A DNA stretch of 64,000 nucleotides. Source: Oopsacas minuta. Taxonomy: Eukaryota > Animalia > Porifera. The first letter of the stretch is position 1; each line of letters opens with the position of its first letter. Below, in pieces: positions 1 to 64,000 of this stretch. Below the pieces are notes generated by a model. It made no database searches and was not told the origin of the DNA. It was given only the letters and a program-made list of their open reading frames with translations. Position numbers and translations under genes: made by a program. Location: contig JAKMXF010000297.1 of the NCBI GenBank assembly GCA_024704765.1, positions 248,001 to 312,000 on the forward strand, written 5' to 3'.

Positions 1-3
1 TCA

Positions 4-2114
4 TCAAACAACAACATAAGGCGATCTTTTGAGGATATAGGATTAGAATTAATCAGCTGATTACCAGCTTGAGGTGTTAGACTGTCTGTCTCTTGATCAG
101 GACGTAATACCATGTATACGTTCTGAGTTAGATTAGAATACTGCTTGAGGATACGTAGAAGAGTCTCTCTCTTTTCTCTGATGTCATCACTATCATTTTC
201 TCCTCCCTCTTCAAGACTTAGTTTCCGTTTCTGTTTGTCAGTCAGCTGTTGAATGACCTGTAGAATATCAGAGGAGAGGAGACTATTACCACTCCTTAGG
301 AGGGCGTGAAGTCCTGATAACAGATGGATAGGACTGTCTATAGCTAAGAGTATCTTCTCAGCTTCAGAGAAGTTAAATACAGGTCGTAGTAGAGTATTTT
401 TGAATAACTTGAATAGAACCTAAAATATGATAACATTATGTATTAACTATCTAATATAATTTAGCTTACTGACCTCGTCTTGAGCTTGGTCTACTAGTGT
501 AGGAGGTAGAGTGAGGTGGAATGGTACAATAATCTCCCTAACAACGCCTGAAGAATGTAATACAAATGTGGTAGCTAGTGGCGATGTGTAGCCCCTTGTT
601 ATTTGACCTACCCTCCTCTGTTGCTGAATCAGCTGTCCTAGTCCTAAGATCCCGTGAGGTGTGTGTAACAAGCGAGCTCCTTTCCCAATAGTGAATGCAG
701 CTATTCTAACACCTGACTGTGCAGGCCAGATTTCAAGAATTCCCCGTTTAGGCGCGTAAATAGCTAAAAATAGTCCCTCTCTCCCCAGTCCCTCTTCCTT
801 ACATTGTATCCAACCACATTGTGCGTCCCTATACCCCTTCCATATCCGGGAGACTACTTTACGCCGAGTGTCTAGCAGAAGAACACGACCAAAGTTATCT
901 GTAGCTACAGCTAGTACTCCTCTAGGGGATAGACTGATAGAAGAGACCTTACGAGGTGCATCGGATATATTAGAGTTAAGAGGAAGTCCTGTGGATCGGA
1001 GAATACGAGGAGGCTTCTTCTTAACTTCCTCTTTAGTACCTGAGGCTCCGTGTTCATTCTGGCCAAACCCAAGGGAAAGCCATCCTCCAGCTGATGAGAG
1101 TCTAGCACTTACAGCTGTCTTAACACGTGTAGCTACTTCTGCCACTATCTCAGATACATTAAGACTGTTTTGATCATTAATTAAATAGAATCCAAACATA
1201 GGGGTGCATCCCCCTGTCAAGAACTGTTCCTCTGGGTTAGCCACACCCCTCACCCTCTGCTCGAATCCACCCAGCACACAGGCGTCCTGCAGGTGGTCAA
1301 ATAGAGACGGAACAACTACACCCAGATAGACAACGTCATTAATATCTTTAGCATCCTCGAATCTCCATTTTCTATGCTCTAATCCGGTTAGATTATTGTT
1401 ATTATTGGCGCCATCAGCTGATACAGAGCTTGTTCTGCAAGACATAGCTAATGCAGATCCTGATATACTCACTACAGCTGTATTGTACAGTAGTAGAATG
1501 CTCTCTTGATCGGATAGAGGGACACGGGGATTGGTACTCACGGCGAGACAACTTGTGAAACATCGTAGCTTCCTAACAGGCTCCTCGTGTAATAGCTGTT
1601 CAAATAATAAGATAGCCTCGTCAGAGTATACCCTCAAGAAACCGGAAGTGAAGCCTACAGCAAACACATCTGTTAATATTGGCTCTCCCTCTGCCTGGAC
1701 CCCTCCCTCTCCATTACGAGTAGTAGTCGGTAACAGAAGTGTTAGAGCTATAGCATCAGTAGATTCATCTCCTGGATCTTCTGAGTCAGCTGATATTAAA
1801 GGTTGAGCTTGTGCATGGATGTTATATGAAATACTATAAGGTCCGTCTCGAGCTCCCGGACAGGACTTGAGGATTAAGATGTGTCGGGATGACAGGAGAG
1901 CTAGGTACTTCCTGTTAGGTGAAAATAAGAGGAGACTCTTCTGGATAAGGGATGAATCCCCAGGACTAGGGTACTGTAGTTCCCATGGACCGGTTGTATC
2001 ATTGATTTCTGCAGCAGCTGACTGTCTAACTCTACTCTCTAAGTCGAGTACTGATAATTCGTAGAGATAGTTTATTGGTAGCTCTGACAACAGCTGAAGT
2101 TCTACACTAGACAT
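4..2114 (-). CDS. RAB3GAP2: Rab3 GTPase-activating protein non-catalytic subunit (N-terminal WD-like domain); exons 2114-474 and 419-4, gene may continue beyond the window start
   Basis: Motifs LSPRGVLAVATDNFGRVLLLD, RIWKGYRDAQCGW, LAIYAPKRGILEIW match the Rab3GAP150 N-terminal domain. ATG at 2114 (the ORF-track TTG at 2132 is not the start). A 54-nt intron 473-420 (GAG|gtcagt...ttttag|GTT) joins an open frame VLFKLFKN... that runs to TGA at 4-6; a possible donor near 62 may extend the gene out of the window. Confidence 0.85.
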
Positions 2115-2900
2115 AACACTGTATGGTAACAATTAGAATTATGTAGTAATCTAGTTTAGTAATTATTTTATGAATTACAAGTCACGCAGAACTATGTGTT
2201 CTAGTTTACGGTAGAACATACGTATTTCATCTATGTATACATTTTATAAGTTCTCACGCTTGACTAGCGATATATTCAGTAAATTCAATTCAAAAGATTG
2301 TCCAAAATATAATATAAGAGGATTTAATGAGGATGTCGTAAGTTCTATAAACTGAATTACATGGCATGATTTTAAAATTTCCATTATAATTACGTATATT
2401 ACACGAAATTAGTTTTCTAACCAGCAACCTAGGATGCTACGTTTTGACAAAAATCGTATGATATCAGTTATTTAACCATGGATGGCAGATGTAGTCTATT
2501 TTAAGTTACGTATTTACAAATCTCCCCGACCAACCAAGCAAGGAGTGCCTCCAAATGACCTAGAACAACATCTCATTATCACATTAGGATAATAATTAAC
2601 ATCTATAGAAATATTCAAGTTTGCAGTTAGGTGCCAGAGAATAAATCAAACAAATTATCCTACACACATTAGATGGTTGGTTTCATGAACAAACATAACA
2701 GCATTTGAGGATTTAAATCTCGGAAATTAAAGGGAAAATAATTCAAAAACTCTATGACGTTAATACACGTATAGAATTTGCATTAGGTTTTGCTAATGTA
2801 GTTCACTCAATGCTGGATATGATCTATTATCTGAACTAGACAAGATATGAACAATAGCTAAAATTACATACTCAAGCTAGGAAGGAGTCATAATAATCTA

Positions 2901-4546
2901 CTATGTGAGACGCTTAGCCTTTGTGTACAGTGAGTTGACTACTTCTCCCATTTGTGAGAAAGTGTCCAAAGCTGCTTCGTATGTGCGGTCAGCCTCTGAC
3001 TCATCGAAGACAATCAGGTTTCCGTTTCCTTGGTCTAAAATCCCATGGAATGTCTTGTCAAGGATCATTTTAGACAGTTTATGTTCAACCAAGTCAACAG
3101 GGAGATCTATTAGAAGGGCAACATGTGAAATTTCTACTATAGAATAAGGTTCTATGATTTTACACAGGTTCTTCTCTAGCAAATCATCATATAGAGTCTC
3201 TAAATGAGTTTTTATTATCGTGTCTGCGCCTAAATAAGATTCGTATTGGACTAGTGTTTGTTTGAATTTTGCTAGAGAACGCTCAGAGCTTGCTTTGGCT
3301 ACAGCTTGCATTGCCAGTATTTCATTAGACAAATAGTTGAGGGTTAGTTTGCCAGAGAGCAGTCCATCAACTTCTGAAGAATTCCCCATCATTATCTTAG
3401 CAAGCAGCATATACTTCAACCCAAGTCCTGCATGAATCTTATCTCCAAAAGAATCAAATCCCTCAAACGCCTCGAAGAAGTAAGAAAAAGAAGTTTTAAA
3501 ATCTCTCTCTTCGGCGTGTAATATGCCGGATTGTAGGTCAAGCGCTGCCTGTATTTTTGGCGGACAATAGATAGCATTAGCAGTCGTACGAGCAGATGTT
3601 AGTGCAGCTCTTGATTTAGCAACGTTCTTAACACTGAAGTATGCCTTACTCTCTAACAATTGTATCTCCATAAGTAAAGCCTTGTCATCTAACTTCCTCA
3701 GTTCTCTTAGCAGCTTCGTGCCTAGCTCCAGAGCAGGACTGTAGTTACAGTTATCAACCTGTAGCGCCATAAGACGTGCCTCAAGAGATTGTCTCAAGTA
3801 AACGCGTTTCTCCATCTCTGCCCATTCGATATACATCTCCACTATGCTGACTTTATCTTCAAGAGGTACTATGCTATTCTCAATTGTAAGATATTTGTTT
3901 AGTGTGTCTGTTACTATCTTTGCTGCTTTCTGCTTGGGGAATGGATGTAGACAGTAGCGCAGATTGTATAACAAACTGCGGAATATGTGGCGGTGTTTCT
4001 CTAGAGCGGAGAGGTCATGGTTTTCAGAGGTACAAGACTTTTTCAGAATATCACCACATTCAGCGAGACTCAATTCCTTCTGCTTCGTAACCTCTACAGA
4101 TTCCTGGTCTACAAAGTCTAGAGCCATCATAGCTACTGAAGCTTCCATACGCGAATCCGAATCTAGTAATTTGTCGAATATTTTCGCGCTTAGCATCACT
4201 AACGGGACTTGATCCCCATTTTCTATTCACAAACAATAATTAATACATTAATATTCATCAACAAATGAAAGAATATAATTATGTCTCACAAACCTGTACC
4301 AATTGTTCTCTCTTTTGATTGTAAGCAATCTTTAGGAAGAAATCCCTGTTCTAAGTCAGGCATGGCTAGCAGGACTCCCACTATTGTAGAGGATAGGTTG
4401 GTAGATCCTAGGTTATTTACTCTCCCTATACACTGATTCAGACACTCCTTCAGCAACAGTCTTATATCAGGCACTCCCGCATTGGCTAGGTCTTGACTGT
4501 TGAGAAACTTGTAGAAGATGAGTCGAAAGTGGAAGACTTCATCCAT
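2901..4546 (-). CDS. PSMD11: 26S proteasome lid subunit RPN6/PSMD11 with N-terminal extension; exons 4546-4294 and 4222-2901 (524 aa)
   Basis: EKRVYLRQSLEARL, LRELRKLDDKALL, RAALTSARTTANAIYCPP, SYFFEAFEGFDS and a C-terminal PCI domain are diagnostic. The 86-aa ORF 4286-4546 splices in frame (ACA G|gtttgt...gtgaatag|AA AAT GGG, 71 nt) to the main ORF. The gene call is very firm; the first exon is less so. Confidence 0.9.
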
Positions 4547-4948
4547 TTAGCTATTCGTATATTAAAGTTATAAGCTCATATCTGGGATGATATTAGTAAC
4601 TACTATAATAGTATTGGACCGTTTTAAACAAGTCAGTAGGCGTATTTGCATACATAGACTCACGAGCAAGAATCAGAGTAGATAATGAATTAGTACAAAG
4701 CAGGACTATTCAATAAACGAATATTATGCTGACGTGTGATGAATACTTTAATAAATTATCCAATTATGTGAGGATTGCACAACTGATATAAAATTGTGCA
4801 TCTATCACTTATCCAGCCCTGAAGAATTGTATTCAAAAGTGTCTGTAACTTGTATTTGGGCAATGACTCATAGAGAAGAAATTCATGACTTTAGAGTGTA
4901 ATATAATAAAAATATCAACAATTTGGCTAGATGAGATGTAAAATACAT

Positions 4949-5491
4949 TCAAATTAAATTATCTTCATTTCTAATATACTCTCCTATATCAGCTTGATGT
5001 AATACTATTATAGTACCAGGATCACTATGTCTACATTCTTGTGTTGATTTAGCAGCTACTCCGAAGCCAAGAGGCAGATTAGCCATGTTGAAGACGACTA
5101 TTCCTTGGTGCTGAGAGATACTATCAGATAAACGACCAACTCCAGACTTGAGCACGTTATTTCCATACAGAAATGACTGCTCTGCTCCGGATTTTACCCA
5201 AACCTTACCAGTTGCGTACTGAGACAGATACTCCAGAGCTGTTATATGTAATCTAAACTTTTTACCAGCTGTAAACTTCCCGAAACAACTCCCAACAGAG
5301 ATTAGCTGCTTCCTACTTACTGATAATGAGTTTGTTAGTAATTCTTCATTCAAATAATATACTCGTTCTTTGTGTAACCGGAATGAATAGTTTCCATCTT
5401 GTCTGTCAATCAAGTGACGTATATTGTCTCCGATAAATTTAGATAACTTCTCGAAAAATATTTTCGTTTCTTCTACTGTTAATGGCCTCAT
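4949..5491 (-). CDS. NIP7: 60S ribosome subunit biogenesis protein NIP7 (180 aa, PUA domain), intronless
   Basis: [21 protein letters not shown] start, [39 protein letters not shown] end. True ATG at 5491. Confidence 0.95.
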
Positions 5492-6294
5492 TATATAATT
5501 CACTAAATGGAATCTATTAGCTATTACTATCAGTGATTCCAACTTAAATTTTGACAAAACCCATGCCAAAGCATAAAAATCCCAAGCTATGCCAAAAATG
5601 TGTTATGCAGGCAAATATCTTTCACCAACAAACTATATATTGTAGATACAAGAAATTAATGATAGAATGGTCTTAGAAAGAACTCCAATAATCCCAAAAA
5701 CTTGAGAATAAATTTCAAGTCTTGGGGGTTTATCCCTACACACATGAGCAAAAATTCCAAGAATTTGGGAAAAACAAGCGTAGGAGACTAGGAGACACTT
5801 ATGACTATAGGCATAGCGATATAAGGGCTGGTAAGCATGCGTTGGAGAACTAGAGTATTACCCGAATCAGCGATTACTCTTATTGCTTATAAATCATGAT
5901 ACAAGTCGTCCGAAAAGAGTATGACTATGTCATATTTATAGACCCCTTGTAACTGTTCTCTGGCTTTCAAATTTTTCCCTCTTTTATGAGGGAAAAATAC
6001 GATTTAGTAATTTCGCTTGGATTATAAGCCCCAGGTATCCCTGGCAGGTTGGTAAGTATTTTATGTGCGTAAAGATCCATTCCTTAAGCCCCGAATAAAG
6101 CATTTCTTATAAAACTGTGATACTAATCTAGCAATGAATGGAGATTATTAGATTAAATAAAAATTTCGTAGATCAGCTAGGACTCAAGAAATATCGAAAG
6201 AATAAGAATGAAATCAATAATTGTCTTCTTTAATAAAGTTATGATATCATAAAAATCAAAAGAATTAATAAATACATTTTCGTTAGTTTACTGG

Positions 6295-6648
6295 CTAAGT
6301 CCCGCGATAGGTTGTGTAAGAGTAAGGACTTAACAGCAAAGGAACATGAAAATGTGAATTCGGATCATTCACAACGAAAATAACTTCTACGAATGGAAAA
6401 AAGCTCTTTTCTTTGAATTCTTCAAAGTAAAGTGAAGTTTGGAAAGTCAGTTTATAGTTTCCAGCCTGAAATTGTTCCATTTGGAGTAAATCTAAACATC
6501 TACCGTCCTTGTTAGTAACACTGTGTTTAATGAGATTCCACTTATCTTGTATTGTGTCATGATAATATAAAGAAATGGCTAATCCCTGAGCTGCTATACC
6601 TCTACTCGTATCAAGTACGTGAGTAGTTATTGCGCTTGTAGATGACAT
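6295..6648 (-). CDS. URAH: 5-hydroxyisourate hydrolase (transthyretin-like protein), 117 aa
   Basis: ITTHVLDTSRG, TNKDGRC, FFPFVEVIF, HFHVPLLLSPYSYTTYRGT. ATG at 6648; the upstream in-frame stretch has no ATG. Confidence 0.93.
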   Translation of the reverse strand: MSSTSAITTHVLDTSRGIAAQGLAISLYYHDTIQDKWNLIKHSVTNKDGRCLDLLQMEQFQAGNYKLTFQTSLYFEEFKEKSFFPFVEVIFVVNDPNSHFHVPLLLSPYSYTTYRGT

Positions 6649-6873
6649 ATCTATGAATCCTGAAGGATTATATAGAAGAGCAGAATAAAGTAAACAAGAG
6701 CCACTACAAGTATACGTACATGCCAAATTTGGTCTCGTAGAACTAAGTGTATTTCCTGGACAATTATCCGAATAGTGAACCAAATGACCCGATTTAGCCA
6801 ACAATATAATTAACTAATTTCTATGAATATGTAGACCGCCTAATTATATAGTGTCGACTCAGGTATATTCCAG

Positions 6874-6980
6874 TTGTAAGCGCGATTTGTGGATGGGGGA
6901 GGGAAGCTAGCGATTTAGGGCCTCCCCCGTCCCAATATCACTAGTGTTTTAGGGACGGGATCCTCAAATCGCGCTTACAA
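6874..6980. mobile_element. 107-bp MITE-like element with 21-bp terminal inverted repeats and an inner hairpin
   Basis: ttgtaagcgcgatttgtggat (6874-6894) vs reverse complement of 6960-6980 (1 mismatch); inner cccgtccc...gggacggg around the palindrome cactagtg. Confidence 0.7.
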
Positions 6981-7160
6981 GGGTCTATAAAATGTATTAA
7001 TTTTCTATAGGAATTTATAGACCGTCTACAAATAAGATAACTCATATTATATAACAGCTAGACAAATTGAATGTAATTGTATAATACTGGAAACTTAAAT
7101 AGATTCAGAAATATGTCCATCATATTAACAACTTATACTATCAAGAGATAATATTGATAT

Positions 7161-7952
7161 TTATGTTTCTTGTCCTACTTTAAAGAAAATATCTGATTGT
7201 ACGAATTCTGATTCTGTAGCTCTTTTTCTCACACTAGCCAGAAAACGAGAAAAGGCAAATATAATAATTAGGAACAAGAAACAGAAGGTAAGAAATTTCA
7301 ATAATTTTGGTTTACACAAGGAAGATGACGTGTATGTTCGCTTCCAAGGAGCACGGTAAGACCCAAGTTTATTCTTAACCCGCTTCTCATACTTCTTTTC
7401 ATAAATTGATTCTTCGAAAGTATCATTTGTAGGAAAGTTAGGATCTGGTACCATTTGCTGACTAATGGAGTGATGGCTGGGAAGGGGATTTGTCTCAGCA
7501 CGGTAGTTAACTTCAGCACGTGATCTTGTAACATTAGATATTTCAGGACTTGTTTTAACCAGCACATTTATACTAGTACCTGAGCCGAGTATAGGTAGGT
7601 ATGCTCTCAAGGTTTCTGCTATGGGAGAGGCATTATTATTAGGAGGGACAATAGGAGAGGAGCAGACCGGACACATAGGTACAGAACCACTTGGCTGTTC
7701 ACTTATGTGTGTACATAGGCAATCCAAATGAAATAAATCTAAACAGACAAGTCGAATAACTTCCCCCTGCTCAAAGCTAGAGTGACAAAGTGAACAGTTA
7801 GGTTTAACGTCTACATCTTTTAACCAGCGTTTATATGACTGTACTATACATCTAGAGTGTTGCTGTACTATACAGCTCTCACATACATTCACTCCGTGGG
7901 CGTAACAGTACAAATTGGTTACTACTGTACCACAACCTTTGCATATACCCAT
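7161..7952 (-). CDS. ZFPL1: Zinc finger protein-like 1 (B-box/RING-like fingers, C-terminal TM anchor), intronless
   Basis: MGICKGC..VTNLYCYAHGVNVCESC..HSRCIVQSYKRWLKD.D.KPNCSLC..RLVCLDLFHLDCL matches ZFPL1; hydrophobic segment FLTFCFLFLIIIFAF near the C-terminus. Confidence 0.92.
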   Translation of the reverse strand: MGICKGCGTVVTNLYCYAHGVNVCESCIVQQHSRCIVQSYKRWLKDVDVKPNCSLCHSSFEQGEVIRLVCLDLFHLDCLCTHISEQPSGSVPMCPVCSSPIVPPNNNASPIAETLRAYLPILGSGTSINVLVKTSPEISNVTRSRAEVNYRAETNPLPSHHSISQQMVPDPNFPTNDTFEESIYEKKYEKRVKNKLGSYRAPWKRTYTSSSLCKPKLLKFLTFCFLFLIIIFAFSRFLASVRKRATESEFVQSDIFFKVGQET

Positions 7953-8254
7953 TTTTACTGTTGCTGACTCTAATCAGTGCTAATGATTGTAAGAGATCAA
8001 TATACACAAAGCACAGCTATTACACAAGGGTAATTAATTAGATCAGTAATCATATTTATTTCATTGATTACGTAAAATGACTTAAAAACCTTTCACCATT
8101 TTGCCTCCCTTACCTGCTTGCTACTATTGTTATATCTGTTCGATTCGGAGGACAATTATCACGGTATCGGTAAATCAATAAATTCTAATTGACTATAAAG
8201 TTATTCATTTAAATATAAATAAAAATATAAGAAATAATAAAGAAAATAGATCAG

Positions 8255-11200
8255 TCAGATTGATTGAGTAGAGAGAGCTCTGTTCAGTATAGGTTTCTCT
8301 ACAGCTGATATTGGAAAAGAAGCTAGGTTTCTGCGAAACTTCTCAAGTTTGGCATACTCTTCTGGACGCAGCTGTACGAGAGGTGGAGCTTTTGGAGTAC
8401 TCTTAGGTCCAGTAGCACGAATCCAAATAGGATTGTTAGCAACAGTAGGATCAATAGTAGTAGCCTTTTTAGATTTAGAAGAATCAGAAGATCGAGGAGG
8501 ATCAGAAATACGCAGCAATCCTCTTTCTGTCATACGGAATGTAAAGGGACGGGATACAGTTCTAGGCTTAGTAGGAGGTCGAGGAGATTTGTTCTGAGGC
8601 TGTGTAGCAGGGGTACGACGCTGAGAGCTTTTTGGAGTAAGATAAGAGGGTAGCTCTGTCCATGGTCTGGTGTGAGGAGTCCTAGTAGATTTCGGGACGT
8701 ATATATAAGGATTTCTTGCAATATCCCTTGAAAACAAGTCAACTCCAGCTGATGTACCTAATTCAAGCTCAATCAAACGTTGTTTCTCTCGAATATTCAA
8801 AAGAGTGAGTTCCTTTTGTCTGCTCCAGTTACTATGACGTGCTATTCTCTCTTCAGACATTCGTTTAGCTGCATTTACATAAGCTTCTCTCTGTGTCTTA
8901 TCATTGTCCCATTTAGTGAGTTCTTTTTGTACTTCAAGACGTTTCTGTTCACGCTTACGTTCTAACCATTGAGCAACTGTAGGCTTCTTGGTTACACCTA
9001 AGCTAGCTAGGAATTCTTCAAGCTTCCTGTTGGTTTCACGGGCAATAACTAGCTCATCGTGTACCTCCTTTCCTACTTCATTTGCCTCAGAAAACAGGCG
9101 CTCAAATTCCTTTAAGTACTGTTCCTTCTCTTTGCTTGCTTTCTCTTTCATCGCAGCCTGTAATGAAATATACGTAACAATCTGTAAACTGGAGAGATTG
9201 AACCGGTCAATTTTCCGTGGCCTGACCCGACCCGACTGTTTCCATCTCTGGTAAACAGTTTGGGAAAGCGGGTATATATATTTAATATAAGTGTACAATT
9301 ATTAATACAAATTTCCAAAGAAATAAAGTGTAATAGAGATTCTTAATAACTATTTACTCCCCATCTATTCATGAAATTACACTTACAAGTTTATTCTGTG
9401 TCTCCTTTGCTACTCTCTTCCTCAGAATATCTACCCGTACTTCTTCCAATTTCTTATTAGCGTCAAAAGAAATATTTCTAGCACGAGTAATTTCTTCCAT
9501 AACATGATGTCCAATACTCTTATTAGGATCTATGGGAGAGGGGGTTGCCGTAGAAAATTTAGCTAGCTCCTTCACCATCTTTTCTAGTCTAGTATTCTCA
9601 TCATCATCATCACTCTATCGTGTATTACAGTAACACAAGTACATAAATTTATTAAATATTTCGATTGACTAGGGAATCACTTTTCTAGGAGTTATCAAAA
9701 ATGTAAATCATAAGTATATACTATAGTATTGATAGTTTGATACGTACCTCATCCTTGATGGGATGCTCCTGTATAGTGTGAAGTAGCTTAGTTTCTTCAA
9801 TCACTGCAGGAGTTTTCTCTTCCTTAGCAGCTGACTGTTGAGCATCAGAATATATTTTAGAACCTACTTGTCTCTGTACCTGAATATCTTTCCTTAGTTC
9901 ATCAAGTTCTCCTTGCATAACGGCTCCAGCAGCCTCTAGTCCCAGTTGTCCTACTTCTCCTCCTAGAGCAGCACTCAGTACAGCTACAGCACCTGCTGCT
10001 AGGTAGGATACAGCACTGACAGATAATTCCTCCTCTATAACAGGACCTCTAGCATCCTGTACAACTGACAGCTGTTTCTTAAGAGTCCTATCATAACATA
10101 ATTGGTACACATCTATACGTATACTATATTACGTCATCAATCTGAACTAACCTTGCATTGATCTGCTCCTGTGGAGATACGTCAGTGGGATATATAGGGA
10201 GGATGGGCATAGAGGAGGGCTGAGGTGCTGGAGTGAATTTAAGGGGTGGGGTTGCTAATGAAATAGTGTGTAGTCCTGGGAAATACTTCCTCTCCTTGAG
10301 GGGTGTCGGTACATGGAAGGGAGAGAGTACAGATCTAGAACCATCTTCTTCATCAGTTGTATCTGTATCTACTAATAAGCACACCTCTCCTCCTTTAGTT
10401 AGTCCAGTTTCTGATAGAGAAGAAGCTATATCTGTATCAGTACCTGTACTAGCCTGTTTTCTCTTCCTTTTACTCTCTGCTACTCTACGTCTGAGCATCT
10501 TCTGTATCTTCCTACTAGCCTTGTCAGCTACATCCTCTCCTCCCTTCCCTCCCAAACTCTCCAAGTATGACACTACGTCATCAAATCCTTTCATTCTAGC
10601 GAAATCAACAGGTGTATAGTACACAGACTTGGCATTAGTGGTGTCTTCATGTGAGAGAATAGAGTTAACCTCAGCACCATTCTCCAGCAAGAATTGACAC
10701 ATTTCAACACTGCCTTTATCTGCCGCGTAGTGTAGCAGAGAAGCTCCATTCCCTCCTTTATTGTTAACAGAACAGTGTACATGAACTAGTAAATACCGTA
10801 AACATTCTATCTGCATATTCACCACTGCTTCATGTGCAGGACGGATCCCTTCAAACGTGGATAGATCTAGATTGGCTTTATGCTCCTTTAGTACCCGTAA
10901 GTAGTCAATGAGACCGTGTACAGATGCTAGATGTGCTACTGAGCGGTCTCTCAGGTCCTGGTGATCAGGATACACTCCTACACTTAGTAGATAACGGAAA
11001 CACTCTAGGTTCCTGCGGTCTAATGCGTAGAAGAGAGCTGTCTGTCCTTCATTATCAACAATGCTGCCCTGAGAGAGAATAATCCGTAGATATACAATAT
11101 AGACAATGGAAATTATAAACTAACAGGAAACGCACACTCTTCCACCAGACATCTACATGTCTCAATAAGACCCTCTTGTGCAGCTAGATGAAGAGCTGAG

Positions 11201-13096
11201 AGTCCTGTCTCATTCTGAAGACTGATATTAGCACCAAATAGTTTCAGTAGACGGATGACAGCTAGAGAATGAGGATAGCGAGCTGCCCAGAGGATTGGAG
11301 GACTGTGAGATATGTCCATAGCATTAGGGTCTGCACCAGCTTCTAACAACACGTGACAGCACTCTAAAGCACGAGTAGATTCTGTCTCTCCTTCTCCTGG
11401 ACCGCTAGTGAAGGCAGCTAGTTGTACTGAGTAGTGGAGAGGAGTAGCTAGTCTGTTATCTCTAAAATGAAAATAATATTAATTATTTTGTCTAAACGTA
11501 TAAATTCTAAACAATTATAATAATGATATTTTGTCTGGATGGCTTATATGTACACTATACAGCAGGCCCTTACCCAGGGGGGCTGATATGAAAAATAAAG
11601 ATATCCCCAAGGCCCACCTAACAAGACGTTCTGGCTACGGCTTTCTATACAGTATAACTCGGTTAATACATACAATTTTGATTCCTGAAGGGTTACGTCT
11701 TTCTGAGTTCTACTGTATGTACAGGTAACGCCTATGTAGAGTGACTAACCGTTATAACAGGTTCTAATTTATAAGGGTCCCACACTCGTACATTACCTTG
11801 GATTGAGATCGCCTCTAGTGTCCTTGAGATACTCTATGAGCATACGAACACACAGAGGGTTCCTACCAGCAGCTGCCCAGTGTAGAGGCATGTGACCCTC
11901 ACCATCAACCACATTAACATCAGCACGTGCCCTAATAAGCTCAGCTAGCACCACGTCATTACCCACACTAGCAGCTAATGTTAGAGGGGTGTGTCCTGTA
12001 TCCTCCTTAGAGTCCATAAGGATAGGCTCCTTCTCTCTCAGCTGAGAGAGACAGGAAGCAGGGTCTGCTCCTTCTGAGCTCTGAGCTAGCAAATGGAATC
12101 CTGTCTGTCCCTGTACATTACGAGCAGATGTATTGGCGCCTTTTTTCACAATCAATCGCAGCTGTTTTGAGGCGGCATATCTAGCTGTGAGGAGGAAGGG
12201 GGTGAGACCTTGCTTGTCTGGGAGATCTAGCAAGGTTGTAGATGTAGATTTGAGTAGACTAGGGAATACAGCTCCTCCAGGATTCATGGCTGCACAATGA
12301 AGCGCTATACGACCCTGATCATCTACAACTGAAGGATCTGATCCAGACTGTGTTTGAGAGAATTAAGAATTATTCATGACAAACGTATTAACAAGTACAT
12401 ACCTTGAGTAACAAATCAACAATCTGTTTAGCATCAATTAGCGCAGCAGCATGTAGTGGTGTATGAAATGGTTTAGAAGACTCTTGTAAGTTAACATTAA
12501 CTCCAGCAGTAATCAACTTCTGGCAAGTACGAAGAGCTTGCTCACTCTGTATAGCATGAATAAGACAGGTACGACCTAACCCATCTGGTAGATCGAATAC
12601 ATCTTTGTTCAAGAACTTCAGGAATATCTAATAGGAGAAATATAGAATAACAAATAATTGAATAATATAGATTTAGTTACTGCACCTGTATGCTAGCCTC
12701 TGCGTTGAGCTCTATTGATAGATGAATAGGATTCATCCCAGAGAGGTCAACTAAGGTGTAGTCAGCGCCCATCTCAATCAATCTAACCAAGAGCTCCTTC
12801 ATATCAAACACAACAGCCCAATGCATAGCAGTACGTCCCTCACTACTGTCTCTTATAGAAAGGTTAGGGTTCAGCTGTAATAATGCTTGTAGTAGTTTCA
12901 GCTCTACAGTTCCCCTTCCTCCTGTCCCTGCGTAAGCAATGATAACCTCCATCAGGGGTGTTATCCCATCCTGAGACAAGAAATCTATATTCACACGCCC
13001 GTATGTTGTGACTGTATGCTCCAGAGCCTCTACGTCACGAGCCTGAATAGCCTGCATCACGCTCTCTTCTTGGGAGAGAACTCTCAGATTCAGCAT
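8255..13096 (-). CDS. Large ankyrin-repeat + IQ-motif + coiled-coil protein, inversin-like; 8 exons (13096-12686, 12627-12403, 12347-11797, 11461-11125, 11068-10152, 10087-9748, 9614-9387, 9157-8255), about 1303 aa
   Basis: Six ORF-track fragments plus the 8255-9157 ORF join through phase-compatible GT-AG introns. Many ankyrin repeats (GRTAMHWAV, HTPLHAAAL, HMPLHWAAA, ASLLHYAAD) are followed by YTPVDFA...ASRKIQKMLRRR, resembling the inversin ankyrin-to-IQ junction. Gene model firm, orthology uncertain. Confidence 0.75.
11650..11715. mobile_element. Short internally deleted TA-flanked CAGT MITE (Tc1/mariner-pogo type) in an intron
   Basis: ta|cagtataactcggttaa...ctgagttctactg|ta; same terminal family as 40032-40285. 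Confidence 0.6.
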
Positions 13097-13415
13097 AACT
13101 TAGCTACTCTTAATAAAGTGACAAATGATAAATACTAATTATGAACTTGTGGCCTATTTCAAGGAATAGAATAGAGTTTTATTTGAAGAATATTGACATG
13201 TTTTCTCTCTACCATCTGTGTCTTGGACTTGGTAGAATATCCATTTTGAAGAACGTAGTTTATCATATATCCCCATTGGATAGGATATTTACCTTCCTCC
13301 AGTAATGCTGAGAGTCTGAGACCAGAATAGAAAAGTTTCCTTGTGGCATTACTTGAAATTTACAAATGTGTACATAGTTAACAAATTCATTATCATCAAT
13401 GTGAGAATCAAAATA

Positions 13416-13598
13416 CAGTAGAACTTCGTTAATACGTACACCAAGGGACCGTCGAGATTTGTACTCCTTATCCGGAGTATGTATTAACCGAAGTAAAAGC
13501 AATTGAATATCCATTGTATGGACTAAAATTGTGTAAAATTCTGTTCGTATAAACCGGAAATTCGTATTAAATGTGTTCGTATTAACGAGGTTTCACTG
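13416..13598. mobile_element. TA-flanked CAGT MITE (Tc1/mariner-pogo type)
   Basis: TIR cagtagaacttcgttaatacg / reverse complement cagtgaaacctcgttaatacg, TA on both sides. Confidence 0.75.
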
Positions 13599-13946
13599 TA
13601 ATTATTGATAATTATTCTTCTAAATACTCCGCGAATCCTAGGTCCAAAGATGTTACGTAAACGACTATCTCCGATACTCCTGAAGTCGTTCTGGTCAGTG
13701 AATAGGGAGGCCATGATATTTCAACATACCCGTCAGCATTGGCGCAACTAGGCTCCCAAGTCAGAGTGGCAAAAATGACGTTATGCCCACCCGTCCTATA
13801 ACTTTTGTAATATGGTGGAGCTGAATATGGGTGGGGACTATGCAGGCGCCCACCCAAAATTGACTCTAGTTGGGCCTATGACCATCAATTCATCACATTT
13901 GATTAATAGAAGTAAATTCTAAATAAAATAAGGATTAAAATAATAT

Positions 13947-14483
13947 CTAAGTGAGGTTGTAATAACTGATACGTTGCTTAAGTTCACGTGGTGTTCTATT
14001 TTTGAGAAGAATCGATATATTAACTAGAGAGCGAGAGAAGAGGAGCTTATCCTCCTCAGAGGTCCATGGTTGTCCACCCTTACCATCTAACAGCTGTTTC
14101 GCTGTAAATACATTGGCAGAGCAGGTGTGAAAAGCGTACACAGCTTTAGGGATTGAACATTGACATAATGTAACGAGGGCAGAGATTGATTCTGTAAGTG
14201 ATTGCAGAGATCTCATGTCTTTAACTAGTACACGACTCCGTTCAGTGGGAAGGAGAGCTTTTCCAGGGCTGATGGACAGGGGATCCCATATAAGATGTTC
14301 CTGTTGGCTTTCCGAGCAATTATTATTGCTTGTCTTTGATAAAGAAAGATCAGTCATTGAATCAACTTCAGATAAAAACATGTCTACTTTCATGGCAGTG
14401 CTCTCCTGCTGAGATAGAACATCCTCTGGAGTTGTATCCATCCAAATGTGAGGCTCTACTATTTTAATTATGTCATCAGTCAT
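13947..14483 (-). CDS. 178-aa protein ending in a Rap1/TERF2IP C-terminal (RCT)-like domain
   Basis: C-terminal ISALVTLCQCSIPKAVYAFHTCSANVFTAKQLLDGKGGQPWTSEEDKLL...LLKNRTPRELKQRISYY follows the RCT pattern (AF..SG....A...L...W+..DD..L...LV.K.G...V..RI.F). In-frame TAA immediately precedes the ATG. Confidence 0.6.
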   Translation of the reverse strand: MTDDIIKIVEPHIWMDTTPEDVLSQQESTAMKVDMFLSEVDSMTDLSLSKTSNNNCSESQQEHLIWDPLSISPGKALLPTERSRVLVKDMRSLQSLTESISALVTLCQCSIPKAVYAFHTCSANVFTAKQLLDGKGGQPWTSEEDKLLFSRSLVNISILLKNRTPRELKQRISYYNLT

Positions 14484-16310
14484 TTATAGCTCATGAAAGA
14501 ATTCGGGACTAATGTTTTAAGCATACAAATTCAAATGATGATAGGCTGCAGTCAGGGGAAACACTCAATCAACCCTGGTGACTATTATTTCGTCGATTTA
14601 GCTCTGGAGTAGGATTACCGTAATCGTTCTGATGCCGGCGCCGTTCTAGGTTAACCGCTCCTTCCGGTAAAAGGGATTTTCCCTGTCCTATTAAAAGGCG
14701 CTCCACGTCCCAGAAGGAATAATTTGTTTTTTGGCGCTTACATTATTAGAGCTTACGGTTGCACTTTGTCAAAATTACATATATTAGAATTCAAAGAAAA
14801 GAAGTTGATTTTACTTATATGTCGGCGAGATTTTTCTATTCACTTTTTAGTGTGTTGAAAGGTCACTATTTATCCTGAGGGATAGGTTTTTTAATATAAA
14901 AATTATCGCTGACATATAAGTAAACTGTTAAAGTATCACTCTACAAGAATCTGAGGTTGAAAAGCGAGACTAGTTGAATATCTAATAGTGTCAGTAGTTA
15001 CTATGTGTAGTCATTTGAAATGTGTCTATTTATCTACTGTTGCTCTTCCATAGATTACCTGGGAGGGCTCTTGGTTAGGCACCGTCTGGTACCAATCATA
15101 TTTATTTGTTTCAAAATAATGGCGCCCCTGGACACGAAATTATTAAAAATGTACAGCCGACAGACTGGTAGTGCAGCTCAATGACAAGGTTATATATTTA
15201 TGTTCTTTTCAGGGCGGCACTTACATGATCGACTTACCGTGATAGATTACCCCTGAGTAGCAGGTAAAACGAAAATCGCTAGCATGATTTTGAATGATAT
15301 GGAAAAAGGTGTGAAAATATGATTAATCACCAAAAAGGTGTGAAATATTCACTTTAGAAAAATTTCATATCGAGGTGCAAATATCCGACCCAAAATACAG
15401 ATGTGTACCAATTTTCATGTGAACTGGACTGCTAGATTTCGCACGACCGCGTGGACGGAGGGACGTCGCACATCGTCTACGCCATTAGAGCATCCCCCTA
15501 TAGGAGCTGCACTAAAAAAAGCGCCTGAATTAGAATAAATACGGTATGTGATCGTTGTGAGGCGTTTATGGGACTCCCGAGTTTTAGGTCCGGGGCGCCC
15601 AAAACGCGCTCACACCTGTCACAGTGAAGTGTTCCTCGTGAATACTGCTCTCCCGAAAGTTCATTCACTTGAGAATATAGTCCCCCCAATGTTCCCTTTT
15701 TGATGAATATTGGTTCCTAAAACATTATTCTCTCGGGAAAATTGTTCCCTAAACTGTTCAAAATTAAGCTATTAAAACAAAGCATTAAAAGAGCGCACTA
15801 TGAATCAGGAGAAGCAGGTGGAGCGGCGCTCAATTTTCGAAGGAGGGCCCTCTCTGGAGCGCTCTTCTATTTTATTGCAAACAATTTACGATTTTCATTG
15901 TCATTCTGCATCAAATTCAGTATTCTTAATATAAAAGTGGATTTTGGGACACTTTTGTATAATTCACAATCAAATAACTTATAAAGCTTAGCTATATATA
16001 AGGAATCTCATTCACAATTTATTGAAATGGATTGACGTTGCACATTTAGCAATTCTTCGAATGTATAATGGTTAAATTCAATCCTGATTACTTAAAATAT
16101 AAATCTAATGTAAATCTGAAAGAATGAAAAAGGATCGCGATTAGAGCGCGCTGAAATTTTCCTGGAGCGGGGGTCGGAGTATGCTCCTTTTCTGAGTGAG
16201 GAGAAGAAATGAGAGCGCGCTCCAAAAAATGAGAACGCATCATGCTCTGTAAAAGCGGAATATGTAACTATGTACCTTTGAGAGAGGATGGGGTCTTTAT
16301 TTGAGGTATT

Positions 16311-17302
16311 AACAAGTACAATGGACATGTCCATTAGGTACAGTAGACAAGTCCATTAGGTAAACTGCATGTACGTGTTCAAGACTAGTGTCATTGGACA
16401 TAGGAGATCCCCTCCTCCCCGATGAATTAAAAAGTCAAGTTTGCATGGTCACAGAGTCCACGTCACGATCGTAACGAATCGAATAAATAATGCCAAATTC
16501 TCTTCACTTATAGTGAGTATAAATGTACTCATTTAACAGTAACTCTTCTCCTATAGATAATGGCATCAAACAGACACATCCTCCAGCAATTGACAACCAA
16601 AACACCTCATCCCACACTCCAAGAGGCCAGGATCAGATCCCAACTTGCCACTTCACGATTGTAACGAATCCAAGAAAGAAAGTGTTTCCTTTTGACGCCG
16701 CCCCACCTTTAATTAACCCCGTTTTGGGAGAATCCACTGTATAGTTTTCTATTGGATGTTGACCAAAACCTCTAGAAATTGCTTAAGAGCAAGTCGGTTG
16801 CTTTACAGTCTCCTTTCTCAGATATACTCTGGGGATATTCGTCAAAAACTAATACATGATCCAGCATCTTACATGGGGGAACACCGTGGAACATGGTAGA
16901 ACATCGTGGAATATGGTAGAACATGCTTGAAACTGCTGGAAACTGCTTGAAACTGTTGGAAGCTGCTACAAACTGATGGAAATTGCTAGAAACTCCTGGA
17001 AACTGTTGGAGACTGCTAGAAACTCCTGGAAACTGCTAAATCCAAAAGAATGCCAATTTCTCTTCATTTATAGTGAGTATAAATCCACTGACGAACAATA
17101 TTGTCTCTATTTTATGAAATTTCCAATTCAACATCTTGCAACACTCCTTCTATCGCTACTCTAGATACCAAGCATGCGCCCTCGACTTAGAGTAATGAGC
17201 ATGCACACTTGACTTTTTAATACCTCGGGAAGGAGGGGATCTCCTATATCCAATAACACTAGTCTTGAACACGTACCTAATGGACATGTCCATTGTACTT
17301 TT
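16311..17302. mobile_element. About 990-bp non-autonomous foldback-like element with ~103-bp TIRs and an internal 10-bp tandem array
   Basis: 16311-16447 and 17200-17302 are inverted repeats (7 mismatches in ~103 bp plus a 33-nt insertion in the left arm); each starts with the palindrome aatggacatgtccatt. Internal direct repeats at ~16489 and ~17049. Confidence 0.75.
16871..17040. repeat. Minisatellite, 17 units of 10 bp (6 x ACATGGTRGA-like then 11 x AACTGCTGGA-like)
   Basis: Direct reading of phased 10-nt units; no spacers. Confidence 0.9.
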
Positions 17303-18095
17303 TATATATGCTTTATTTACCTGTTTGAACAGGTTTAATTTCCGTAAGTTCCATCTGCGGATACACTTATTTAATCGCTCCTTGATTCCGCATGTAGATA
17401 TACATTTTAATAGCTTCTCAAAATGATTCCCTACTGTATAATTTTCGGGGAACACTATTCATAAGCTAGAAGGAAACCATATTTCCTAAGTTAATAATAT
17501 TGGATTTAGAGATGGATAATAGAAGATCTACCCACCATAATGGGGGTGCACGAAAATGTGGTCCCCTGGAAAATTACTCCAGGGAGACGAAAGTTTCATG
17601 CAAAATTGGCTCATAGTGGGTGGGACCAAATTTTGTGGGATCATTTTTCCAGTGACAGGGCAATAGTATAGTATCGTATATAGTTGCGTCTCATGGATTT
17701 ACAAATTTAAACACAATTTCACTTTGGTTTTCCATAACTTCCATTCCATGGAAAGGGGAAGGACCCAATTTTTTTTGTTAATTTGTATCCTAATTCAAGA
17801 TTTATTGGTATAGGTTTGTTTGAAAAACATCTACGTTAGCTAAATAAAAACAACTTCGCGTATTGTAATTGTATTCTGACCCCTAAACTAGTCATGTGAT
17901 TTACTGTACGTATTTTCTGATGTTATGTTAGTTAGAATGGAATGTTTGGTATGCAAGCATACATTCATTCGATTAGGTAATTACAAAAGACATTTGGTTA
18001 AAGATCATCCTAACTTTACAGATATCAAAACTCACTCAAAAGGTAAATTGAAATCATTTATTTCTCTGTTCCTCGACCATAATCATATAATTTTA

Positions 18096-18232
18096 CAAGG
18101 TTGAAACCGATCGAACCGAATATCAGTATTCAAGAATAGTGGCCTAACCGGATACTGATAATATTCGGTTGGCCCAACCGAATACCGAATATCAGTATCC
18201 TATTCGTCAAATATTATTTGGTTGCAACCTTG
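18096..18232. mobile_element. hAT-like MITE with internal ACCGAAT repeats
   Basis: TIR caaggttgaaacc / caaggttgcaacc; flanks taatttta and aattttta resemble a decayed 8-bp TSD. Confidence 0.6.
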
Positions 18233-18746
18233 AATTTTTATCATATTGTCTTTTGGAAGTGGTATAAATATTTGTAAAGTAACCAAGAGAAGCCAACTAT
18301 CACGGATTCCCGCGCTCTAACTATAAATTTGACGGGTTGATGACTCGTTAACTGTACATTTTTATGCAGAGATGTCAGATCTCACAGATTTAGACTCTAA
18401 ACTGTCATCTTTGTGTAACGCTTTTCTAAAATTGCTGCACTGTTATCAACTCACAAATATGAGGATTAGGATAAATACACCATACCCATGAATTTGCTTC
18501 TGAAAGTACCTAAACCTCAACCTATACTACTGGGGAGGTAGTTATGAGGGGATATGGACCTGGACAGTTAATCGGGTCAAAATGGCCTTGTGCCGATGTG
18601 ACCCTATTAAGTGGAGTCTATTGTATATGCTTTACATTCTTTTTAAACAATATAGCCATATAAGGTTCAGAATAAACGACTCTATATAGACATAATACAA
18701 ATAATACTGAATCTATAACAACAATAACATACGATTATGTTATGAA

Positions 18747-19130
18747 TCATTTGGTTAGAGATTTGAATTTATTCTCCAGCTGTTTGCTAGCAGAATCTAG
18801 TTTCATAACAGCATGCTCTAGCTGTCCTAAGTTAGAATCTAATTGGTCAATCATAGCGAAATAAGGCATCAATTCCTCATATTTATCATCCAATTCTTGT
18901 GTTTGTTTAGTCATTTCTACACATTTTACAGTCAATTGTTTATATTTATTTGTTGTCCCGTTATTCATCTTTGTCAACAATTCATATTCAGATGCATTTG
19001 TTTCAAGTTCTCCTTGCACATACTTTGAAACGTCTTCAAACATTTTCTGTGATTTCGTACGCATTTCGTTTCGTGTATCAGTTCGTGACGTCACGTCCTC
19101 AATACTAGTAAAGTTTTGATCTTCTGCCAT
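18747..19130 (-). CDS. BLOC1S2: BLOC-1 subunit 2 (127 aa), intronless
   Basis: MFEDVSKYVQGEL...EYELLTKMN...KY...LMPYFAMIDQLD..L.QLE.AV.KLD..SKQLENKFK matches the family pattern and length. Confidence 0.9.
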   Translation of the reverse strand: MAEDQNFTSIEDVTSRTDTRNEMRTKSQKMFEDVSKYVQGELETNASEYELLTKMNNGTTNKYKQLTVKCVEMTKQTQELDDKYEELMPYFAMIDQLDSNLGQLEHAVMKLDSASKQLENKFKSLTK

Positions 19131-19568
19131 TTAGCTTTAGTTCAGTTCCAATTATAGTAACTAAATTTTAATAACATGGCTGAATAGGATTAATTTATGG
19201 TTGCATTGTAATGGCAATTTGTATGGTACGATCTGCTGAACCTGTGTTCATATCTACCATATAAAATCGGATAATCAACTCAAGAGTGTGTTAACAAGTT
19301 CGAGGAAAATGTAGAACACCTCAGATCTTGTCAATTTTGATAAGGGGCTTTAATGCTCTTAAAACAACAGAGGCGCGTCGGTGCTTGACTTAGTAGCCCA
19401 AGCCTACCGTGCTATATAGTAACATATTCCAGATGGCAATATTGTGAGTCACTATATGTTGATACCCGATAAAATAGCTAAATATATTGTCCAACATTTC
19501 CATCTTCAACAATACAAGTCACAGTATATTAAAAATTATAAATTGAAGTTATATTTATACTCCACAGG

Positions 19569-20615
19569 TACAACAAGTGTCAAAAGACTGGTTAACAAAT
19601 GTCCAACTTGTAACAAATCATATCCCTCACCTCACAAACTGAACTTACACAATAGAATTCATTTAGACACCTTAGCTTATCCCTGTACACTTTGTCCTGA
19701 CAGATTCACAACCAAGACCAGATTGAGATTACACACTGAAGGGAAACATTTACTCGGAGAGTTTAAATGCCTTCAATGTACCCAAACATTCTCGAGTCAA
19801 TTATCAATGAATAGACATAATAAAGTTCATTCAGGTATTTAAATTTTGTTGATTCTCACTGACACTTTATCTAAACTAATTGTGATGTATTAGAAAACAA
19901 AGAAAAATCACAGCGAACTAGGGACAGAACTTATGAGTGTAAAGTTTGTGGAAAAAAATTCTCAAAAAGTACCGATTTTACAGAGCATAAGCAAACCCAT
20001 GATGAAATGAAATGTTATTATTGTGATATGTGTGATGACACATTTACGAATAGTGAGTTTTACGAGGATTTGTGATAGCCACCGTATTTCCTTATTGTTA
20101 AATATAATTTTAAGACCGTCTAATTGTATAGTGTTGACTCAGGTTATCTCCCCGGACATAGTTCAAAAAATCCCCAAACTGTTTATATGGGTTTTCTCGG
20201 TCTACAAAATGTTGTTTAGATTCTATGGGAAATGTATAAACCGTCTATTTTAAATTTTATGTTTCTTCTAGAAAATTCTTTAAGAAAACACCAGATTTGC
20301 CATTCAACAGAAAAGCCATTTAAATGTGAATGTTGTGGCAAATGTTTTGCTCGTAGAGGAGATCTCAACGTACATTCACGTAAACATACGAATACACGGA
20401 ATTACAATTGCCATATTTGTAATAAATCATTCTTCAGAAGCTCACATTTGAAATCTCATCAGAAATTACACTCAAGAACTCTGAATTGTATCAAATGTGG
20501 ATTTGAATCAAATCAATTCACAGAGTTTGTTCAACACAGAAATTCTTGTAAAGTTAAAACTCATGAGAAGGTATTGTATGAGATATTAACTATCCATGGT
20601 TACACTGTTCATTAG
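19569..20615 (+). CDS. C2H2 zinc-finger protein, 7 C2H2 fingers plus one C2HC; exons ~19569-19834, 19894-20052, 20272-20615, first exon/start unresolved
   Basis: CPTC..HNRIH, CTLC..H, CLQC..HNKVH, CKVC..HKQTH, CDMC..HQICH (rebuilt across the 20053-20271 intron), CECC..HSRKH with TEKPF linker, CHIC..HQKLH. Confidence 0.85.
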
Positions 20616-20685
20616 TCACAATTCTTAAAATTTTCGCTATTTATTAAATATTCCCCAATTTTACAATATGAATAAGATGCTAATG

Positions 20686-20829
20686 CAGCGGTTCCAACCT
20701 TTTTTCACCGTTGGACCACCTATGCCAATTTAACACATTATGTGGAGCCCTTCCATTCACTGCAATACGAATTTTGAGATTATGTAGGCCCCCTACTGTC
20801 GCCCGTCGACCCCAGGTTTGGAACCAATG
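20686..20829. mobile_element. hAT (Charlie-like) MITE with a perfect 8-bp target-site duplication
   Basis: TIR cagcggttccaacc / ggtttggaaccaatg; tgctaatg at 20678-20685 and 20830-20837. A shorter relative sits at ~62013-62096. Confidence 0.85.
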
Positions 20830-20902
20830 TGCTAATGTATTCTAGAATCTAGAATGCTAGTACTATGGTACATGGTGTATATCGTATATATTGTCAATTT
20901 CA

Positions 20903-21545
20903 ATGTTTATTACGTTACTCATTATTATATTATTATCAGTGTTATCAACTTTATACGTTATACAGGAATTGGATTTGTCCCAGTTGAATGAGTCAGATTT
21001 TATGAACAGACCTTCACCAATCAGTATATATTCAGAAGACAGGCCTACACTCTCTCCTCTTCTGTCCGATCTATCCGATGAGTTTGATGCAGAATACCAA
21101 CAGCTGTCCCTCATGTCTCACACTGCTAATGAAGCTGTCACACAGGTATTGCTATTATTCCTGTACAAATCCTCCTCACTTAAATGCTATAATTATGGAA
21201 AATGTAGTTCCTTTGAACTTGACATAACAAATGTGTGATAAATCTATGTATATTTGTAAGTTTATGCGAAATGTTTACACATCCTTTTTACCCAGCTGAT
21301 ATTCTATTGGTATACTTTGTTCTTCTGCTTCTTTTTAGGCGCTGAAATCCGTAGTACATACCCCTGATATTTATGACGTCACACCAACATTCTCACACTA
21401 TCCTTTCTCTTATCAACCTTCTGAGTATCCATCTACCCAATTTGATGAGTTTATGTTTCCCACCAATATGCATATACTTGGTTCCGGTTTAAGAAGTGTT
21501 AGTTCTGATGACGTAATAACTCCGCTGATTGGTTCTTATGTGTGA
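20903..21545 (+). CDS. Orphan acidic Ser/Pro/Asp-rich protein, 2 exons (20903-21145, 21339-21545), 149 aa, possible signal peptide
   Basis: Phase-0 intron CAG|gtattg...cttctttttag|GCG joins two open frames; strong polypyrimidine acceptor. The N-terminus is ambiguous: the hydrophobic leader could be AT-rich intron. Confidence 0.55.
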
Positions 21546-21909
21546 TAAAATATTTCGTATTATTTAGTATTTTTCAGAGGCAAATTTTTTCTAACAAATG
21601 CAAGCTTCGTAGCAGTTGTGATGGATTATACTATCGAGCTGTCTACTATTGGGTATTGATAATTCACTCTTTCTGCTAATCGTATCTGATTTCATGCAAC
21701 ATCCCCAGATACAAATGTATAAGTTGCTAGCGTTTTGGAGTGGGATCGGGAAGTTATACCTTATTTCCATATTCGTTTGCTATCGCTCTCTCCTAACTTC
21801 TAGTTCTACCACGTCACTGTGTTCACGGGCTAATTGCTGGAATTTATTCAATTTTATAGTACTTACTTATTACTATATTACAAATTTAGCATTTTCTTAG
21901 TTATTTCTT

Positions 21910-22818
21910 ATGGCTACATCTGAATATTCTTCAAAACAAGATCCTAAGCTTGATATACTAGTCCCAGGTCCTCACCATGACCTACTAGCTGGTAGCTTTA
22001 TCAATGCTAGTGGACTTAAAATTAATACCCGCTATTGGCAACCTAAATCAGAAATCAGAGCATTAGTAGGTATTCTACACGGCTATGCTGCACACTGTAT
22101 GCGGTATGATAAAGTAGCGACAAGTTTGGCAGAAGATGGAATATTCTGTTTTGGACATGATTACCAGGGGATGGGAGAGAGTGAGGGAGAACGTGTTCCA
22201 GCTTTAGACTACACCGTATACACAGCTGACATAATACAACATATAGCCTTAATACGTTCCAAATATCCTTCATTCCCTCTGTTCCTTGTTGGACAGTCAA
22301 TTGGCTGTTTGCTTATACTCATGTGCTTGCTAGAGAGAGGAGATTTGTGTCAAGGAGTGATACTATTAGGAGCTTGTATCAAGCCAGCTGTTGGTTGGGC
22401 TCCTCGTCTCCTACTCTCCTGTGCTAATTATCTAGCTCCCGGATACTCCCTGATCGGATCAGACTCACGATCGCTCTCTCGTGATCAAGAAGAAGTTAGG
22501 AAATACCAAGAGGATCCATTAGCATGGAATTCTGGCTTATCTATTGGATTTATACATTCATTCTTCTCACATATCGATATGGTTAGACCTCGTCTTGGTG
22601 AGATAACTACTCCTACCTTATTATACCATGGAGGAAGTGACACAACTGTATCTCCTGATAATGCTCACGTCATTCATGAGGCGATCAGTAGCAGTGATAA
22701 AGAGGTACGCGTGATACCTCTGTGTCTGCACTCTCTGCTACATGAATTGGAGCCAGAGAGGTCTAATGTTGTAAACGGAATAAGAAAATGGGTGTTAGAT
22801 AGAGCTGTTACTAAATGA
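21910..22818 (+). CDS. MGLL: Monoglyceride lipase-like alpha/beta hydrolase, intronless
   Basis: HGYAAH, HDYQGMGESEG, nucleophile elbow GQSIG, Asp in GGSD, His in LHSLLHE. Confidence 0.85.
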   Translation: MATSEYSSKQDPKLDILVPGPHHDLLAGSFINASGLKINTRYWQPKSEIRALVGILHGYAAHCMRYDKVATSLAEDGIFCFGHDYQGMGESEGERVPALDYTVYTADIIQHIALIRSKYPSFPLFLVGQSIGCLLILMCLLERGDLCQGVILLGACIKPAVGWAPRLLLSCANYLAPGYSLIGSDSRSLSRDQEEVRKYQEDPLAWNSGLSIGFIHSFFSHIDMVRPRLGEITTPTLLYHGGSDTTVSPDNAHVIHEAISSSDKEVRVIPLCLHSLLHELEPERSNVVNGIRKWVLDRAVTK

Positions 22819-22954
22819 ACATTTGTATTCACGATTAATATAAGTATATGATTTCATATTCGTTGTATATCTTCGAATTTCTCCAACGATAACGCTACTA
22901 TCGAATTATCTATCAATTACATACTTCCATACCCTGCTATATAGTTGATTAGGA

Positions 22955-25848
22955 ATGTCTGCTACTAAAAAGCGGAGTGAGTTCCCTTACCATATAGTAC
23001 AGAGAGTACTGCAGATAGAGAGACGAGTATTACAAGAGCGAAGTGAAAAGGGAGGTGATTTCCTAGATCAGCATCTGGAGCAAAACAACTTTCTACTCAA
23101 CGAAATCGTTGGAATTTGTAAACAGGATATTGAGAGTCGTGCTAGTCAGATGAAGCCAATTTGTCCTATTCCCTCTCTCCCTCATTGCGGTCTAGGCCGA
23201 CAGGTAAATATTCTACTTGTATGATAACTTTGTTCCTAGAATAGCTTCTGAATACACAGCTTTGAGACTCTGAAATTTTAATTTATTATGATACAGTCAA
23301 CCCCCGTTACACACGGAAATACCCGCCTATATCGAAGTCTGAAATTGTACAAATATTGTCGCAAACCGTCAATACTAACATAAATTACTTCGGTTATATC
23401 GAACATAACATCGCTGATACCTAAGTAATTTTTCAGACCCTTGAGCTTCGATATAACTAGAGTGACTACTATATCCTTGATAGTGTAAGTTGTATTATGT
23501 ATATCTATTGAAATACTATGTTATTGTAGATGCCTATTCTATACGTTATTCTTTAAAACAGGGTGTGACCTTTTCTGAGAAACCGAAAGGAGCTAACCAC
23601 AAACTGACTCCTCTCTCCCTCCCCCTGGTACCAGAGCTACCTAGATACAGCACATGGGTGAGTACTCAGCAAAACTTTCTCGTAGAGGATGAGACATTCT
23701 TGCATAATATTCCATACCTTGGAGATCATTCCCTGGAGCATGAGGGCTCCTTTATCGAGGAACTGTTGAGAAACTATGAAGGAAAACTATATGAGAACTG
23801 GCGCTTCAAACAGAAATTACTTGGAGATTCAGCTGACACAATAAGGACATTGGTAGAGAGAGTAGCAGCTGATCCTGTAATATGTGAGAGTGGCATTGAC
23901 ACATCTCTCACACCCCCTTCAGAAGAGAATAAAGACGACCTTCCTCTCCCAGTATTCAGGTTACTAGAAGCAGCTAAACCGCTCAAGTACCCTGCTAAAA
24001 TAGTAGAGATAAGATATTTCTCTTATTTCATGCATATGCCTAAAAAGAATGTAGATCCTCACTCAGAGCCTGGACCTAGTCTAGATGATCCGAATCTGCC
24101 CGCCCTCCCCAAGCAACAGCTCCTGCACTCATTCTCTACTCTCTTCTGTCGTCGTTGCTACAAATACGATTGCTTTCTTCACTCATGGACCCCTGGTCCT
24201 ATTACTCTGTCTAATCCTATTCCTGTTACCTCTTCCTCTACTCCTTGCTCTCCTAACTGCTATATGATAGCTACACAGGATAACGAGGATGTTCCTGATG
24301 CTAAGAGAATAGCTTCTACGGTAAGATTATATAGATAATAGCTAATGTAAGAGCACTCCTTAATTAATAATTTTTTTTCTAACAATTGAATCTGCTATTA
24401 ATTTGTATACAGTGTAACCTGTATGAACAGGATGCCAGGAACGCAGAAAAATGATTTTCCTCTATTTATTTTTCACTGTTTCCAGAAATTCCACGTTTCC
24501 ATAGACCCATTTGTGAAGTTTCACTGAATTATATTTCCTTTAGCAAGAGACTAATCAACACAGTCAAGCATCTACAGATCTGTCTATACCCTTACCTTCC
24601 ACTTCGATTAATATAGATTCGGAACCAGCTGATACAGATGTCCTCACGAGGGAGAGCTCCCCTGTCTCCTCCAGACACATTCCTTCTACTATGTTACCAG
24701 ATGGCTTAGACTGGAACGGACAAGATATTTCTCTCTACAATCTGCTTCAACCAACTTTTGATAAAGATTATTGTGCAATAGCTCGTCTGATTCCATCTAA
24801 GAACTGTAGAGAAGTCAGTTCATACTTATATTTATCTTAAAGATATATTTCTTATATTTTAATTCAGGTACAGGAGCTGTCAGAATACCTGCTACTAAAT
24901 CAACAGGTTGTGAACTCCCTAATGAAGAACCAGGGATGCAGCAGGGCTACTATAGCTCACAAGAAAAAGCGGAAACCCGGATACATAATACGCAAGCAGA
25001 AATCAACAAGACCAGACGGTGCTCCTGCAATATACCATCCTTACTCTCCCTGCTACCATCCTGGTTTATCCTGTGAGGAGTCTACCTGTGGGTGTGGTAG
25101 TTCTAAAACGTTTTGTGAGAAGGTTAATACAATTCTTATCTAATTCTTAATTACTAATAAATACCGTTATTCATGTTCATTATAGTTCTGTCATTGTAAT
25201 GCATCTTGTCCGAAGAGATTTCCTGGTTGTCGTTGCAAGTCATTTTGCCGTACTAAGCAATGTCCATGTTTCATAGCCGACAGAGAGTGTGATCCAGATC
25301 TGTGTAAGAACTGTGGAGCGGGCTCCCCCTTGGATTCAATACCCCCGTGTAGGAATGTGTGTATACAGAGAGGACTAAAGAAACATTTGCTACAAGCTCC
25401 CAGTGATGTAGCAGGCTGGGGTATTTTCATTAAAGAACCTGGAAATAAGAATGAATTTATTTCTGAATACTGTGGGGAGATTATTAGTCAGGTATCTACA
25501 CTTACTGAATAATTCTAATCAAAACAACGATATTATTACAATAATTGTTGTTAGGATGAAGCTGACAGACGTGGTAAAGTATACGATAAATACATGTCTA
25601 GTTTTCTATTCAATCTCAATCATGATTGTGTTGTAGACGCTACTAGGAAAGGCAATAAAATCAGATTTGCTAACCATTCTCATACTCCAAATTGCTATGC
25701 TAAGGTTATGATGGTTAATGGAGACCATAGGATCGGTATATACGCCAAACAGAGAGTTAGACCTGGAGATGAGCTATTCTTTGATTACAGATATGGCCCT
25801 AATGATACACTCAAGTTTGTCAGTATTGAGCGAGACTTCGACAATTGA
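22955..25848 (+). CDS. EZH2: Histone H3K27 methyltransferase, Enhancer of zeste family (PRC2 catalytic subunit); 6 exons (22955-23203, 23562-24320, 24544-24813, 24868-25122, 25186-25491, 25555-25848), 710 aa
   Basis: [44 protein letters not shown] (YCAIARLI), CXC domain and SET domain ([37 protein letters not shown]). All introns are GT-AG phase 0. Confidence 0.96.
23294..23471. mobile_element. Decayed TA-flanked CAGT MITE in EZH intron 1
   Basis: ta|cagtcaacccccgtt ... ttcgatataactagagtgactacta; the interior resembles ~60175-60290. Confidence 0.5.
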
Positions 25849-26063
25849 TAAGTTACTGTTCTTTCAATAAACTTAATTTAATATCTTTAATTGTATAACT
25901 TCCAATCACTTATACTATTTGTGTATTTCTTTTTACGAATTTACTGGCAATTTTCATTCTGTTTTGTGATAGCTGTCACAGAAACATATCGAAGATTAAT
26001 ATGAGGAAGTCCTGGCTTGTTTTAGTTTCTCAGATATTTTACTATTAATCTGTAGGTACTATT

Positions 26064-26288
26064 CAAGGGCGTCAGAAGGCTAAGTGGCGGTCAGGATATT
26101 GGCTTGACTGGCCTGACCGTTTGTGCCGCCCCTGTTATTCTAATACTAGTATCACTGTATCAGGCCAGGCGGAAGCAAATTGAAAGTTGTCAGGCAATTG
26201 AAAAGTGGCTCATAGAGTTGTATGGGCCAATGCAAAAAATTGGTTACTGTACTGGTTAGGTAATTACCTGTCTGGTTCCGCTGGCCTT
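26064..26288. mobile_element. Two adjacent small GC-rich MITEs (26064-26134 and 26161-26288)
   Basis: caagggcgtca / tgccgcccctg and caggccaggcggaagc / ggttccgctggcctt; the second is flanked by TAT on both sides (3-bp TSD, Harbinger-like). Confidence 0.55.
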
Positions 26289-26326
26289 TATATTGTTCCA
26301 TTTTACAAATATTAGCAATATCCGTC

Positions 26327-27592
26327 ATGCGTTTCCAATGTGAACTTCAACTAAGTTACCATAAGAACCCAACTTACAAGCCTAATAAAGGAAAAGCATA
26401 TATCTCTCTTGCTAAGAAGACTTCTCAGAGCTCATTCCACCATAACGATACTTCTCCAGTACACTATTTGGTTGTATCTAGTTGTATAGGTTCTAGGCTA
26501 CATGACACGAGATATAAATTAGATGAAAATATACTTAACATAAATAAGAAATTTTGTATGCACGGAATGACAACATTAAAACTGTTGGAGCCTCCTCACA
26601 CTCTAAGCATTAGTAAAGCTAAGCCTGAATATATTCAAAAGCTAGTACGTATTATTGAAATGATACAACGTGAAGAGATGGCGTTTAGCGATGAATTCGA
26701 GCCTCTATCTGCAATGCGTCCTATAAAACTAAAAGACCTCAAAGCTAATCCCACCTCCATGAATATTTATGATAAGGAGAAATACCCACTAACTACCTTA
26801 CCTCAATCTCTATTGAAATTCACTGCTTCAAATACAAAATTATTTAAATTTGATCTCCGATTAACACGTCTCAAAAATCTGAACGAATTAAATTTATCTT
26901 CGAATTTTATCAAAACTCTACCAGATTGTATTAATGAAATGAGACTTACTAGTTTGATATTAGAGAACAATAAATTAGAGTGTTTACCTGAAGCGTTCGG
27001 TACAGGTCTACTAGCGAATCACCTAACTCTACTTGATCTATCTCATAATGAAATATCTGCTCTTCGAATGGAGTTCTATGGATTTAGTGAACTACGCACT
27101 TTGGATATTTCCTCTAACCTTATCACTGAGCTGCACCCAAATCTGCAATTATTTCAAAAAATAAGGGATCTCATTCTTCAATCTAATCAACTTAAATCTA
27201 TTCCTATCTCCATTTACAAACTCAAGAATTTGGGGGTATTAGATCTAACTCAAAATCCATTCATAGTTGAAGGTGTAAAGTCTAATCATGGTAACGTTTC
27301 ATTGCCTCCTCTCTTCGAGCTTGCATTTAGAAAACTTAAATCCAATCCTAAAATTATTAAACTTTTCAGGGATAATATACCTCCTCTATTGCTTAAGAAG
27401 CTGGACGCTGGTATACAGTGTGCTTGTGGCAGATACTTCTATAACACTTTCCTTACTTTTTATTCTCGCCAAAAATTTGACTTGAGATGTGACAAGATTT
27501 ACTTGTCTCAGAAATCGCAGATTACTGTTGAGATTCCCCTCTGCATGTCAAAATGTATAAAAATGGTAGAACAGTACAAAGCGAGCTACTAA
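26327..27592 (+). CDS. LRR1: Leucine-rich repeat protein 1 (CRL2 substrate receptor), intronless
   Basis: N-terminal MRFQCELQ...RYKLDENI..I.KKF...G.TT.KL.EPP.TL.ISKA, KEKYPLT.LPQSL, LRRs, C-terminal CACGR. Confidence 0.88.
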   Translation: MRFQCELQLSYHKNPTYKPNKGKAYISLAKKTSQSSFHHNDTSPVHYLVVSSCIGSRLHDTRYKLDENILNINKKFCMHGMTTLKLLEPPHTLSISKAKPEYIQKLVRIIEMIQREEMAFSDEFEPLSAMRPIKLKDLKANPTSMNIYDKEKYPLTTLPQSLLKFTASNTKLFKFDLRLTRLKNLNELNLSSNFIKTLPDCINEMRLTSLILENNKLECLPEAFGTGLLANHLTLLDLSHNEISALRMEFYGFSELRTLDISSNLITELHPNLQLFQKIRDLILQSNQLKSIPISIYKLKNLGVLDLTQNPFIVEGVKSNHGNVSLPPLFELAFRKLKSNPKIIKLFRDNIPPLLLKKLDAGIQCACGRYFYNTFLTFYSRQKFDLRCDKIYLSQKSQITVEIPLCMSKCIKMVEQYKASY

Positions 27593-28612
27593 TTATTGTT
27601 TCAAATAATACACTTTATTCAGACAACTTATTCTATTCAATTTGAATTATTAATGAAGTTAATTTCCTTAATTAGCTAACATTCTCGTATTTCACTTATC
27701 ACTATTATGGAATTATCCATATCGAATTTATCTATAATTTATCCTTGTATCGTATCTGTTTGTAGTGGAATCTTGTGCATAGTAAGCAAAGGAATTTTCT
27801 ATTTCCATTTTGATTTTAGTTTTTTGCATTTTTACATAATTCTTATTCAGTAACGAGCCGCTTCGCTTGCTCGCGCTGCACGGCATGTGAACACAAAGTG
27901 TAAAATTGCAAAATTGAATTAATAAATTAATATCTGAAATATTTGCTTACTTTCGAATTAATCAAATGTAAATTTTTGTTGTTTTTATGAATATAAAGTA
28001 AACAAATAGTTGAAATCTCGAAATATTCATAGAGACTTGCTCTCGACAGACATATAGAGGTAATCAGCAGGCTGAATCCGATTTTCGCATTTTCAAGTTT
28101 CTCATATGTAAATTTATTGTTTTTTATGAGTGTAAAAATTGGGATCAGCATACTCGATTACCCCATAAAATTGTTTACTTTTCCTATATCGTCAACAGAA
28201 GGATATGTTATTCCCTATATTATATACGCAGATCATCTTCCCCTGTCATTATAATACAAAGTGAACAAACAAACAAACAATTAACACAAACACACAATGA
28301 TTGAGTTTTGATAATATAGATTTCTAAATGACAATCACAGAAATTTTCTGGACATTCTTTGTATTAATTAATTAATTTGATCAACCAAAAAGTGGGACAA
28401 TCTACTTTGTACACATTTTTGGTAAAATATAGCATCCATTCCTATCCGAAATTCGGGACCTCCTGACAACGTGTGTATGTTACTAATTAATTATACAAGC
28501 TGATTTTACTTTATAGTGTACAAGTATCGATATATAGATATCATATAATAGTAGTATACTCAAATTATACAATTCTACTTATTAAATCACTTTAACATAG
28601 TTCGAATAAGAA

Positions 28613-28987
28613 ATGAGTGAAATACCCAATGAACAACCACGTTATTCCATCCGTCCACATTTCAGCCAGAAGTTCCGCCCTATAGAACTACAAGAGCTTT
28701 TAAATACTACTCTCCGAGAAGAGCTAGATGACAAGGAGTATAGCTCAGAAACTGTTCCTTCACTGACAAAAGAGATCAGTGATCAAATACGTGAGAAGTT
28801 CAAACAACTAGACTTACCCCGATACAAGATATTAGTACAGGTTATCATAGGGGAGGCTAGAGGGGGTGGGGTCAAGATTGCAGCTAGATGCTTCTGGGAC
28901 AATGATACTGATTCCTATCTAACTGCTCACTACATGTCTAAATCGATTTTCGCAGTAGCAACTGTATTTGGAGTTTATTATTACTGA
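28613..28987 (+). CDS. TCTEX1D2: Tctex1-domain dynein light chain (TCTEX1D2/DYNLT2B type)
   Basis: YSIRPHFSQKFRP, RYKILVQVIIGE.RG.GV, ARCFWDNDTDSY, VFGVYYY end. Confidence 0.9.
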   Translation: MSEIPNEQPRYSIRPHFSQKFRPIELQELLNTTLREELDDKEYSSETVPSLTKEISDQIREKFKQLDLPRYKILVQVIIGEARGGGVKIAARCFWDNDTDSYLTAHYMSKSIFAVATVFGVYYY

Positions 28988-29106
28988 ACTCTATCTGCAC
29001 CTGTATTGTATCACTTCATTTGATTGGCTATATTTACAGAATAGTTACAATCAAACGTATTAATATTTGTATAATCTTTCATTTATGACTCGAATTAGTA
29101 TATGCT

Positions 29107-30030
29107 ATGGCAGAGTCAGATAATGGTGCTATTACACTTCCAAATTCCGAGAATATAACCCAGGGAGTGTGGAAGATCGATGGAGATGTATTTCCGTTCT
29201 ATCTTTCAAAAAAACGCCTTCAAGAAATATCAACATTCCAGCTTAGACCTAGTGATATATTTGTAGTCACTCATCCTAAGTCTGGTACTACATGGGTACA
29301 ATCTATTGTTCAAGTTTTGAAATCTCACAATGAAATAGTTCAGCAGTTAGACTCGTTACAACCCTTTCTCGAACTACCTCTAGTTAGCAGTAGTGAAGAG
29401 GGAGACAAGCTACCGATTGCACCATTCTACTACACACACTCATTCATTGATAATCTTGCTGACCCTAGGATATTTAAATCTCATCTCAGCTTCAAATACA
29501 TTCCTTTTAACCAAGAGTGTAAGTATATTTATACATATAGAAATCCTAAAGATGTCGCTGTGTCAGATTACTATTACTCTAAGGGTATGAAGTTCCTTAG
29601 TTATAAAGGCTCTTTTGATGAGTATTTAGATATGTTCATGCGTGGAGAGCTCGGCCATGGACTGTGGTATGAGCATGTATTGAGTTGGTGGGCTAACAGG
29701 CATAGACCAAATGTATTGATTATCTCGTATGAATCACTGAAACTCAATTTTAAAGATACTGTTAGTAAAATTGGTAATTTCTTGGGATTCAAAGTTTCTG
29801 AGGAAATTGTAAATTTGGTATATAAGTATACAAAGTTTGATTCTATGAAGACTAACCAATTTGTAAATAAATCGGTTATTCCTTGGAACACAGATTCTCC
29901 TGCCTTCATAAGGAAGGGTAAGATAGGTGATTGGAAGGATCACTTTACTCCTAAGCAGAATACTAAGTTTGAGAATTGGTACAGAACTCCATTAGAAGGT
30001 TCAGGACTGTTAGAAGAATTGGTTTTTTAA
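29107..30030 (+). CDS. Cytosolic sulfotransferase (SULT1-like), intronless
   Basis: 5'-PSB loop THPKSGTTW, catalytic KSHL, 3'-PB YRNPKDVAVS, RKGKIGDWKDHFT. Confidence 0.93.
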   Translation: MAESDNGAITLPNSENITQGVWKIDGDVFPFYLSKKRLQEISTFQLRPSDIFVVTHPKSGTTWVQSIVQVLKSHNEIVQQLDSLQPFLELPLVSSSEEGDKLPIAPFYYTHSFIDNLADPRIFKSHLSFKYIPFNQECKYIYTYRNPKDVAVSDYYYSKGMKFLSYKGSFDEYLDMFMRGELGHGLWYEHVLSWWANRHRPNVLIISYESLKLNFKDTVSKIGNFLGFKVSEEIVNLVYKYTKFDSMKTNQFVNKSVIPWNTDSPAFIRKGKIGDWKDHFTPKQNTKFENWYRTPLEGSGLLEELVF

Positions 30031-30371
30031 ATTCTGAGTAACATTATAAAAAGACAAGGTTTGTGCATAGCATTCTATGGTTTGTGTTTTGATATACAGT
30101 TGTATCTGAACATATTTGCAATTTTATTTTCCCTTAAGGTTGGAGATACTGAGTGTTAAGTCATTTTGATTTTTCCATTATTGAAGACAGTTATTCTCAT
30201 GTTATTTGCTACATATCTATGTCATGTATTGTCCCATCACGTATATACAAGTTTAATTCTATTATCTTATACATCTTATACGAGTTATATGTTTATGACA
30301 TTTTGAGTGAATTACTGTTAGACCCGATCTCTTATCTTATGCGAAAGAGGCTATCTTACTTATTCTGGCAA

Positions 30372-31944
30372 ATGTCTCAAAGCAGTAAACTAACACCTGT
30401 CACTCCTGTACAAACACGACTTTCTACCTTTTTTATTACCTCACCATCTTCTGGAGGTTCCTCAAGCTGTAGAAAGAGACCATTATCTAGTGATTCTATC
30501 TCTCCCTCCCCCCCTATACGACAACAATGTTCTCCACTATCCAAACAATTAAAGATGTCACAATCTAGTGACGTAGTATTAATCAGCTCACAACCTGACC
30601 ATGACCTAGATCCTGAGTTACCTACAACTAAACAGGATTCTGATACAGAAGTTATGAGTGAGGAACAGCTTAAACAAATTCAGCTCAGGAGAGAGGAAGC
30701 TGCCAAGAAGAGACAAGTTTCCTTATTCACATATGGAATGGATTCGAGCTGGAAATCAGCACTGAAAGATGATTTGTCTAAACCTTATTTCCGCGAATTG
30801 ATAGAGTTTGTAGAGAATGAGCGTAGCAGAGGATCTGTGTATCCTCCTCCACAGGACGTGTTCTCATGGAGCAAACACTGTCATATACAAGATGTTAGAG
30901 TAGTAGTATTGGGACAAGATCCGTATCACGGCCCTTCTCAGGCTCACGGGCTGTGTTTCAGTGTAAATCCTGGAGTACAGATTCCTCCCAGTCTCCTTAA
31001 TATATACAAAGAGCTAAAGAGCGATATATCCGAATTTGAAGCTCCTAAGCATGGTAATCTGGTCAGCTGGGCTGAACAGGTAATTTTTTTATTTCATCAA
31101 TAATTATTGAATGATGATTTTCAAGGTGGTTATGTAATGCTTTGTTATGAACTTTGGTTAATGGTTTCATACTGGAAACAATGCTTACATTGTGATACAG
31201 ACAAGTATGTATATACTCAATGCATTTCGATGTTTTCAACCACTATCAGATGAAATGCTTTCAAAACAGTTATTTACATGCACCTGCAGGTGTAATCTAA
31301 ATAATACATACAATATACATACTAGGGTAGCTGATTCCTAGGATAAACCCTCCTAACACATTTAGACTGTCAATATATATATAATTCTTTCTATAGGGGG
31401 TTCTCCTACTCAACGCTTGTCTTACAGTGAGAGCACGAGAAGCTAATTCACACAAACAGAAAGGCTGGGAGAAGTTCACAGATGCAATCGTTCAATGGAT
31501 TAACAAGAATTTGAACGGAGTAGTGTTTCTACTATGGGGAAAGCCTGCTCAGGAAAAAGGTAATGCTGGAGTATAAATTTATAGATTAAAACTAACAAAG
31601 GACTAAATACATAGTTGACTCCGCTTAATTGGCTGACTCTGGGACCAGGCCATATTGGAATCAAGGTGTTGGCCACTCACCTGGCCAGATTAACTGGTGA
31701 TACAAGATTAACACCTGTATATACTTTACTGTGAAAGTATTTGAATTAATACACTTAATTTGGTATAGGTTCTGCTATTAATGGCAAAAAACACTATGTG
31801 CTTCGTTGTGCACATCCCTCTCCTTTGTCAGCTGACAGAGGCTTCTTCGGGTGCAAACATTTCTCAAAAACGAATACTTACTTGGAAAATAATGGTAAAA
31901 GAGCTATTATTTGGAACAGCTTAGCTGGATCTTCTAAACAATAA
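30372..31944 (+). CDS. UNG: Uracil-DNA glycosylase (UNG2-like); exons 30372-31079, 31397-31559, 31769-31944
   Basis: PIP box [11 protein letters not shown]-binding-like helix SEEQLKQIQ, catalytic GQDPYHG, GVLLLNA, VFLLWG, HPSPLS. True ATG at 30372. Confidence 0.95.
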
Positions 31945-32242
31945 TGAATTTGTTTATTTAGAGATTCTACGAAATGGTAATGTTTACAAATCATAGATAA
32001 TATTCACATATATTTTGAATAGTAAGTTTTACACTTTTAAACTTTCTATCAATTCTTATTTCCTAATTTGTGTGTGTGTGTGTTACGTAGCTGTTTTATT
32101 CTAATTTCTTCATTTTTTGCTGACTTATTCACAATTTGATACTTCTCTATTTTACTTGTGTTTTTCTAATTGTGTAACTGATCACAGTTTCCATCGGAAT
32201 TAGTTTTGCTTGGTGACTAAGAGCATATAGCTAATATATAAT

Positions 32243-33238
32243 ATGGCATCTGAAAGTTCTTCTCAGCTGGACCCGAATAGCTCTCTCCTCACTCAACGCG
32301 TGCTTCTCGCTACTGCAGGCTATGATCATAGTATTCGTCTATGGGAGCCTCACACTGGGTTATGTCAGAGAAGCTTACCACATCCAGACTCACACGTAAA
32401 TTCACTCGAGTTTACTCCTGACAGAGCTAAACTGGCCGCTGGTGCTCACCAAGCTGTGAGGATATTTGACATAGAATCTTCTAACTCTACTCCTTTCGTC
32501 CGATATGAGGGGTTTCACAAGAACGTCATGTGTCTTGGATTCTGTGAGGATGGACGTTGGATGTTCACTGGAGGTGAAGATGGGAACGCTCGCATTTGGG
32601 ACCTACGTATGGCTGTAACTAATGAACTCCAATGTCAACGAGTATATAAGATTGGTACTTCTATAAACTGTGTGTTCCTGCACCCTAATCAAGCAGAATT
32701 AGTGCTAGGAGATCAGCTGGGTACGGTACACCTATGGGATCTTAACACAGACAGTGTAGAGAAGCTAGTTCCTGATTCAACACCCAGTGACCGTTACAAT
32801 AAATCTATACAAGGCACATGTGTAGATATGGATGCTGTATTTCTGGCTAGTGTAGATACACGTGGTCATTGCTATGTATGGAGTCTCAATCAACAGTCAG
32901 GAGAAAGGAAGGTAGCTCTGCGCAAAGACTTCGATGCACACTCAGGCTACGCGTTGAAATGTCTGTTTAGTCCAGACAGTAGTCTGCTAGCTACCACCTC
33001 CTCCACTGGAGAGATCAAGCTATGGAGTACAGTTAATTTTATGATTAAGAACGTGTTGAAATGCAAAGGACAAAGGTGGGTATGGGACTGCGCCTTCACC
33101 CGAGACTCTCAGTATATAGTCACTGCTTCTAGCGACGGTATTGCACGTCTATGGGATACAGAGCAGGGACAGCTCAAGAGAGAATATGCAGGACATGACA
33201 AAGCTATCGTATGCTTAGCTTTCAATGATGATGTATAA
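32243..33238 (+). CDS. MLST8: Target of rapamycin complex subunit LST8 (WD40), intronless
   Basis: LATAGYDHSIRLW, FCEDGRWMFTGGEDG.ARIWDLR, QRWVWDCAF..DSQYIVTASSD, HDKAIVCLAFND. Confidence 0.95.
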   Translation: MASESSSQLDPNSSLLTQRVLLATAGYDHSIRLWEPHTGLCQRSLPHPDSHVNSLEFTPDRAKLAAGAHQAVRIFDIESSNSTPFVRYEGFHKNVMCLGFCEDGRWMFTGGEDGNARIWDLRMAVTNELQCQRVYKIGTSINCVFLHPNQAELVLGDQLGTVHLWDLNTDSVEKLVPDSTPSDRYNKSIQGTCVDMDAVFLASVDTRGHCYVWSLNQQSGERKVALRKDFDAHSGYALKCLFSPDSSLLATTSSTGEIKLWSTVNFMIKNVLKCKGQRWVWDCAFTRDSQYIVTASSDGIARLWDTEQGQLKREYAGHDKAIVCLAFNDDV

Positions 33239-33459
33239 TTTATTCACTTTTAAGTTATCAATTGTCTAATTTTCTTTTAATTAATCTAAATAAATGTATG
33301 TATAGTCCGTTCTGAGGTAAATTTTAATTTATTCAAATACATATCATGTTACAATGGGGAAATTAACCGAATAATTATACAAATTCTGTTACAAACACTC
33401 AGGTGCTTAATTACGTAAATATATATTCATTACTGGTAATGTAGAAGCAAGGTACTACA

Positions 33460-35175
33460 TTATGTGGACATACTTCTCTCCCTAGAAAACTTAGCCTTAG
33501 GTTTTGATGAAATCTTTGGCTTACCCAAGATATCTCTATGTTTATGCTCATCGAACTGACCAACTGTCGAAATGGAATCTTCGAACAGTACTCCCGACTC
33601 CACGCTATGTCTCAGGTATCTTTTAGCTTCTATTCCGATTGGAAGTGAGATTCCACGATTTGCTAAGTTTGAGATTATTTGTGGATCCTTACTGACGTAG
33701 CTATATGTACAATTCTGTGCTACGCTATCATCTGGTACTTGATCTACAGTTAAATCAGTTTTAGCTCTTAGTATACGAGCTACGAACGCAGGATACTCGT
33801 ATTCTACACTATTTTGAGGCTGTAAAGGCTTATCCACCATTCCAGTAATCTGAGTCATATCATTCTTATTAACATCTTGTCTCATTGGATGTTCATTTGA
33901 CGTAGCTTTAAGCCCATTACGAACTGACACGTAGCTATACATACCTACTGACCCTATGATATTGTCTATAGAGTTATACCAATCCACGCATTCTGTCTCA
34001 TTTTCAAAACGGAAGGAATATGTAGCCTCACCTTTGATTAATTCAAAATACTGGTTCTTTTCATTTTTTAGCCGATAGCCTGCACTTAAGTCAAGTACAT
34101 GCTCAGCTGTTTGGTCATTTAACTCCCGTCCTAATAAAATATTGATACCAGAGAGACAGCAATACCTTGCACCTATTGCTTTATTGTTTACTTTAAGCTT
34201 AATCTTGGTAACTTTGGAAAACTCGCGTGCGTTGGAGGACATTATCATATTCTTATCTACCTCTTGAATCTTGAGATAGCCAGAATCATCTTTCAGGTCC
34301 GCGTCCGTTAGAGGTATATGTACGATACTAAGAGAAAATATCTCAAATCACGGTCTGTGCCGACGTAATTTTTTATTTTTCTAAATTTATACTATTGTTT
34401 ACTTTAATTTTATAAAATCAACAATAAATGTAAACATTTCAGCTTTTTTTTCCATTTGAAAAGTGTCGTAGGAGAAATTGGAAAGCCATCGGTTAACTCG
34501 AACGGATTTTTATTTTCCCTGAGGTTCGAGTTACCGGATGTGGACTGTATATATTTCAAGTATATGAATACTTACTCCTTTGCGGAAAGTATCTTTTCAT
34601 CGCTCTTAGATCTGTTCTTCAGCTGCCCAAATAGAGATTTCTTCCCCTTTTTTGTTTGAGAAGTTATGTCTTCAGTACCTATCTGAAAGATACATTTGTA
34701 AACAACTGAGTTTATTTGTATTTCTACTTTTGAAATATTTTTGTTATCATAAATTTCAGGATACACTCCATATGCTCACCGAATCATTCTTCTTTAATGG
34801 GCGATTTTTTGATATCTTCGCCTCTTGTTGCTTCCACACTGGTGGCAATATTGGTGCTGACAGTTGTATCTTAGTAACTTTCTTTTTGTCAGACTTTGTA
34901 TCTGCATTTTTAGTAGAGTTCCTCTCCCATTTCTCTATAAGCTCTTCAAAAATGTAATACACTTCATCCAACTTTCTTTTCAACTCATTGCTGTCTAGAT
35001 TTATTTTTACCTTTTCCAGGAAGTTTACACCAGCTAAAATGAAAATATTTGAATTAAATGATTAATTAAAATATGCAGATAATTTATTTATCCCTGCCCA
35101 GAAATAACGAAATACAATCAAATGATACTCACTCTTTAGAGCAGTAAGGGTCTCTTCCTTTAATTCTGTACTCAT
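33460..35175 (-). CDS. PH-domain adaptor-like protein with Tyr motifs; exons 35175-35133, 35033-34780, 34682-34576, 34327-33460 (about 423 aa)
   Basis: Four phase-compatible GT-AG exons; PH signature YSFRFENETECVDWYNSI; YSYV twice and YEYP in the tail. Confidence 0.65.
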
Positions 35176-35518
35176 GGTATACTTCTACGATCTTTGATTT
35201 TTGTTTTGACTTTTGATAACTACTAAAATGTGACTTCATTTATACTCTTTACTCAGTCATATCAAGGACTGTAAGCAAATTTCCCAATAATTATCTGGTA
35301 TCACCTTAGTACATATTCACAAAATGTGGTAAAGATGTAAAATGTCCATACCATTAGCGGGTTGTACTTTCGATTGCTATAATGAAATTATAATTATAAT
35401 TATTATAAACCACTTTATAAATGAAACTGGCCTGCAACTTGGCCTAGATAGAGGTAGATTACCTGAGTGAATTGACACCGGATTTATTTTCATCGATTCA
35501 GTACAAAGTTTTAGTATA

Positions 35519-35704
35519 CAGTGGAACCGTCACAAGTTATTAAGACATTCCTCGCTCCTGATGCGGGGAATGTCTTAATAACGAAGCTAAAATATGTTTC
35601 AACTACATTAATCATAATGCAAATGAACCTCTGTAAGCGGGAAAGCGGGGTGCGAAGCACTCAATCTTGAGGACCCAACCTCCCCGCTTAGAGAGGTTCC
35701 ACTG
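35519..35704. mobile_element. CAGT-ended MITE with an internal 15-bp stem
   Basis: ta|cagtggaacc ... ggttccactg; inner ttattaagacattcc / ggaatgtcttaataa. Confidence 0.7.
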
Positions 35705-36189
35705 TTGACTAAAACTGTCCAATTGTTCATTTAAGAATGAATATGAGTAAACGAGATACCATTCAGCATCTCTGTACTGGCATTTAATTTTGAGTCGTGT
35801 CAGGTTTATAACTAGTTATTGATCTAGGTCAATTCGTTAACTGACCTTTCTATTAAATTCATAGATTCAACACAGCTATTTAACCTTTTTATCGTATGCA
35901 TGTTACCAAGGAATTACCTAGATGTGTAGGACTTTTGGAGGATGATTTGCGATCAAAGATATTTTATGAGCTTGAAATATGTCTTAATTCCTTATACCGT
36001 AAACCGTAACATTAATTAGCTGTGATTCAGGCGTATGTATATTTGACGAAAGGTTTAATAGGAGTGTGTTCTCAAGAACCTCTATAATTATCAATGTTAC
36101 TATTGTAGGCATGTTAACTTAATTAGCTTACCATATTGTCATCTCATGCTTATTTAGCAGAATGTTTGGCCATAGCATTTTATGGTTTG

Positions 36190-36405
36190 GACTTTGGCAA
36201 ATATCGAAATATCGATATCGGTTAAAATATCCGATATCAATATGATATATCTGAAAATTGCTCGGTACGGAAAATATCGAACCAATCATCCGAAATAAAT
36301 AAATATCGATACTTCCATATGTTCGATTTCGAAATCCGGATATATTTGGATAAAATATGGAAATTTACGATATTTTGTAATTTTCATATTCGATATATCC
36401 AAACT
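36190..36405. mobile_element. Probable MITE rich in ATATCG repeats
   Basis: Many atatcga/atatccga motifs; imperfect ends actttggcaaatatcga / tcgatatatccaaact. Confidence 0.45.
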
Positions 36406-36577
36406 TTGTTTAATACACGCCTGTAGTTGTATGTGTTGCCAAGAAGCTCGTTTATTATCCTCATTTTAGCCTCTTGATGCTCTAATTTATTGTAAATTTT
36501 ATTGTTGTTTACATTTTTAATTACTCACGCTCATTCACCTAAGTTCGTACATAAGTACTTGTCAATTAATTGTCTTC

Positions 36578-37159
36578 ATGGAACGCAAATTGAAGGATTC
36601 CTGGGCTAAATGGCACAACTTAGTCTTCAAGTGGGACGAATTAAATAAAGATACCTTCAATCAACTTCAGAAATTATTGAATAATCGTACACAAATAGAT
36701 TATTATCTAGCTCCATCTTTGGACATACTTAATTCAGTCTCTGAGTTAAAGGAAACAGTAATTTCACAATTATATATCGAGCAATGTCAACTAAAATCTG
36801 CCCTCAATAGAACGAGAGGAAAGTTCCTCAAACTTGCAGGAGATATGGAAACCTTAACCCAGGAGCTTACCTCTTGTGAGGAGCTAATAATAAGTGAATC
36901 AAACGAGTGGTTACAATACTCACCACACCCTAACTTCCCTTCTTTCACTCTCTCTCATTTCAGGCTTTTCTCAGAAAGATTGCTATTTCTGTATCGCAAG
37001 GAACTTCACATTAAACTTATTCTCCTTAAAGAACTACCCATTGCTAAGACTGAGGATTCCAAGGTACTGTATCTTACTACATGGTCATTTGAGCCATTCT
37101 TAGATAAAGAGCTGACTTTCAGTCTCAATCTAATACTCTCTATTTTAGACATCAAGTAG
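36578..37159 (+). CDS. CINP: CDK2-interacting protein (193 aa), intronless
   Basis: RKLKDSWAKWHNLVFKWDELN and LYRKELHIK...YLTTWSFEPFLD match the CINP motifs (RKIKDNAADWHNLILKW; YRKELLLK...YLSMWLHQPYV). Confidence 0.85.
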   Translation: MERKLKDSWAKWHNLVFKWDELNKDTFNQLQKLLNNRTQIDYYLAPSLDILNSVSELKETVISQLYIEQCQLKSALNRTRGKFLKLAGDMETLTQELTSCEELIISESNEWLQYSPHPNFPSFTLSHFRLFSERLLFLYRKELHIKLILLKELPIAKTEDSKVLYLTTWSFEPFLDKELTFSLNLILSILDIK

Positions 37160-37518
37160 ATGTATAGAATACGTGTTATTTAGTTATACTCTAATTGCTA
37201 CCACATGACAAGTACGTCCTTCCGGTTACTATCAATTACAAGCAGTGTCGGATTAACCATATGGCAGAAGTGGCATTTGCCCCGCTCCCGCACTCTCCGA
37301 ATTCCGATTGTGTATTCTTTCTTCTAAACTTCTTTTCTAGAAATCTTTGGGCTCCAGACACGGGACCCCAGAATAAATCCAAGCTACCTATCATAGAATT
37401 TTAGTGGTATGATTAGAAATCCTGTCATCTCACTTAACAAGCTGGAAATGAGACTTGTAATTGTTTTGCGAGATTTACTTAGTTAAATTATAATAAAGCG
37501 CAACTTCTTTCTTTCATA

Positions 37519-37562
37519 CAGTTTTACAATCAGTTTTACAATCAGTTTTACAATCAGTTTTA
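37519..37562. repeat. 12-bp tandem repeat (cagttttacaat) x3.6
   Basis: Read directly. Confidence 0.9.
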
Positions 37563-37643
37563 TTAAGCTACGACGTAGTTCACTTTCATGAAGAATATAT
37601 TTTTTGTAGGATGAAAATTTGCTTTTATTTTTTAGCTTATACA

Positions 37644-38438
37644 ATGGTCAGACGCGCGTTCATATTGATTCCTGCATTCTGTATACACTTGTGCGTTATA
37701 CTCTACTCTTTATACATAGAGTACAAGTTCCTATACCTCTGTCAGCTGTTTGGTTCTCTTTCTAACACATTATTCTATATACACTGGTTCTGTGCAATAT
37801 CTGCATTATGTCTGCATTCCTTCCTGCTATTCCTGGACCCAGGATACACCGAGAAGAACACAGCTACAGAAAAAGACGTACCTGATCATCTCGTGCATAA
37901 GGAACGGATCAGATTCTGCGATAAATGCAACTCTCTCAAAACCCCACGTATTCACCACTGCAGCACCTGTGCTCGCTGCGTGTGGCGCATGGATCACCAC
38001 TGTGTATGGCTAGCTCGTTGTGTAGGTCATCGTAATCAGAAGTATTTCATTCACCTACTATTCTATCAGCTGTGTTGTGCATACATGGATATCGTTGTTG
38101 TATCAGGTGCCGTGTTATTTGGCGGTACAGTACCTGAATGTCAAGAGAGACTACCTTTTGATGGATACGGAACTCGTATTTTCAACGTATGCTTCTCTTA
38201 TGCCATGTGTATCGGATTCATTGCCTTCCTGTCTAACTTATTCTTGATACAACTGTACTGTGCAGCTTATGATACAACTTATGTAGAGATTATGAAGGGA
38301 AGGAAGTCAAGCAACAAATCTACAACAATGGATAATTTGAGAATGGTATGTGGTCCCTTACCACTCTTGTGGGTAATTCCGTGTACTGCTCCACAACAAG
38401 TAGAGTCAGTTAGACCAGCAGAACTGTTCAGTGCTTGA
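37644..38438 (+). CDS. DHHC palmitoyltransferase (ZDHHC family), intronless
   Basis: FCDKC...KTPRIHHCSTCARCVWRMDHHCVWLARCVGHRNQKYF, four TM segments, DTTYVE (TTxE motif). Confidence 0.92.
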   Translation: MVRRAFILIPAFCIHLCVILYSLYIEYKFLYLCQLFGSLSNTLFYIHWFCAISALCLHSFLLFLDPGYTEKNTATEKDVPDHLVHKERIRFCDKCNSLKTPRIHHCSTCARCVWRMDHHCVWLARCVGHRNQKYFIHLLFYQLCCAYMDIVVVSGAVLFGGTVPECQERLPFDGYGTRIFNVCFSYAMCIGFIAFLSNLFLIQLYCAAYDTTYVEIMKGRKSSNKSTTMDNLRMVCGPLPLLWVIPCTAPQQVESVRPAELFSA

Positions 38439-38586
38439 TGTTGTTTTGTTTTAAGTCGTTGATGTAGCTTGTTTTAAGGTTCATATAAGTATATTTATAA
38501 AAGATATTCTCTATACAATGACTCTACATTATTTCCTACCAATTTAGAAAATATTTAACCATAATTCATTTACCAGTGTTTAGCAT

Positions 38587-41500
38587 ATGGCTTCTAAATC
38601 ATACAGTCCAAGAGTACGAGGTTCTTTGTCAATACACAGCGACAGTACTCTACCCCCTGAAGTTATCCGACACTTCTTCTTTCCGAAGAGTTGTCCCCTT
38701 CTAGCTGATTCTTGTGCACTATATGAATTGCAGCTTAGTCCAGGACGGAAGAAAAACTTTCTACAACAGAGGGCCATGTCGCCTACTAGCTTTATGGAAT
38801 CTCCAAACGATAACTTGGTATGTATTTCCTATTCTCTTTTCCTTTATTATTATTTATAAACAGTAAAATTTATAGTTCTTGTCCATCAATCGGGCAGACG
38901 GCTACTGGTTCGAGACGAAGCCATCTGCTCGCCGGTACACTAACAGTGCTAGTACAAACAGTAGCTCGTCTCGTGGAGGTTCTGCTAGAACTGAGCATAC
39001 ATTAGATTTACTGGGAGAGGAACCTAATGTAGCAATTAGGAAGAAGAGAAGAGCTGCTCAGAGTTTTGGAGGCTACGAGGAATGTGATTTGTATAAGTTG
39101 ATACGAGATGAAGGTCAGCTGGATCGTGTGTATAGTTCTCTGTAATTTTACTTATTACTTCAATTTTAGATATACATTTGATATACGAGATTGAATATCA
39201 TGAAAGTGAGAACTATCGCAGATTCTTCAAAGATCGTCCTCACTTCAACTATTTTACTCACTCAAGTTCTGAATCTAAGCAAGGTCCTTGCCTCCTCTCT
39301 ATAATGCCGTATAGCGAATCTAGCTACCAACCTAACAATCCTTCTTTTAATGTAAGTTCTACAGTCAACTCTAGTTATATCCAAGCTGAAGGGACCGCGA
39401 TAATTAATCCGGTATGAGAAGAGTTTGATATAACCGATGGAATGATGTTACTCTGATGGTTTGTGACCATATTGTGCAATTTTAGGCTCCGATATAACGG
39501 GGAGTTAGCCGTATCTTTATTTACAGTAGTGCAATAATTATTGCCATTGCATGCAACAAAATGTCTATACAAAAATATCTAAATCAAAATAAATAAAAAG
39601 ATCTTTGTCATCATGATACAGCACATAATTGGTTAATACGTAATACCCTCTATCTGAGTCTATCAAATATACTCACTCGATTTAGACAATTAGTGATACA
39701 GTCCTATACTACATATTTCACACCTTTAGTTATGTGTATAATTCTAATTTAACAAAATCCCTTCCTCAGCCCCCTCTGCATCCTCATTCAAATGCTCCCC
39801 TCTACCGAGTAATCCTCAGATCAAAGGAGCACTTCTTGCATGGAATAATCAAAGCTAAAGATTTCCATGCTTCTAACGTTAGAAGTTGTGTACAAGCACT
39901 TGCCAGAGAACTGACGTTGGAAGAACAGTTCAGATTTGCAACATATCCTAAGGCAGAGCTAGAGATACTCAACATGGATGAAGCATTTGTCAAGGATAAG
40001 GTCAATTATTAATTTGTAGAATACGTATCTACAGTAGAACTCGGTTAAACGTGCTTGTCTCGAAAAACCGTAATTTTCTCCTATCTAATCCAATGATTCG
40101 GTTAAGACGGACTATATCTTATCTTATCGTTAGAAATCTGAATAATACTAAACTTCCATTAATTATTTCGGGGTAATTATTCGTATACTACGTACGTAGA
40201 TTCATACTGTTAGTGATAAGACATACCTCGGTTAATATAGGTTTTTTTGTTTCCCAAGCGAGTACGTCTTAACCGAGTTCTACTGTACAACAATAAGATT
40301 TTGATTGTAACATTAATTGTTATATACATAGTATTATGTTTATATAGGTTAAAGTAGGAGTGATAAATATAAAACCAGGACAGAAGACAGAACTAGAATT
40401 CTTAAGTAATCAAGATGAGCCAGGTCTGTTCAGAGACTTCCTAGCTATTCTCGGAGATCGTGTTGATCTGAAAGGATTCCCTGAGTTTGATGGGGGGTTG
40501 GATATATGCAATAACACTACAGGGAAGTATTCTGTTTACACGAGGTAAGACTATCTTCGTTCCCATAATATAAATCCGATTACAAACATACTTAGAGACA
40601 GACATTCCACCTACTCTCTTAATATTGTATTATTTAGATGGGAGGGATATGAGGTAATGTGTCATGTCGCTACACTACTACCTTACTCCCCAACTGATGA
40701 ACAGATGGTACAGAAGAAGAGACACATAGGAAATGATTTGGTTTGTATTATATTTTTAGAAGGAGATGCTGTATTCTCACCGCGAGCAGTTAAGTCTCAA
40801 TACATACACGTATTCATTGTGGTTAAAGTATGCTACGAAAGAGATACTGATCTACCAGTAAGTAAATTGTATTATATAGCTTAAATACAACAACGGGTTC
40901 GTATAAATGGGATGATAATATAATGTCAAATTCTATAAATTGCGGTTAGGTATACGAATAGTTAGTACGGAAGTAGTATAGTGGATGCACGGTTATAAAC
41001 GGTTATAAGAACGCCCTTTGAAGTAGCCAAGCATGTTATAATAACCGCACTATATATCAGGAGAACCGTGAATTTTAATTCATATATTCACTCAGATATT
41101 ATATGCTTTTATGGAGGTTCGGTAAGCTGTCAATAAACTTTCCGTCTCTCTCCTCGTAACATCATGTGCAATCCTTGAATAGTAGTATGTGGAGTATAGG
41201 TATCCTACGTATAGAAATATTAATACCGAGTCGAACTGTATTATCCCTAAGTCACACAAGGTTAATAGTACGGCTGAAATGTAGCCTGAAGCTAATACTC
41301 CCTCCTGACTAGGCTCTGGCAATGTAACATGATATGTTGATTGGAAAAAACAAGGATCAGCTGGAATCAGTCCCACCCAGTTTCCTACTGTGCTACATAA
41401 CACAGAAATTAGATATATCGTTAGTGAAATAATGAATATTGTTATTCTTCTTTGAAATTTAGTAATTATCCTATCCTGCTGCCCATATCTCGAGTTACAA

Positions 41501-44268
41501 TCTAGCCAATAAGTATTATCTCTTCTACCCTTTAGAATATTGTTTAGTTTCAGCGAGAGCTTGATAAACATAACGTAATCTATCGTCAAAAGGATTACAA
41601 ATGCTACCGATCCTGCCAAAAATGTCCATAGTATTCCAGTCAACAAAAAGACAATAAAGAATTGAATGTATGCGAAAACTAGGAATTGGTAAATACGATT
41701 AAAATTAACTTTACACCCTTGGACGTTGTGGGCTTGTGCCAGATAGTACATAAGAACTGATAATAGTAAAACTAACGAAAGCAATAACCCATCTGTAATG
41801 CCAATACGAAAGAGATGGATAGGGAGCCAAGAGAATGAATTCACTGGTGGGTAGATGGCGTGCAATCTGTTACATGATGTCCAGTAGGAATAGGTGGAGG
41901 TGATGTTTTGAGGTAAATACCCGAAGAGGAAAAATAAGCCGTATCCAATTCCTTTTATAAATAAGTGCAATGCTTCAACAATAAGTATAATGATGAAAAA
42001 TATGTTTGTATACAATTCTATGGTCGCTTGAGTGTATTCGTTTGTTGTTTCGGGAGTATTTCTTCGCTTCAACCATTGTCTTCTTATTCGTTTCAGTAGG
42101 AAGAGCGACCAACAACTAGAGAATGTGAATACAGTGAGGTTACCTATCACAACCAGACTGAGTAATGTTGGGAAAAGATAGCCAAGAATTTCAAAGAACA
42201 ACATGACTTTATCCTGATGATAAATTGGTGAAATCTCAAATTAATATGCTAGTATACCGCACAATGTAACTAAGTTAGAGTTGCTAGTTGGACTAATTAA
42301 TAATTCATTATTTGAAAGCTGATATCGGCTATAAAATTACCTGCTTCTACTAAATTCAGAAGAATCGTGTATGACTCATTTTCTCCTCTACTGCTATTGC
42401 AATGGACTTTAATGTTGTTTGAAATTTTCATTTATATTTATCACCATTGTAGGTTCGCTACAAGATAGCTACTGTATGCAGGGATGGCGTGCCTATATCC
42501 AGTCCTTATCTTTTTGAGAAAGATATCTTCGAACCAGGCCCAGAACTCAAAGATTTCATTATCTGTAAATGTATCAATTCTGAGAAAGCTGCTGTGAAGA
42601 GTCCCAAATTCCAGCAGCTACAGAAACGTACTCGTACGTACTTATTACAGCACTTGTGTAGAGCCATGGAGGATTATGAGTGTGTGCGGAAATTTCCTCT
42701 TCGAAAAGGAATAGAACATTCATTACAATTAAAGGCTGAGATTTACGAGAATGTAGAGAGATTAGTCTCTGATTATAGAAAAGTATTTTCAGCACCAGAA
42801 GTATGTGATGTTGTTTTTATTGTTAGTCCTAACCAAGTCCCAATTTTCGGTAAGTCATTTCAACAAATTTGATACGGACAGTCCTCTGATATACGTAGAT
42901 ACGGGGTGCTAGGGGCCCCGAAATTGCTACCCAGTTTCCCTGTTTCTGCCAAATTCCCCGTTTGTGGAAGTTTAACTGTGTGTACTTGTATAATAATTTG
43001 ATAGGAATAAAGGCTATTATAGCAAGCAGATCCAGAACTCTAGCCAGCTTACTCAACCAGTCACCTGTTAAAGAGAAAAAGCATAAGAAACAAACAAAGA
43101 GATCTGCTCTCACTAGACGACCTAGTAATTCTATATCTCATAAACTACGTCGCAAGTTCAACTGTGAATCTCCTGTACTACAGCGTCCTACTAGCCCATT
43201 ACTCAGGAGCAGTAAGAGGAAATATTTCAGAGGGAAGAGGAGTAGCTTTAGAGGAGTAGAGAAGCTCAGTATACGGGTACTTAAGGAGTATTCACACCTT
43301 GACCAGTACTGGTTCGAGGAATTTGACGAGGTAGATTATCACATATCTGTATTATACTTACATTTACTGATTATTCTATATAGATAAGCTTCAGTCAATT
43401 AATGGAGTATCTACTGTGTGGACAATGTGTTATCAATCCACTGACGATAGCTGGACTAGTTGGAGCATCAGATTTGTTTGATTTACCAGAACTAAGACAA
43501 GCTTGTTTTGAACATCTTCCTCACTGCTTGTTAGTTGACTTAATCTGTCCAGTGCTATCTTCCCTTGAATCCTATATTCATTTCCCAAGCGCTAAGACTC
43601 TTACAGTTAAAGTTAGTTAAGATTTTAATTTCGTATGTACTGTGTTGTCATGTGTACTTCTGGTAGGTTTTAGCGTTCTTAGATCTCAATGCTGAAGATG
43701 TTCTCTGTTCTGACTTCTTTCCAAATATTTCAGAGTTCTTACTCTCTTCTATTATGCAGCGGAACCTGAGAGCCCAGGAAGAAATGAAGTTAGATGCAAT
43801 TCTAGCATGGGCAGACGCTCACTCACTACCGCTTGAACAAGGAAACACTTTCATCAGTAAATATTAGTATATTCTCAAATATGTTACTAATACTACGTAG
43901 TAGGTTCATAGTCTCCAAAATTTTACCAAGCTAATATTCGTATGTCATCAATATATTTTTGCTGACATGTAATTTTCAATTTCACTTACTATTAAGTAAG
44001 TTACAGTAGAACTCGCATATTCCCGACCGCTGTGTGAGTACTCGCTCTCGCTAAGTGTCGGATCAGACAGTTATATGCAGTAGAATTGGTCATACAACAT
44101 ACATACGCTATATCTATAGGTCATATGCTTCAAAAATTGGACCTCAAGAAGCTGTCTTCATCTCAACTGATGCAGCTTGCTAACGTTAATGTAATAGATA
44201 CAGACGCTGCTATGCAGGCTATTGCATTCCAGCTTGATCCGAACTCAGTCGGGTCTTCTGAAGTTTGA
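38587..44268 (+). CDS. RapGAP-BTB-BACK fusion protein; 11 exons (38587-38817, 38876-39125, 39170-39351, 39770-40000, 40348-40544, 40638-40857, 42453-42849, 43005-43330, 43384-43611, 43667-43856, 44120-44268), 866 aa
   Basis: Rap1GAP motifs YRRFF..RPHFNY, GGLD..NNTTG..SVYT, KKRHIGND (catalytic Asn), KFQQLQKRTR, then CDVVFIV...GIKAIIASRSR, EEFDE.SFSQLMEY..CG and BACK-like EEMKLDAILAW...AIAFQLDP. All junctions are GT-AG and in phase. Confidence 0.85.
40032..40285. mobile_element. 254-bp TA-flanked MITE (Tc1/mariner-pogo type) in RapGAP intron 4
   Basis: Perfect 17-bp TIR cagtagaactcggttaa / ttaaccgagttctactg with TA on both sides. Confidence 0.88.
41092..42204 (-). CDS. Orphan seven-transmembrane protein (370 aa), intronless, nested antisense in RapGAP intron 6
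   Basis: Uninterrupted 1113-nt ORF in AT-rich DNA; about seven hydrophobic segments, basic loops after TM1 and TM5, Cys in the loops after TM2 and TM6. Confidence 0.8.
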   Translation of the reverse strand: MLFFEILGYLFPTLLSLVVIGNLTVFTFSSCWSLFLLKRIRRQWLKRRNTPETTNEYTQATIELYTNIFFIIILIVEALHLFIKGIGYGLFFLFGYLPQNITSTYSYWTSCNRLHAIYPPVNSFSWLPIHLFRIGITDGLLLSLVLLLSVLMYYLAQAHNVQGCKVNFNRIYQFLVFAYIQFFIVFLLTGILWTFLAGSVAFVILLTIDYVMFIKLSLKLNNILKGRRDNTYWLDCNSRYGQQDRIITKFQRRITIFIISLTIYLISVLCSTVGNWVGLIPADPCFFQSTYHVTLPEPSQEGVLASGYISAVLLTLCDLGIIQFDSVLIFLYVGYLYSTYYYSRIAHDVTRRETESLLTAYRTSIKAYNI

Positions 44269-44547
44269 TACAAATCTATGATTTATTTACAGCCTGACGT
44301 CACTATTCCTCGCTCTAAGAATCTAATATACTCTCAGAGCATTAAATTCAAACTAATGTTAAACAGAATCTCATGTAATCTTTTCACTTATGTTATATGT
44401 ACATAATTGTTGAATTCTGAGTATACCGTTTTTATTGTGATTTTAATCATTGTTAAGCTATTATATTCTCACTTACCAAAAAGCGCGCATTATTTCCGAT
44501 AAGTTTAACAATTTATCCATCACTTACAACTGTACAAGTTCTACTAG

Positions 44548-45490
44548 ATGTCTCTGCAATCAGGTTACCCCACAGGTACTCCATACGGTCAGCCTCCTCC
44601 TTCTGGTCAGTATACAGGTGTCCCTACATATGCAAGTCCAGGTGCACCCGCCTATGGCATTCCTGGTGCCCCTCAGGCGTATGGTGCACCCGGGGCTCCA
44701 CAGGGCCAGCAACCCTATGTTACCCCAGGTGCTGCCCAGCCTACGCCGTATAGCGCCTCAGGTATTCCTCAAACCACATCCTACGGTGCTGTGGGTACCC
44801 CCAAACAATCCCCCTACAATCAACCAGATGTCCTACAAACCTCCTACGGAGCTCTTCCTGGTTCTATGCCTCAGGTTCCAGGATATGGAGCTCCAATGGG
44901 TGGCAACCCTTATGGTACACCCGCCCCTCCAGCTGATCCGATGTGGGCTGGTTTCTCTGCAGTAGCAGGGGCAGATCAGAAGATTGATGCTGTCGAGCTA
45001 TGCAAATGTTTGACTCAGTCTGGATTTACTGGTTCTTATAAGCCATTTACACAGGAAACCTGTAAGATTATGATTGTATTATTGGACAGAAATAAAACAG
45101 GTAATACTCTACATCATTTATAACTTAGAGAAATTTTCATTTTCTCTTTAATTAGGCAAGATGGATTTCCCTGAGTACAAAGAACTCTGGGTAGTTCTAG
45201 GGAAGTGGAAGCAGACATTTGAATCATTGGATAAAGATAGGTCTGGCTCTTTGGACGAGCAAGAGCTTAAATCTGCTGTTGCCAGTTTTGGCTTCACACT
45301 ATCTCCTACAGCTATCGCTGCAGTCATGCAGCGATACAACACGAATGGAAAGATCTATTTTGATGACTTCATAGCTCTTACTACAAGAATTCGCTCTCTG
45401 TCTAACTATTTTATGTCTCGTGATACCAATAGACAGGGGATAGCTACTCTTGGCTATGATGACTTTATGTCTCACGCTATGTCATGTTAA
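44548..45490 (+). CDS. Penta-EF-hand protein, sorcin/grancalcin type, with long G/P/Y-rich N-terminus; exons 44548-45100 and 45156-45490
   Basis: DPMWAGFSAVAGADQKIDAVEL..CLTQSG..GSYKPF..ETC.IMI.LLD, ELW.VL..WKQTF...DKDRSG, NGKIYFDDFI; 55-nt phase-1 intron. Confidence 0.9.
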
Positions 45491-45683
45491 TTCGGAGAGG
45501 TTGTGTCTATGTAATGATTATTTATATTTAGCCTCATATTGAGATTTTCTTAACTCTTGCTGACTCGCATTACAATGTATATTATGTGACATTTTATAAA
45601 CACATCATCGTCTCTATCTACCAGTCTATACCTTTATGTCTTATTATTCACCCTTATGAAAAGTAATTTTTGCAATATTACTA

Positions 45684-46011
45684 CAGTAGAACAACTTCTT
45701 TAAGTGGTCTCTATAAACGGGGAACCTCTATAAGAGAAGCAATTTCGTCCACTTTCATTCATTTTCATAGGAAAGAACCTCTATAACAGGAGAGTGGGGA
45801 ATGGGGCATACTTTAGAGAAAATTATGCCTCATACCATTGAAATTCACCTCTATAATTTGGGAATTCTACGAAAAATTTTCTGGTATACTCAATTTTGTA
45901 TTATATTAAGAACAATCACGTAATTATCGCTATTATAATAAATGGAGAATGGGGGGAGGTTATCCAGGAGATTCGCCGTCCCGACCTCCCCTACTTATAG
46001 AGGTTCTACTA
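45684..46011. mobile_element. CAGT-type MITE with repeated ACCTCTATAA motifs
   Basis: ta|cagtagaac... and ...cttatagaggttctacta|ta; at least four internal (g/c)aacctctataa-like copies. Confidence 0.6.
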
Positions 46012-48164
46012 TATTCCTAATTCTAAATCTAGTCATTAATATTTTCTCTTTCGCCGTTATTTCCGTGTTACAGCCGTTACTGTTGTTATCATCTATACCA
46101 GTTTGTATCAGTTTGTCAGTATTTCTACTCAATGGATTTACTAGATGTTACTACAAACTAATAAGTACATAGTTATGATACAAAATGACACAGGGTGATA
46201 TAACAAATTGAATTTATAATATGCAAATTTAAAACATGTAATAATGATAAAAGTATACCCCAGTCAAGGTTGTTAGCGCTGAAACCGTTATAAGTCGAGT
46301 AGCAACACCAAATTTGGTACAAAGTTGCACTAAGGTGTGCTTGAACTTTTTAGGAGGGGAGTTACTTCATCGAAGTTCAGGGGTTGTGGTGTACACTCAA
46401 TTTTATGTACCACTTATGGACACATTTTGAAGGTGTTTAAATGAATATAACTACTCTAGTTTGAATCGAAACAAATTTTGGTGTCGATATTCGTAATCAG
46501 AGAAAGATTTCACGTCGTTTGAGTGGTCACCCGAATATTTTCGGGAATATTGTCCCTCTGCAACACAGGAATGTGGTAACAATCCATTCTCAAATTTGCC
46601 CTAACCCTTAAAATATATGAATATAAGACACGCCTCATTTCCCTGAATTCTCAAATTCTTTGTGGATTTCTGATAAAATCCCGAGATAATCCTGGAAGGG
46701 TCGGAGAGTATGAGATTAGGAAAGGAAGGTGTAGTACACTCACTTTGTAGCATTAAGCGCGGAGCTAGAGTAATTCTTGCTCTTCCTATAATTATGAGAG
46801 AAGTATTGATAAATCCTATCTCTAACATAGTAACATACACCCTTCAATTTCATTGGAGACAGGAGTGTCTGAATGCATATCAAAATTGCGAATGACCTTT
46901 TCTTTGTCACACTAATGTCAATAATACACATTCTAAAATCCCGATATTTCCAAGCTTGGCTCTAATATATTTCCCTTCCAATATTGAATGAATTTGAAGA
47001 CTTACTCATATATATTCTCCAATGAATTGGTTGCTGTTACTACAATTAAATAATAGTTAGGTGGAGCTGTCGCGAAGACCCTCCTGTTTATGTTTATCTT
47101 ATTAGTAAATAATTATTGGATTTACATTCGTATCAACATATTACAAATCCCCCATGATTTACTTCACTTAATGGGTTGTTACATTTTGGTAGTAAGATAC
47201 ATATATGTTGTGTTGCTATCAATTTATTTGTAGGAATTTGCTACGAATAAAGATTCTTAAATATTTTGCATCAAAAGGAGGGTAGATGAGCTTTTGGGTA
47301 GTTAATTAAATCTGATACAAGAGGTGTATCAGTACCTGAAAGCTTGATAATTAACTAATTTGAGAAAATCTCAATTTCAACGACCAGACAAAGCTCCAAA
47401 ACTCACATCAAACAATCAGGAGGTAGTCTAGCATCCGGACAACATCTCTTGGAAGCCTGGACACTAATCCGAGAGGGCTATAATCCAAATAAGTGACCAA
47501 AATTTTCAGGGTAGGACGAAATTTCCAGTAACAGACCTGTCCGCAAGCCGCGCAGCAGGAAAAAGCAAGCAAAGGTGCTTTTATAATTTAGTTTTTAAAG
47601 TGAAAAGGAATCATAAAAATCTTTGAAGTTTTGTTTAAATTTCAACAACAAACGATTATCTCACTTTCAAAATACGATTATCTCATTTTCGTTAATACGA
47701 TGGATTCTATACTCATGACTGATCCTACCATTCATCCACAACCACACAATTTAATATTTCTATTAGCTGATATCTGATAATTTTTAAGTTTACACCCATC
47801 TGATACTCTATTGCTATTACTATATTTATACTACTTTAGGGATAGTCCAAAGGCTTTTGTGTCGAGTTCTACTGAAACTATATTGTCCTCCATCGCAACT
47901 AATAAGAACTACTGAGGTAATAATATTTGTATTTATTTTATTATTTGCATTGTCTTTTGGATATTTTTGTGCCCTGAGAAATGATATCCAATTTCTTTTT
48001 CGGAAACTTGACATTTTATTTACAAATAGAACAATTGTCATGGTTTAGAAGTATAGCAGGTATGATGTGAGAGGTGTATGTCACTTATAATAACACATTT
48101 TGTATATACCAGATATTGAAAAATTCTTATTTTTCGTAATAAAACCTATAATAAATAAATACTC

Positions 48165-49103
48165 ATGACTCTCCATCTTCCTACAGGTACAAGTTCACTA
48201 GCATCTAATCCTGCCACTGAATCGCTATTTCTTCTTTCACCTCATAACCTAGATTCAAAGAAGATGAACGAGAATCATAGGCCAATCAATAATATTAAGT
48301 TTTCAACAGATAACTTCAATAAAGCCATCCGAACTACAGCGGTCCCTCAAATGAAGACAAAAAGGAGTCAATCTCCTACACAGGTAACCTCAACAGTGAG
48401 TAGGCGTTGCTACGACGGAAATAATTCCCAACATTCAGAGGCTGACCATAGTACAGACTGGAAGAAGGATTATCATAATGCCATTGAGAAAAAGCGTCGT
48501 GATCATATTAATACATACATTGACGATATTCACGCCATTCTATTCGAACAGCAAGCTGTCACTCCAAATTGTGACAAGCTGTCTATCCTGACTGCTGCAG
48601 TTGATTATCTCAAGATTATACAACAATCTACTGAAAAATGTAATACAGAACCCACAACGTTATCCTCGTCACCGCCTTCAATAATATCTAATGAGTTTCC
48701 CAACATTATGACTTCCATTCTAAACGGGTTTTTACTTACATTTAGATGTTCAGATTTCACAATTCTCTTCGTATCAGAAGGGGTTGAGTCTCTAATAGGG
48801 TGGCATCCATGTCAAATGTTAAGACAGGATTTTACTAACTTCATAAATCCAGTTGAAGTTGAAAAATTCAAGGAAAATCATAGAAGATGCCTTTGTAATT
48901 ATCAAACAACTTTTATACTAAATGAACCTTCATTAACTTTTGTACACACAATTCGAGGTTGTGTAAATGAACAGTTTGCGCAGCAGAGTAAAATGTTTAC
49001 AATGTTATTCACAGGTGGATTCAAAGTATTGTCTATGCAAGAAAGCGAAGTATTAACCCAAGATGTACTCTGCTTCTCAGCTGTTCTCAGGCTTATTTCA
49101 TAA
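48165..49103 (+). CDS. bHLH-PAS transcription factor (ARNT/BMAL-like basic region) with a single PAS domain
   Basis: HNAIEKKRRDHINTYI...DKLSILTAAVDYLK; PAS-A ILNGFLLTFRC....ILFVSEGV..LIGW.P..M....FTNFINP.EVEKFKE. The start may lie in an upstream exon (47981-48059) spliced to the acceptor at ~48186. Confidence 0.82.
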   Translation: MTLHLPTGTSSLASNPATESLFLLSPHNLDSKKMNENHRPINNIKFSTDNFNKAIRTTAVPQMKTKRSQSPTQVTSTVSRRCYDGNNSQHSEADHSTDWKKDYHNAIEKKRRDHINTYIDDIHAILFEQQAVTPNCDKLSILTAAVDYLKIIQQSTEKCNTEPTTLSSSPPSIISNEFPNIMTSILNGFLLTFRCSDFTILFVSEGVESLIGWHPCQMLRQDFTNFINPVEVEKFKENHRRCLCNYQTTFILNEPSLTFVHTIRGCVNEQFAQQSKMFTMLFTGGFKVLSMQESEVLTQDVLCFSAVLRLIS

Positions 49104-49841
49104 TTCGATATTAATTATATAAAATGTTCCCTGATTTATTGGCAAATATCATTTCTTTATGTCCAACTCTCAGCTTCATAGCATGTACTTCTATCGACTC
49201 TAATCCTTGCTCGACATTCAAGCAGTGCAACCTGGGGTATGCGAGGTTCACAAGCCAGAATCGAAGCACAAATGTCACACGAATTATTGATTCCGCGAAA
49301 TTGAATAATGCATAATGTTCCAGGAATTCCCTCAAATTTGCTGTCCATCACTGAAATCTGTGACAATTTACTATTATAATTTTTCGCAAATATAAATAGT
49401 ATAAACCTTTGTTAAGAATTTTGGATTTTGAAAGTGAAGATTGTCCGTTAATTTCCGGGATCACTTCACGTTCGCACATTTTATTAAACTAAATTGAAAA
49501 ATGAGAGAGAATTATATTGACTGAGTCATTGCGATTTGCGTGATGTTGGCGATGAGCAACTTTAAATCTCTATAGCAGCTACAGTTTTGGAGCTGCGGGT
49601 TCTTATATTATTGTATGAACCTTAACAAGATATGAGTGGGACGAGTAATTTAATCCATAGGCTAGCCTGGAATTAGGATAATAATAATCGGATTATTATG
49701 ATAAACTACTACTCTCAATTACTGGGCAGTTAATTGCATAAATTTTCAACAATCATCAAGCATATTATAGGCTTTATAGCCATTAATTTACATTTCGTTT
49801 TAGTTGTGTTGTGACAGGGTTAAGGTGTACGTAATAGTAAA

Positions 49842-51665
49842 ATGACGACCGTAGCTACTCTGGACACCCTGGTGAGTGAAGCTAATACTCAAACGTTTTA
49901 CTCCTTGAACAAATTAAATTTTACTGATATCTCCTCCATATGGGATGCTATGTGTCTGTATATACATGATCAAATGATTCAGAAGAAAGGAGTCGCTATT
50001 CCTGGACTAGGGACATTCTGTTTTTCAATGAAACAGATATTTCTTGGTCAGAAGGAATCTGTTGAGTTGAGTAGACCCATGTTCCTGCTCTCCAACACGG
50101 TAGGACCTCAAGGACAGAAACCTCATGTGTCTGGACAGATGTCAGTTATTGACCTCAACTTTAGCTCTATTTCTCAGTTGGCAGGAAGGACACGTGACCA
50201 AGTTATGGGTTGTATCAAAGAGCTTTTGGTGCTGTTGAAACGTTTCATAGACAAGGGACAAGGATTTCTACTTATCTTCAATTCTATTTGTAGTATATAT
50301 TTCAGGAATAAGAGAGTTAAAGTAAAATTCTTTCAAGATTTTCTTGATGTACTCGGAATACCAGATAACTATACTTCCCGACTTTACTCACCTTTATCAC
50401 GGGGTTCTTCATCCTTCCCTCTCTCTGACTCTACCTCTTCTAACCGAGGAGAGACCCCCAGCTTACCTAACATCTCACACACTACCTCAAAACCTCCACA
50501 AACCCCAACCAAACCTACCTTTGCAGTCACTAATACCGTTAAGTCTCCTTCAAAGCTATACATAACTACTACTGTAAATTCTCCACCTAGCAGACATCTA
50601 TCAACAGATCATCGCTCCAGAACTAAATCTGCTCCAACAGCCCCATTAGTTAAGAACAATCAGGGAGAGATGTGTCCTTGCTGTGAGATGAGATCAGCTA
50701 GGAACGCCACAACACCCTCTCCAATAGACTGGAAAAAGAAGGTGCAGGCAGACGAGAATGAGCAACTCAAATTCCAAGTAGAACAAGATGCAGCAGTGAT
50801 AGCTCGGGATCTGATGGCTCTAGCAAAGAGACGGAAAGAAAACAAAGACGTTTCAGCTCTGAATTGGAGTGCAGCTGAGGAACTTAAAAATAGTAGGAAA
50901 GTACGTTCTCATTCTACTGAACCATCTTACCTATTCCACTCACGCTCTACTACTCCATCGAGGTATGTGAAGCAGCATGAATACTGGACAGACCTAGCAC
51001 ACCAGGTAAAGGATAAACAGGTAGAAATGGAACGGGCTCTGCTCTTGAAGAAGGAGACTGAGAAGAGTGATCAGGAGAGGCTCTCCCAAGCAATGGTTAG
51101 AGAAATACAGCTCTACCAGAAGCAGCGAATAGAGAATGCGAGGATATACCATGATACTTTGGACTACCAAATGACTTCACAGCGTACTAAGGAGCTAGAA
51201 GTGAAGGAACCCATCTTAAAGGGAGAAGGAGTTGACTTGATTGAGTTGGAGATGAACAGGAGACAAGAGAAGAGAGGACAAGCTAAAAAGCTGTATAAGG
51301 AGCAGTTGAACATAGCTGAGCAAAAGAAACAAATTCAGACAGAAACAGCGAGATTGGAATTGAAGAAAGAAGCACTGAAATTACAGGCTATCAAGAAACA
51401 GCTAGTGGTGGATAGGGAAAAGAGTTACAGAGAGCAACAACACAAATTCACTCAATTAGCTAAGTCTTGGGACCAGAGTATTGCTGAGAAGAAGTTACAA
51501 ACTGATTTAGAAGAGAGTGAGTTGAAGAAGGACTATATTTCTATTCTTGATCAATCCAGTGGGTATGGACGTTGTAAGCAGTGTCAGAGAGATGGGACAA
51601 ATCGTGGAACTTCTAACGTTCTACATGACACACGATACATTGCTGGGTCCAGACATATGACCTGA
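49842..51665 (+). CDS. CCDC81: Coiled-coil domain-containing protein 81 (HU-like domains), intronless
   Basis: IWDAM..YI..QM.QKKGV.IPGLGTF, RPMFLLS, long coiled coil, C-terminal CKQCQR...NRG.SN....RYIAGSR. Confidence 0.88.
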   Translation: MTTVATLDTLVSEANTQTFYSLNKLNFTDISSIWDAMCLYIHDQMIQKKGVAIPGLGTFCFSMKQIFLGQKESVELSRPMFLLSNTVGPQGQKPHVSGQMSVIDLNFSSISQLAGRTRDQVMGCIKELLVLLKRFIDKGQGFLLIFNSICSIYFRNKRVKVKFFQDFLDVLGIPDNYTSRLYSPLSRGSSSFPLSDSTSSNRGETPSLPNISHTTSKPPQTPTKPTFAVTNTVKSPSKLYITTTVNSPPSRHLSTDHRSRTKSAPTAPLVKNNQGEMCPCCEMRSARNATTPSPIDWKKKVQADENEQLKFQVEQDAAVIARDLMALAKRRKENKDVSALNWSAAEELKNSRKVRSHSTEPSYLFHSRSTTPSRYVKQHEYWTDLAHQVKDKQVEMERALLLKKETEKSDQERLSQAMVREIQLYQKQRIENARIYHDTLDYQMTSQRTKELEVKEPILKGEGVDLIELEMNRRQEKRGQAKKLYKEQLNIAEQKKQIQTETARLELKKEALKLQAIKKQLVVDREKSYREQQHKFTQLAKSWDQSIAEKKLQTDLEESELKKDYISILDQSSGYGRCKQCQRDGTNRGTSNVLHDTRYIAGSRHMT

Positions 51666-52722
51666 TTAGCTACCCTATCACTTCGCTACGCTATTGTCAT
51701 ATAAGACGTGTATGTATATTCGTACTAACAGCATTGAACTCTTCACTCTTATTCCAAGTACAGCCTTGATGTACTATTAGCCATACTCTTGTATTGATCA
51801 AATGGTTATTATTATTATTCTCATACTATTTATTATAATTATTCGAATATCATATTCAAACTTATATGGCGGGTCTGTGGGTGAAATAGATTGCAGACCA
51901 TTGATCTAATTAATATGTTTCACAGTAGCGGGTATCTTTACCCCAGCCCCCTATTGGCTCGCTTTATTTAATGTGTAGCCGCCGTATCCACTAATTCCTA
52001 ATTCTATGAAATATTTATTCTATTATTTATTTATTTTGTAAGCAGAGTTTGACATTGGGGAAATCAACTACTTGTGGCAATGCACCGCTTCATTATGATC
52101 GGAATTTCATTGAATCCATTCATAAAAGAAGCTCTTATAATGTTATTAATTAAATGGAATGATGATTCCTGACCATTAGACCTTTCGTTGTAACTCATGA
52201 TTTATTATTCTATATAACTATTATTTCAATGACTATACCCTATACTGTATAATGCTTCCTTGAACATTTTACTTTAATACCATTTATAGCCTTCAGTCCT
52301 CGAATCGGCGCTATCTGCATTTCTATTATACCGAATTCATTCTATAATTTTTCATGGAAATAAGTGTACGTTCGTTCTTATAATCTATCTAATTAACATA
52401 TTTGTTAACACGTTATCTAATCTATAATAACACTTACTCAAAGTATTCAGGTGTTGCCAATTACAACGACGATGTTAATATTTTGTACTCTTACTAAATG
52501 CAACAAATTTCCTGGCTTAATATGGAATCTTTTTGAAATTGCTTGCGTTTTTAGAATCAATTACTTCTGTTACTTTGTATAACCCAGTTCAGTTGCATTA
52601 TGAGCTATTTACATATCACCGAAATATTATGATAGATTTCTGATGGGTGGCAGTTTTTGTTTATAGCAATGATTCGAGAGCTGTAAGAGTAATACACATA
52701 CGTACTTAGATTCTAGATTTTT

Positions 52723-52900
52723 CTATAATAGAAGATTATAGAAAACACAATAATTCTATTTTAGAAGATTCTCACAAGATACCTTTTGTATATTGTAAGA
52801 CAAAAAGTATATTGTAAGAATATTTATTTTCTACTATTATAGAAGATTTTAGAAGACACAATAATTATATTCTAGAACATTCTTATAATATCCTTTTTGC
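52723..52900. repeat. Degenerate direct duplication of ~65 bp (copies ~52723-52790 and ~52834-52900)
   Basis: tatagaagattatagaaaacacaataatt... vs tatagaagattttagaagacacaataatt... Confidence 0.7.
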
Positions 52901-53086
52901 AATTTTGTGTCCCTGTTACGAGTTGTTCTTTATGAGCCCGTGGATTCGAGTTAGAAAACACTGTCATAGCAAAATACAACTTATATGCGGTATTGGCTGA
53001 ATGGTAGATTATGGTGGAATATGACTGAATATTTAACTTTACAAGGTTGCAAGCTTGCAACTGAATGACTCATTATTCAGATCAAC

Positions 53087-53588
53087 CAGAGGCGTAGCTA
53101 GGGTGAAGCACATGTAGCATGCTAAATTTGATTACCGCACCTGTGCCTTATACTAAAGTATAGTCGATACAGTAAAAACATATGAAAACGGGGCAAGAAA
53201 TTCATTTTAAAGCAAATGTGCTGAATAATTATACAGTGCGGATGATTAGAAAAGATTATCCCAAAGAAATACGAACATTACAAAATTCAATAAAATTTAT
53301 GTCATATTTTGAATTGAGCCTGAACTAGATGAAGGATGGCCGTTTGAACTTTTGACTAGTCTAAATTGATTCCTCTGATTTTTTACCCTAAAGAGGTTCA
53401 ATTCGCAAACATTGAAGGATTAATTATTATTTTTCCTTTAATGAGAGTTATTAAACTTGACTCTTATTTTACTATGATTCGGCAGCATATATAGCCGTGT
53501 TTTAGTAGGCCATGGAACACACGATGGTGGACAAAAAAGTAGCACATGTGCGGAATATGCTACCTGTGACGCACCCTAGCTATGTCTG
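53087..53588. mobile_element. About 500-bp MITE with ~34-bp TIRs and 3-bp TSD (Harbinger-like)
   Basis: cagaggcgtagctagggtgaagcacatgtagcat vs reverse complement cagacatagctagggtgcgtcacaggtagcat; AAC on both flanks. Confidence 0.65.
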
Positions 53589-53614
53589 AACCTGTATAAT
53601 TATGTGTAATAATA

Positions 53615-53773
53615 CAGTATAACTCGGATAAGACTTACACTGACTACACTCGCTCAATATGTACTTCTCCTTTCAACCCAAAAATCTACTTTTCATTCAT
53701 TTTAATACAATCCTTATCCGGATAAGATGTGCACTCGGATAGTACGTACTAACGTCTTATCCGAGTTTCACTG
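53615..53773. mobile_element. TA-flanked CAGT MITE
   Basis: TIR cagtataactcggataagac / cagtgaaactcggataagac. Confidence 0.8.
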
Positions 53774-55269
53774 TACGTATACGTAGCCTAGCTAGACTCA
53801 GGCCTACCCGGGGCTAGGCTTGGGCAATCATTAAACTCTAGCTATGCCCTGTTTTCAACCACACCCTTCGTTTTCAGATGTATACTATAATAAAGGGTTT
53901 CCAGCAATCTTTATTGCTACATATAGATAATTCAGCAATTCTTACTACTGAAGTATTCTATTATATGATTTGTCTATGGATAATCTTTTACCAAAGTTAT
54001 TCCATGAATTAATTAATAATTGAATCTCTAACCTTCATGTTTATGCCTATTTATGGTCTCCTTATCTATACTCTAGAAATTTATTCAATAGGTCAATAGT
54101 CTAATATAATTGTTGGTTTACTTTTTAGCAAGTTCATTCTCTAATTCCAGTACTATTTTACTATTCCATAAAAGTTCTAGTAAATATGATAGCATATGTT
54201 TCTCAGAATTATACACCGATACTGTATACCATGATATATCGATGATGAAAGAGCAAGGTCATGTACTTTCATTATAATTAAGGTGCTAAAATTTCAATAC
54301 ATATCTGCTTTGAATCAATATATTTAGCTAACGTTTGTGCCCGGCGCAATCAGGACCTGCTTAAATCATTGTAATGTATTGATTCTTAAAGAAAGGATAG
54401 AGAAATTGATGTTTTAAATAACATCAAAAACTAATTCATGTGTAAGGTTACATAATGTGTCCAATAGTGATTTTTATTGCATAATATTACTACAAATGTC
54501 TATAGTTTGTTGACCTCATCAAATTTTGATTTTTGTGTTTGTTTCGTAATATTTTGAGAACCATCGCTGAAGAGATGAATATATTTTGGCCAATCATTTT
54601 AACTTTATTAATAAACTACGTACATTTCTAAAGAATAAGAAATCTCTATTAACTCAGTATTCGGAAATTAATATCGTCTTTTGAAAATTTGAATTATGCT
54701 CTATTTGAGTTTGTATACTGTCTAAAAATAAACCGCCTATTACAAAGATACCTCTGTAAAATAGAACTGTGTGCTAATATTAAAGACCAGTATTTGCACC
54801 CATAAATTGTGTTACGATATTTTCAAAATTCTTGAAAATTATGCGAATTTTCAACTCAAAATTTTTTAAGATTATAATTTTCATCGAAACTAGGTATCAT
54901 CATCGCCTGTATAAATTTGTAGTAGGTTATTTGCTAATTGTGTGTGAAAATGGAATTAAATGTTTATAACTATTAAGTATGCAATTGTGAATGAAGAAGA
55001 TCTTGTCGGAAATGTGATGTATTCAGATGAGATATACGTATATGCTAACCATCTGTTATGTAATTCTATATTTAATGGTTTAAAATGGATAATAGAAAGC
55101 CATCTGTGCAGCCAGAAAACAATGATACATTTCTATTATTACAGAGTAATAATTAGATTAATGTGGTTTGCCTTATAGACCTGAGCAACATTGCATTGTA
55201 CAACTAATTTATATAAATAGCAGGAAATGTTCTCCAAATTCAAAAAGGAAAATTCATCTTTTCAACAAC

Positions 55270-57045
55270 ATGAAACAAATATTAGGAATACTATTCAGCC
55301 TTATTGCGATAGCTAACTTGGTAGTCGGTCGGGAATTATCATCATGTGAAAATCTGACAGACATAACAAGAATAAACGAGGGATACAACTATATAGAAGG
55401 TGATATTCTCATACCTTTGGAAAATTTGGATGATTTCATTACTTCAACAGATCCATACTCACCCCAGAACGCTGTAGCTAGAAACACAGCTGTCCTATGG
55501 GAAAATGGCTTGGTTCCCTATGAATTATCATCATCTCTTAGCCAGGTAGCGAGGAATGCCATAATTACCGCTATGGAATTTTACGTTAGTAGGTCGTGTA
55601 TCGAATTTGTAGTAAGAACCACTGAACCAAACTGGCTATATTTCTTCCCTGGAAGAGGTTGCTACAGTTATATCGGGAACATACAACGTGGAGGACAGGA
55701 AGTATCAATAGGTCAGGGCTGTGAGTATCCTGGGATTGTTAAACATGAAATATTCCACGCATTAGCACGATGGCACGAACAGAGTCGCCCCGATCGAGAT
55801 CAGTATATTAATATTCACCTAGACAACATTATAGATAGCCAGGAATCGAATTTCGAGAGAGTGTCATCAGATGTAGCAACTACACAAGGTCTTCCATATG
55901 ATTTCGGGTCCATTATGCATTACCGTGATACTGCATTTACTTCTAATGGTCAGAGAACTATCACGACCCTTGATCCTGCCAATCAGAATTTAATAGGTCA
56001 GCGCGACACCCTATCTGATACTGATATGGAACACGTGAATATTCTCTACTCTTGTGGTGAACGGTCTCCAATGTGGTCTGATTGGTCTGAATATTCCAGT
56101 TGTCCAGAAAATTGTAGGGATTATATGCGAAATAGAACAAGGACATGTATAGGCGGTGGCTGTCCAGGAAACTTTATAGAGTTTCTATCATGTGGTTCTG
56201 AAGCCTGTTCTACACTATCAAGCTGGGGTACATGGGGTGAGTGGACACAATGTAGTGTATCTTGTAATACAGGGTATAGATATAGGACCAGAGTTTGTCA
56301 AAATGGGAATGACTGTCCTGGACTATATTATGAAATAGACAGGACCTGTGGTAGTAATCCCTGTATCGTCGCTACCTGGAGTGAGTGGAGTGAGTATGGG
56401 TCATGCTCTCTAACTTGTGGAGGTGGAAGTATGACACGAACACGTGAATGTTCTGTAGAGAATGTATGTGTGGGTCCAACAACTCAGACAATAGCCTGTG
56501 CCACCAATCCTTGTATAGATGATGAAGAAATAATCAGTAACAGCCTGAGAGCACTCGGGTGTTTTCAGTATCTTGACACTTCTAACCTATTCTACTACAA
56601 TAACGGTACTACATTTCAACTAGACATAGAAGAAATCGCAGCTACACGCAGAGCTATAGTAAAGTGTTCCCAATCTGCTATCAGTAGAAATAGGTTATTC
56701 TTTGCTATGATAGACGGCTATTGTATGCAAGAGGGAGGTACTGATATTAGTATAAGACCATTTGTTCATACAACAGCATTGGATAGATGTTCCAATCAAG
56801 TAGGTAGCTACGATAATCAATTAGCCATGGATTTATGGTACATATACGATGTTAGCGGTATCACTGCCAGGGTTAGGAGAGATACTTTCTTGGATGGTAA
56901 TAACACCAATGTAGAAGAAATGGAAGCTGAAGCTTGTGGAATTAATATGGGTGTAGAAGGGTCAGGCAATGGAGTAGGGAATCTAGCACCAAACTTGTTA
57001 TATGCAATGATAGCTCTCCTTGTTCTACTGGTTCTACAATATTAA
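55270..57045 (+). CDS. Astacin metalloprotease A: signal peptide, propeptide, astacin domain, 3 TSP1 repeats, Cys-containing (WSC-like) domain, GPI-type tail; intronless
   Basis: EGDI propeptide, HEIFHALARWHEQSRPDRD, Met-turn SIMHY, WSxW...CS.SC TSP1 motifs, hydrophobic C-terminus LLYAMIALLVLLVLQY. ATG at 55270. Confidence 0.93.
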   Translation: MKQILGILFSLIAIANLVVGRELSSCENLTDITRINEGYNYIEGDILIPLENLDDFITSTDPYSPQNAVARNTAVLWENGLVPYELSSSLSQVARNAIITAMEFYVSRSCIEFVVRTTEPNWLYFFPGRGCYSYIGNIQRGGQEVSIGQGCEYPGIVKHEIFHALARWHEQSRPDRDQYINIHLDNIIDSQESNFERVSSDVATTQGLPYDFGSIMHYRDTAFTSNGQRTITTLDPANQNLIGQRDTLSDTDMEHVNILYSCGERSPMWSDWSEYSSCPENCRDYMRNRTRTCIGGGCPGNFIEFLSCGSEACSTLSSWGTWGEWTQCSVSCNTGYRYRTRVCQNGNDCPGLYYEIDRTCGSNPCIVATWSEWSEYGSCSLTCGGGSMTRTRECSVENVCVGPTTQTIACATNPCIDDEEIISNSLRALGCFQYLDTSNLFYYNNGTTFQLDIEEIAATRRAIVKCSQSAISRNRLFFAMIDGYCMQEGGTDISIRPFVHTTALDRCSNQVGSYDNQLAMDLWYIYDVSGITARVRRDTFLDGNNTNVEEMEAEACGINMGVEGSGNGVGNLAPNLLYAMIALLVLLVLQY

Positions 57046-58936
57046 ATATAATTGCCACACCATGGAATCATTAGTATTTTTATCTATAAACTATCTTTCT
57101 CCTTATGTAATTATTCCTTTAAAGTGGTATATGTTTTCTATCTTAACATTGTTGTTAAATACAATACCTTTCTATAAATATTTACTCCATTTTTACTTAC
57201 GAAAAGCACTACGTATTTACTTTTGGGAACCAAGTGGAAAAGGATACTATCAATAGGATGGTATATCATAATGTGTCTTCCATTACGAATATATGTGGAG
57301 ATTTACTAGTATATGTCTCACTAAATACACTCTCCTTTCTCTATGATAACTCGAAATTACATACATACTGTCGTAAACAATTACATAGTATTCGCTTGAA
57401 TAATTTTGTGTAAATTATGAGGAATTACAATTTCAACTTTTTATCATTTATATATTGGCTGAGCAGGCCCTTGGTCAATTAATATCCCTGTATCATGCAT
57501 TTCATTCATATATTATATTAGCAAGCGGGTCAATAATATGTGGACAAATACCATTATGCTATTTTAGTCTTCATTCCTCATGTAAAGAAATGGACAAAAA
57601 CCCGATTTCAACTATATATCCTACTTCATTTTATAGATCAGAATTGCTCGATATAGGCTATAATATTCCCTCGGCTCAGTACATTCGATTGGTTCTCAAT
57701 AGTGAATACCAAAGTATTGTTATTATAATTTAACAATATTCAAATACAAGATTTTGTCAGACTGTTAGAAACTATATTATAAGTATAAAATTAAAAGTAA
57801 TAATTCAGATGATAGGATTACATTGCTGAATCCTAGAGATGATGTGCAAGTATATTTTTTCTCTGTCCATTTTTTCTATAGGGGTATAATTATACATTAT
57901 CATCCCTTACATGGGAAATGATCTCACTCGCATCCAAAATATACCATAAATCCATAGTTAATCCATCTGCGTAGCTACCTACTTGATTGATACATCTACC
58001 CTGTGCTGTTTCAGACACGAATTCTGTAATGCCAGTATCGATACTACCTCGCTCTTGCATACAATAGCCATCTATCATGCCAAATACTATCTTATTTCTA
58101 CTGATGGCAGATTGGGCACACTTTACTATAGCTCGATGTGTAGCTGCGGTTTCTTCTATGTCCAGGTCAAATGTAGAGCCATTATTATAGTAGGTTAGAG
58201 CAGAAGTTTCAAGATACTGGAAACACCCCAGTGATATCATATTGTTACTGATTATTTCTTCATCATCTATACAAGGATTGGTGGTACAGGCTATTGTCTG
58301 AGTTGTTGGACCCACACATACATTCTCTACAGAACATTCACGTGTTCGTGTCATACTTCCACCTCCACAAGTTAGAGAGCATGACCCATACTCACTCCAC
58401 TCACTCCAGGTAGCGACGATACAGGGATTACTACCACAGGTCCTGTCTATTTCATAATATAGTCCAGGACAGTCATTCCCATTTTGACAAACTCTGGTCC
58501 TATATCTATACCCTGTATTACAAGATACACTACATTGTGTCCACTCACCCCATGTACCCCAGCTTGATAGTGTAGAACAGGCTTCAGAACCACATGATAG
58601 AAACTCTATAAAGTTTCCTGGACAGCCACCGCCTATACATGTCCTTGTTCTATTTCGCATATAATCCCTACAATTTTCTGGACAACTGGAATATTCAGAC
58701 CAATCAGACCACATTGGAGACCGTTCACCACAAGAGTAGAGAATATTCACGTGTTCCATATCAGTATCAGATAGGGTGTCGCGCTGACCTATTAAATTCT
58801 GATTGGCAGGATCAAGGGTCGTGATAGTTCTCTGACCATTAGAAGTATATGCAGTATCACGGTAATGCATAATGGACCCGAAATCATATGGAAGACCTTG
58901 TGTAGTTGCTACATCTGATGGCACTCTCTCGAAATT
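55849..58936. repeat. 694-bp inverted repeat, arms 55849-56542 and 58243-58936, 3 mismatches, 1.7-kb spacer
   Basis: Base-by-base comparison; differences only at about 55864, 55933 and 56499 of the left arm. Confidence 0.92.
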
Positions 58937-59509
58937 TATTTCCATATCTGGTATAATGTTTTCAAAATTAACTTGTATGTGGTTATCTCTATCAGGGCGG
59001 CTCTGTTCATGCCATCGCCCTAATGCATGGAATATTTCATGTGCAGCAATTCCAGGTGTTTCACAAAAACGTCCTATTGAGATCTCCTGAGCTCCAATTT
59101 GAAATCGTTTTCCAATCCAACTGGAGCAACCATTCCCGCTGATGAACTTTACCCAATCTTGTTCATTGGTCCTTTCTACAAATCTAATACATGTGTTGTC
59201 AACGAACATTTTCATAGCTTCAAAGATGGCATTCCTCGCTAATTGGCTAAGAGATGAATGGAATTCATAGGGAACCACGCCGTTATCCCATAGAGACCAT
59301 TGGAACCTAAGTACTGCGTTCTGGGGTGAGAATGGGTCTGTACCAAAATCACGTAAAGTGTCATCAGGCATTATAATATCACCTTCTATATAGTTGTATG
59401 CCTCGTTTATTTGGGTAATATCCATCTGATCCTCGCCTGCTAATCCCCGACCCATTACCAAATTTGTTATTGCAATAATGCTGAATAGTAGTGCTAGTAT
59501 TTGTTTCAT
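57890..59509 (-). CDS. Astacin metalloprotease B, convergent paralog of A; C-terminus truncated or completed by a micro-intron
   Basis: HEIFHALGRWHEQSRPDRD, SIMHY, 3 TSP1 repeats; the ORF stops at HVRDDNV before the hydrophobic tail. Confidence 0.9.
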   Translation of the reverse strand: MKQILALLFSIIAITNLVMGRGLAGEDQMDITQINEAYNYIEGDIIMPDDTLRDFGTDPFSPQNAVLRFQWSLWDNGVVPYEFHSSLSQLARNAIFEAMKMFVDNTCIRFVERTNEQDWVKFISGNGCSSWIGKRFQIGAQEISIGRFCETPGIAAHEIFHALGRWHEQSRPDRDNHIQVNFENIIPDMEINFERVPSDVATTQGLPYDFGSIMHYRDTAYTSNGQRTITTLDPANQNLIGQRDTLSDTDMEHVNILYSCGERSPMWSDWSEYSSCPENCRDYMRNRTRTCIGGGCPGNFIEFLSCGSEACSTLSSWGTWGEWTQCSVSCNTGYRYRTRVCQNGNDCPGLYYEIDRTCGSNPCIVATWSEWSEYGSCSLTCGGGSMTRTRECSVENVCVGPTTQTIACTTNPCIDDEEIISNNMISLGCFQYLETSALTYYNNGSTFDLDIEETAATHRAIVKCAQSAISRNKIVFGMIDGYCMQERGSIDTGITEFVSETAQGRCINQVGSYADGLTMDLWYILDASEIISHVRDDNV

Positions 59510-60431
59510 ATTGTTTGAAGAGATGATTTTATTTTTGGTGTTTCAAGAGAAATTCTGATATATTTATAGTTCTATGCAAATACCTTAATTCCATTTTTGC
59601 TCCAAGTTGTTGGTACAAACCACTATCAATCTATAGCACTAATTTGGGTATGTAGATTTCTAAGATATATAATGTCTATTCTTTAGTGACGAACGCGAAC
59701 ACTTATTCAGTAATGATTATTGGTCATATATAATAGATAGAACACTAGAGCCCCAATTGTTGTGACGATTTAGTTCAAAATTTATACTATACAAGTTTAT
59801 TCTGAAAGTACATTGTTATGCATAACTTATCATTTGCTACTAAGTACTACGTGTATTGAATCAACATAATCAAGTAAGGTAGCCCATACAGTTACAGTAA
59901 GATTAACAGTGCCATATATAGTAGAGTAATACAATGGCCTTACCACTTGCTCCAGCTACTAGAGAATAATTATAACTTATATCACCTCTAGTACTTAATT
60001 ATTTATTACTATTACTTTCTGAAACGCGATCTATGTAAGTATTTTAGCTCTGATAGGTTTATGATTGCTTTGGGGTATGGTAAATTATTTATTAGGAACT
60101 ATTTATAATACATGGCATCGCCTCAACCGGAAGGAGATATGATCGTGTCAATATTATTCGTACAATACATATGCATTCAGCCCTCGTTAATCGAACACTG
60201 AAATATCGAAGTCGGAAATTGCCGATATATGGTCCTAAACCGTCAAAGTAACATCCGTAAATTACCTGAGATATCGAAGTAATTATTGTGACATAGTTGG
60301 TATTGCAGTCGAACCTGGTTAGATATAATTAAAGCTAGGTATACTATTAGAAACTGTTCAATTCATTATCTATTACTCAAATGTTGTAGTATATTACTAG
60401 ATAATGCAAGTATCCTAACTGGACCTTTTTA

Positions 60432-61881
60432 ATGAATCGTCTCAAGAGATATGGCCGTTACACTGCTGTCACAGCCTATGAGTATTTGCTAGAATATGAT
60501 ACACCTAAGTATGTACATGTACAAGATAAGTTTGCTGGTCTTTTTTTCAGATTCATTCAGTTCTGTGTGTTGTTGTTTGTTTCACTATACTTGATATGGT
60601 GGAAGACCGGTTATCAAAGAGTAGGCTATGTATCTAGTGTAACTACTTATAAACTGAAGGGAGTGAGTATGAGTGAATCTCATAATGAATTCAGTCCTGT
60701 ATCACAATTCTGGGATCCAGTAGACTACAGTATTCCGGTCAAACAGAAAGATCAGTTCATTATCCCTACTCGCTACATTTACACTCCTCGACAGACTTAT
60801 GGGTTCTGCTCTGAGAGTCCCGACTACTCAACATGTAAAACAGATGCAGATTGTATAGCTAATGTACAAGTTAGTTAGAGTCATGTGTAACTAATACAGT
60901 CAACATTCGTTAACTCGAACGAATTTCACTTCCCTTCTTTGTACTTTTAGTAATTATCTCATCTGTTAACTCGAACAGATTTCATTTCCCCTTAGGTTCG
61001 AGTTACCGAATGTTGGCTGTATGTACGTGTATTTATTGAATTTGTGATACTCCATTTAGGTACCAGCTGGAAACGGTATAATGAATGGAACATGTGACAC
61101 AAACACGAACACTTGCATTATATACAGCTGGTGTCCAGTTGAAAACGATAGTAATCACCCTGTGTATATCAGTAATTTCCTGAACTTCACTGTCCTAATA
61201 ATAAACTATATTTCATTTCCAGACTTTCCAGAAGCAACTCCATTCAGTGCACATAGGAATATTAAAGACAAGATAGATCCTACCACAGACCTGAAGTCTT
61301 GTAGATTTGATCCTAGTAACGCATCTTTACTGTACTGTCCTATTTTCTCTCTAAACACCCTCTTGACTAATCCAGATATAATTAAGGACAGAATTCCTAT
61401 GGACATAAACCATTTGATAGAGAAAGGAGGAATAGTTGACCTTAGTATACACTGGCAATGTAACTTAGATTTTTCAATTGATAACTGTAGTCCACGTTAC
61501 ACAACACAGAGACTAGATCAGAATAACGCTAGCATGTCTCCTGGTTATAACTTCAGGAAAGCAGACTATTCGTACGAAGATGAAGGTCTCACTAAATACA
61601 GATACCTGTACAAACTCTACGGGATTAAATTTAACATTGTTGTATCAGGAATTGCTAAGAAGTTTGATGTCTATCAGCTGTTTATCACTATAGGCTCTGG
61701 AATATCGTACTTTGCCCTCGCTACTATTGCAACAGATTTCTTTATACTTTGGGTGTATAGAAAGAAGAAACTCTATCGCAAGGAGAAGTACCAGCCCGTG
61801 GAGGCAGATGTTGAGGACCCTGATCTGATTACAAGATTGTTAGAGAATCAACATATAAGCTCTGAAAATAGGGAAAAATAG
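60432..61881 (+). CDS. P2X purinoceptor (ATP-gated cation channel); exons 60432-60869 and 61060-61881
   Basis: YDTPK, TM1, KLKG, FWDPVDY, SWCPVE, CPIF, GYNFR, KLYGIKF, TM2, YRKEK; phase-0 intron. Confidence 0.95.
60897..61019. mobile_element. TA-flanked CAGT MITE in the P2X intron; its right half recurs at ~34490-34547
   Basis: TIR cagtcaacattcgttaactcgaac / cagccaacattcggtaactcgaac. Confidence 0.8.
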
Positions 61882-62181
61882 TCACTTCTCTGATTTTCTA
61901 TTTTATCAAATTGTTGAATGCCTTTTCTTGTTCTTAAGATTAATTCCATGTTATGGTTTGACACATGGTATGTATCATAATTCTTATTTTTTGCACTACT
62001 ATATAGACCTCCGGTAACAGTTCCCAACCTTTTTCACATGTGGACGCCTTATACCAATTTAACACATTCTGTGGACCCCAGGTTGGGAACCGTAACATAG
62101 ACTGTACTCACTGTAGTGATATTAAATACTTCTATTTACATAATTTTACTAACACAATACATGCGCTCTGTACTAAATTAG

Positions 62182-62517
62182 ATGCCCAAGAAGCATAGCC
62201 ATTATAGAGAGAGAAACTCTTCTCGCTCTCGCTCCAAATCTCCCTTAAGTTCCCATTATAAGACTAAACGAAGTAAGAGAAGGAGTAGGAGTCGTTCTAG
62301 ATCAGATTCCATTAGTCCAGCCAGGTAATATTCAGATTATTGTATACTTATTAGCGAATAATACACACTATTCACTATTGTCTACGTATTTTATATCTAG
62401 AGATAGAGATAGAAAAGAAAAGAAGTATTCATCACGAAGACGATCTCCAGAAAAATCATCATCTAAATATTCTGACAAATATTGTCCCACTTGTAAGAAT
62501 CCCATTTCAATAGCTAG
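62182..62517 (+). CDS. First two exons (62182-62324, 62401-62517) of an Arg/Ser-rich protein gene; continuation not resolved
   Basis: MPKKHSHYRERNSSRSRSKSP...RRSRSRSRSDS; phase-2 intron AG|gtaata...atctag|A keeps the frame (RDRDRKEKKYSSRRRSPEK...CPTC). Absent from the ORF track. Confidence 0.7.
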
Positions 62518-62677
62518 GTAGGTTGTATAATCATTTATTACTAGCATAAGAATTATATTTTTTTCGTTATATCCTCTTATAAACATTTCAACACTTTATC
62601 CACGTCGTCATTATGCCATATACCATTGCCTTCTCTTTATAAAGCCTACCATCAGATGTATCCGATGTATAGTAGTA

Positions 62678-63506
62678 TAGTGGAGTCTCCCAAAAACGGA
62701 CACTCCGAGAAGCGGACAACCCCCTACAACGAACAAACCTCGTGACACGGATTGAATTTGCCAAGCATGTAATACTTAAGCAGTCTCCGAGGAGCGGACA
62801 ACTCCGAATTCCGAACAACGGATAGGGAACTGGCCCCGAATGGTGTGTTTTAATGCAAAATTATCTCCCAAGAAAGAACAACCAGAAACTGCAACCAATA
62901 ATTTCATAGATATCACAAAATTTACATAATAATATGAGTGCTATACAAGTCCCATGTCTTTCAACTCTTTCAACAATTCTTTTAGCTTGTCAATGTAAAC
63001 TTTGGGTCCATAAAGGCGGTACACACATGGGATTTCTAGTCTGTAACCTGCTCCTCTGTTTTCTTTCTCTCCCGTAACCTCAGCAAATCCTTTATTTACT
63101 TCTCTTCTCAAGAATTGTGAAAGTCGAGGATGTTTTGAAGTAGCTATGAGCATTGGCACCACAATAGATACTGTGTAGCTAGTCTGCAAGTGTCAACCAG
63201 TAGACAAAGTTATCTTCCTGACTTATTTCCGCACCCATTATACTATATCTAGAGTATAAAGCAATGTCAATATGCTTACATTACTCATCAAGTCATCACT
63301 CAATATTATATTAATTCTTGTCACAGTATAATAAACTTGTGACTTCTCTCGTAACTATTCAACTTTAATACATGTAAAACTGCATTCAAAATGGTACATA
63401 TTAGGTGTTTTTATAAAAAGATGGACCAGCCTCCGAGAAGCGGACAATTCTCTACAACGGAAATAAGCCATGTCACCAACGTGTCCGTTATTCGGAGACT
63501 CCACTG
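62678..63506. mobile_element. 829-bp TA-flanked TIR element carrying a HIRAN-like ORF fragment (62941-63189, minus)
   Basis: 26-bp TIR tagtggagtctcccaaaaacggacac / cagtggagtctccgaataacggacac (3 mismatches); subterminal ctccgagaagcggacaa motif three times. Confidence 0.75.
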
Positions 63507-63594
63507 TATATGATAGAGACGCATGCATTAGTCAGAATTTTGGTGTTGTCACTGGCCAGAATAGTTTTAGTACTGTTCAGACTGTTTTCAGAAG

Positions 63595-63870
63595 TTTATA
63601 AGTCGAAAACCCTAAATGATATAACAAAACTCACCGATTTATAGAATATACCCGATTTCCCACACCCTTATAGTATATTTTGATATGATATCTACAATGA
63701 TTATAGCATAGTCATCAATAATGCCATATATGGTAATTGATTGCGTCATTATCATAGGACGTAGTACATATCATTTCAAAATGCACTATAAGGGTATGAG
63801 AAATTCAGTATATACTATAAATAGACAATAGTGAGTTTTGTTACTTCATTGAGGGTTTTCGCCTTTTAAA
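63595..63870. repeat. About 276-bp imperfect palindrome (foldback MITE-like)
   Basis: cgaaaaccctaaatgatataacaaaactcac pairs with gtgagttttgttacttcattgagggttttcg; pairing continues inward to the centre ccatatatgg (63724-63733). Confidence 0.8.
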
Positions 63871-64000
63871 TGGATGTTGCCAAATTATTACCATCCATGG
63901 TCACTATTATAACTCAAGATTAACTTTATGACAAATATTTATGTTTTACGAAAGAAGCTATACATCATTTCCTACATTAATTTTGAAATCCTTTTCATTA

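Follow-up and report, generated by a model that had tools for sequence, protein, structure and literature searches.

An 11-exon gene with Rap_GAP and BTB sequences joined inside one exon

In the window (the whole 64,000-nt stretch of DNA that was analyzed), a gene located at 38587-44268 (+) is divided into 11 exons, with 2589 coding nt giving 862 codons (862 aa plus stop). All ten introns (10/10) have GT..AG borders, and the splice phases are consistent across the exon model. A preliminary description had proposed an 866-aa fusion protein at this position; the fusion held up, and the length in the checked model is 862 aa, a trivial difference. No tandem repeats were found in the gene, and a DHHC gene lies upstream, ~150 bp from the start codon. 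The stretch is present in none of the runs recorded as RNA, and expression was assessed with X4, a run that is not so recorded and was treated as RNA from its behavior. Spliced contigs with GT..AG borders in this RNA-like run matched 10 of the 10 exon joints, with a depth of about 1000-6000 over the exons and 5-80 over the introns.

The reading frame opens with the start codon in exon 1 (38587-38817 (+)), which encodes an N-terminal region rich in Ser and Pro where Pfam finds no domain; its joint with exon 2 (38817|38876) is present in X4. Exon 2 (38876-39113 (+)), also N-terminal and domain-free, is the fastest-evolving part of the gene (dN/dS about 0.17). A Rap-GAP dimerization domain (Pfam PF21022) follows in exon 3 (39170-39351 (+), E 7.8e-4) and exon 4 (39770-40000 (+), E 5.4e-5), in both cases below the gathering score when taken by exon; the joints of these two exons are present in X4, and both are colinear with the Oscarella and Drosophila rsh proteins discussed below. 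The Rap_GAP catalytic core (PF02145) is encoded by exon 5 (40348-40544 (+), E 6.7e-11) and exon 6 (40638-40857 (+), E 1.5e-23), which contain KKRHIGND with the Asn thumb. When Pfam was run exon by exon, positions 2-50, 52-118 and 126-184 of the 185 in the Rap_GAP profile fell in exons 5, 6 and 7, respectively. Intron 6 (40858-42452) is 1595 nt long. Within this intron, an ORF on the antisense strand (41092-42204 (-)) encodes a multi-pass membrane protein of 370 aa; it is a separate nested gene, has no Pfam match and is kept in three related genomes (L002-L004).

The two halves of the protein meet in exon 7 (42453-42849 (+)), one open stretch of 132 codons for which the joints at both ends are present in X4. 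Rap_GAP C-terminal helices, including the equivalent of R388 of Rap1GAP, occupy aa 2-61 of this exon; the linker takes up aa 62-104, and strands 1-2 of BTB lie at aa 105-132. Exon 8 (43005-43330 (+)) continues with BTB helix 1, a basic/Ser-rich loop and then the BTB strand preceding helix 3, and exon 9 (43384-43611 (+)) completes BTB with its C-terminal half and leads into the BACK/3-box helices, with a Pfam BTB match over positions 64-108 of 110 (E 0.004, below the gathering score). A BACK-like helical region is predicted for exon 10 (43667-43856 (+)) and exon 11 (44120-44268 (+), stop included), which together also encode a C-terminal tail with AFQLDP and whose joints are present in X4.

The Rap_GAP half keeps the Rap1GAP catalytic residues and is conserved in related genomes

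Among solved structures, exons 5, 6 and 7 were closest to Rap1GAP and Rap1GAP2 (1srq, 3brw). Residues K194, K285, R286, H287, N290, D291 and R388, the catalytic residues of Rap1GAP according to the structural literature, are all conserved in the window protein in the alignments to 1srq/3brw, where chain index + 74 gives the residue number. These alignments, along with the Rap_GAP profile over exons 5-7, bear out the earlier call of a Rap1GAP domain with HIGND intact. Because every one of these residues is kept, the N-terminal half is predicted to be an active Rap-type GAP that would use the Asn-thumb mechanism.

In four related genomes (L001-L004), the syntenic relatives have all of the exons, identical splice phases and a join exon that is open with the same boundaries, and KKRHIGND is invariant. 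Across these relatives, dN/dS ranged over 0.03-0.06 in the RapGAP part, with a value of about 0.04 in BTB-BACK, and the exon 7 linker was found to be under purifying selection (pN 0.10-0.17 versus pS 0.76-0.94). For exons 1, 2 and 8, no significant match was detected beyond these four close relatives.

A probable member of the radish family

The radish (rsh) gene of Drosophila is known for its role in anesthesia-resistant memory. When 1.8 billion proteins were searched with the join exon, residues 2-130 aligned to P0006, P0010, P0014, P0068 and P0095 (E 1e-12 to 1e-6). Full-length proteins crossing the same join were found in Oscarella, Ptychodera, Branchiostoma, Tetranychus, Ixodes, Parasteatoda and Chamberlinius, taxa that comprise a sponge, hemichordates, amphioxus, chelicerates and a millipede; the join-spanning homologues carry Pfam Rap_GAP and BTB, often also BACK and LIM. 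Two further searches gave 208 listed matches, one of the two contributing the best 120 of 327, and nearly all of those listed have Rap_GAP plus BTB. Many are named radish or rsh ("rap GTPase activating protein radish"), Drosophila among them. Colinear matches were obtained to eight window exons with the Oscarella protein P0005 and to seven with D. virilis rsh, and exon 9 is 40-48% identical to radish-family proteins.

The features by which a radish protein can be recognized were compared one by one. Rap-GAP_dimer and Rap_GAP lie on the same polypeptide as the C-terminal BTB, as judged from the exon-wise Pfam matches, the join in exon 7 and the spliced contigs. The alignment of exon 7 reveals a RapGAP-BTB linker homologous to that of the family, as opposed to an independent fusion, and BTB is split by a Ser/basic-rich insert between helix 1-2 and strand 3, as Pfam also splits it in P0155, P0158 and P0163. 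An N-terminal LIM domain was not detected by Pfam in exons 1-2; since the sponge member P0005 is also without LIM, this domain is not shared by all members of the family. Collectively, these comparisons make it highly likely that one expressed gene of 11 exons at this locus encodes a protein of the metazoan radish (rsh) family, probably the orthologue, with orthology, as distinct from family membership, judged by shared architecture and colinear exon matches.

The RapGAP-BTB-BACK architecture had been put forward as one not previously recognized. By these sequence comparisons, the same plan is already that of the animal-wide radish family, whose database members number in the hundreds and range from sponge to amphioxus, Drosophila rsh included. 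Because the architecture is this widespread, the claim of novelty fails on the preliminary description's own terms. The call of a new architecture is thus corrected to a plan present in public proteomes, in a family that takes its name from a classical memory gene of Drosophila, and the window gene adds one more member to that known family. The accompanying remark that vertebrate RapGAPs do not carry BTB is correct.

We did not recover the proposed kinship of the BTB-BACK half to the Drosophila serine-enriched protein (gprs), for which the preliminary description gives BTB-BACK, a Ser-rich insert and an end resembling AFQLDP. Every exon had its best relatives in the radish family, and among the 208 listed matches none was named serine-enriched protein or gprs. 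The basic/Ser-rich insert and the terminal AFQLDP are present as described, and radish-family proteins account for both. In the open literature searched, gprs and serine-enriched protein appeared only as unrelated acronyms. A review describes Radish as a presumed GTPase activator with 23 PKA sites whose mechanism is unknown (PMC9369046). In the open literature searched, we found nothing on a RapGAP plus BTB architecture; accounts of Radish there are confined to a putative GTPase activator and its PKA sites, with no discussion of the BTB-BACK half.

The BTB-BACK half and a possible link to CUL3

The exon 8 loop of about 70 aa contains 28 K+R and 16 S, with RRPS, KRSS and S/T-P sites, and in a sponge homologue the corresponding insert is modeled as disordered. 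Given the PKA-like RRxS/KRxS and S/T-P sites, as in Drosophila Radish, this loop inside BTB may be a phospho-regulated or localization element. The exon-wise Pfam search gave no match for BACK or for the N-terminal half of BTB in the window exon pieces. We infer a BACK-like region from the fold of the homologue and from exons 10-11, which are colinear with the region where other radish members have Pfam BACK matches. The order of RapGAP, then BTB, then BACK given in the preliminary description is consistent with these data, with Pfam identifying the first two domains by exon and colinear homology and the homologue fold pointing to the third.

In the model of the C-terminal half of the sponge homologue, the BTB-C/BACK region is confident, and KLHL11 BTB-BACK gives the best PDB matches, among them its complex with Cul3 (4ap2_A; E 3.7e-5, TM by target 0.55). 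The BTB-BACK fold with 3-box helices is thus predicted for the modeled sponge homologue specifically. By sequence, gigaxonin was the best solved match of exon 9, and no solved-structure relative was found for exon 10 alone. A feature search of the ESM Atlas with the join exon yielded nothing beyond generic BTB clusters, which scored below 0.9. The presence of two dimerizing modules, Rap-GAP_dimer and BTB, suggests that the protein may oligomerize; its KLHL-like BTB-BACK might serve to bind CUL3, or might function in self-association only.

The docking option can be extended to a CUL3 substrate adaptor, in which BTB-BACK would recruit CUL3, RapGAP would take the place of the Kelch propeller, and Rap-GTP or associated proteins would be ubiquitinated or Rap inactivation coupled to ubiquitination. 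The closest structures to the modeled BTB-BACK of the sponge homologue, KLHL11, KLHL22 and KBTBD2, were all solved with CUL3, although many BTB proteins do not bind CUL3. A BTB-BACK adjoining a protein-binding domain resembles the CUL3 adaptors and the two halves are co-conserved across Metazoa, but the order is inverted relative to KLHL, the recognition domain being N-terminal here. BTB is also interrupted by an insert of about 70-100 aa, with its N-terminal half modeled at a pLDDT of about 50-56, and a link between Radish and CUL3 was not found in the open literature searched. A Leu at the presumed CUL3-contact acidic position, read by eye from an uncertain alignment, was given no weight. 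We hold a role as CUL3 adaptor to be possible but, on balance, doubtful.

Continuity of the transcript across the join

For the splice joints of exon 7, the X4 depth was 1219 and 1633 at its two ends. The X4 contigs are short (about 115 nt) and none spans exon 6 to exon 8; as no single contig covers these exons, continuity in one molecule is deduced from the tiling of the contigs and the two exon 7 joints. It could be argued that RapGAP-only and BTB-BACK-only transcripts, the latter from an internal start, are also or even mainly made, with the fused protein a minor product. The X4 depth is about 3000-6400 for exons 7-10 versus about 1200-2800 for exons 1-6, although contig depth cannot rank the parts of one gene, and exon 7 contains one ATTAAA/AATAAA-like hexamer, at 42728. 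In Drosophila, the halves were reportedly treated apart in the first radish cDNA and in a former split annotation (CG42628/CG42629), and a two-domain protein of D. busckii is named CG42629 with rsh cited as CG42628. Against separate products, exon 7 is spliced to both neighbors at high depth, the reading frame is open over the join with conserved phases in five genomes, and selection acts on the linker itself. We consider it unlikely that such products predominate or accompany the fused one, and favor a single radish-family polypeptide.

As the preliminary description had maintained for exon chaining, the fusion is no artefact of two neighboring genes chained by exon prediction or mis-assembly, a general risk in a compact genome with genes 150-300 bp apart but here ruled out, with a vanishingly small probability, by a join within one uninterrupted exon spliced at both ends in X4, a DNA contig of run X1 that covers the whole stretch with no differences, the same arrangement in four other assemblies, and annotated join-spanning proteins in several other phyla.

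Radish proteins compared with known systems

Because the radish family is under strong selection in sponges (Oscarella and, if the window comes from a glass sponge, this genome), its ancestral role cannot be neuronal memory. A speculative and, in our estimation, rather improbable extension is that radish proteins are ancient, pre-neuronal CUL3 adaptors in which an active RapGAP replaces Kelch, Rap-GTP complexes are both switched off and ubiquitin-marked, and phosphorylation of the BTB loop provides control. If this were true and the window is from a glass sponge, a CUL3-RapGAP machine would predate nervous systems and would have been recruited later to memory consolidation in insects. A link to CUL3 or to BTB-driven oligomerization offers a hypothesis for Radish.

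Compared with the radish family, the window protein has the same order of Rap-GAP_dimer, Rap_GAP, conserved linker, BTB with a Ser/basic-rich insert and, as predicted here, BACK, with colinear matches to window exons 3-7 and 9-11 and a conserved join. The insert contains PKA-like sites, as reported for Radish (PMC9369046), and the C-terminal AF-x-x-DP motif (AFQLDP in the window) is shared with the sponge and hemichordate homologues. Identity to the family reaches 40-60% in the domain cores but only about 30% across the join exon. The window protein is shorter (862 aa versus about 900-1650 aa), lacks both the N-terminal LIM of many non-insect bilaterian members and the long N-terminal extension of insect members, has a shorter insert, and has lost the RRGSW...RPSSPLLDS linker motif typical of other members.

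Rap1GAP and Rap1GAP2 share the dimerization and catalytic domains, and the window protein keeps the Asn thumb along with the remaining catalytic residues. At its N-terminus Rap1GAP bears a GoLoco, which is seen in P0053 and P0066, and it has no BTB-BACK; the window gene is without GoLoco. The KLHL and KBTBD adaptors of CUL3 (KLHL11, KLHL22, KBTBD2, gigaxonin) have the BTB-BACK fold predicted by modeling for the C-terminal half of the sponge radish homologue. In these adaptors BTB-BACK is N-terminal and is accompanied by a Kelch propeller; in contrast, the window protein has no Kelch, places BTB-BACK at its C-terminus and, unlike them, carries a long disordered insert in BTB.

Gene structure and transcript evidence

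Listed ORFs, read together with the sequence, gave an 11-exon model on the plus strand for the RapGAP-BTB gene (38587-44268), which lies in an AT-rich, eukaryotic region (G+C about 36-38%) with short introns. All acceptors are AG, all donors are GT and the phases are consistent; the coding sum of 2589 nt corresponds to 862 codons plus a stop, essentially the 866-residue protein of the preliminary description. That description had also placed the RapGAP-BTB join within a single exon, which is correct. No run that contains the stretch is recorded as RNA; X4, one of four runs of one sample, was taken as RNA from its behaviour. X4 depth was about 1000-6000 in exon bins compared to 5-80 in introns, and spliced contigs covered 10/10 predicted joints, all GT..AG, with exact coordinates after the stated cut offsets. 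The join exon, exon 7 (42453-42849), is spliced on its left to exon 6 (40857|42453, depth 1219) and on its right to the BTB exon 8 (42849|43005, depth 1633). Mis-assembly is not an issue, since a single contig of the DNA run X1 spans the full stretch with zero differences. With X4 contigs of only about 115 nt, we infer a single continuous molecule. Additional half-length isoforms of the gene have a low probability.

One X4 contig, at 38574, carries 10 letters, AAAAAACTTA, that differ from the genomic sequence immediately before the start region. They may be untemplated letters at the 5´ end of a transcript, or may come from a short leader or upstream exon.

Domains and catalytic residues

Pfam domains were called exon by exon. 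Following exons 1 (38587-38817) and 2 (38876-39113), Rap-GAP_dimer was matched in exons 3 (39170-39351) and 4 (39770-40000), both under the gathering score. The Rap_GAP profile of 185 positions is divided among exon 5 (40348-40544; positions 2-50), the catalytic exon 6 (40638-40857; 52-118) and exon 7 (126-184, exon residues 2-61). Exon 7 is open throughout its 132 residues and encodes the final helices of RapGAP, then a roughly 45-residue linker and the first BTB strands, '...FSAPEVCDVVFIVSPNQVPIF'. Exon 8 (43005-43330) opens with BTB helix 1, 'IKAIIASRSRTLASLL', which leads into a roughly 70-residue loop; this contains 28 Lys+Arg and 16 Ser, besides three S/T-P sites and the PKA-like sites RRPS and KRSS. 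Exon 9 (43384-43611) matched positions 64-108 of the 110 in the BTB profile (E 0.004, under the gathering score), and exons 10 (43667-43856) and 11 (44120-44268) complete the model.

For exons 5, 6 and 7, the closest solved structures were those of Rap1GAP (1srq/3brw), well ahead of tuberin. In these alignments, where the Rap1GAP residue number is the chain index + 74, the equivalents of K194, K285, R286, H287, N290, D291 and R388 are all kept. We take these to be the catalytic residues of Rap1GAP, with N290 as the Asn thumb.

Membership in the radish family

An exhaustive HMMER search with exon 7 over 1.84 billion representatives returned 277 proteins, the majority matching the RapGAP part alone. 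A subset of full-length proteins aligned on both sides of the join, from query residue 2 to about 125-130. These belong to the sponge Oscarella pearsei, the hemichordate Ptychodera flava, Branchiostoma, the mite Tetranychus, the tick Ixodes, the spider Parasteatoda and the millipede Chamberlinius; in Pfam these show Rap-GAP_dimer, Rap_GAP and a split BTB, often BACK, and in many cases an N-terminal LIM. Word searches with C-terminal halves gave 327 proteins for the spider query, where PF02145 and PF00651 occurred together in 120/120 of the best 120 examined, and 88 for the hemichordate query, all examined, where they did so in 80. The eight exceptions (6 BTB only, 2 Rap_GAP only) look like partial models. 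C-half matches listed came from insects, crustaceans, collembolans, myriapods, chelicerates, pycnogonids and Saccoglossus. Several, including ones from Drosophila species, are named 'rap GTPase activating protein radish' or 'uncharacterized protein rsh', and the RapGAP-BTB family is thus the Drosophila radish family; one D. busckii match bears the name CG42629. Drosophila radish is an anesthesia-resistant-memory gene, formerly CG15720 and now CG42628 (PMC3166323). We found no mention of the radish BTB in the open literature searched.

By exon-wise blastp against all fetched proteins, exons 3-7 and 9-11 matched the Oscarella protein P0005 colinearly, with 8 exons matched and the top summed score, and exons 3-7, 9 and 10 matched D. 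virilis rsh. A MAFFT family alignment, with the window exons added as fragments, revealed a common linker and BTB start ('...EQL..DF...F....CDV.F.V...'), a common BTB helix 1 and common BACK-like helices, a variable insert and a highly similar BTB C-half ('EFD...F..L.EYL..G.C......I.GL..A....DLPEL.QACF.H'). The RapGAP-BTB fusion as first described is thus right and strongly supported. Judged by its sequence, the window gene is a further member of the known radish family. The architecture, which had seemed unrecognised, is therefore the plan of a family found from sponge to Drosophila. The C-terminal half had been likened to the serine-enriched protein gprs, a reading that went unsupported: no listed match carried that name, a judgement made by names. 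The terminal AFQLDP, cited as a gprs feature, aligns with the AFHADP of Oscarella and the AFHVDP of Ptychodera; the motif therefore belongs to the radish family, in its non-arthropod members.

LIM (PF00412) was seen at the N-terminus of many bilaterian members (P0010, P0014, P0095, P0154, P0155, P0163, P0191 and others), and none was shown in Oscarella P0005, the window gene or insect radish-family proteins. We found no paper describing the LIM-RapGAP-BTB-BACK architecture.

Conservation in close relatives

Exon 7, used as query in a word search, led to four ORF-style proteins that show 80-86% identity and lie on long contigs, in four related ENA assemblies (loci L001-L004). The loci are syntenic, with a DHHC palmitoyltransferase upstream and an EF-hand gene downstream, and 11/11 exons are colinear by tblastn per exon; exon 1 and the first half of exon 2 are missing from L003 only because the fetched locus stops there. 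Over the join exon, 132/132 residues aligned with zero stops, and the four loci share the same AG/GT boundaries and phases, with the Gly codon likewise split at the passage to exon 8. From Nei-Gojobori counts against the four relatives, with synonymous sites near saturation, dN/dS was 0.03-0.06 for the RapGAP exons, about 0.04 for BTB-BACK, 0.18-0.19 for the insert and about 0.17 for the N-terminus. The open join, kept phases and low dN/dS therefore show that selection has preserved both halves and the join over deep divergence.

The locus (38535-44400) was also recovered at roughly 93-97% nucleotide identity from organism B (run X5, another study), by this measure of sequence a close relative. 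Small indels are limited to introns and flanks, and the gene is intact in covered parts.

Intron contents and neighbouring genes

Intron 6 (40858-42452) contains an antisense ORF of 370 aa (41092-42204, minus strand) with about 6-7 hydrophobic segments and no Pfam match. L002, L003 and L004 preserve it in this intron with a length of 370-374 aa, but L001, with an intron of just 332 nt, lacks it. It is covered by a 1515-nt X4 contig (40967-42481) at a depth of about 80 compared to 5-13 in other introns, which suggests expression of the ORF and an overlap of its transcript with the first 29 nt of exon 7.

DNA-run depth spikes in introns 3, 4 and 7 (39357-39406, 40030-40295 and 42922-42972; for example, 4940 against a baseline of 209 in X1), and loose ends and partial contigs are numerous there. 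The sequences responsible are short, multi-copy repeats, which may be miniature transposons; organism B has them too. In one relative only, L001, a 272-aa ORF with a weak Pfam match to hAT dimerisation (3635-4453 of that locus, minus strand) lies within the orthologue's exon 4-5 intron and looks like a lineage-specific transposon insertion.

Gene packing is very tight. The single-exon DHHC palmitoyltransferase gene (37611-38438, plus strand) stops about 150 bp short of the start codon, and a Gly/Pro/Tyr-rich ORF (44548-45123, plus strand) starts about 280 bp past the stop, in the position of ORFs with EF-hand Pfam matches in the relatives. L001, L002 and L004 keep the order DHHC, radish-like gene, EF-hand. 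The close packing agrees with a source in the glass sponge Oopsacas minuta, whose genome has been described as compact (PMC10280926), as do the 2023 runs and the fact that a sponge protein gives the best match overall.

Predicted fold, proposed function and comparison with other radish proteins

The Oscarella C-half (P0005:422-904) was modelled with a 37-row family alignment. Residues 210-400, comprising the BTB C-half and BACK, reached a pLDDT of about 95, with a disordered insert and a weak BTB N-half (pLDDT about 50-56). The first Foldseek match in the PDB was the KLHL11 BTB-BACK, alone and in complex with Cul3 (E 3.7e-5, TM by target 0.55), followed by CUL3 complexes of KLHL22 and KBTBD2. 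The model thus supports a KLHL-type BTB-BACK in the radish family. The fold match is silent on CUL3 binding, and the coupling of the window protein to CUL3 first proposed for it is possible, though less likely than not. The protein would most likely be a Rap-specific GAP, di- or oligomerising through its Rap-GAP dimer domain and BTB, and would be regulated via the basic, phosphorylatable loop inside the BTB.

The gene is of modest interest, showing the radish family to be present in sponges and drawing attention to its unstudied BTB-BACK half. Compared with other radish members, it has no LIM, as the DHHC gene leaves only about 150 bp in front of the start codon, its insert is shorter and the linker motif RRGSW...RPSSPLLDS has been lost.
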